A stretch of 64,000 nt of DNA, taken from Pecten maximus. Taxonomy: Eukaryota. Under the pieces are notes generated by a model. The model saw only the letters and a list, made by a program, of their open reading frames with translations. It was not told the origin of the DNA and searched no databases. The stretch is taken from NCBI RefSeq assembly GCF_902652985.1, contig NC_047031.1:17608001-17672000 (forward strand), given 5' to 3'. How positions within the stretch are numbered: the first letter of the stretch is position 1; every line of letters starts with the position of its first letter. Shown in pieces: positions 1-64,000 of the stretch. The position numbers were made by a program, and so were the translations under genes.

Positions 1-13172: not shown

Positions 13173-14959
13173 AATCCTACCTTATATGATCTCTGCGTAT
13201 TCACTAGGGTTGATATAATTTATATATTAACCCTGTGTTAGGAACTTTAGTCCAGTCTCTCTGTTCTTGGTGTCACAAAGGGAACTCCTATTTTAAGACG
13301 TTATTTCGTTTCTGTAGTACTGTTGGTTCTTGTGAAATAAAAGAGGTTATCATCATTTCGTCTGTTTTATCAACGGTCAGAATTCAGTTAAGCTATGGAT
13401 GGTAAGAAAGGTCAAGATAGATAGACATACAAAATGTAGGGAATATAGGACAGACGAATAAAAGGCAACATAATTACTAGCCAAGGTCAGATCTGGTCAG
13501 TACGGCATTAACGTGACGGTCCGATTGTCTACACGTAGTGGGGAGGACGGGTTTATTACTGGTCAGATAGCAATGTGTCCGGGCTTTAGTGGCCCAAAGA
13601 CGTAAACATGGAATTCAATATCGACAATACAGCTTTACGTATAGCCTGACAACTAGATATTGGACAAGGGACAAATCCCGCAAGATAACGCGAGATACTG
13701 CGAGAACAGTAATCGTTCGTAATATTGAGTGGAAAAAAAGCATATCTCGCGAGATTACGCGAGCACAAAATCATTTCGGTAATTAAAAATAAATGTAGAA
13801 ACCGCCATACAATGTAGCTGTATAGACACTTAAAATGTAGAAGAAATAGTCATCTTGGAACATTTCCATGTAGCAATGAACACATCTCACGAGATAACAT
13901 GACAAAACAAAAATAATTCGCTCAATATAAACACAAAATCCAATATAGATAAATAACATCGTTTAGAAAAAGAAAAAAAATTACAAACAAAAAAACAAAC
14001 AAAAAACCGATGTTGGACAATTGTCAATGGCGACTAAACATATCCCGTGAAATCACGCGAGAACACAAATCACGCACGAGCCAGACGGGAGGATACTGCT
14101 CTCTCATAGCCCCAGTCACATCAATCGATCAGTCGGCATTATTCAGTTTTCTGGAATTTCTCATTCTGGCCTTGGGCTTTATTCTGCTGAATTTTCTAAC
14201 GTTATGGATGTTACATTATAAGACACACTGCCAGAATGCATTAAGCCGAAAACGTAATAATATTGTTTCCTATTTAGATTTTTTTAGCCAAATGCTTGTT
14301 TATTTTCAGATTATAATTAAATTTCATTTCCCAGTCTCATAGTTTATCAACATACAGATGATGGTAGTTTGACGGTTTTTGTCCGTTCCAAGGCCACGAA
14401 GCGCCCCCTGGGGATAGCGAGCGTAACCTGATGCTGTTCAGACGAAGTTTCACTAATGACGTTCCGAGATTTCTGTTCGCTAAGTTATTACAACTTTGCA
14501 TGCGTTATATCTGGGTGAAGGCTGTGCTATCTGGGTGAAGGATAAATACCTTTTATCTCAGTGAAGTCATTTTTTATCCTTAGCATCACTCTATGAGACT
14601 GGCTGTTCCCATGAGATTTTTCGCCGAGTGGGTCGCGTAATGGAAATGCGTATAGATATTCAATCTATTCTGTATTCGCGAGACTTTCATTTTCGCCATG
14701 GTTCAAGCGTAACAAAGCAGGGAATACAAACGATTTATATACTATGTTTTTTTATCATCAATATTTTTTACAGGAAATTTATAATAACAAGTTTTCCCGT
14801 AAAACATAAAACTTTATCGTATTTCTTTTTTTTCCTGGACTCGTAACGAAAAATACCAGTTAGGTACATATACTTCATAACTTTGACATCAATTTTTACC
14901 ATTATTGTTCGAAGGAAATTTGAAATTCTCATTTCACCATAAAAATGGTTCCTCTAAAG

Positions 14960-15172
14960 GAGACGCGGTGGCCGAGTGGTTAAGGTGTCCCGACACTTTA
15001 ACACTAGCCCTCCACCTCTGGGTTGCGAGTTCGAAACCTACGTGAGGCACTGACCGTAAGCCGGTGGTTTTTCTCCGGGTACTCCGACTTTCCTCCACTT
15101 CCAAAACCTGGCAAGTCCTTAAATGACCCTGGCTGTTAATAGGACGTTAAACAAAAAACAAACCAAACAAAC
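14960..15172 (+). mobile_element. tRNA-derived SINE family A, copy 2, with target-site duplication
   Basis: A box TGGCCGAGTGG, B box GAGTTCGAAAC, V-like core; flanked by TCCTCTAAAG at 14950-14959 and 15179-15188; ~11-nt internal deletion relative to the other copies. Confidence 0.92.
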
Positions 15173-16007
15173 AATGTATCCTCTAAAGAATCTTCCGTGA
15201 TTATTTAGGGTTCATTGAAGAGACCAAAATAGATCTTCTTTCCCCTTTGCAATGCTTGGGATCTTAAAAAGACCATTTTTTCCCTCAATGTTCTGTATTT
15301 TTGTGCTTTGTTTTCCTCTATAGATGTCTATTTGACGTCTGTCCTCATATGACCCTGGCTGTTGTGAGGACGTTAAAAAATCGCTTTTAAAATACAATAA
15401 AAGTGCGGAGATGGATCAATCATCGAGATAAACGAATCCGTAATTTGACGTAATATTAAAAAATAAAATAAAAAAAATACCCCTATTATTACAATTGAAA
15501 AATTCAAGGCCAAATCTCTTTCCATCTCGATCAAAGATTTAAGTCGTTACTTTGGCAGTCTGTGTCTGTAATTGGATAATTGTCCAAACGGGAACGCTCT
15601 GGTGCTCGAGAAAATTGACACGCGACAATCCAATTGTGCTTGGAATTCTGCACGAGATGGTGTTCCCGCGAGATTTCCGTGACGGCGGCGTTATGTGTTG
15701 TTACAGCCTATCAGGGATATTTTAATGATGCGGAGTGGTGTTTTTTCCCGCGTTAACGAGACAGGACCAGCGGTTTGGCTCAGTATTTTATTGGGATGAC
15801 AGAGATTTGTGTAATGAATTGTCGGTCGTTTACAAGTCCACAGCGAACTGAGGAGACATTCAGTATACCGGTTTACGTCAAAGTTGTGTGTACACATTAT
15901 AAAACTGTATCAGTTATGGAGACAAAAACTGTTGGTTTTTATCATTGATGGCAATATAAGGAATTTTAAATCTCCTGCACGTAATTGAAGCTATTATACT
16001 ATTTCTT

Positions 16008-16150
16008 CGTATCCGTATCCGTATCCGTGTCAGTATCCTAATCCGAAACTGTATCCGTATCCGAATCCGTATCCGTATCGGTATCCTAATCCTAATCTGT
16101 ATCCGTATCCGTATCCGTATCCGTATTCCATACGCATGTCATGTCCGTGT
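16008..16150. repeat. (GTATCC)n hexanucleotide microsatellite
   Basis: Direct reading. Confidence 0.92.
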
Positions 16151-17954
16151 CCGGAAAATTTGCCGATCCTAATTTTAATTTATCTATATCAAAATCTATA
16201 TGATTTGACTGTGGGGTTCAGGATGGTTGTGACGTATATGTCTCTTAACGTTGTTTTCTGACGTATTGTCATTTAAGGATTGAATAATGTTATGTTGAGG
16301 TGTATGGGGGTATAAACCTCAATAGGTCTTGAGACAAATTTTATGAACTGCGAAGTTGCTATTTTGTACAATATTTTGTCTTTGAGAAATAGGGACTTGT
16401 GCAAGTCTACCACGGAAATATGCGTCATCACTCTTCGTCTACATATGGTTAATACTTTCAGGATTTCTTTCCTGAACAAACTTAATAGCAATTAAAACAA
16501 AAATTAGTTTTAAAGGAATTTATTTCATATAAATACGATCACTTTTGAAAAGGAATTAAAAAAATATAGTCCAAGCTCGACAAATGTATTCCTACGCCGG
16601 ACTTGATATAGTTCATTGAAAAATGACTCTCGAGTTAACTGTTGTAGGTTCATTGAGTCTCAATTGAGTGGAAATATAAATATTAGTTAATTAATTAAGT
16701 TTAGTTTGGGTACGTGTGTGTTCTAACACTAACACTGCGGTTTCAACTTTTTATGTATCACTTTAAAATTGCTTGAACTAAAAATAAATTGTTCAACTGT
16801 TTACACTTTATTATTTTGCCCAGATAAAGTGATCTGGCAATGATAATGATATATTGATAAATTTATTACATTATGAAAATTTGTCACATGTTGTTGGTTT
16901 TGACTAAGTTGTCTTAGGACTTCCTACCATATCTGATGGCGTTTTAATGGGGTTCCTTCCGGTAATTGTGACGTCAATTTGGAGACATTTTTTCTAGTTT
17001 TGAGATATTCTGTTTTCGACGTTGAAATAATCAATTACATATTACTGAACTATGTCCGCTTGTTCTATAGCGGACGATATACATCCACTCACTAAACATC
17101 CTTTTGTTCTTTACGCAACATCAATTGAAGTGACCGCACTGCCCTCTGGGAGAGATTAGCCCAAATCCTTGTATTTCGCAATTACCCTGGTACTTCCGGT
17201 TTAGAGGTGATCGCACTGCCCTCTAGGAGAGACTGACACACATCCTTGTACTTTGGAGGTGACCGTACTTCATTCTGATAGTGATTGGATTTAAATGTCA
17301 ACATGTTTACAATAAGTGTTTATTACCAGTGATGTATTGTCTTAATCTATATCAGATTTCAAAATCAACAAATATAGGGACATAAAATGACTGATCAAAA
17401 TTAATATTTGAAATAAGAAGAACGCAAATAGTTTATTGATATTATTCTCGAGAACTGACAAGATTTTTTTCTCGGGAACACAATTTACAATAACACAACA
17501 CCATAGGAATATAATTATGATGTTCTTTTCGTAACTTATCACTGTCACTCACAGATTTCACACGAAGTCATTTTTGGACGTTCGTTCAATAGTGTTTTCG
17601 CTTCAGACATTTTTTTTTTTTGAATTAAAAAAAAACCCAACATAATCTCTCAAAAATAAATCTCGCGAGAATAACTTGATATGCCGTTATATATCAACAG
17701 CAACAGGTGAAATGAATCCGTTGACTGAATGATTGATTTATTGTTTAAATCTTAGGATAGAAATTACGAGATTGCGCGTGCTTCGCTTTGTGATAAACGT
17801 GTGCTTATCGGCTGGTGATTGCATTTCAAACAATATCGGTCTCGTGCAAGCACGTGAAGATAGCTCGTGAGATATGTGTGTTTTTCCAAACAGAATATTA
17901 ACGAGATGTAGAGGTGAATGTGTTCGTGAGTCAGGAGAGTGACCTTGATCGGTT

Positions 17955-18600
17955 CGACACGTTCTACGGAAGCCGAGAACGTTAACGACATTTCCACTTA
18001 GGATGTAGTTTACTTAGATAGGTACAGACATTGTAAGTTAATTACATACACCTCAACACTTTCTACGGAAGCCGAGAATGCTAATAACATTTCTACTTAA
18101 GGGTGTATGCTACCTTCAGGGATACATATACTGTAAGTGAATTACAGACATTTCATGACTTTCTACGGAAGCCGAGAACGTTAATGGCATTTCCACTTAG
18201 GATGTAGTTTACTTAGATAGGTACAGATATTGTAAGCTAATTACAGACGCCTCAACACTTTCTACGGAAGCCGAGAATGCTAATAACATTTCTACTTAAG
18301 GGTGTATGCTACCTTCAGGGATACATATACTGTAAGTGAATTACAGACATTTCATGACTTTCTACGGAAGCCGAGAATGCTAATGGCATTTCTTCTTAAG
18401 GGTGTATGCTACCTTGAGAGGTACAGGTAAATTAAGAGGATAAAAGACACCTCAACACTTTCTACAAAATTTGAGAATGTTAATAACATTTCAACTTTAC
18501 TCTGAATGTTACTCTGAGTCAGGGGTGCGACTTTGGTCTTTTACAGACACCTCAACACTTTCTACGGAAGCCAACAATGACGATGGCATTTCAACCTAGA
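17955..18600. repeat. ~100-bp tandem repeat with 199-bp higher-order dimer
   Basis: TTCTACGGAAGCC anchor at 17962, 18061, 18161, 18260, 18360, (18460 variant), 18560; units 1/3 and 2/4 nearly identical. Confidence 0.92.
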
Positions 18601-21600
18601 ACCGTGGTGTTGAATTATGTGTATGCTACTTTGAAAAGTACATAGAAGTTGTCTCCCCCTTTAGTGTAATCATGACTGGTTACAGACACATCATCGGACG
18701 GAAGCCGGGGCGACAAAGGTAATGTTTAACTTGGAATATTGATGTAAGAATTTAGAATTAGTTTATTTAAGGGTATATCATAGCTTTATTGGTACTAAGT
18801 GTTCTAGTCAGCAATGAGGTGGAAGTTTTTTTTTAAACAATTATAGACACCTCATCACTTTATACAAAATCCATTTACGATAATGACACTTGAGCATGCC
18901 ATTTTTTGGTGCAACGCTCTTAGAATGTTTCATTTAAGGGTGTATGCCACATTACACAAATATATCATTAAGGATATGGTAAGGTTAATGTCTGAGTTTA
19001 TCACAGACAATCTGCCGTAAATTATTCACGACCGTCTAGAATTCGTCAGGAAGTGATAGTAATACCAAATTAATATCGATTTATTCAATATTTCACCAAC
19101 AGCCCTGTCAAACGAGCGACATCTAGCGGTAAAAAAATAAACCATTTTGAGAAAATATTAACATACATCATTTCCTTGTTGTGTTATTCCTTTTCGCTCA
19201 TTATCGACTAGATTGGCACCGTCTCTAGAATTTCATTTTTTTTTAAAGTCAGCTTTATAAATTTTGTGTCTAGGATATCTCTGATTTTAAATTCAAAACA
19301 GGGGGAGATAATCTAGTACTAGAACTCAGTTGGGCAATTCTTAACAAAAACTTAAGGGGCTGTTGGCAAGTCTCAATAACTGTATCATATTTAAAACAAA
19401 ATGTTTTTGCTAACCCCCATATAAGACTTACATACATGCACTTATACATATATAAATATATATAATTATGGACACGTGGTCACGTGATTGGCCCTTATTG
19501 ACTCAATTGCCGATGGGCAATACGACAATAATAATGACAGAAGAAAGCAAAAACATTGTCGTCGGTGTAAACTCGAACCCACTCTCCTACGCCTCCACAT
19601 TTTACACGACTTATTCAGAGACGCCGTGACCTTGGGGCGTGACCTAGAAACAGAGCCCAGGAAATGAATGGTTACACCGCCGTTGGAGCAATCTCCTCTA
19701 TTTGACGTAGCTCGCGGCAGGCTATTTTCAGACACTTCTTACGTTTGTATGTTGCGTTTTTTTAGTCTTAGCTTCCGTATCTAATACCATGATAAGTGTT
19801 TTAAAGGATAAAACTCGGTGAGATTATCACCTCCGCCCACTCCCCTGCTGTGTTCCCCCTCAGTCTCTCTCTGTGTCCTCATTCGACATAGTAACCTCGT
19901 ATCCAGCAGGGTCGATGGCCAAGATAAGCGCCAAGGTCATACCTAAAATCCGAGAGGGGAGTGCCCGGTCACCTTGAGTATATGTCAATGAAAAAAACTA
20001 TCCAGAATATAAAAAAGGCAAGAGATTTATTAGGTTGCCTCTTGTTTATGAATATTTGGAGATAATTTGAAAATTTGAATTTAAACTATAGATTTTCAAT
20101 TGGATACATTTTCAAGCAATTGTTGAACCACAATTAAGTTGTATATTCTTCGACTATTTCGGTATAGACGTCGAAGTTGTTTGGAAGGAGCGAGCGATCT
20201 GATACCGAATAGCAGACACCAAAATCAATATCTCCTCGATGTATTTTTGTCATTCAAAATATTCACTTAATTATAGAATATTCCGCATTGAAGAAAATGT
20301 GCTTTTGTTTTTTTCTTGCTTTAACCGTTCCTTATGGACCCAGTATATAAGCAAGCGTGTTCTGGAGGGTGTAGACAATGAAGGTTTTAGAGGAGGGGGT
20401 TAGTGTGGAGTCGGGACGGGCTATGGCGGAGAGAATTAATCCCGTTGATGAATTGTATGCTGCCAAAACTACTCCAATTGATCGACTTCACAAGGCCGAC
20501 TGTTGTCACAGACCGAGGGCACAGTGCAGTTAGGCTCCCTATAGCCATCACTGCTAGGGATAGAGGCAGCACTCTATGTGATACAGCGTGGTAACGGGCG
20601 TCCCATTTAGTTTAAACTTTATTTTATTTCATCTTGTTCAGACATAATTGTTTCTAACAAAGACAATGGGACATAGAAACACGTGTCACAGACATACACT
20701 CTTTATTGTTCCGGATTTGCGTCATCATATCAATCGAAACTCCTCAACTTTAATCCAAACAATACCTTGAATGATAAACGTAATAGGCGTAGGGTACGTA
20801 AAGACTTCCAAGATTTTATTACCGGAAAACGATTTACTCCCTTAATCCGCGGAGGAAAATAAACGTTTATTGTCGTCTTTCAAAATCCGTTAGCAATGAT
20901 CAGTCTGGGAGTTTATGGTAAACCATAACCTTTCAAAAAGTATGGCTAACCATCACTTTTACCAGATGATGTCGTCCAACAACTAAATGTACATCTCCGA
21001 ATAACGTCCGCGGTCATGTGAGGTGGGACAGCCGGTGAATTCTTAATTATCCCCAAAGTAGTCGAGTGATTTAAAAAAATCTTAAAGCCGCATACTCCCA
21101 AAGAAATACATCTATATGTTTACATTTTGACCTCTTCAGATTTAACATATTATGTATATCTAACAAATTATCGCGAATCAAATACTGGAAGAAAAAGTGT
21201 ATTTATCAAAGTATGCGAGAAATTCCCTAAAATAGTAACTGTGTCCGACGGACCAAGTTTCTATGCAAATTAGTCCCACCATTCCGCACAAAAAGGCGGA
21301 ACGCCGAAAGCATGGTCCTGCCAAACGTAGACATATTCTGCCAAAATGAAACGTAAAGGGTACTGAAATCGGCAAAATATATCTTAAATTAAGAATTTAG
21401 TTATTGTTTGTTTATATTGATCAGTTGTCATGATAGTATCTTACTAATCTGTTCATTAAGCATTATTAGGCAGGTTCATGTATACGCGATATGTAAACTA
21501 CACCAATCCGTGACGAATCTCGCGATAAAAAGCAACGTGGCGAGGTATTTTGATACACCGCTCATCTTTGATTGCCATTAATACATATGTGCAACTAGAA

Positions 21601-23786
21601 ATTTCAGGTTATTTGGGAGTATGCGACATAAAATCACAAGACAATTAAGTTGAGAAATGTTAATATCTCAAATCCTTGTGTAGTATGACATTTATCCTGT
21701 ACTATTCCTGTCAACTACCCCCGTGATACATAATGTACATGTGTATTAATGACTTCCGGTGACCTGGTTCTTTTATCAAGAACATGACATGCTAAAGAAT
21801 TTACCTAGATTTACATGGTGAGTGGTAATCATGATGCGGAAGCCGGAAAAACAAGAGGTGTTATTCTAGCTGTTGTTTTTCGGGACCTTCCGTTCAAATG
21901 ACAATTGCAGAGAAATGAAATGATTTTAAGTAGCCGTTAGCACGTTGTGACTTTCAGATATTGATTTACTTTCTTTTATTTCAACTAATGTTTAGGAGAA
22001 CGCGACCAAGGCTTGCATGTTGATAAAATCACGAAATCGTGCCAGGAAACCCGAAATTGAAATATACATGTGTATGGAAAATAAGCACTCGGTCTGATGA
22101 AATATTTAGTACATGATGCTGTAGATTATTAATGTTGAATATACATGATGGAGACCGATTTTTTTTAACGCAGGGATTTTATAAAATCTATTTTGTTCCA
22201 CTCTTTATCGGTTTTTATTGAGACGTATACTGTAAATGTAGGTGTTTTCAACTTTTCTTTTTTCTTTTTTTATCAGCAGTATTAAGTAAGCCTGACTCAG
22301 ACATTAAGCGACTATAACTATTGATTTCTTACTCATTAAAGCTATTAACTGTAGATTTTATACTCATTGCTCTGTTGATTTTCGTAATTAAGGGAAATTC
22401 TTAATTGTACATTTTGAAATCATTACAACTGAAAGCGATTTGGTTTGTTACAGTCGGTTTAACCAGATATATTTGGCACAATACAAACAGGGGTTTACAT
22501 TACCCGATAATTTTTTTTTCAAAATTTTGCTTTAATACTCGATATTAGTCCTAATGACTTCAAAGTTTTACAATGCGAACAGAAATCAGAAAACAGCAAA
22601 TGTTGCTGCTGAAACGCCCTATTACTTGTAATGAAGTATCATAAATACTTGTCACGTCTTGGCTTAAAGCAATAATGGTCGGACTAGTTTTTTTAAAATA
22701 ATGATTTAGCTTTCACACACAAAAAAATGCGCAAACGATATTTCTACCACTATAAGTGGATGGTACTCAACTCCACAGGCATGGAACAATCATTACAACT
22801 GTTGAATAACAAACTCTTTACGCGTTTTCATTGGTTGCCACAGTGACCTTTGACCTGGACTACTTTCTTAATCACGTGGTCCAATGTTTTTTTTTTTTTT
22901 TATTGGCTTACTCATGAAGGTCGCTTCATTGATTGGCGTGAAAATGATGACAAACAAAGAATAGTTTGCAACCTTTTTTGTGATAAATCTTTTTTTATCT
23001 AGATTTTTATATTAAAAAAACCTAAAATATAATAAACTTGCTAATTTATTATGATTAACAATGCATTATGATATATGCACAAACCTCCGAAATGGTCAAT
23101 TTTGCATATTAATTACCGGTTTTTCACTTTAGGTCATACTTTTTGTACACCCCACTTGATATTGTGAAAACACACGTTGACACAAAACAAATTAATTCAT
23201 CCACAGAATAGATGTTCTATTGAGGTAGAAACAGGTCACAATATCTCATGGTTTTTGCATGTGATATGTATTTCCCTCTCGTTAGTTATTTTTTCCAAAG
23301 TTACAAAATAACACTCACTGAAGCTCGTGGTTTTTTTTTGTTTTGTTTTTTAACTTTAAAAAATAACTACCGAGAGTGAACTAAATACCATATACAACGA
23401 CCGCTCATTGTGTAACTTCAACTTATACAAATATTATTGCATGAAAGCGTACCTAAAATAATGTCTTTTTTCATGCATGTACATTTCATCAAAAACATTT
23501 TACAATCATAAAATTGTATTTAATGGGAGACAAACTGCTCAAACATTTCTACAGAGACTATAAATGCTGCTAGAATTTTTTATCATTTCCTTTTTTCTTC
23601 TGATTTCCTTTGAAAACAACCCTTAATTTCACATGATAAACACAAACAGAAATAAATAATAGACTTGAAAATGAAACACCAGATCTCCTTAAACATTATT
23701 GAAACAAGGTTCTTTTAAAATATTCTGTGAGTGAATCAATCAATACCTAAATATAAAATTAATATTAGGTTTTGAAGAAAAAAAAG

Positions 23787-23806
23787 CAACAACAACAACA
23801 ACAAAT

Positions 23807-23837
<31 letters not shown>

Positions 23838-23860
23838 ATACAACAAAACAAAACAAAAAA
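23787..23860. repeat. (CAA)n microsatellite
   Basis: Direct reading. Confidence 0.9.
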
Positions 23861-23903
23861 AACGTAAGAACAGGAACAACCTTCAGCAAATTTTGAGTTT
23901 ATA

Positions 23904-24202
23904 TACTTCAAATCACTTAAACGTCGCGTGGGGTTTATATTCACGTTAATACACTAAAAGAGTCAATCTCGAATTCAATTTCTCCATGATTATTTTTCTA
24001 CGACAATAACACCTTTGGATGGCGACCAAGCTATCTGTTACCGATATAGAAGTCTTGGAGAGTCCATGGCTCTATTAGCTCATCATTTGTGAATTAAAAA
24101 TCATTTCTAGATCAGCTTTCGCGAAATCATGTATTCGCGAATATGTCTGAAGAGATAAGTTTGCAAAATAAAGTATTTGCGAAATCTTAGTGATTTATAG
24201 TA
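23904..24202 (+). mobile_element. ~300-bp MITE-like element (TA-flanked), copy 1; strand label is relative to copy 2
   Basis: Reverse complement of 25299-25586 along its length (e.g. TTTCTAGATCAGC / GCTGATCTAGAAA; AAGTTTGCAAAATAAAG / CTTTATTTTGCAAACTT). Confidence 0.75.
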
Positions 24203-25298
24203 TTTTTTTCTTCAACTTACGGCTTCAAAACATTATCGTATAAAATCTGAAAAAAAATCATTTCATATCTCGCCAAGAGAAGTATGAATGGACGTTTACG
24301 TTATATATGCATACAGCTGCTACCATTGACCATATTATGTTATTGATGTACAAAGCGTCTTCACAAGTATCAGTACATATTCAATACTTAAGGCAAATTG
24401 ACATCTTGAAAATATTTATTACATTGAGCATTGCAACTGCTTTATCATAAAGGGCAATAAAATTATTGTGTTTGCTCCTTTTAAACATTACAGTTACGAC
24501 TGCGACTGCAATAATGGTTGAACCAATTATCAACAAATTGAGTTACTGCAATGTCTTATTACCATGTTCCTCTTTGTGGTTCTCAACATCTGTCTGATGT
24601 GGAAAAGAGAAATAATTTTATATTTGGTGCAAACTATTATTGATCATATCAAACGACTTAAAAAAGTATTTACAAGGATAAACAGAAAAACAGACATGAA
24701 AGAAAACCGTAATTCTAATTACACATTGAGAAAACGAGAGTGAAATAGAAACAAATATATAAAATATAGAACTGTTTGGTGACCCTTGATTTTCACAATG
24801 ATCCGACTCTCACATCAAGCTGTAATTACATGGCTAGCATGTAACCAATATGCCGTTTTTATTCCACTATATATGACTCATTACTTCAGTAGCAAGACTT
24901 ACTGTAATAGATATACAAATAGGTAAGACTTTCAACATGTATCTGTACTTATGAGACCCTTAGGTTTGAAGCTGCGAGTTGAATGCAATACATTTTAGTC
25001 TGTCGCTGTCTTCCTTACGTTTTCGGGCTTCCTTTCTTTACTCCTTATTATACCAGTTTATAATTAACTTGTTGTAGATTAATTTGTTAGTTTCATGCCA
25101 AATTTAACCAGGAACATTTTTGGAGAAAGCAATTATAAGTTGAGATAAGTGTTTTTTATGATGAATGAAACATGTTTTAACCGAGTGGTTACATTAAACG
25201 ATTGGTTAGTCTTCTTTAGGACACAATGACAAGTGACCCACTTCTAAGCACAACAACAACACCAGCGGAATCCTCCCATGCAAATGAAATTCAAACTC

Positions 25299-25586
25299 TA
25301 CTCTAAACCATTTAGAGTTCACAAATGCTTTATTTTGCAAACTTACCTCTTTAGACATGTTTGCGAATATATGATTTCGTGAATGCTGATCTAGAAATTA
25401 CTTTAAATTCACAAATGATTAGCTGTAAGAGTCATGTATTATACAAGACTACTGTATTGATAACCGATAGCTTGCAATTCAAAAAGGCATAAAAACGTGT
25501 TCATTTTGAATTTGAATTTGAGATTAACTCTCCTCGCGTGTTAACGCGAAAATATATCCCACGCGAAATATAAGTGATTAAAAGTA
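25299..25586 (-). mobile_element. ~290-bp MITE-like element, inverted copy 2
   Basis: Inverted homology to 23904-24202. Confidence 0.75.
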
Positions 25587-27295
25587 ACTCAAAATCTAAA
25601 AGAGAGGGAAACTTAGCATCCAATGAAGATTTACATGGACAGAGAGAATCATACTAGGTTTGTCGGAGGGACAAGAGCAAATGCTTCACCTCCAAATCTA
25701 AAACACCACAACAGCATGTTTTAAAACTTTCTTCCTCGAATCGTATCATATCTCTCCAACACCTTTCATATCCTTCATATCCTAAATAGCAGACCAGTGA
25801 ATTTATCCTATTCGAGCAGTAGTCTCCATCATGAATAACATTTTCTTAATTTCCATACTCCCTCTCCGCATCTGCTCCCGGTTTCATATACGTTCCTTAA
25901 TTCAACATTTTCACCCCTCCTGACCGTATTGGACTTCAAATGATGACTGAATGGCTGAGCCCACTAACATTCCTAAGGGTTGAAAGGGTTAAGGACAACT
26001 CCTAACTTAATTATTTTTTTCATCTTACAAAATTTCTCATAAGAAATTAGGAATAAATCTAATGAAACAAATTTAAAGAACTTTCCATCAATTATGTTAT
26101 GTTCTTTTTACAATAAAAAATGTTACGCTAGGAATATGGATGACATTTGGACTAGATTACCCTGCTTTTACATCACGCAGTCTTAGGTAAATCACATTCT
26201 ATTCATAATAGCCCATCCAAAGTCTCGACTGAACAACATTTCCTGAGAGAATGGAATAATGAAATGTCAACTAATGTCAGCTTTTGTAAAAATTATCCCC
26301 ATTATTCTTCATTAATTGTAAATGAAGGAGCCTAGCACATTCTCGCCTTCTTTACATCACATTTCTACCATTCCTAAACTCACATTTCCGAAAACAATGT
26401 TACTATATTTAGATTATAATGTTATCTTGGGTAAATACTTATTTGTTTTATAATGCTATTTGGAAATAGCTGCAATCAGTTGGAAAAGTTGTGCTCGATC
26501 CCCGTTGTATATCTAAGACACAATAACATGTTTGAATAATTAAAACATCATTCTAATCAACATCTTCGTGTAACTCTGTACCTTTAGTCTTTCACATTCT
26601 CCTCATTTCCAATCTTAGCCACGCTTAATACTTCCTCGGTCTCACACAGTGAAGCTACAGGCGGTTGTTTCTATCCATTTATCGAGGTATAAATAACCCG
26701 AGGTCGTCTGACTTTCCTTGTATTTGACCTTGTGTCAAGGTCGATCCTCCTTGGTATGCGGAGAATCACACGAGGTCTGGGAGATCGATTAGTATATCGG
26801 TAACACAGCGCAAAAACAAGTTTCAGTGGTCGGAAGGCTGACACGAATATCATCATAAATCAAGGGGTTATTCCCGATATACTGCCTTCTATTACCAAAA
26901 CAGGGGAGACCGAGAGAGAAAAAACAGTTGGAAATGAAAATTCTACTTGCAGTTTTTGATATTGTTTTCAAATTATTGTCAGCTTTGTTTGATTTCACAC
27001 ACTCGAAAGCCAAATGCTGTTTAGAAATTTAATTTCACGGGGTAATATTTTGCAATTGTTCCCGTTAGACCTAATTTAAGGGCATTAGATTTCGCACAAC
27101 CTGGTCAAAACATTATTCACTTGACACTTCATTTGATTTAAACATATTTTATTTGTAATTTACAATTTGTTACAAAGGGATTGGGCACAAGTTTTCCAAC
27201 TTATATTAAGCCCTCTCCCGATACAATTTTACATTGAGAGAAAATTCACATGATGGCAGTTTTATTTACATAGTTACAATCTAATTTCATAAGAA

Positions 27296-27416
27296 ATAGA
27301 GAGAAAGAGAGAGAGAGAGAGAGACAGAAGGGGAGGGAGACGGAGAGAGTGGCGGAGAGAAAGGGGAAGAGAGTGGAAGTTGGAGGGGGGAAAGAAGAGA
27401 GAGAGACAGAAAGAGA
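27296..27416. repeat. (GA)n-rich polypurine tract
   Basis: Direct reading. Confidence 0.88.
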
Positions 27417-28537
27417 TTTTATAAGATATTGATACAAATAATCTTATATATATGGGATATACATGTATATCTTAATACTTCATAAAGACAAATAGTTTTG
27501 TGGTAGACCTAAGCGGACTCGGGCAACAATCACTTTGGTACACAATTCGACTTTCCTTTCGTTCAAACTTGTCTAGACACTTCATTTCAGTGTATAAATG
27601 AATATTAACTGGTTATTTATTTTCGTGCTGTATCTAATGACCGCGAATGTAGTGAAATTAAATTCCCGCGAATATTATAAGCTATACAGCAAATATTTAA
27701 ATGTTGATTTGGTATCTGTATGGTGCATTTTGAGGATAACTAATTTCGAAAAATATTCATATTCGTGAATATTTGAATATCACAAGGAAACAAAACACAA
27801 AGACATCACTAAACCTATTGAAAATGTCTGAACAAGATTTTATGGAAATTCTTATTTCGAAATGAGTTTTTCGTTTAACAGTTTGAAATAGTAATGAATT
27901 TGTTTTATTCAAATTCGACTTTAAACTTTTGTAAGAAAGAATGCGAAATTATATACACATACAAGCAATTAAGATAGTTACCAGAAAATGTACATGTAGA
28001 ACTACGGAGGTAATTTGAGGTTAATATAGAAATTATACATGCGTGAAATTATGAATTACATAATATATAATTATGTTTTTGAAAGGCAAAGTATAGATAA
28101 AAATATTCTATAATAAAGAATTATAACTGAACCATAAAGACCGTCTTAGATATGTATACAGATTTCTTCAGTGGAAAAATGTATTCCAGTTTATACCATA
28201 GGGAATGTAAATAAGATAATAAACGTTGTAGTATAATGAAATTAAATATTGCAGTCTCAGAGCAAATTAGCGACAGAGGAGTAATTAAAAAGAGGGCATA
28301 AAAAAGAAGAAAAAAACAACAAAAAACAAACAACAAAACAAACAGCAAACCAGCAGAACGTGTTGTTGTTTCATCAACAATGTAAGGCTTTGAAATCGAC
28401 CTAAATAACTACAGGAAGGACCTTTAGCTAAAATACAACCATTTGGCGGGTTGTATTTATAACACAAACTCCGGACGAGACACTGACACAATAATTCAGA
28501 TATGGATATAGAGCTATATTGCCTGCATCCATTAATT

Positions 28538-28646
28538 ATCATATATCATATCATATCACATCATATAATATCATATCACATCATATATCACATCACATCA
28601 TATCATATCACATCACATCACATCACATCACATCACATCATATCAT
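28538..28646. repeat. (ATCAT/ATCAC)n pentanucleotide microsatellite
   Basis: Direct reading. Confidence 0.92.
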
Positions 28647-31245
28647 AACACAATTATCTCAGCGAATTATATTTTACTGAAACGCAGAAAAATGATTTCA
28701 TCACGTAATCCTTATCCTTAAGCTGTATGAACCTGACATGTATTTCGAAATTACAAAGTCTTTTGTAAGATCTATTAATGCTTTGTTATGTTTGTTTTCT
28801 GAAATGATGATAGCAAAAACAAACAACACTATAATTCGTCCATCAACCTTAACATACATATTTCAATCTAATTCATGCTGTATCACGAGTTTAGTACAAT
28901 ATGTTTATTTTGAGAAATAGCACTAAACTTGGAAGACCATACATTGAAAAGAAAACCACTCTAGAAATCGGTACGTTCAGAATATAACGAGAATGCAGAA
29001 ACAAAAAATGGTGATGACGATGAAAGAGGAAAATAACTTGATTATCTATAAAAAGGGTGAGAATTATATGTTCGTGTAAAATGTGCAAGATAATCTTATA
29101 ATGATAAAATCACCGGGCGTGTAGTAATTATAAAACCTGATTTTGATAAATATCCAATTTTTTAGATTATCCGAAATTCCAACAAATTAGACGAATGCTC
29201 TTGTTTAACTGTTCAAGGTCGAACGACATTAATTTCAATTCATTTCGCCTTTGCTAGACATCCTTCTTTCCCGGTGTATTTTAAATTGTGTTATTTGTCT
29301 TACTTTGAAGCCAGAAATGCACGTAATTACAAAGTAGGCGTTGTCAAAAGAAAAATAGCTCTCTAGGGAAGAGACGCGTGTGCGACATTGTGGGATGGTT
29401 TGAGATCCAGCGGTGGGTTAGACGCGCGAGTAGGGTCATGGCGAGTGTTTTGTAGCCAGCTGGATGATAAATCGCGATGTACCATTTTCTATTTCCGATC
29501 CATGCTGGATACAGACGGTTTATCATCCATCACCGGGAAGGAAAACATTCAACACTCGGAACACCTCTTTCGTTCTATCGGGATACTCGTAACACCTCTT
29601 CGGTTATATGGATATAGGGAAATCAAAAAAGATTAAATGCCAAATTCTATACCAGTGTATCTAATGATTTTCAACCAGATTATTTTTTTACTCTAAATTG
29701 TATTATATCAAAATTATATATTTGTACATATTTGTGTACTGTATAAGAACCGTAAATCAAAAATAAATGAATGCATACAAAACCATACAATGGAAAATGT
29801 GTTGCGGTCGGTCTCAAATTAGTGCAATGGTAATCTTGATAGCATTAAGGTGTACGTTGTAGATCACGTGACAATATTTTTTTTTATCTGTGTCACGTTA
29901 ACGCTTAGCTGGTGGACATAAATAACACAATTATCGAAGCTTTGGATTAAACAGTAATCATTTTGACTAACTTTTTCAAATTAACAAACATGCAAGTTAA
30001 ACAATTGGATAAAATATAAGGCAACATAATTTTTATAAATAATCTCTGAAATATATTTTTTATTATTAATCATATTGTATTTAAATAAATGTCCAAAATC
30101 TGTTGTCCTATCAATTGTTAATTCTAATAAAGAGATTTGATCAGCCCGTTATAATTTTGCGTATTTCGAGGGTTGCTATCTAACATTTCAAATCTCTTCT
30201 GTTATATATATATATTTATCTTTATTTGATTTGACCTACCTTTATATATAACGGGTGTCGTCGATGAAGCCGAAGACGTTTACACTCTTGAACACCTGGT
30301 CTTACTCTCCCGATATTTTTCTCTGTGCAAATCGTTATTAATGTTAATATTCTGCCCTCGTTTTATGGAATCAGTGTTGGAATTATGGTGTCGTTATTAT
30401 GTCGGTATTCTTTGTTGTTTTTGAATACTATACCCGGTCTCCATATATACTTAACCCATACTAGAACTGGGAAACAAATTGTCTCTTCTTTCTCGTGTGG
30501 CGGCTACAATTCTAGGGTTCCCTGATTGGTCAGGGACAGTGTCTTCTGTTGACGAGCACTCCATCGCTTGTTGACCGTAAAGGGAGGACACAACTGCGCC
30601 CCATTAAGAACTGAGGATTTTCTTTTGTGTCTTCTGCTTATTGGAGGAAATTGAAGACAGCTCGATATATATGCTGCTCCTAATTTTAGCAATAGGAATA
30701 CATACCTTATTGTCTCCTTATTTCTCTTTTTGTTATCCCTCTTTCCCTTCTTTGATTACCTCTGTTGGTGGTTTCTTTACAAACAATTTTAAGTAAAAAC
30801 TCTGGAAAACATCCTGACTAAGTAGAATGGCAATCTGTTTGAATGAAAAGACGTTAACCATTTCAGAACACTATTTTTATCAGTTTGTTATGATATCGTA
30901 TAAACCTGTGTTCGTAATCATGGCTGCGTGGCCGAGTTTACATATCAGGTACCGTGAGGTTAAAAAATAAGGTCATCATTTCTATGAATAGATTAAACAA
31001 ATCATCACCTGACTTAATAGTTTATCCGATTGTTGTGAAAATTCATCTACTTTTTTACGATTTTCATATTTTGTATGAGTGTGCGCTTCAATCGATTGGA
31101 GTTAAAACTGAAGTCACTGTTACTATGGAATGGTTAACGATGCTTATATAATATAATATACGTGTACTTAACGGTGTAGATATCGTATACACTAGTGTAA
31201 TATAAAATCAAACAATTAACGGTGTTAATATGATATAATATATAG

Positions 31246-31382
31246 AGGATATCTAACAGTGTCTTCAGTAATACCAAATATATTTCACTCGTGAGGCTAA
31301 TATTTTGATGTTATATATATCAAAATATTAGCCACACGAGTGAAGTATATTTGGTATTACTGAAGACACTGTTAGATATTCT
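31246..31382. mobile_element. Foldback (palindromic) non-autonomous element, ~62-bp arms
   Basis: ATATCTAACAGTGTCTTCAGTAATACCAAATATA... is mirrored by ...TATATTTGGTATTACTGAAGACACTGTTAGATAT with few mismatches and a short AT loop; the arm recurs at 33751. Confidence 0.85.
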
Positions 31383-33750
31383 GTTAATTACATTTTTTAT
31401 CAACGAAAAACCTACCCCATTTAAAACTAGTAAAATTGTACATAAAATATGTTTTAAATTAGAAAATCATTTTCAAAATTAATTATAAGCGTTGATGTCA
31501 ATTTTTTTTTATTTTTAGTATCATCGGGGTATGAAACAAATTTTGTTTGCAAACTAAAAAAAAATGACATCAATGCTTAAATAATATAATACAAATAGTG
31601 TTGTTATAATTGGTAATTTTAGTTTGTACGTTTTGTACAAATTTCTGCTATTGTAATCACAGTATGTAAGTTTTATTTCTGATTCTGAATTAAAAACGAA
31701 GTAAACTCAATAAAAGTGCTCTTATTTAATAGAATGTGAAATTTCAGATGTTTAAATGTTGATCCCGTGAACGTGCTGTAAACTTTGCCCATTAAGTGTA
31801 ATATAACAATTTTGCAGAAAGATATTTTTACGTAATTACATATTCTGGCTGACATCTATACGTCACTAAGACAATTATGGGATGTGATATGGTATAATTC
31901 AAACTGAAAAAAACTAGGTGAATGAGTATTATAAACACCGGGTATGATGAATCCGATATCCCCGCCCGTTTGGAACTGAAATATTCCGCAGTAAAGTAGT
32001 TGGGGGTGCGTACATTACCTAACAATAACGACACGAAATGGAGAAATTTATTTGGACATGTTAAAATGAGGTCAATCTGATATAATATAAACATAAATTC
32101 TGCAGTTAAGCGGCCAAAAGGAAGTTTACATAAACTTTGTATCAAAAATTTTATTTGCTGGACATTTTGGAAAATTTCAACCTGTATATACAAAATAGCT
32201 TGGAAATAGAATAAAGAAAGAAACAAATAAATAAATATAAATATATAAATAAGCAGATAAATGATTAATAATTGAATGAATCAATTAATAAATAAGACAA
32301 AAATCAAAATAATAAATTAGTCAAAAATAAAAAAAATAAAAATCAGCTTGTTAAAAATGCAATGAAATTGTGTAAAAAACCAAAAAGACATGGATAAATA
32401 TAAGATTACCTGATCGACCACGATTTTCTGTGTAATTCCATGCCAATACGAATACAAACCCATTCTGGCCAATATGACTGATAGATTGAAGTTACTTAGC
32501 TGATTTTGTGATTTGCGGCAAATAATGTTAACAAACACAAGGAAATGTCGGCAGGTGTTTTAAACATGGTCAAATGTTGATACTTTTAAATTAATATAAA
32601 TGTATTTGAAAAAACGTACGATTGCTAATTGAAATTGGTCTATTTTACAGTAGACTAGTAGAGTGCTTGCCAATTATGTACAGAAACTTTTGAATATGAA
32701 TATTGCAAAAAAAATATACCCAGTTTCATATTAGTTTAAACAATATCTTATTAATATTCAAGTTCTTTCACACAACATCACAATACAAATCATATATACA
32801 TATAGGATTGGAAAACAAGCTAAAAGATTATACTTATTCCAGTCCTAAATAATAATATATCGCACATTGCTATTGAATATGACGCTTAAAGGATAAATGC
32901 TTGATATCGAATTTCCTTACTTTTATTCTGACATTTACTCGTTTATATAAAATTTGAACCTATTAAGTAGGTATGCCCTAACGTACTAAGTAAATGAAGT
33001 GGATAGACAGCTCGGATTGCTGAAAGGTGATGGTATGGTCCCCATGATTGTGCAATCATTTTTTGCCTCAGTGGATCCCAAGTAACCCCAAAGCATATCA
33101 CTTCCCTATCGACACGGGGTATCTGCTGATGTTATTCCTCGCCATATCACCTGCCACACGGACTATTTATTTATGTTCCTGTCTGCACGCAGCAAATAGT
33201 GTAACGTCTCATAAAATCTAAAAATAGATTGAGATCATTAAGGTCGAGAAAAAAAAGTCTCAGAGCTCTGGATCATTTCCGGACTATGGGTAGAGATAAA
33301 AATTGGTAATGGAAACAGAGCATTCCTATCAAATGTAGCATTTCTAAGTATCATTTAAGTTTTGTAATTGAATATTTTTTGTTTTTGTTTGATTTGGAAA
33401 AAAATGAAATGACATAACATCAAACTGTGAAAAAATGCTTTAATATTTGGCAGAAAATTAAGAGAAATAAGCAATCTATATCAGGAACCCCTGGGAAATA
33501 TTGTTTGATTCAATATTAATATATACACATATAAAATGTTGAAGTTTACGAAATGTAAGTATATACAAGGGAAGACTTTTTATTACATTTTTACCTGTGA
33601 AATATCAAAAATATTCATTCTATAAAAGTGATATTTTTCACTAGTGAAAAATATTACTTTTTCTGATTTGACCAATTAAAACACTGCTTACAATCGAAAA
33701 TGAAGAAATTAAAAGCTGACCTGATATATTCTGCTATAAATATGTTATAA

Positions 33751-33888
33751 ACAGAATATCTAACAGTGTCTTCAGTAATACCAAATATGCTTCACTCGTG
33801 TGGCTGATATTTTGATAATTTTCAATCGTGCTGCGCACCCATGAAAAATATAAAAAAATATTTCTCCCACTCGTGAAATGTATTTGCT
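33751..33888. mobile_element. Second copy of the foldback element arm with longer loop
   Basis: CAGAATATCTAACAGTGTCTTCAGTAATACCAAATAT matches 31246-31382. Confidence 0.8.
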
Positions 33889-34468
33889 TATGATTTAATC
33901 TATACCCTTCAAAGTTCTCTTTATTGACGAACTCTTTTCTATTACATTGTATTTCTTTGCGTTATGGACGGATAACACAAATTTCTAAGCCAATGAAAAG
34001 ACTTGTTACAAACAAGATTAAATTATATACATGTATATATACTACTTGCATTTCAAAATTTATGATGGCATTTTACACCAGTTGAATTAATATTTAGCAA
34101 CGTCAAAAATGAAAGCCGTTGACCATGGTATAGGAAAACGATTAATTCAATACAGCAATCTTAAGTTGTCTCCTTCATCTCTTAGTTTGTTGCCACTTTA
34201 CCACAACAAACGTGTGACATAAAAACTATAAATGCTGTAATTTATTGCATTTTGCAGGAATTTCAGCAATATAAAGAGTGCTCTCTTGGGCAGCCCGCTG
34301 ATGGAAGTGATACAGTACAAAGCAGCAAACTTTGATGAAAGTAAGGAAAATTGTCTTTATTTACTGCAAGTAACCCAATTTTTTGCTACAAATGAGTGAA
34401 TTCGCCTTTGCAAACAGGCAAATGGTAAGGTATTGCTTCACGTCATATTATTCATTTATATCCCACGT

Positions 34469-34672
34469 TGCACCTTCGGCTTAACCGAGGAAATTTGACA
34501 ACGTGGTAAATTCACATTTGGCTCGAACGAGGAAAATTTGACACCGTGGTAAATTCACCTTCGATTTGACCGAGGGAAAATTTGACACCGAGTGTAAATT
34601 CACCTTTGGCTTGACAGGAAAATTTTACACCGAGGATAATTCACCTTCGACTTGACCGAGGAAAATTTGACA
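34469..34672. repeat. ~43-bp minisatellite, 5 copies
   Basis: CACC/ATT...GAGGAAAATTTGACA units start at 34471, 34513, 34556, 34601, 34642. Confidence 0.9.
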
Positions 34673-35475
34673 TCAGGGGCACTGTGACAAACATGAGGTA
34701 TGATTTATGAAGGACGTCAACATGATATTTTTATAGGAAATGCATGCATCTCATCACTGAAGAACATAAACAATATAGATTATTAGATTAAGATCTGAAA
34801 TGAAATTTCATTTCCAAACATGTTTTTGAACATTAACACATTTTACAAAGTTATTGTTATCTATAACGCTTATTTAATAAGCTATAAAAAATCTTCATAA
34901 CAAAATCCAGATATTCTGCAGAAACCTTATTTAAACAAAAGAAGAAAGAAGATTAATACCATTGCTTTCTAGATCTGCAATGGATGACGCTGTTTCTGTA
35001 GAACTGGTTTATGTGAATGCGCCCATCAAGGACACAGCTTTGTTTATCAGCTTGACCTTTGAACCTTGCCTGCCATTGTCTCATAAAGCAGTTCTTCCAT
35101 TATCGTGGCGGGAGAATTTGATCTAATTACCCCGTGTTTCGCTCATTCCAACTATCCGAAATCTCCCTGCCTTTAGTCTCATTATAATGTAACAGTGCCA
35201 GGACCCGCATCGTCAAACATGATGCAGTTCATTTGTCGAATATGTACCTTCAATAAGATTCTTCATAAAACAATTTAAACACTTCTTATCTTTGAAAAAT
35301 ATAATTTGTTGATTTATGAAGGAAGAGTACGAGGCCGGAAGTGATTAAAGCGATCTAAAGGTTCTTATTCAAAACACATTATTTAAGATACATTCATTTA
35401 ATGGGAACATCCATTGTTTCAAATATTACCTTCAATGAGAACTGTATTGAGCCAAAAATAAATGCAACAACAATT

Positions 35476-35900
35476 CAGAAAACATCAAAAATAATTCCAA
35501 ACCAGATTCATGTATACAAAAAAAAAATAAGAAAATATTAAATTTTATACCAAGGCAGACTCCAGTATATGAAACCCAGAAAACATTGAAAATAATTCCA
35601 AACCAGTCTCCGGAGCATAAAAACCAGAAAACATCAAAAGGAAATCCAATCCAGACTCCAGTGCATGAAACCCAGAAAACATTGAAAATGCTTCCAAATC
35701 AGACTACAGTATATTAAACCCAGATAACATTAAATTCCTAACCAGACTTAAGAAAATAAATCCCAGAAAACATTAAATATAATTCCAAACCAGACTCCAG
35801 TATATAAAACCCACATAATATTAAAAATAATTCCAACCCAGACTCCAGTATAATAAACCTAGAAAACATTAAAAATAATTCCAAACCAGGCTCCAGTATA
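35476..35900. repeat. 48-bp minisatellite, ~9 copies
   Basis: CCAGAAAACATT...AATTCCAAACCAGACTCCAGTA with period 48 (35576, 35624, ...). Confidence 0.9.
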
Positions 35901-36220
35901 GCATATATCTTCAACCTTTTGAATATTTCACTCACCCCTAGGGCGGTAATGATGTGCCTAATTACAGTTTTAATATTTAACGTGACATTCTGTCCGTGAT
36001 TGCCTCAGTCCAGTGTACGCAGATACCTCTGTGAATGTTTCGCAATGATTTTTGCCTGCTTTTTTTCTACATTTATTATTTTGGACTTCTGTTCTCCCCC
36101 TTTTGATATTTACGAAATGAAATAATGGGACAATTGCATCTTCCAATCTCCATTCTGACATTATTTCGCCATATTTCGAGTTGTGTCAGTCCTGATCCAG
36201 ACATCAACACTTTAGACCTT

Positions 36221-36270
36221 GGTATCACTGATATGCCCTACAGGGAGGAAACAGCTATATGATGTAGTTT
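36221..36270 (+). ncRNA. Degenerate hammerhead-ribozyme-family motif
   Basis: ATCACTGATATGCCCTACAGGGAGGAAACAGCTATATGATGTAGTTT aligns without gaps to the 56-bp unit at 59147; it retains GAAA. Confidence 0.6.
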
Positions 36271-36550
36271 CATTCATAAACAGCTCTACTGTGCCTAACT
36301 GTTATTTTGTACTGAAACTTACAAATATCTCAAATATATTATGATATATATGATATATTAAATTCTTGTTTCATTCTTGAATTTTTGTTACCGGTTCACA
36401 ATATACACAAATGATTCATGTTTGTTTTTAAATTGCCAGTATCAACAAACAAAACAAGAAAATTCACTAAGAGGGTTACAGCACATTCATTATCTAATCT
36501 GATATTTTTGTCCATTTAGACTTACCTTCTGAATTCAATTTTAGCATCCT

Positions 36551-36597
36551 GGTATCACTGACAAGTCGGGAGTCGAAACAGCAATGGTATGTAGGTT
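36551..36597 (+). ncRNA. Degenerate hammerhead-ribozyme-family motif
   Basis: GGTATCACTGACAAGTCGGGAGTCGAAACAGC; same head as 36221, 330 bp downstream; retains GAAA. Confidence 0.5.
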
Positions 36598-37689
36598 AAC
36601 ATTGCTTGTTTGTCATGCACTTCATGTGTCACTGTAGATAAACATGTTCGAGTTCTTAAATATTTGTACAAAATGCAATGAAACAACGATTTGCCATTAA
36701 GGAAGAAATGTTCCATTTCCCGTACAAGTTATATATAAAAAGTTATTATCAACCAGAACAGACGATTGTATTTTAGGATAATTGAATTCTATCGAGATGA
36801 ATGTTGTTCGTGATTTTTATAAGGATTTTGTTTTGTTTTTGTAAATAAACGGAGAGTAAAATTGTGATATTCAGTGTACTCTCGAAATCAGTGGGGTCAT
36901 GAATAACTTCGATTTTTCCTGAGTATTCGAGATAACCGATTTATGTATATTTAATATATAATTTTACTGTGGTGACTGGATTTTTACTTCGAGTAAAGCA
37001 TAGTCTTTGAATTATCAAAGTTCTTAATAATGAAGGTTTGAATGTACGTCTATTTTAACACTCTTAATTGAATAGGAACATAAAATGATATTAAGAAGAA
37101 TTAATATTTTCCTTTTGACGTATTCTTACTGTGCTAATGTAAAATGTTCTTAAATACCGCAAATTGAAGTCGACTTGCACAGATATATCGCTATTCCGCG
37201 ACTACAGTTATTAAGCCGTCTGGCTTACGTTTCTCATGACCCTATTCCCAGCTTTTCAGCATTTCAGAGTATCTCCTGGTTAAAGGCCGATCGTTTGGGA
37301 AATATTACTTTCTTAAATTTAAAGAGTGAATCCACATGGTGCAGGGAAACGGATTTACTTTTTTAATTTTGTTGTTTTACGAGTATCGGCATTACCAGAT
37401 ATTTTCCTTGTCTCTATTCATTTGTATTCGTTTTGGTTATGTTTTCTCTTTTTGTCCATCGTTTCTGTTGCTTGTTTGTTTTTGTCTTTTTTGACGAGCG
37501 TTATGGTCATGATGTAAATATAGTAACGTGTAACGGACATTTCAGACATCATTGCAGACAAAACATCTTCAATTAAAAAATGTCTACGTCAAAACCCCAT
37601 CGTACTCAGGCGAAGACCATGAATATCACACCGCAACCTTCAATATTTTCCAGGACGTGGCTGGACGTGTTGGGTTTATCGCTCCACAG

Positions 37690-37850
37690 AACAGATAGGG
37701 TCATGTTGAGGAGTTTTCCTTGTAGTAGTTAGTGATTACCTCACTGCAAAATCCATCGCATGTCATTCAACGCAATTAGGGTGAGGTGTTGTGCCCTAGG
37801 ACACAACCATGACAGCACAAATTGGTGTCTCAGCGTCCCAAGGAACACAA
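37690..37850 (-). mobile_element. Degenerate SINE family B (CORE-like), copy 2
   Basis: Minus strand reads GTGTCCTAGGGCACAACACCTCACCCTAATTGC, resembling the CORE-SINE motif; homologous to 7333-7520. Confidence 0.6.
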
Positions 37851-38079
37851 ACCAACACGAATAGGGGACGTCAAAATGGCTGGAAGTAGCAGTAACGTGG
37901 ATGCATGTGATTACTGTGTAATACATGGTTTTATCGAATTGGATGTTATTCTTAATTAATTTGATAAATCACAATCTCTGTTTGTAGGCTAAATTTCGGC
38001 TTAAACGTTTTTGCTCAATCTTTCAGCAAAATAATATGGCGCAAGGTATGTAAACTCATGTAAATGTCAGCGTCAGCAC

Positions 38080-38308
38080 TTATTCAAACTTCATTATCTC
38101 GAACCCTGATAACTCTGCTTAACTCGAAATAAAAATTAAGTTCCGTCAGTAAAAAGTCCACGTAGAATATACTCGGTTACCTCGAATACTCGATTAAAAA
38201 AAAGTAAAAATCAAGTTCCGTCAGTCAAAAGGCCATATAGAATATACATGGTTAACTCGAATATTCTCGATATCTCATAATGACTTCGAGCTAAGGAGTT
38301 CTACTGTA
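38080..38308. mobile_element. Tc1/mariner-type MITE (degenerate)
   Basis: TCAAACTTCATTATCTCGAAC...CTTCGAGCTAAGGAGTTCTACTGTA; similar to 44934-45112. Confidence 0.6.
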
Positions 38309-38452
38309 TGATTTTTATGTACAATGTCTCATTACCAAGAAATAGTCAATAGTCCAACTTGGGTAGGGAGGATACGGATGAAAGTGACAGGATAACAACA
38401 CCACTTCTCATTTCAAAATATATAATAAATACTATGCTATTCAACTATATTT

Positions 38453-38673
38453 GGGGCCGCGGTGGCCGAGTGGTTAACGTGTCCCGACACTTTTTTACTA
38501 GCCCCCCCCCACTTCTGGGTTGCGAGTTCGAAACCGACGTGGGGCAGTTGCCAGGTACTGACCGTAGGCCGGTGTTTTTTCTCCGGGTGCTCCGGCTTTC
38601 CTCCACCTCCAAACCTGGCACGTCCTTAAATGACCCTGACTGCTAATAGGACGTTAAACAAAATAAACCAAAA
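38453..38673 (+). mobile_element. tRNA-derived SINE family A, copy 3
   Basis: GGGGCCGCGGTGGCCGAGTGG head, B box GAGTTCGAAAC, CTCCGGGTGCTCCGGCTTTCCTCCAC core, A/C-rich tail. Confidence 0.92.
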
Positions 38674-41600
38674 CAGTCACATTTATATAAATGAATACAT
38701 GGAGCTTCTTTATCCAGCCACATCGTCTCTTCAAATGTGCTTTGCTGCATCATCTTAATGATGAAACGTTGTAAACATAACTATAACACATACACACGTT
38801 CATTACAATTTTATTTATATATGGTTGGAGAGTTCCAAACATAGAAGTTGACAATGACATTTTGTTCATCAGTTTTACTTTCATCATGTACACAAACAAA
38901 TTATTCGAACCGTTTATTTACATTATCATTAAAATATCAAACAATTTCAGCATAAAATGAAATTGATTTGCCAGTCAGAAAAAAGATTCAACAAGAATTA
39001 GCAAATACTGACAAATACTATGATGCTGTTACTGTAATACAAAAATATATTTTTATTTAAGTTTAGACATTACTAACAAAAGAAAAAAAATCTTATAAAG
39101 TCAGATTGTGAATAAAAACATTCTTTGAACTACGGCAGAAAATAAAGAAATATTCAATCCAAAGTTTCATTAGTATTGACATTTAAACATACATTACATT
39201 TCTTACATATTCCGTGTAACAGTATTATTGCTGTTGAATTAAGACTTACAATAAACTTATCATGAAACAGCAAACTTATCCGTAAATAGGATTATTTTCA
39301 GGCGATCAATAAGATATGTTGTTTTAATTACAAATTTTAATGAATACAAGGTGCAAATTGGATGACATAAAATATATCCGAACTTAGATTTTATACACAT
39401 ATATTTTATAAACTTGAATATTCAACATATATTTTAAATTATTTTAGAAGATTAAAATAGTTGACAATTTTAGATATGAATATATTGAAATAATTCGGAC
39501 AAAAATTGATATAATTCTGATTTGTACATAGTTTGATTAAAATATCATTACTGACATGTTTGCAAAAATATTAATACTTCCAGAGGTGTTATTCTAATTA
39601 ATCCTATAAACACAGTCAATGAAAAAATTCAATTATTGCGTTTTTCTGTTTCTGATAAATTAAATGCTTATATTTGTGTACGTTTGCAGTCTTATATTGT
39701 ACAAATCGATATATGTATTGGGCAAATACATCCTAAAATTCTGTTGTTGCCCTGTTGACATCCCTTATGATGTTTCTGGTGGTAAGTGTCACACATTATA
39801 TAAAACTTTTAACCACATTAACAGTTTAACAATTCTCAAATGTTTTTGTTGATGATTGACCGATTAAAGGTTTCCCTTTAATATATTGTATGACTTTTCA
39901 CTTTTTTGGATATAGGAAAAAATATTTATTTTAAAAGGCAGACAACACAGAGCTCGAACTGGCCTAAAATAGTGGCACAAACGCCACGTCAATGTAAAGT
40001 TTACCCGGCTAGTATCCATAAAACATTATAATTTGTGCTCAAACCATCATTTGAAAATGGACGGATATACCTCTGTGAACTTTACCACATATATATGCGA
40101 AAATTTTACTTTCAATGTTATTTACGAGGCCTAAAATCAGTTTCAAGTGCCACTTCTACCTTTTATGAGAAGTTTGCCATTGTTCATCAAAAGTGTTTCG
40201 TCATAACGTGATTTGAAAAAAAAGAAAGAAAGAAAATGTAACACGCAACCGGGGTATGAGTACGCGTTATTTCCATTAAAACATTCCAATAGCTCAAGGG
40301 TGCAGAGTTCAAAATAAAATATATGGTACGAGGGAAAGGCAGCTCCATTCAGGTTTTAAGAAAGTAAGTTGAATGAATTGACTGTGTGGATTATACGTTT
40401 TGATTTTTCGTCGACGAGTCTTGTGTGTTGAAATGAATGGGGAATACTAAGCAAAATATTCTATTAAAGAAGGGCTTGTAATCATCATATTTTTTATCTA
40501 ACATTCATGTAAACATTTAGATATTAGCGGATTCAAATAATTATACAGATGAAAAATACAGGATACTCAAACTTTGTAACATTGTGTATAACCAAGCTAT
40601 ATTATTTGTTATTAAGAAGTTATGAAGGGGTAGACTACAAAATGGCTGACTTTGGGCCCGTTTGTAATTATAGGTTGGGGTATATAAACCATAATAAAGC
40701 TATAAGTAATTAAATGGCTCGAATTAAAATGTTTTGACAAAGAAAGGGGAAAACGTCATTCCAGTACCAAGGTACTGTTAAATTAGATTGTCCTGTCTTG
40801 ATAGTCTATCGATATCAATCGTTATTCTCATAAAATGGAGTAAGTTTTAGTTTTTCTATTTTGTGGCCTCGAATCACTAAATACATATATGTATATAATA
40901 ATGATAACAACAATAAATATACATATAGAGAAAATATATTATTAATTTATTTTCCAGTAATTTAAACAAGATTTTATCCAACTGTGCTTTTTCACAATTT
41001 TTTAATTGATTTTTTTTTTGGTCAAAGCTAATATTTATCTCTTTTGTTTTTTTGTTATTTTCGTTTGTGATAACTTTAACCACTCCAAATGTATTAAATA
41101 TTAATATGGCGTTTGGTTTCTGTAAAAGATCAGTTTGATCTTTGTCGTTTTGTGCTCTATAACTGCACAGACAAACAAACAATATTATTATTAATGGACT
41201 GATTGACATCGCTAGGCCAAAGAGTGGACACACCATTTAATGATCGCAAGTCATTGTTAAGACAAAGAATCCATCAACAAACATAATGTTTAACGGGAAT
41301 GCATATTCTACGTGACTTACACTGATAAAATTGTGAATCAACGGAATAAAAATATACCTATTTGAATTCAACTATTTCCCCAAAAAATGATTAAAATCTT
41401 CATTTCTGATAAAATTGAAATAAAAAAATTCTAGAATTGAAATTTGAATAAGGTTTTTTCTTTTCTTTCTTTAAAACGTTTCTAACTTTATATAAATATC
41501 TTCAATTATTCCTTAAATTATGTTTAGAAAATAATTGTATTTATTTAGATTTAAAAGGGGTATCAATAATGTCTATGAGTTTAGGGTATCATATTATAAA

Positions 41601-44062
41601 ATAAATGATATTATTCGAAATCACTTAGCGTAAATTAGCGCTAATCAACAACTTTAGAACGACGGTTATTTCTGTTTTAAATAAATGTGACGCAATTGAT
41701 TGTTGTTTGGTTCATTGTTGTTTTAATGTCATATTCACATAAAGACGTATTTTTATCAACATAGGTCACGTACACGTCACGTGCATGTATAAAACATTGG
41801 TAAGTAAGGTTTCTACAAAGCTTATAATGTTATATATAATTGTCGTATATGTATGCAAATAAAAGGTTAGCAGACTATTTAACCTAAATAGCATATTTAG
41901 CATGTTAATATGAAAATACTTCAACCAAAAAGGAAAAAAGGAAAATTCCAAAATATTCCTGAAAATTCAGGAGTGTCACATGTTTATATTTCACATAACA
42001 TTAAACTGTTTAGACACTATTTTCGACTTGTAAGGAATATAAAAAAGGAAATGTGTACATTTTCGTTCGAATGAGAATGTGACCGAACACCTTTTGTTAA
42101 CAAATAACAATTATTTACTTCTCTAACTTTTTGGGGAAACTAAATAAATATCCTAATTAAATTTTTCACGAAATTTCATAACAATAAAGTATTTAGATAT
42201 AAACATAGGGTAAAATGACAAACACATGTAACATAGGTATGTATACATTATATACGTATATAAATATTATATAAATTAATCAGTTATTATTGCACCAGTG
42301 AGAAAAGAGAACTACGGAAGTGATTAGCAACATTGGTATACAATGTTTATACGTACCGAAATATTCTACTTAACATCAAATTACATTTCTGTTTCCGGTA
42401 AATGGCAGGAAATAATTAATCGTGAGATATGTATTGGAGACATTATTTCCTGCAATGAACTCCAACAAAAATCTTGAATTCGCTCAATATTGAAACAAAA
42501 ATTACGAAAAATTCCAAATGATCTAAAATGCAATAACTAGTTAGATATTTAATACATTGGAATGGATATTTTTCATGGGGAATTTGAACGGTTCATGCTG
42601 GTTTCTACATGTAATTGAATGCGGGAAACTATTCCGCTTTAATTTGATGTTAACTCATAAAGGCAGTGATGGTTTTAGATGTAACGACAATCACTAATGT
42701 CTGTCAGGAAAAAAAGAAAGAAAAGATAAAAAAAAAAAAAAAAACACACGTCAACAGACTGGGGTACAGAATCACCAACAGTCCTGTGTCTTTGTAAAAT
42801 AAGATAAATATTTAATAAACCTATGGGAAAAAATGTGTAAATGTTTCACAGCTATGGTAAGCAGCTGATTGTTAAAAAAGAACTACTGTACATTTCGCCC
42901 TATGACAAATCATGTATGTTTTCCAATTGTTTAAAATTCGCTCTGACCTTTCATGAGAAGTTTACAGTAGAGAGTTGTGTAACGTTAGCTATATTGCGTC
43001 ATTCGCTCTCCTCTGTTTGGGCAGACATGGCGAAGGTTAAAAGATAGAGTATTTTTCCTGGTACTGAATTAACAGATAATTTGCTATAATATAAATATCC
43101 TTCAATCGGAATGGTCAACGTCCTTACCTCCACATGTCTTGCTTATAAGCACGTCAAATTCGCAGAAATTATTGGTGAAATTGAAATAATAGAATAATTA
43201 AAAATAAAAATCAAACATCAGATTTACATAAAAGGTTTTCAAGACTGATTAACGTTACGAAAGCAGGGTATCAGAAACCCATGGTAGTCAAAAGGATGGT
43301 CATTGAAATACATATAGAATATGAAGAATGCAAGCAAGACAAACGAACGGCAGCAAACAATATTGAAGAGAGAATTTTCTGCAGATGACAAAGATAGAAA
43401 TAGGATCAGACAGGGACACGGGAAACATGTGCAACATCTCTGATTAAATAGGACTATTATTACCCTCACCAATATACATTACTACTTAATAGAAACAGAT
43501 CATAACATTTGATATATGATTACACAATACATATTATTACTTATAAGAAACAGAGTATACCATACATTTTACGATTACATTAGACGTATACACCTACTAT
43601 ATAGAAACAGATCATAATATATATTATTCGGTCATATTATTCACACTTCTACTTTATAGAAACAGGCTATAACATATATTACCAAATGGCATTCGAATAC
43701 TTACTAGTATATAGTACACTATGGTTAAACCAAACATCACTATGACAACACTTCGAAGTGTTGAGAAATCACTACATACTTCCCGATAAAATCGGATCCA
43801 ATGATCAAATACTGACATATCTGAATGTCCGGTGTATACAAGTTGACGGATTACATGGTATTCGGTCTACACAATTTGTTATCAATACATTAGTATAATA
43901 TTATAATATTAAACACGTTAATAAATGTTAAAAAACAATGGACATAAAGCATTATTATTCGGTAGTCGGAGTACAATACTGGTAGAGAAAATAGTTAAGG
44001 CTAGTAAATATTATATCTAAGGCTCTCACCTTAAGGGCACATGTTCCTTATATCCTGAAACT

Positions 44063-44289
44063 TACTGTGAGGTTGGCAAACTTCACGGGACTTAAATTTC
44101 GCAGTTGTTCCAATCGGATCGAGTTTGCGGGAATTCAGTTTCTTACAAATGTAGATATATTGCGGTAAACACGTCTATATATCTTCTGGTATATATGATA
44201 ATATTCGTCGGGTGTTTATTTTTGCGCTATATTTAGTAACCGCGAATATAGAAAACTTTATCCCCGCAAATATTACCAACTAAACAGTA
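44063..44289. mobile_element. MITE with TACTGT...ACAGTA termini
   Basis: Imperfect terminal inverted repeats; CGCG-rich subterminal motifs like those at 61516. Confidence 0.55.
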
Positions 44290-44933
44290 TTTTAGAGAAA
44301 AATAACAACATCTATTTCCTTTCTTATTTGGCAATTCGGACTTACTTTAAATTCAATTACTTTGAGAACTCGACGAACAGATACAAAACACATATTTATA
44401 TATCAAAGTATTTTATGTGTCGTTTCAGAAGTCATATAAATCAAACTACTGTTTTAATTTAAAAAAATTTATATATATACATATATAAATATTGTACCTG
44501 CCTGAAATATGAGTTTTCATCATATCAAACCTAGGTAACAATTACATATAAAAAGTATCCCTGCATTTCTTGCTTTGTTTAATTCAGAAGCTTCGAATTT
44601 ATAATAACGAGACCCGTCTTCATGGAGTCTGATATAGATTTATTTGCCGCTTGGAAAAGTAAAAATGATAATAAGGAACAGGTACCCGTCAATCACATTT
44701 CTTTGAAATTCGGTAGATCATATCATCAACTGGGGTAAGAAACAATAGGACATTATATACCAACAATACATACAATAATTTGATTTTGACAAAAGATAAA
44801 TCGCCATGGATTCACTGAAGCCAACAATGGCAACGCGTTTTATATACAACATTATTTTGTCATTGTTTCTTTTAACTTTAAAAATGCTCCATTGATTTAT
44901 AGCAGTTCCATATGGATCATCTATTGTTAGAAA

Positions 44934-45112
44934 TACAGTCAAACCTCATTATCTTGAACTCTGATAACTCAAAGACCCTGCTTATTTCGAAATAAAAAAT
45001 CAATTCTGCCAGTTAAAATCATATAAAATGTATAAACTCGGTTACTTCGAATACTCTGGATATAAGTTTTAAAAAAACCGGATTGACTTCGAGATAACGA
45101 TGTTTCACTGTA
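44934..45112. mobile_element. Tc1/mariner (pogo/Tigger-like) MITE
   Basis: TA-CAGTCAAACCTCATTATCTTGAA ... TTCGAGATAACGATGTTTCACTG-TA: imperfect TIRs with TA duplication. Confidence 0.75.
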
Positions 45113-45748
45113 TAACGACACTGATTTAAAAAATAAACCTTGTTGTTGTCTATTGTAACTGAAAGATTTTCGCAAGTGAAGATTTTTCCTCGACACGTTT
45201 ACAAATTATCTGAAAATATTTCACAAATTAAAAAAAATATGTGCTAGGTCTACACATTGATTTTGATTCGGTTATGCTGAATAGTGCGTTAATTTTATTT
45301 ATCTTTATCGATTTGTCGTTTTAATATATATATATATACATATATATACATAATAATATATTAACATTGTTCACGAATGGTCTGTAAAACAATTCATCTG
45401 CATATGATTTATATCAAAATTAACAATTCTCCAGGTAGGATTGCTATTCGACAATCAAGCTCTTGTTTTACAATAAATCACTTTTTCTTGGCGGATCTTA
45501 TATTCGCGTTTACCCACACTATTTTTCGTTGGTGAATAAATTCTCTTGTGAATATTTTCCAAATGGGTATTTAAAAAGAAAAAAAATACTCGAACGGTAT
45601 GTCTTATCGCGAGAGTTTGTTTTCGAAGAAAATTTACAGAAAAATTGTGAATAAGATTCACGCAAAAAGAAAGTGATTTCAGTAACATTTCTTACATATC
45701 GTAACCTCACAGCACAGGGCAATGTTTTGATATGCTAAGATCTTCCAG

Positions 45749-45979
45749 AGCCCAGTTATTCAAAAGGTAATTAGCTTAATCACTTGTTAAGCGAAAATGT
45801 CATTTCACCTTTACTTCAATACCTGTGTATGTATATTCCTTAAAATAGGCAGGTAGGCAGAGACTGAGCTCTGTAATAGTCTCATAAAATTTTGTTATTT
45901 TTACCGAAAATGATTTTATCGGGATTCCAAAATAATTTTTAAACTGTGATTACCCTAATCACCTTTTGAACACTGGGCC
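45749..45979. mobile_element. MITE with GCCCAGT TIRs (possibly PIF/Harbinger-like)
   Basis: GCCCAGTTATTCAAAAGGTAATTAG ... CTAATCACCTTTTGAACACTGGGC; a related partial copy begins at 49451. Confidence 0.7.
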
Positions 45980-46843
45980 AAGTACGATAACGTAAAGAGC
46001 TATTTATATTTCCTTAACCTGTCTTATTACAGACGTACCGGAAGGCATATGACGTCACAGTAACACACGTATATAGGGATATGTTAATGTAAAAATGATT
46101 CGGTAGATCAGAACAAAAATGCTGATTGTAAGACAATCATAACAATCACATCACGTGACGCTTAATCATTAAACGCCGAACTGGACAAATACAACGTCCG
46201 GACATCAGTGGTCACTTACATTGACCACTATGACAAAACAATACTCACTTCGTTCTCTTATAATCCGTGTCTGGTTGTAATTAAGCACACAGTGTTAATA
46301 ACACATGTCGTTCTTGCAATGTTCAACGAGTACACTTTTAACATGAATAGTTCTTTCGTTCTTCAAAGGCAGCAGGGGATTTTATAACGTACAGCTCCGT
46401 CATCAGGATATTACCGTGACGGTGGCCATCATCCGCTTTTTGTGGCGCGTAGGTATATCGCGATGACGTCTGTTGCCTTTTTTGTCGTCCATATAGCCTC
46501 GTTGAAGTATCGCATACCTCCTTAACTTAAATCACAGTTTCATTCATTTCGGTAGATACAGAATACATTATAGCTGATAATAACTTTGGAATAAATGATT
46601 AGGATGCTCAATACAATTAAACATTTATGTTGAAAACTATATCCCAGTATTATTCTGCCATTACTAGGCGGCTATAGGACATATCTATAAGCAGGTTGTG
46701 CCTATAATATGTTCCCTACATTGGCCGGACGGACAGTCCGTCCTCTGTCGGTCCGCTATCGGAGCGCACGTGACTGGGCCTGTCACGGGGTTTCAGAGCG
46801 TCAAGAACATCAGTACATGTATTGACGTCATTTCCGGTCTGAT

Positions 46844-46948
46844 TTAACCCTGTGATATAACAGGCGGCCCCGTCCGGCGTGGCAAAAGTTTGATAAACAC
46901 ACCATTTCGTGGCGCCAGCATCGGTCTAAGAACAGAGGGCAGAGGGTC
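46844..46948 (-). CDS. P450 last coding exon (DPLPSVLRPMLAPRNGVFIKLLPRRTGPPVISQG*)
   Basis: Acceptor ttttgttttacag, phase 0, TAA at 46846-46844. Confidence 0.92.
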   Translation of the reverse strand, partial: DPLPSVLRPMLAPRNGVFIKLLPRRTGPPVISQG

Positions 46949-49900
46949 CTGTAAAACAAAAACAAAAAAAGAGCTGTTAGAAATATCAAGGAGATCCGAG
47001 TAAATAGGTCAAAGTCAGTATTGAAGTAAAAGGAGATCCGATGGAATAGGTCAAAATCAGAATTGAAGTCAGGAGAGATTCGAGAAAACAAGTCAAAATC
47101 AGTATCTTTTTAATGCATTTGTCAATTTGATTAAACCGTGTGAAATGCGTAAAAAGTTTGCTACCGAAATAATTAAAAGATATAATTTGTTGCTGCCGTT
47201 TTTACGTTAAATATGAAAATTGCAATTATTTACCTGTGTTTTACTACAGGGTACGATGACGTATTTCTGCAGTATTTTCACCATAGCTAATTTGACGAGC
47301 ATAATGCCGAACTTCATGCCCACGCAGATTCGTGGCCCCTGACCGAAGGGAATGAACATGTATGGGTGCCTCTCCCTCCTTGCAGCCGTGCTGAATCTAC
47401 GGAGTAGATAGATACTGACTTGTAAATAATTATTTAATATTATGTTAATGACATGTTAATCATATGTTAATGACATGTTAACATATAAATGTTCTGTTAA
47501 AGATATGTTAGTTGCATGTTAATGACATGTTAATATTATGTAAATGACATGGTTATGACACATGAAAGAAATGTTGATGTAATGTTAATGATGTTCGAAA
47601 CATGTTAATGATATACTGATTAAATATTGTTGACATGTACATATTAAGCGTGTTAATTAAATGTTAATGACATGTTAATGCTTAAAGCTGTATTATGAAG
47701 TCGAAACAATTAATATAGCCCACGGAAAAAAACAATCAAAAGTCAACAGAAACAACGGAAGTATCAAAAATCAGGTTGCCAACACAATCAACAAGTAAAC
47801 ACGTTCAAAATAAGAAACGAGGCAAGCATATGTAGTCCACACAAGATAAACCGTTTACAGACGAGCAGAGGAAGTATAAATGCACTCTTACTAATTTAAA
47901 AGATAATATATAAATAGAACTACAATACGTTCTGCACTTTATGTAATGACCCAACAGTACATGTGTTAATTTTTCAAACCGAAAGAACGAAACTCGACCT
48001 GCTTTTAGCGGTTCCTGAAGATAGGGCAATAAAGTGGACGGAATTGGCCCTGATAACGAACGTTACCACATCTGATGAATTCACGAACATATAGCGTCAA
48101 GACTTTGATAAAGAAAGAAGGCTTGCCACATACAGACGAAATGATAGCGTTCATTTTACAAGAGCTCTGTACTTTTCTCGATTGTAATGCTAAATGTAGT
48201 TAATGTGGATGGTCTTTCATCACCTACTTGTAAATTGACTTCAAACAAATCTTAACGAAAATTGGTTAAATTACGACCACTGTTTCATAGGAACATAGCA
48301 CGTGGAACTATAGATATTTAACTCGTTCTTTTATGCCAATTTGTTAGCGATTACCTGAATTATATCTAACAAATGACTGAACATCCTTCCTTTGTCATTT
48401 ATAGGCGATTAATATGACAGAGGTTTGCAGACAATAAAAATATTGAGTGTTAGCGGGGTGATTCAGTGCTTACGATTTTATTTCCTTCACGTTTTCAGTT
48501 CTTACGTAGAATTTTATTAGATTGAAAATAAGTAATTCAGTACTGATTGCATAATCCTTTTAGGGAGAACAGGAATGATCACGGTATATTGTCTAAGTCG
48601 CCGTTGCTATCTAATGAATTCAAACCCACATGTTATGCATGTTTTTTACAGTGAATTTATTAAACGTAGGAACGTGAATTTAAAAGGAACACGGAGCTAA
48701 ATGTTAACCATCTAGGATTAACTGATTACATTATCAGTAAAACAGCTTCGTGAAGGTAGCACGCGGTTTTTTCATTGTTTATCAACGTGTTAGGGGATTG
48801 GTAATATGTCCATGATAAACGACTTGCTTTTTAACAAAGGATAGGCCTAAAGGTTCTGGATATGATGGATACAATATCCAAAATGACTTCCTCAACGTAG
48901 TTCTCCAATAAACCATCAATCCTGCCTGTATTCATACATATAGTTTGTCAACGATGCACGTGGTCGCTATTTTTACCCTCGTCTAATATATAAGTATACT
49001 AGAGTATATATCATAGTGATAAAGGCAATTTGTCAATGAAACAAGACTCGCTATTTTTAACGTATGTGTAATGTAGACTAAAAGCTCACCTTTCAGGAAT
49101 GAACTTGTGTGGCTGAGGGAAACACTCCTCGTCCTCATAGAGTGTGTAGGCCATTACTCGAATCATCATCCCCTCTTTGAATTTTACGCCATTGATCGTA
49201 CAGTCCTTTGTACACATCCGCGCAGTTCTGAAAGACGAATTTGTAACATACTATTATTTGAACTGTAATAATGATATTCAAATTAGCATGTTTGACGTAA
49301 ACTGCATACATTTTATTGATAAAACTATATATATATCTACAAATGATTGAACGTTTGCCTAGAAAACAAATCTTATTTAACAAAATCACTGGCTATGCGC
49401 TATATATGACATTTATTTTTGTAATATGGCATTAAAAGGCGAACAGATCAGGCCCAGTTGTTATAATGGTGTTTGGCTAATACCAGTATAATAATAATTC
49501 AAAAATCCCGATGTAATCATTTTTGGTAAAGCTACATTTGACAACATTTTGTGAAACTGTAACACTTGCCAATTTCTAGCTAACTGTCTATTTTAAGGAA
49601 TTCAAACACACCGGTTTTCAAGGGGAAAATGAGGACACTATTGTCAGATTATGCGTTTATTGAAATTTTTAATTTCAATGTAGAAATTTTATATTTCATG
49701 TAAGAAAATTAGTTTTTATTATCATATTTTGTTTACCCCTAAATATTTAAGTTCTACATACTACTAGCTTTCATGAAAATGCAATGTTATTGTGCTTACC
49801 CCGGTGCGCATGGGTAGAGACGAAGGGCTTCGTTCATCACCATCTCCAAATACTCCATGCTTTTCAGGGCCGCTGCGGTTGGATGTTCCTAGAAGAGAAA

Positions 49901-52900
49901 AAAAAACGGGTAAGTAATTAAAAATAACACGCGACATATTTCTTAGGCTTGCACAGCAATAAACTTAAATACATAGATGGAATTTAATGGAAATGTTTTA
50001 AAACATGTTTTACGCCTGTAGAGAGCAGTTTTCGTATTATAATAGCACTCCGCTAAATTGTGAACGCGCTAATATAGTTTCTGTACTTTATTCTCTACGA
50101 CAGGTAATTTAGGTCCGCGAGCTGATTATTGCGCTTGCCTATTGAAATTCAGTCATGCGCAAAAAATTGCGTGTGCCATTATGTCCCGAGAAGAGTAGAT
50201 ATAGGCCTGTATCACATTCGTGTATGTATGACTACAGATTTTTCTGTCTGTATATGATAGTAAAATTAGACTAAAATCACGGCTTGTCTAATGTTGATTA
50301 TTCATTGAATATTTTCGAAAAAGACATGGACATCTTTCTGTTGCTTAGGAAACTAGTTGCCTTTTACGGACTTTACTTACATTGAGTCCGCATTGCCCGA
50401 AAACTTCGTCAAATGCTTTCTGTTGTTCTGGCTGGTTCATAGCGAGACAATGCACTATGAATTCGAGAGAGGCATTAAGAGTCCCGCTTCCTCCACCAAC
50501 CAGTGAATGCAGATGTGCAATGATCTCCTCGTCATCGAGTGACCGACGAGCCAATTTGCCCTCCTCATCGCGACTCCTGATTGTGCCATTGATAATGTGG
50601 TTGATGAGGTTGTCATTCATTTTCACCGAACTCTTTTCCTGCATCTAGAAATGAAAATAAAATATTGTTAAATAACCACACAGATAAAAGTAATTATTTT
50701 GCCTAATTGTTTCTTTTGAAAAGAATTTCTGTGGGTGGTGGACACTTTTATAGTGCTGTCACACTGAAACACTTACCTACACACTGAGACGTGACACCCT
50801 GACAAGTCATATAAAATAAACAATTTGATTTAAATATAAATTTAGCAGTAGTAGTCAGGAACAAAACCGCACTATACTGCTGTTTCATCCTTTTACATGG
50901 CACCAGCTATGTCATCAGTAAATGGCATTTTTCATTAGAACAATATAGCATATTGACATTAGAAAACAGTAATTGTAATTCAAAATCATTAAATGAGGGT
51001 AAACACGGACAAACATGAAGACTTGCATCGTGATCCTCGAAAAATACAAGATTACCTCTACGTGTTTCTATATGGCAAACTTCTTCTACATCATCGCATA
51101 TAAATATAGGTAAAACCGAGTAATGTCACCCCTTCCAAATGTGCACTAGGGTGGGGATGGAGTGGGATGGGACTTCCAGCGTTAGAATAGGTATTTCCCG
51201 AAGGTTCGAACACATCTATCTCCATACCACACAAGGAATGAGAATATTTTCAAATCTGATAGTGATATCATTTACAACATTTCCCCGTGGTTTCCATCTA
51301 TATAGGCAGGAGAAAAAGAAGAGAAAGGAAAACTTGTTACCTCAATCTCCTGTCTAGTGTTCTGTACAAGATTTCTCATCCTTTCTACGTGCGCCATATG
51401 GACACGCTTATGCTTGTAGTCAAAGATTTTCAGGAATGGGGTCAGGCTTCCGTAAACTCCTGCGGGAAGAATTTAACTAACTGTTATATATTGATGAGAA
51501 TATCTTTATTTCTGTAATACGTTTCTAAATCCAAAGATTATTTTTATTTATAAAAGGAATTTTTAGATTAAATCATAAATTATTATTATGAAAAGGTCTT
51601 GATTTAAAAAGTATTAATAAAAAATACCTAGAGATTGTATCAGATTTGCTTTGTATGATTTTAAAGTAATTATATTAGTGTCTTATCATAATGATGTTAT
51701 TTAAATTGCGTGCATGAATAATTCAATGACAAAACATCGTCAGTTGCTTCATTGGCATGGAATTACTTTCTTATGTAATAAGTAACCTTACTAGCAATTC
51801 CTGTTAAGGGGTTTTCTGTAGATGCAGCATCCAGAGTCTCCGTCATAAACTGGTAAAGAGTGGCATCGGAGTTGTCCATACTATTTACCTCATAGTTGAA
51901 TGCTGACAAGGCGAAGGCGTCCAACGTGAATCTGTCCAGCAATCTATCGGGGAAAGTAAGCAGAACTAATAAAAATCGGGGTATTGAGGAAAAGGGGTGA
52001 TAGCGAGGCGTGATGGATATCCCAGTTGCCTTCCACATAGGGTATCGAGGTTGTATGCCTAAATTGGTCGTGAAAAATTAATTACCAGATTACGAGATGT
52101 CATGTCGCTTTGAGATTTGCAAACAATTCCGTCATATTTGAGGTAAAGTGATAAATTTAAGCATTAATTGGGCTAAGCTTATAAGTTTTATATGGATAAA
52201 TCGGTCTGTAATCAAAACATAGTTTAGTTTCAAAACAATTGAACTGTCTTGCATTTTTAAAGCATTTATGTTTTCATAAAATTAGAAACATTTCAAATAC
52301 TAACAGATTGATATCATTAAGAACTTACGAGGCGATATTGAAACCATCTGGATTACTCTCAACCATCTTAGCAAGCTTTGCTAGGAAAATATCGGAGGTG
52401 GCCTTGATCTTCTCAACTGCCTGTAACATAGTATTATATATATATATATATATAATTATATCGATCAATAAATTACATAAATACAGCAAAAAATCTATCA
52501 GGAAAATAAAATCACAGATTTTAATTTCCTTTTATGCAGTAGATATGATAAGTCCCGAAATCGTATTCAGGGCGCCATCTTTCTGTTAACCCCTGGCCAC
52601 TTTTCCCGGTAAAATATGCACTGAAATTGCCCGTAAGTCGGGAACTACCAAGCAGGCACTGCCCTTAGATGATTAAATAGGTTGAGAGAATAGGGAAAAG
52701 TATATGCAACCCTGTGGCTTCTATCTTATTAACATATTGAGAGTAAGGTCATCTCAAAAACTAATCAGGTGAAATACGTCGTTAACAAGATCTGCATTTA
52801 AAATTACAAAACAAACTAAATACATTAGATGATGAAACCCACATGGCATAAAACGAAAGATATACGTGTTTACCAAGACATCTGGTATAATCCAAAAACT

Positions 52901-55695
52901 AGTATTTTATTAATACTAGAATATATTGAACCTAATAAACCGGAAGTGTAAAAATCCACGACGTCGGTCAAATTCGTTTTCTTGTCTTCGAAACGCAAAC
53001 CATGTTTAATTATTGGACTCATTAGCACATTTAGCTAATTTAAGGAGGTAAAACTTGTATGGGACCAAGATGGCAAAGTTACATTTCGCTGAATTTAAAT
53101 GTCATATCACAGGCGTATTGACAGGGAAGATCATCCAGTCTATTTCTTGTCACTTTATGTGTCTCCTATATTTCATTTCATGTGTTGCTGAAGTAGGCAG
53201 GAGTTAAATTGAGTAACCTCGTGCAATCATGTAATGGATAAATCAGGTACATTTCTTACACCCAACTCGATGATGTTTAGTACACGTACGCCGAGATCAG
53301 TGATAATGTTGTTATGTTTGTCTAAGTTCCCGAGATAGGATCATCATCTCCATACCATCATGTGAGTGTTATACCATTACACTAAAGATAAATCCAGTTT
53401 CACAGTTGTTTTGCCTGTTACCATATATGTACACTATATTGTAACCTATAATTCCTTTGTGGTTAGGACAATAGATTTTATTCTTCTTTTTCTCTCTGCT
53501 TCTTCATATTGTTTGTAGGTTGATGTATATATGTTTTACATGTTTTATTACTAGCCATTGTGTTAAATGCTGCCTTTGCTTACTTTCTTGACAAATCCAA
53601 CAAATATTCTCAATAGTTTTATCTCGTTGTTACATAAATTATACTGATTGCAATTTTTGCGTCTTTAATTTTGAGGTAGGTATTTATACGTAGGATCCCG
53701 TGTGGTACTCAACGCCATTGAAGTGTAGTGTTCCTAGATGCTTCAATTGTGATTTTAAAAGGTAATACTGGTAGTCCTGTAAAAATGCACCTACTTTCTC
53801 CATTGATGCTCTGTTGAAGGCTGCAGCAACAATGGCTCGTTGATGTTTCCATAAAGACCCGGATGTAGTAAAAAGGTTCAGGTGATCAGGATAGTACGTA
53901 AACGGGTTGTACACCTGAAATTAGAAACATATTTCCATAAACACATAGCAATTACGTGCTATTAATACAAGGGAGATAACCGGCTTTTCTGTTGTCTGAA
54001 CCCAAAACATGCCATACAGTTTAGAGTCTCTCGACCTAGCGGTCAAGCCGTTCTGTACTGACCCATCATTAGCATAAAAAAAATACCTACCGGTCGTACG
54101 TCGAACTTGTCGAAATGCTTGACCAGTATCTCCTTTGTCATTTCGGGATCGTTGACCACAATGCTAGGTCGGAAACCTTCAAAGAACCTGTAAAAAACAA
54201 ACAGTCAGTGTGGACATATATGTTAGTTAGGCAACACAGAGAATCAATTTGCATAAATTTACATAATTTATCGAGCGATAACCAAACAATATCAAGCGTG
54301 TTTATAGGACACGTATACACGTATTTCCCCTGTAGAAACGGACATGTTTTCATGAAAGTTGAATCTTTCTCCCGGATTTAACTCAAAAAAACAAATTTTC
54401 TTTTCAATATCCCTTCGTGACTTTATTGCCAACCACTTTTATGTAGAGAGACATATATAGAGATATATACTTATAAATTCATAAAGATATACATGTATAT
54501 ATACATTATCTTTAATGAACAATACATAAAAAAGTTCCATCCCCGGTTTTCCCATTTCAATGTGGGTTGCATATCTCTATGTTGGAGAGGCTTTATGTGA
54601 TCATTAATGCGTGCAAAAGCTTAGGTTAGTGCTGATTTATTCAAAAGGCAAGTTAAATTACATTGCACTGAGTATTTTTCAATATCTGAAAGATTGCAAA
54701 TTACTTGTCTTTTTGTGAAATAAAATTACATTAAAGAAATCTGTTTGAGTAAGACTTCACTTTCATTACAGCACAACACTTAAGCGATATGTTGAGTAAC
54801 CACGTACAGACAGACAAATGTTCAACGCCTGGCTGAATGTTTCCCAAGACTTATGGACCAGCTCTTCGATAAACGTAAGAGTGAGTGCTGGGCACGAGTT
54901 AATTGATTTTCTTTGAAGGTAAAAAATACCTATTAACATATATACTCCTCTGAGACTTCCCACCGGGACACCCATATCACTGTACTTACTGTTACTTATA
55001 TGTGTTAATGCAATGATTTAACCAATGCCAACATTTAAGCATTAATTATACCATGAGGTAGGGCGATCAATTTAGCTGATTCTTTCAGATAACATATTTT
55101 AATAGACATTATGGCAAGATATGCAGAGCATTTAAGTCACATGGAGATAGGGGGAAGTATTTCAAGGCAAATATATAGGAAGTTGAATGTTGATATAATA
55201 TATAATAATATGTTATCATATAATCAGTAGGGCATCCAATGAATTCGCCCATGGAATACTTATGCGTATACCCTTAGTGCTATTTACCCTGGAATGTTTT
55301 TATTGGCTGTATCGTGAATTGAAAATGGCCCTGCAAAATGACCGTTGGACTTTAAAACTGTCAAAGTTTTCATGTCTTATATATAGTTTTAAGATTGGTT
55401 TCATGTACATGCAATATGAAATGAATACACTTATAGTAATGAATATTATCCTAATAGGGGCAGCGTATATTATTGTTTATATTTATGTAGCTGATATATA
55501 TGTACACAATATATGTACGGCCCACATAATTCAAAAAAAATAATAATCAAATGAATAAATATGTAAAAGATAAAGTATTAGATATATAAATAATGAATTA
55601 AATAAATGGCTGATATCTGATATCGTTTAAACATGCTCCTACCCGTAAATGTTTCCATATTTCTTTCTGAACTCTTTGAAGACTTCCAACGGGTT
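46844..55695 (-). CDS. Cytochrome P450, CYP3 clan (CYP3A-like); span of 11 reconstructed coding exons, 5' end unresolved
   Basis: Spliced ORF of 1392 nt without internal stops, all introns GT-AG with consistent phases; motifs WKHQR (WxxxR), EALR (ExxR), FIPERF (PERF), [10 protein letters not shown] (heme Cys). Confidence 0.96.
47234..47396 (-). CDS. P450 heme-binding exon ([30 protein letters not shown]...CSKTQ)
   Basis: 163 nt, tag/ and /gtaaat; FxxGxRxCxG signature at 47318-47347. Confidence 0.97.
47440..47680. repeat. Low-complexity ~11-bp repeat (ATGTTAATGAC), intronic
   Basis: Direct reading. Confidence 0.8.
49090..49227 (-). CDS. P450 exon (TARMCTKDCTINGVKF...FPQPHKFIPER)
   Basis: 138 nt, tttcag/ and /gtgagc; PERF motif across the junction. 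Confidence 0.96.
49800..49888 (-). CDS. P450 K-helix exon (EHPTAAALKSMEYLEMVMNEALRLYPCAPG)
   Basis: 89 nt, ttctag/ and /gtaagc; ExxR motif. Confidence 0.96.
50381..50644 (-). CDS. P450 I-helix exon (MQEKSS...LDDEEIIAHLHSLVGGGSGTLNASLEF...QCGLN)
   Basis: 264 nt, phase 0-0, ttctag/ and /gtaagt; overlaps ORF 50345-50644. Confidence 0.95.
50863..50922 (-). ncRNA. Degenerate hammerhead-family motif inside P450 intron (sense to the pre-mRNA)
   Basis: Minus strand: CTGATGA-catagctggtgccatgtaaaaGGAT-GAAACAGCAGTATAGTGCGGTTTT; core boxes present, stem II disrupted. Confidence 0.4.
51341..51459 (-). CDS. P450 exon (VYGSLTPFLKIFDYKHKRVHMAHVERMRNLVQNTRQEIE)
   Basis: 119 nt, phase 1-0, ccgcag/ and /gtaac. 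Confidence 0.9.
51792..51943 (-). CDS. P450 exon (LLDRFTLDAFALSAFNYEVNSMDNSD...LTGIA)
   Basis: 152 nt, phase 2-1; E-helix FTLD motif; overlaps ORF 51763-52038. Confidence 0.94.
52329..52420 (-). CDS. P450 exon (AVEKIKATSDIFLAKLAKMVESNPDGFNIAS)
   Basis: 92 nt, phase 0-2, ttacag/ and /gtaagt. Confidence 0.92.
53795..53914 (-). CDS. P450 C-helix exon (VYNPFTYYPDHLNLFTTSGSLWKHQRAIVAAAFNRASMEK)
   Basis: 120 nt, phase 0-0; WxxxR motif. Confidence 0.95.
54091..54187 (-). CDS. P450 exon (FFEGFRPSIVVNDPEMTKEILVKHFDKFDVRP)
   Basis: 97 nt, phase 2-0; typical CYP3-clan DPE..KEILVK.F segment. Confidence 0.96.
55643..55695 (-). CDS. P450 exon (NPLEVFKEFRKKYGNIYG)
   Basis: 53 nt, phase 0-2, tttcag/ and /gtagg; KKYG motif. 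Confidence 0.93.
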
Positions 55696-55856
55696 CTGAA
55701 ATAGATAGAAATAACAATGCATAGAAAGAAGACAGATATATTAGCGCTATTAAAACAATTAAATATTACCTCCTATGATCAGGTATGGGACATTTAAACC
55801 TCACTAACCACATTTTCGCATTCGGTCTATTTTGCGTTTTTGAGATGCCATTTTTA

Positions 55857-55903
55857 GCATCTCTGAAGAGTCCCAAATTGACGAACCAGATACATGTTGT
55901 AGA
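55857..55903 (+). ncRNA. Degenerate hammerhead-family motif
   Basis: CTGAAGA-GTCC-CAAAT-TGAC-GAAC-CAGATACATGTTGTAG aligns without gaps to the array unit; retains G12. Confidence 0.55.
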
Positions 55904-56012
55904 TAATTCAATTTGTCTCTACAGTATATTATTGGATTTGTTTTGAAATGTGGTTATATCTTTTGTATAATCCCATAGACCCTTAATATCACAAGCACGT
56001 CCTTGAAGGCGG

Positions 56013-56436
56013 CAATCTAATTAAAACCTAGATGGTCATTCTCACTACGTTACATGAACATCTAACAACATCCCATAAGGGCCACGTTCTGATGACCTCT
56101 GAGATGTGTGTATTTCACTTTCAGGGCGAATTGGCATTTTGTCGATGTCATCGAAGCAAAACATTTCGTCACAACATACATCTGAAGCAAACCATTTCGG
56201 TAGAGTATATAGCTATATGCTTTATGGGACGAAATGACTTGAAACAAATTGATAGATTATAGAAGCTGTGCACTCTAGTCAAGCTAATTCGGACATATGA
56301 AATTCACTTCCAAGATTCTGGAAGTAGTCATTTGATTGGCTTATTCAAAAGGTCACCCTGACGTGACCCCTTATGGGATGTTGTTAGATGTTCATGTAAC
56401 GTAGTGAGAATGACCATCTAGATTTTAATTAGATTG
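56013..56436. mobile_element. Young Mutator/MULE-type MITE (424 bp)
   Basis: 69-bp TIRs (CAATCTAATTAAAA.CTAGATGGTC...) with one mismatch; perfect 9-bp TSD TGAAGGCGG at 56004-56012 and 56437-56445. Confidence 0.92.
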
Positions 56437-58933
56437 TGAAGGCGGCTGCATGATGCAGTTTAATTCATTTTAGCTCTACTGTATATGTAACTCTCAATGT
56501 GTATTGAATGTTACTAATATCTTATATATCATCTGAAATTATTTGAATAACTGAATGAATATTTTGTTTAGAAACATAAGAATGAATACTATCCAGAGAT
56601 GACCGGATACTTGTCTCATAATATTGTATTATACAACACAATAACCCTGTTAAACATGCTAAACATGCTATCATTCCCAATGCTGACGTCATCAGAAATA
56701 TTGTGATGATATCACGGTAAAAGGCAAAAACAGTCGATATTTTTTTGTATATGATTAGAACTACATGTTTATTTATTTTTTGTGTGAAAACACATGTATT
56801 ATACATAATTAACATGATTCATGATAAAAGCAATATCAAAGTTGTCTAATAACATATCACGGTCGATAAGAATTCCTTTGAGTGCATGCGTACAGGGTAT
56901 TTAAATTGATTATCGCTACATGCTCCTACTCCACCGTATCCCATGGCGATGACCACAAGTTCAGTTATCATCAAATTATCCAGAAAAAAATAGTCCACAC
57001 CAACAGTGTAAAAGATCTATAGATATGAATGACGTAGGATCGAACGAACACGGACAGAAGAAAGGGCGTGGTCGAACCCACGAGCCATGAAGAGGGTGTG
57101 GTTATGTTGTTCTGCCGATAACATGATGTATATCTCAAAATGTAAAACATGGCTGATAAGGCACATATATGTTTGAATTCATGACTTATCATTTGGGCTA
57201 GATTTTGCTAAACTGCATTTGGTTAATTATACTGTTCTATTTTTAGATTAATTCAATACACTACTGTTTATTTGATTTCATGTTTCACTGATATTAAGTC
57301 ATATGTAATTTATGAAAATACTTTACCGTAATTAAATCAATTGAAGTTTTATGTATTTGCTTCTGAGCACGATAACATAAGAAGATTAGAATTTTTGATA
57401 TCTTAACTCTAAAATGATATCAATGCATTTTAACATTAAACAATCTAGCAAATGAAACTAATGACCAGTATAATTTTTTTATTGAAATTCAAGCCCATTT
57501 CAAATATTTATTATTTTCGGTGATACTACATATTGCGTTTTTAACGTTGATTTTTAAGATACAAATGGATATATGATTCTCCACTTTCGTTTTAAGGTAT
57601 TTACATTAAAGCAAACAATATTTCTGCAACCCACCCATAAAAACGAAAAATGATGTAAAATCTTATTTTCTGTAATATTTTAAAAGTCATTGTACTAATA
57701 TATAGCTATACGTGACCAAAAACATGTAAACAATCACAAAAATGCTAAGTATCTCTTGTCAAGACAGTGGGGTCACTAATACAATATTTTGTTAGATTTA
57801 TCATCATTTCTTTAAACAACACTTCGGAATAAGCGATAAACAAACAAAATCACACGGTTGAATAAAATCGATGTATTCAATCAATGTTTTCCATAATATC
57901 TATAATATATATTAGGCTGACAAAGAAGAATTATATTTAATGGATTAAAAGTGTGATAAAGCTGAAGAAGTTAATGTCCTTTTTACTGCGGTATTCAGAT
58001 GACTAGATAAGTAGCCAGACGAAACAGAGAAGGGTAATTTGACAGACAATCAGGGTAAAATGATGTCTTCTTAACATGCCAACACCCGGGATGCCTAGAG
58101 GCAGGTGAAAAAAGCATTGTCAACTTAGCTTGTCATGTTCTCAAATCAGTACCCAGAAATCCTTCCAAATATCATATCGAAATTTAATGTGATAAAAGAT
58201 GAACCTCTCGAGTTTATGAACTCATTAGATACATAATTATATCTTCTTTTTCAATTGTAAATTAAAATAACATTATGTTCATGAACTAATTGTTAAAAGC
58301 AATGAGAGAATATTTCTTACGATAAATTCGCATAAAGCTGACAAATCTTTGACTTTTGGCTACACCTGACAGCATAACACAAAAAAGTAGGTTATAAGAG
58401 GCTAAACCACCCCATACATTCTCCTAATCATCGTTCTTATATTACATCACAGACACAGGTACACGCACACCCGGCCGGATGCAGCACTCGTTACAGCAAA
58501 TCACCTGACAAAATACCCATAACAAGGATATACCTGCACGACATACTGATATATATTCCTCTCTTCTGTCAAAACATTCGAAATAGTCTAAATACCATCT
58601 CTGGTGTGTTTACAATGTTAAAAGAATGTAAATCGTAAATAGGTCTCCAAGTAAACTTGTATTTTGTTTTTAATGTTTTCTTACTGCTTTTTCTTTCTTT
58701 TATATATCAGTATACATAGTGTCTTTATATTACTTATTTTGTCGTTGAAGCAGAAGGCGCTTTGTCCTCCGGCGCACCTGGTCTGATTATCCTTGTACTT
58801 TCTAGGTATAAATGCATATTTGGTCTCATTTATTGCTTATGAGTTGGCTATGGTTTCGTTATTAAATCGGTATTCGTGTTGTTGTAGAAAATGAAGTTTG
58901 TTATATATCGACCTGCACGTGACTATCTCTTAC

Positions 58934-59003
58934 CCAATCAGACCAAGGAAAAGTCATTGTCTTCGTTAGCATGTTTATATTCTTTGTTCTAATTTCCGGG
59001 TTC
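58934..59003 (-). CDS. Candidate upstream P450 exon containing a possible start codon (MLTKTMTFPWSDW)
   Basis: tttgtatag/ acceptor, TGG/gtaaga donor, AAAC-ATG at 58972; phase 0 joins in frame to exon 55695. Confidence 0.35.
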
Positions 59004-59146
59004 CTATACAAACGTATATCATTTACTTGTGGAATTTGTTAAATACATAAGGAGGGTACGTGAATTCATAGCAGTCTTTATATTAGACATTTGTTTAGGT
59101 TTTGCGTTTCCAACAACACCTTTACGAATTGGCACACTTTTTGTCT

Positions 59147-59482
59147 TTACCATCACTGACGAGTCCTAGAAGGACCAAACAGCTGTATGACGCAGTTTTA
59201 TATTACCATCACTGACGAGTCCTAGAAGGACCAAACAGCTGTATGACGCAGTTTTATATTACCATCACTGACAAGTCCTAGAAGGACCAAACAGCTGTAT
59301 GACGCAGTTTTATATTACCATCACTTACGAGTCCTAGAAGGACCAAACAGCTGTGTGACGCAGTTTCATATTACCATCACTGACGAGTCCTAGAAGGACC
59401 AAACAGCTGTGTGACGCAGTTTTATATTACCATCACTGACGAGTCCTAGAAGGACCAAACAGCTGTATGATGTAGTTTTATA
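59147..59482 (+). ncRNA. Tandem array of six 56-bp minimal type I hammerhead-ribozyme-like units (G12C variant)
   Basis: Unit: CATCA-CTGACGA-GTCC(TAGAA)GGAC-CAAA-C(AGCT)G-TA-TGAYG, giving stem I, core, stem II, palindromic stem III and a GUA cleavage triplet. Confidence 0.85.
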
Positions 59483-59584
59483 TTCATTATTCGACATATA
59501 CTGTATCTACTGTACACTTCTTATCGTAACTTACTTTATTCATGCGTCACTTGTACACACTTTCATACATAATGTGTCTTCGTT

Positions 59585-59722
59585 AGTATGATTCAGTGAG
59601 ATAGCACTATAAAGTCGACACCGGTTTCGCGCTATCACAAGGAGACAAACTCCAATACATACGCTACACACACTCTGAAGATGTCCTTAAATGACTATAA
59701 CTGTTGGTAGGATCTTAAACAA
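59585..59722 (+). mobile_element. Degenerate SINE 3' fragment (possibly Meta-domain type)
   Basis: TCAGTGAGATAGCACTATAAAG motif plus a tail GTCCTTAAATGAC...CTGTT...AGGA..TTAAAC similar to the family A tail. Confidence 0.4.
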
Positions 59723-61262
59723 TGCTTATCATCAAACCTTACGTTATCTGTTTGGTAATGACTAAATTGTCTTCATGAAAATAGTGCAATGCTAATTTTG
59801 AAACCTTGTATATATACCATGTGGTATATTCAGAAACAGAATCCGGCCTAATATTTTAATAATATACAATTATAACCTTTCGTCAGGTCGATACATGGGT
59901 TTTATTAACCACAGAAAAAAATATCGACCGAGGACGATTATTAATTGTGCGTGTTTTCCATTGTTACAGTAAAGCTGGTGGGGTATACTATCTTTTCGAA
60001 TTACCAGTGTACATATATCGTATTTTACCTAGTAAGGTATATAATATTGATAACAAGACAATGACAATCTCGCACAAATCTCGTAAATAAGATTGTCAAG
60101 TCGTTTCTTAAGAATGAAATTGTATCTCTGAGAAGAACCTATCTGTTTGGAATCAGATATAAATTATCCGGAAACTATAGCATGTGAATCGTCTCTAACT
60201 TTCTATAAAATACCAATGTTGTAGATTGTAAGTTATCTTATAAGTCAATTGACATCAGAGTATATATATGGTGAAAGGAACCAGTCACGATATTTGCGTA
60301 TTTTCAATTAGTCACCAATGGAATGACAGGTATGTGATACGGATATACAGATATTATTACAGATAGCATAATACGTAATGATGACAGGCGTATTAGCACG
60401 TATTGTACAGAAGATTCTTATCTCATAGCAATAATGGCTTAAGTTAAGCAGTACTTATTCAGCTTAACGAAAAAAATTCAAATCTAAATTTTCATTTTAT
60501 TTTCAACAATTAAACATAAAACAGGTATTTCAGTTAGTTGACGCTGATTAAAATGTATCCAAACATTGGCATGTTTCATTTTGAAATAATTTGATGAAAA
60601 TAATTCAACTGTAATATCTACATTGCAAGATTAAGCTGGCTGTTTGACACACTTGACAAAAATTCACCGATCCTGATTTCATCGTATATAATATTTTACA
60701 TATTATCTTATAATGACAGATATCGGCTTCTACTTTGGTGTCAGGGTACCTGTTGGAATGTCTGCACTGATAATTGGCACGATAGCATTGTACATTTGAA
60801 CGACGGAAGAGATTCGATACCGAATATGAACGGCTAATTTACAAATGTATCATAACTTTTGTCAACAATATCCATTCAAACATACTCTGTGACAGTAAAT
60901 TATGTATTAACAACACATAATAAACCAATTATACAATTTCATGAGTATTTCTAACAATAACGTTTATTTCAGAAACTAATCTCAATGAGTTCCAAAACTA
61001 ATCTTTATATAATCTGATATGTAGCGATATAACGATAATTTGACGCCTTTCACGTAGTTTGTTTGACTAATTTGATAAAAAATGAAATTGACGTTAACAT
61101 TGATTATCTTTGAAATAAGATTAAAAAACCCTCGACGAATGACAAAAATATTAACTTTGAGACTTTAGTGCCGGCCATAACTTGTTAGGTAGGTGTGACC
61201 TACATTATAAGAGGCGACATATGTGATGAGTGGACATGCTATGACAGGTGCCGTATGGTATT

Positions 61263-61368
61263 GGAGACTAGAGGCATCATTATGGGTGCCACATGTGGTG
61301 ACAGAGGCATCAATATTGGGGGACACGTGGTGACTAGAGGCATCATGATTGGGACACGTAGTGACGAG
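61263..61368. repeat. 33-bp minisatellite, ~3.5 copies
   Basis: GAGGCATCA at 61271, 61304, 61337. Confidence 0.8.
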
Positions 61369-61515
61369 CGTGTCATATACGTTGAAGAGAAACATAATGA
61401 GAGATGTCCCTTGTGATGAGAGACCGGAGAAATCATGCTGGTTAATTTTTCTGTAATGGCTTGAGACATAAAGGAGAATGAAGCATAAGTCATTGATGGA
61501 GTCACATTGTTAAAG

Positions 61516-61730
61516 TACTGTAAACAATATCATTTTCACGTGTGATTTATTTTCGCGCATTTTCGCGTGTTATATATTTTCGCGTATTTTGCAGGCGATT
61601 AAAATTCGCGAAAATTCATCGCCGCGAATTACAGGTACAGTAGGCCTTTTTTACTGTAAATATCCGCGAAAAGTTCGCTTGACATGAAAATGCGAATAAA
61701 GTAGCCACGAAAATAAGTTTGTTTATAGTA
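61516..61730. mobile_element. MITE with TACTGTAAACAA...TTGTTTATAGTA termini
   Basis: Imperfect TIRs, TA ends, CGCG-rich internal palindromes. Confidence 0.7.
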
Positions 61731-64000
61731 TCTGTTGAATGTTGCGTAATTTAGTTAGTTACTTCTAATTAGTTTTGGTAAGGACAAGCATCATAAAAGA
61801 TCTAGATATATGTCACATTATAGTCAATAAGGCTGACTAAACAAATGGTTCAACTAATTTGGTCAATGATGAAAAATAATTCTGTATCAACAAGATATAT
61901 CTGTGAATATCCGGAAGCGTCGACACTATCTCCATCAGGTTACTGACCAGTCATATAAAATTACTACATCGTCAAAACGCTTGATCATGATAGACCATAT
62001 TAGGAACCGGAAACATCAAATTAAAAAGAAAAGCGACAATACTTTATCAATCCGGAAAACCGTTCTGAATAATATTTAAAGATAAAAGTACACACAGGTT
62101 ACTGGTATCGTATCCATAAATCCCGATGTACTTTTATAAGTGTGTGTTTACTGATATTCAGATTTAAGAGGGTCAGTGACAGTTTGTGTTTGTTCAGGAA
62201 TGGAAATGTAGTAAACTTTTATAGGCTTTTCAAGATATTAAGTATATGTCTATCTAGTTTTATAACAACGTGTGTTTGATGACAGTTATTGCATATAAAT
62301 CATTAAGCGAAGACAAGCATATTATTAACATTACACTATACTACAATTATAAATACGTTTATGTTGAAACCAGTTTTACTTATATCGAAACTCTACATAT
62401 CTGATGGATATCGAAATTCAATGGTATTTTTCAGTATCATGTTATTAAAATTATAATGTATCAATACTCTTTTTCTGCTATATCATAACCACAGCTTCAG
62501 GGAAATACAAACTCTTACCTATTACCAGTACCATCTGTGCAGGACAAGAAAATATTTTTTGATATAATGTAAACGATTTCGCAATAAGGAAAGATATTAC
62601 TATTGCAGATGTTCGATGTAAAAACGCAAAACACATTGATAGATGTTATATAAGATTAAGTATCAAAGCAAAAAATGTATGTTTATACTTTTATGCATGC
62701 ATATGCATATTTATTTTACAGTTCAACTTCCTTACGACACATTGTGTTCTTGTTGAAGTATAAATCAAAGCTTTATTGAGAATGTGGCATTATTTTGCGC
62801 TTTATCACGTAATTCGTAATAAAAATAACACATTTACACATGAAGCTCAAGTACGCATCAGACGACTGGCATTTCAAAATGTCGCTTTTGTTTTTTATGG
62901 ATTGAACCAACAAGAAATTATTATCGTAAAAATTTGCATAGCACTTTTAGAGATAAGTGGAAATGTGTGTTTCCTAGGCCATAAACCGCCATGAAAACTC
63001 GTAGTGGTATCATTACAATACATGGGCAGGCAAAGGTCAGCTCACTAAAGTACACCTGGTCTCCATCCTACGCTCTTACCTGGTCGCACCTGTAGACAGG
63101 TGTCGATGTACCGTTATAGAAGAGTTCTAATGTTATTTGTACTTTTAGCCCCACCCTCGACAGTAGTAACCATGTCCAGGCTTAACTCAGGTCACCTGGA
63201 TTTGTATGTCAGGACAGGAGACGTTTCCTATATACTTTTATTACCCTGTGACTACAGGATCAAGCGTAAATATAAGTCGATTTCATTTCTCCTGCCGTTC
63301 AATAAAGTCATACGTACTTTTGTGTATACATTACAATATTCAGATTTGTTCGTATCCCAGCAGTTATATGTTTTGTTTTATTTCCTTCTTATTGTATTAT
63401 ATAGTCCACATTGGGATATTACCTTAAGATATTAAGCTTCCTTGTACGGTAATAAGTTAGACTTGACCAGTGCTCTTTCATTTAATCGTTGTTTGTTAAG
63501 GTATGTTTCTCATTCGGAGGATGTAAGATAACAGTATATGACCTACAGTATATTGTCGATGAGGACGAAGACGCTTACTTTTCCGAAGCATTCAATGATC
63601 TCAATGTGAATCTCAATATTGTTGATAATTTGCCTTCGTTTTGTTAATTATGAGTACGTTTTTTATTAAATGTCAGTACGGTTAAGTTGTTTAAGAACAA
63701 GGGGCTAATATTTCGCGGACGTCCCAATCGCGGGAATAAGATTTTGCACAACACCTTGTAGACATTACTCAGTAAACACTTAAATTAATTGGTGCGTATT
63801 GATAGCTCTTCGCTGGGTATTTATTTTGCGTGCTATTTGATGACTGAGAATATAGCGAAAATATATCTTTCTCGAATATTATCAAATAGGCAGTATCCCC
63901 TGTATTAATACATTGTCTATCATCAAACTGATCAATTCAGGACTTTCCTCCTTCATGACGTCACGTCATACGATTTATCAATATAATTTAAAGACCAACG

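What the first reader, a model, noticed from the sequence alone, without database searches (positions are those of the whole stretch)
59156..59470. All six units carry C at catalytic G12, with further core mutations: a disarmed or variant ribozyme array
Seen in sequence: GAAA is CAAA in all six copies. Copy 3 also has G8A (CTGACAA), copy 4 has G5U (CTTACGA), and copies 4-5 have GUG at the cleavage triplet. Established knowledge: G12 is the general base, G8 and G5 are essential, and NUG is not cleaved. Inference: the founder was probably inactivated before DNA-level tandem amplification, because dispersed relatives keep G12. Less likely, this is a natural core variant or a palindrome-pairing partner or decoy for active family members in trans.
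Basis: partly seen in the sequence, partly recalled or inferred. Interest (0 to 1): 0.7.

Follow-up and report, generated by a model that had tools for sequence, protein, structure and literature searches.

The report
Dead hammerhead repeat in P450 intron
Six back-to-back copies of a self-cutting RNA motif lie backwards inside an intron of a cytochrome P450 gene, all with the same change at the key catalytic letter; they belong to a genome-wide repeat of thousands of copies in which that change is common, and they are likely an inactive, decaying copy rather than a new kind of ribozyme.

Summary
Every sequence detail is confirmed: 6 x 56 bp, C at hammerhead position 12 in all six units. The array is one locus of a genome-wide family: 7,703 units within two mismatches, mostly 49-bp tandems inside a dispersed retrozyme-like element. 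"Dispersed relatives keep G12" is only partly true. Units exact elsewhere carry G 566, A 171, C 74, T 36; C12 occurs at 32 loci on 14 contigs. The catalytic core is no better conserved than other sites, and 25 of 102 sampled arrays have no intact core. This array's linker is also predicted to misfold the ribozyme. It lies antisense in a P450 intron, and 3 of 4 read sets show a one-unit allele. Best reading: a dead unit copied at DNA level. Unexplained: G12C is about 3.5-fold commoner than other G/C transversions (12 of 51 arrays). The scan's notes showed no earlier report of this family. Ordinary; the hammerhead-only 49-bp minisatellite is the more interesting by-product.

The parts
59083..59146 (+). 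Degenerate leader of the parent element, upstream of the first hammerhead
   Evidence: Profile of 17 dispersed copies matches 59083-59201 at E 1e-16; the leader alone was not assignable to flank class A or B
59147..59202 (+). Unit 1: type I hammerhead cassette with G12C (59176), palindromic helix III, GUA triplet, plus 56-bp-type linker
59203..59258 (+). Unit 2, identical to unit 1 (G12C at 59232)
59259..59314 (+). Unit 3: G12C (59288) and G8A (59273)
59315..59370 (+). Unit 4: G12C (59344), G5U (59326), GUG triplet (59355)
59371..59426 (+). Unit 5: G12C (59400), GUG triplet (59411)
   Evidence: Rfam Hammerhead_3 59348-59409, below gathering score
59427..59484 (+). Unit 6: G12C (59456), intact 3' arm of helix I, runs into the element's tail
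   Evidence: Rfam Hammerhead_1 59430-59473; matched with 0 differences by an X5 contig
59474..59510 (+). 3' tail of the element (flank class B); its first letters form the linker of the 56-bp unit
   Evidence: profile match to 59510; tail alignment and class
59099..59418 (.). 320 bases absent from a second allele, leaving one unit; 5-letter overlap at the joint
   Evidence: joint 59098->59419 in contigs of X1, X4 and X5, not X7
46877..55698 (-). Eleven matched coding exons of a cytochrome P450 gene; the preceding exon lies about 4.4 kb beyond the window (L195:4441-4551), so the array is inside an intron of about 12.7 kb, antisense to the gene
   Evidence: Pfam p450; tblastn of P0004 and P0017
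55784..55967 (+). Second, single-unit, decayed copy of the same element in the same intron
   Evidence: profile E 5e-17; Rfam Hammerhead_1 55857-55893
56442..56529 (+). Tail fragment of the same element in the same intron
   Evidence: profile E 7e-14
36118..36343 (+). Further single-unit, decayed copy of the element
   Evidence: profile E 2e-29

Best explanation
The array is six tandem copies of a hammerhead cassette from a genome-wide repeat family, all with C at position 12, and it is likely a catalytically dead minisatellite that grew by DNA-level slippage or unequal exchange from one unit that already carried G12C. Steps: (1) Shown: a dispersed non-coding element of about 360-400 bp carries one type I hammerhead with a palindromic helix III. 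(2) Shown: at many loci the cassette alone is repeated head to tail, mostly at 49 bp, here at 56 bp with tail letters as linker. (3) Predicted: a 49-bp junction folds as a complete type III hammerhead, while this 56-bp junction misfolds. (4) Shown in a sample: units decay at core and non-core sites alike, and position 12 takes A, C and T at many loci. (5) Inferred: C12 is an old allele in part of the family or a recurrent change, and this locus fixed it by local homogenisation. (6) From the literature, untested here: G12C abolishes cleavage. The array has no likely role; the host pre-mRNA carries its antisense strand.
For: Family size: 7,703 units within two mismatches. Position 12 in otherwise exact units: G 566, A 171, C 74, T 36; C12 at 32 loci on 14 contigs (my grouping, matches within 5 kb joined). 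Shared leader and tail and a 49-bp period across 129 merged segments; two monomers 364 bp apart in L117. Core sites are not better conserved than non-core sites in 51 arrays (p=0.48), and 25 of 102 arrays of 3 or more units have no intact core. No second allele travels with C12 across 45 arrays. Sister 56-bp arrays 65 kb and 286 kb away have unrelated flanks and are broken at A13: 0 of 10 units in L192 read GAAA, and in L191 only 1 of 50, whose first box is broken. Junction fold: helix I pairing probability 0.0 and 0.06 here against 0.91 in one 49-bp junction. One-unit allele in 3 of 4 runs. Antisense in a P450 intron. G12C listed among core changes that remove turnover (PMC11875169, passages); G12A about a million-fold slower (PMC2553840, passages).
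Against: G12 is the most often changed core site (20% of 675 units). G>C there occurs in 12 of 51 arrays against 0-7 (mean 3.5) at the other 19 G/C sites (Poisson p=0.0003). CpG decay does not explain this: C7, G8 and C11.1 are changed in only 7-9% of units. The subfamily account is weak: C12 in 5 of 11 class B against 3 of 30 class A arrays, p=0.022, post hoc, second best of 147 alleles tested. All three well-preserved 56-bp arrays lack an intact GAAA. The samples were chosen by pattern matches and are not random. The second 49-bp junction folded (L039) had two changes in helix I and gave 0.0. No cleavage assay exists.
Confidence: 0.76

Rival explanations
1. Disarmed units are favoured at the level of the element. 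A transcript of an active array would cut itself into 49-nt pieces, so arrays rich in G12C, G12A or A13G would be the ones copied whole to new sites by a Penelope-type reverse transcriptase.
For: Position 12 is non-G in 281 of 847 otherwise exact units. G12C excess. Dead alleles are shared by arrays on many contigs. The three main 56-bp arrays all lack a working GAAA. The 49-bp junction is predicted to fold as a full hammerhead.
Against: Other essential sites (C3, U4, G5, A6, G8, A9, A14) are not changed more than expected for their base. Intact share does not fall clearly with array length (rho -0.23, p=0.11). Many long arrays keep G12 throughout, e.g. L034 25 of 25 and L073 30 of 30. No partner element was found in 50 GIY-YIG loci.
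Confidence: 0.1
2. C12 arises again and again by template switching. The letters just upstream of the first unit are an imperfect inverted copy of the helix II-GAAA arm, with a G opposite G12, and copying across this hairpin would turn G12 into C. This concerns the origin of C12 and is compatible with the best explanation.
For: Many leaders end in an inverted match to the arm (listing), and in L002 the leader is predicted to pair with it (1 of 3 folded). C12 units share no other marker across 45 arrays, as recurrence would give. One neighbouring change expected from a second upstream template is commoner in C12 units (4 of 44 against 3 of 97 arrays).
Against: C12 units are not nearer the leader in 38 mixed arrays (mean relative position 0.50, p=0.93). 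Two other expected co-changes are not enriched. The window's own leader now has T at the templating place. The idea was formed after seeing the data.
Confidence: 0.2
3. C12 units are a functional core variant, or act as a pairing partner or decoy that supplies helix III to active family members in trans or in cis.
For: The 8-letter palindrome of helix III is intact in all six units and pairs between units with probability 0.98-0.99. G and C units are mixed in many arrays. Such ribozymes are known to work as dimers (PMC4209133).
Against: No compensating change. Further lesions accumulate in 3 of 6 units. The linker is predicted to pair with the next unit's catalytic box. G and C units show no fixed order. 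Five units are missing from another allele. G12C is reported inactive in a different hammerhead.
Confidence: 0.04
4. The host selected the mutation to protect a transcript from self-cleavage.
For: The array lies inside a gene, and all three family copies in that intron face away from the gene.
Against: Because the array is antisense, the P450 pre-mRNA does not contain the ribozyme strand, so G12C gives it no protection. An overlapping plus-strand transcript was not tested.
Confidence: 0.03
5. The C is an assembly or consensus error.
For: No raw reads were available, and units 1-5 were not resolved by contigs.
Against: 74 exact C12 units genome-wide; an X5 contig with 0 differences over 59444-59640; the units differ from each other at other sites.
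Confidence: 0.02

Closest known systems
Metazoan non-LTR retrozymes (PMC7229834: passages and section 14; bioRxiv 10.64898/2026.07.22.740005: parts 1-3 of 5)
   Same: Non-coding, low-GC repeat with a type I hammerhead; the parent element has a 364-bp head-to-tail dimer in L117, like the 350-390 bp mussel repeats; dispersed monomers and tandem multimers. The preprint reports consensus units of 51-972 bp, treats them as minisatellites growing by unequal crossover, and found 8 of 9 tested dimers inactive.
   Different: Here the repeated unit is the ribozyme cassette alone (49 or 56 bp) nested inside the longer element. The window's core is mutated in every unit. Circular RNA and cleavage were not tested.
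Minimal type I hammerheads of Penelope-like elements (PMC4209133: parts 1-2 of 4; PMC8557442: passages)
   Same: Short palindromic helix III that needs a second copy; thousands of variable dispersed copies; a short tail after the ribozyme; Penelope-type GIY-YIG frames with their own hammerheads exist in this genome.
   Different: No reverse transcriptase or GIY-YIG frame next to the family, and no match of the family profile in 50 GIY-YIG loci. The natural core variant described there is a compensated pair (U3-A8); G12C here is uncompensated.
Hammerhead satellites of newt, schistosome and cave cricket (seen only as cited in PMC7229834 and PMC6155905, passages)
   Same: Tandem DNA repeats whose neighbouring copies complete helix III as a dimer.
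   Different: Those units are a few hundred bases and are transcribed and self-cleaving; this array's unit is 56 bp with a mutated core.

Membership tests
Active hammerhead ribozyme | Invariant core CUGANGA and G12-A13-A14 | tested here: not met
   G12C in 6 of 6 units; G8A in 1, G5U in 1
Active hammerhead ribozyme | Cleavable triplet (not ending in G) | tested here: inconclusive
   GUA in 4 of 6 units, GUG in 2; the general NUH rule is recalled, and a CUG triplet is called non-cleavable in PMC11875169
Active hammerhead ribozyme | Three helices around an unpaired core | tested here: not met
   In two junctions folded, helices II and III form (0.98-1.0) but helix I does not (0.0, 0.06), and the linker pairs with the next catalytic box; prediction only
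Active hammerhead ribozyme | Rfam gathering score | tested here: not met
   29.2 of 48.5 bits and 23.7 of 34 bits
Active hammerhead ribozyme | Self-cleavage | not testable with these tools
   needs an assay
Non-LTR retrozyme | Type I hammerhead motif in head-to-tail, non-coding repeats | tested here: met
   49-bp and 56-bp tandems; 364-bp dimer in L117; no long open frame tied to the family in 209 loci
Non-LTR retrozyme | At least two consecutive complete hammerheads (the preprint's definition of active) | tested here: not met
   0 of 6 units complete in the window; other arrays of the family keep complete cores, 77 of 102 with at least one
Non-LTR retrozyme | Expressed as circular RNA | not testable with these tools
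   only contigs were available
Penelope-like element pseudo-LTR | Lies at the end of an RT plus GIY-YIG open frame, or is homologous to such an end | tested here: inconclusive
   0 matches of the family profile in 50 fetched stretches, drawn from 150 GIY-YIG hits of 300 candidates; the profile works on the window
Minisatellite of variable length | Tandem units of high identity with length differences between alleles | tested here: met
   6.0 copies at 96%; one-unit allele in 3 of 4 runs, though by a deletion that also removes part of the leader

The most novel reading that the evidence does not exclude
The family is a hammerhead-only replicon. Its 49-base unit is about the smallest possible retrozyme: each junction builds a complete ribozyme that would cut transcripts into 49-base pieces. 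Arrays then spread whole only when disarmed, so that loss of the catalytic G12 is selected by the element itself. The window's array would be such a self-disarmed traveller.
Probability: 0.1. Interest if true: 0.65.

Novelty: new member of a known kind. Interest (0 to 1): 0.24.

Why it matters
As flagged, it matters little: it is one dead copy among thousands. The useful by-products are two. First, a large family in which the hammerhead cassette itself has become a 49-bp minisatellite, at the low end of reported retrozyme unit sizes. Second, an unexplained excess of one inactivating change. If that excess were selected, it would show that tandem ribozyme arrays spread better once disarmed, which bears on the open question of what hammerheads do in Penelope-derived repeats. 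The family gives many natural G12, C12 and mixed dimers for a direct assay.

Tried and rejected
CpG decay as the cause of G12C: rejected, the other CpG sites are not elevated. A private founder mutation: rejected. Segmental duplication of the locus as the source of the sister 56-bp arrays: rejected, no flank or P450 homology in the 14 stretches fetched. Search for a haplotig carrying the other allele: none among 40 matches. The letter at position 12 in the one-unit allele: not resolved, as the read tables did not list it. Partner element: none in 50 GIY-YIG loci. First flank classification was confounded by unit remnants in the exemplars and was replaced. The contrast 3 of 44 against 6 of 15 (p=0.006) included single-unit loci; the fairer figure is 3 of 30 against 5 of 11. 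Co-change search was too loose to read (976 matches, first 100 listed). One search included array sequence by mistake and returned arrays, not leaders; its loci were still used. Expression: no RNA holder listed. Family units, some in 49-bp tandem, lie in contigs of one RNA library (X16) and one guessed RNA run (X13), which does not show transcription. Metagenome scan: 0 matches. One search timed out. [quoted passage not shown] Seven literature searches showed no listing on a natural G12C variant or a hammerhead-only 49-bp minisatellite; most subscription journals are not covered, and no supplements were read (those of the preprint are closed and may list units of this kind).

Full report
Observation. 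The array spans 59147-59484, six units of 56 bp at 96% identity. All six read C where the Rfam hammerhead consensus has G12. Unit 3 has G8A, unit 4 G5U, and units 4 and 5 a GUG triplet. Both Rfam matches are under the gathering score. One contig of run X5 matches 59444-59640 without a difference, which supports the C in unit 6 in a sample other than X1's, though with only 12 letters on its left.

The family. The window lies in a 918-Mb animal genome (G000, contig C17); no call established the species. The 30-letter core, exact at the other 29 positions, has G at position 12 in 566 places, A in 171, C in 74 and T in 36. Joining matches within 5 kb, I count C12 at 32 loci on 14 contigs and T12 at 22 loci. 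With two mismatches allowed there are 7,703 units, a lower bound. I merged 180 fetched loci and the window's stretch into 129 segments; where units are in tandem the period is nearly always 49 bp, with up to 66 units seen. These loci were picked by pattern or flank matches and are not a random sample. The arrays sit inside a dispersed element with a shared leader and tail. A profile from 17 copies gives an element of about 400 bp, and L117 has two monomers 364 bp apart. Of 29 loci picked by the leader, 18 had a detectable unit and 4 had a 49-bp tandem. The window holds three more decayed pieces, all on the + strand.

How a unit would work. Each unit is a type I hammerhead whose helix III is an 8-letter palindrome, the kind that needs a second copy (PMC4209133, parts 1-2 read). 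In a 49-bp tandem the junction is predicted to fold as a complete type III hammerhead: helix I 0.91, II 0.96, III 0.98 in one L004 junction; a second junction, from L039, had two helix I changes and gave 0.0. In the window, helices II and III form, but helix I has probability 0.0 and 0.06 in the two junctions folded, because the tail-derived linker pairs with the next unit's catalytic box. So the array is predicted to be disabled twice over. G12 is the general base (PMC6155905, passage). G12C is among the core changes said to remove turnover (PMC11875169, passages), and G12A slows a full-length hammerhead about a million-fold (PMC2553840, passages). None of this was assayed on these units.

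Decay. In 51 arrays on C1-C5 chosen for holding one exact G12 unit (675 units after filtering out those with indels or over five mismatches), core sites were not better conserved than non-core sites (p=0.48 within the 30-letter core). Of 102 arrays with three or more units, 25 have no intact core. C12 units share no second derived letter across 45 arrays. The 56-bp junction recurs at two arrays 65 kb and 286 kb away on C17 and in decayed form on C3 and C16, with single matches on C7 and C8 that I did not fetch. The two C17 arrays have unrelated flanks and are broken at A13 instead: 0 of 10 units in L192 and 1 of 50 in L191 read GAAA, and that one has a broken first box. Contigs from X1, X4 and X5, but not X7, skip 59099-59418 and leave one unit; its letter at position 12 was not resolved.

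Setting. Pfam and tblastn place eleven P450 exons on the - strand at 46877-55698 and the preceding exon about 4.4 kb beyond the window. The array is therefore in an intron of about 12.7 kb and antisense to the gene, so the pre-mRNA does not carry the ribozyme strand.

What does not fit. G12 is changed in 20% of the 675 units, more than any other core site, and G>C occurs in 12 of 51 arrays against 0-7 at the other 19 G/C sites. CpG decay does not account for it. Flanks split into two classes without conflict (52 A, 24 B, 46 unassigned), and the window's tail is class B. C12 is in 5 of 11 class B and 3 of 30 class A arrays not chosen for C12 or A12 (p=0.022), but this is post hoc and does not survive 147 tests. 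Template switching from an inverted match in the leader is possible, but C12 units are not nearer the leader in 38 mixed arrays, and two of the expected co-changes are absent. Selection for disarmed arrays would predict excess at other essential sites, which is not seen. The origin of the excess stays open.

Comparison. The parent element fits metazoan non-LTR retrozymes (PMC7229834, passages and section 14; PMC7761336, passages). A 2026 preprint reports units from 51 bp upward, growth as minisatellites, and 8 of 9 tested dimers inactive (10.64898/2026.07.22.740005, parts 1-3 of 5). Penelope-type frames with their own hammerheads exist in this genome, but 0 of 50 fetched GIY-YIG stretches matched this family, so the partner is unknown. 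The window's array fails the tests for an active hammerhead. Seven searches listed nothing on a natural G12C variant or a 49-bp hammerhead-only array; the most relevant paper on Penelope hammerhead variants was not held, and no supplements were read. The scan's notes held no report on this family.

Verdict. Observation confirmed; interpretation partly supported. It is most likely a dead, locally amplified unit of a large decaying family (0.76). New member of a known kind, interest 0.24. The boldest reading not excluded, a hammerhead-only 49-base replicon that spreads once disarmed, has probability about 0.1.

Noticed in passing
G000 genome-wide, e.g. L034, L073, L083, L087, L126: A hammerhead-only 49-bp minisatellite with at least 7,703 units; each junction is predicted to build a type III hammerhead from two type I halves. 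Many arrays keep G12 in every unit.
   Followed up: partly
L191:3056-5870 (C17, 65 kb beyond the array) and L192:3857-4409: Sister 55/56-bp arrays of 50 and 10 units with A13G or a deletion in GAAA; unrelated flanks suggest local hopping or conversion of the array.
   Followed up: partly
window 46877-55698 (-) and L195:4441-4551: Cytochrome P450 gene, about 50% identical to unnamed protein P0004 over matched exons; three family copies in its long early intron all face away from it.
   Followed up: partly
window 58600-59100: A second haplotype differs by 26 letters and 5 gaps in about 500 bases (X5 contig), so the two alleles are old.
   Followed up: no
window 59574-59662: Fragment of another high-copy dispersed repeat right after the element's tail; also in L201, L203, L204.
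   Followed up: no
window 58740-58800: Short dispersed repeat with about 40 matches genome-wide at 77-90% identity.
   Followed up: no
L243:19 and 3659; L249; L257: GIY-YIG element with a 792-residue frame flanked by two identical hammerhead motifs of another family, as in Penelope pseudo-LTRs.
   Followed up: no
window 31272-31356: AT-rich hairpin with a weak Rfam mir-2763 match (32.9 of 50 bits); a similar sequence lies in L015, so it is probably the end of an inverted-repeat element.
   Followed up: no
window 1-1159, 6717-7135, 9866-12811, 17957-18599: Unrelated minisatellites with periods 31, 39, 33 and 100/199.
   Followed up: no
L095 and L096: Identical stretches on C3475 and C12, probably a duplicated haplotig; both were counted as loci.
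   Followed up: no
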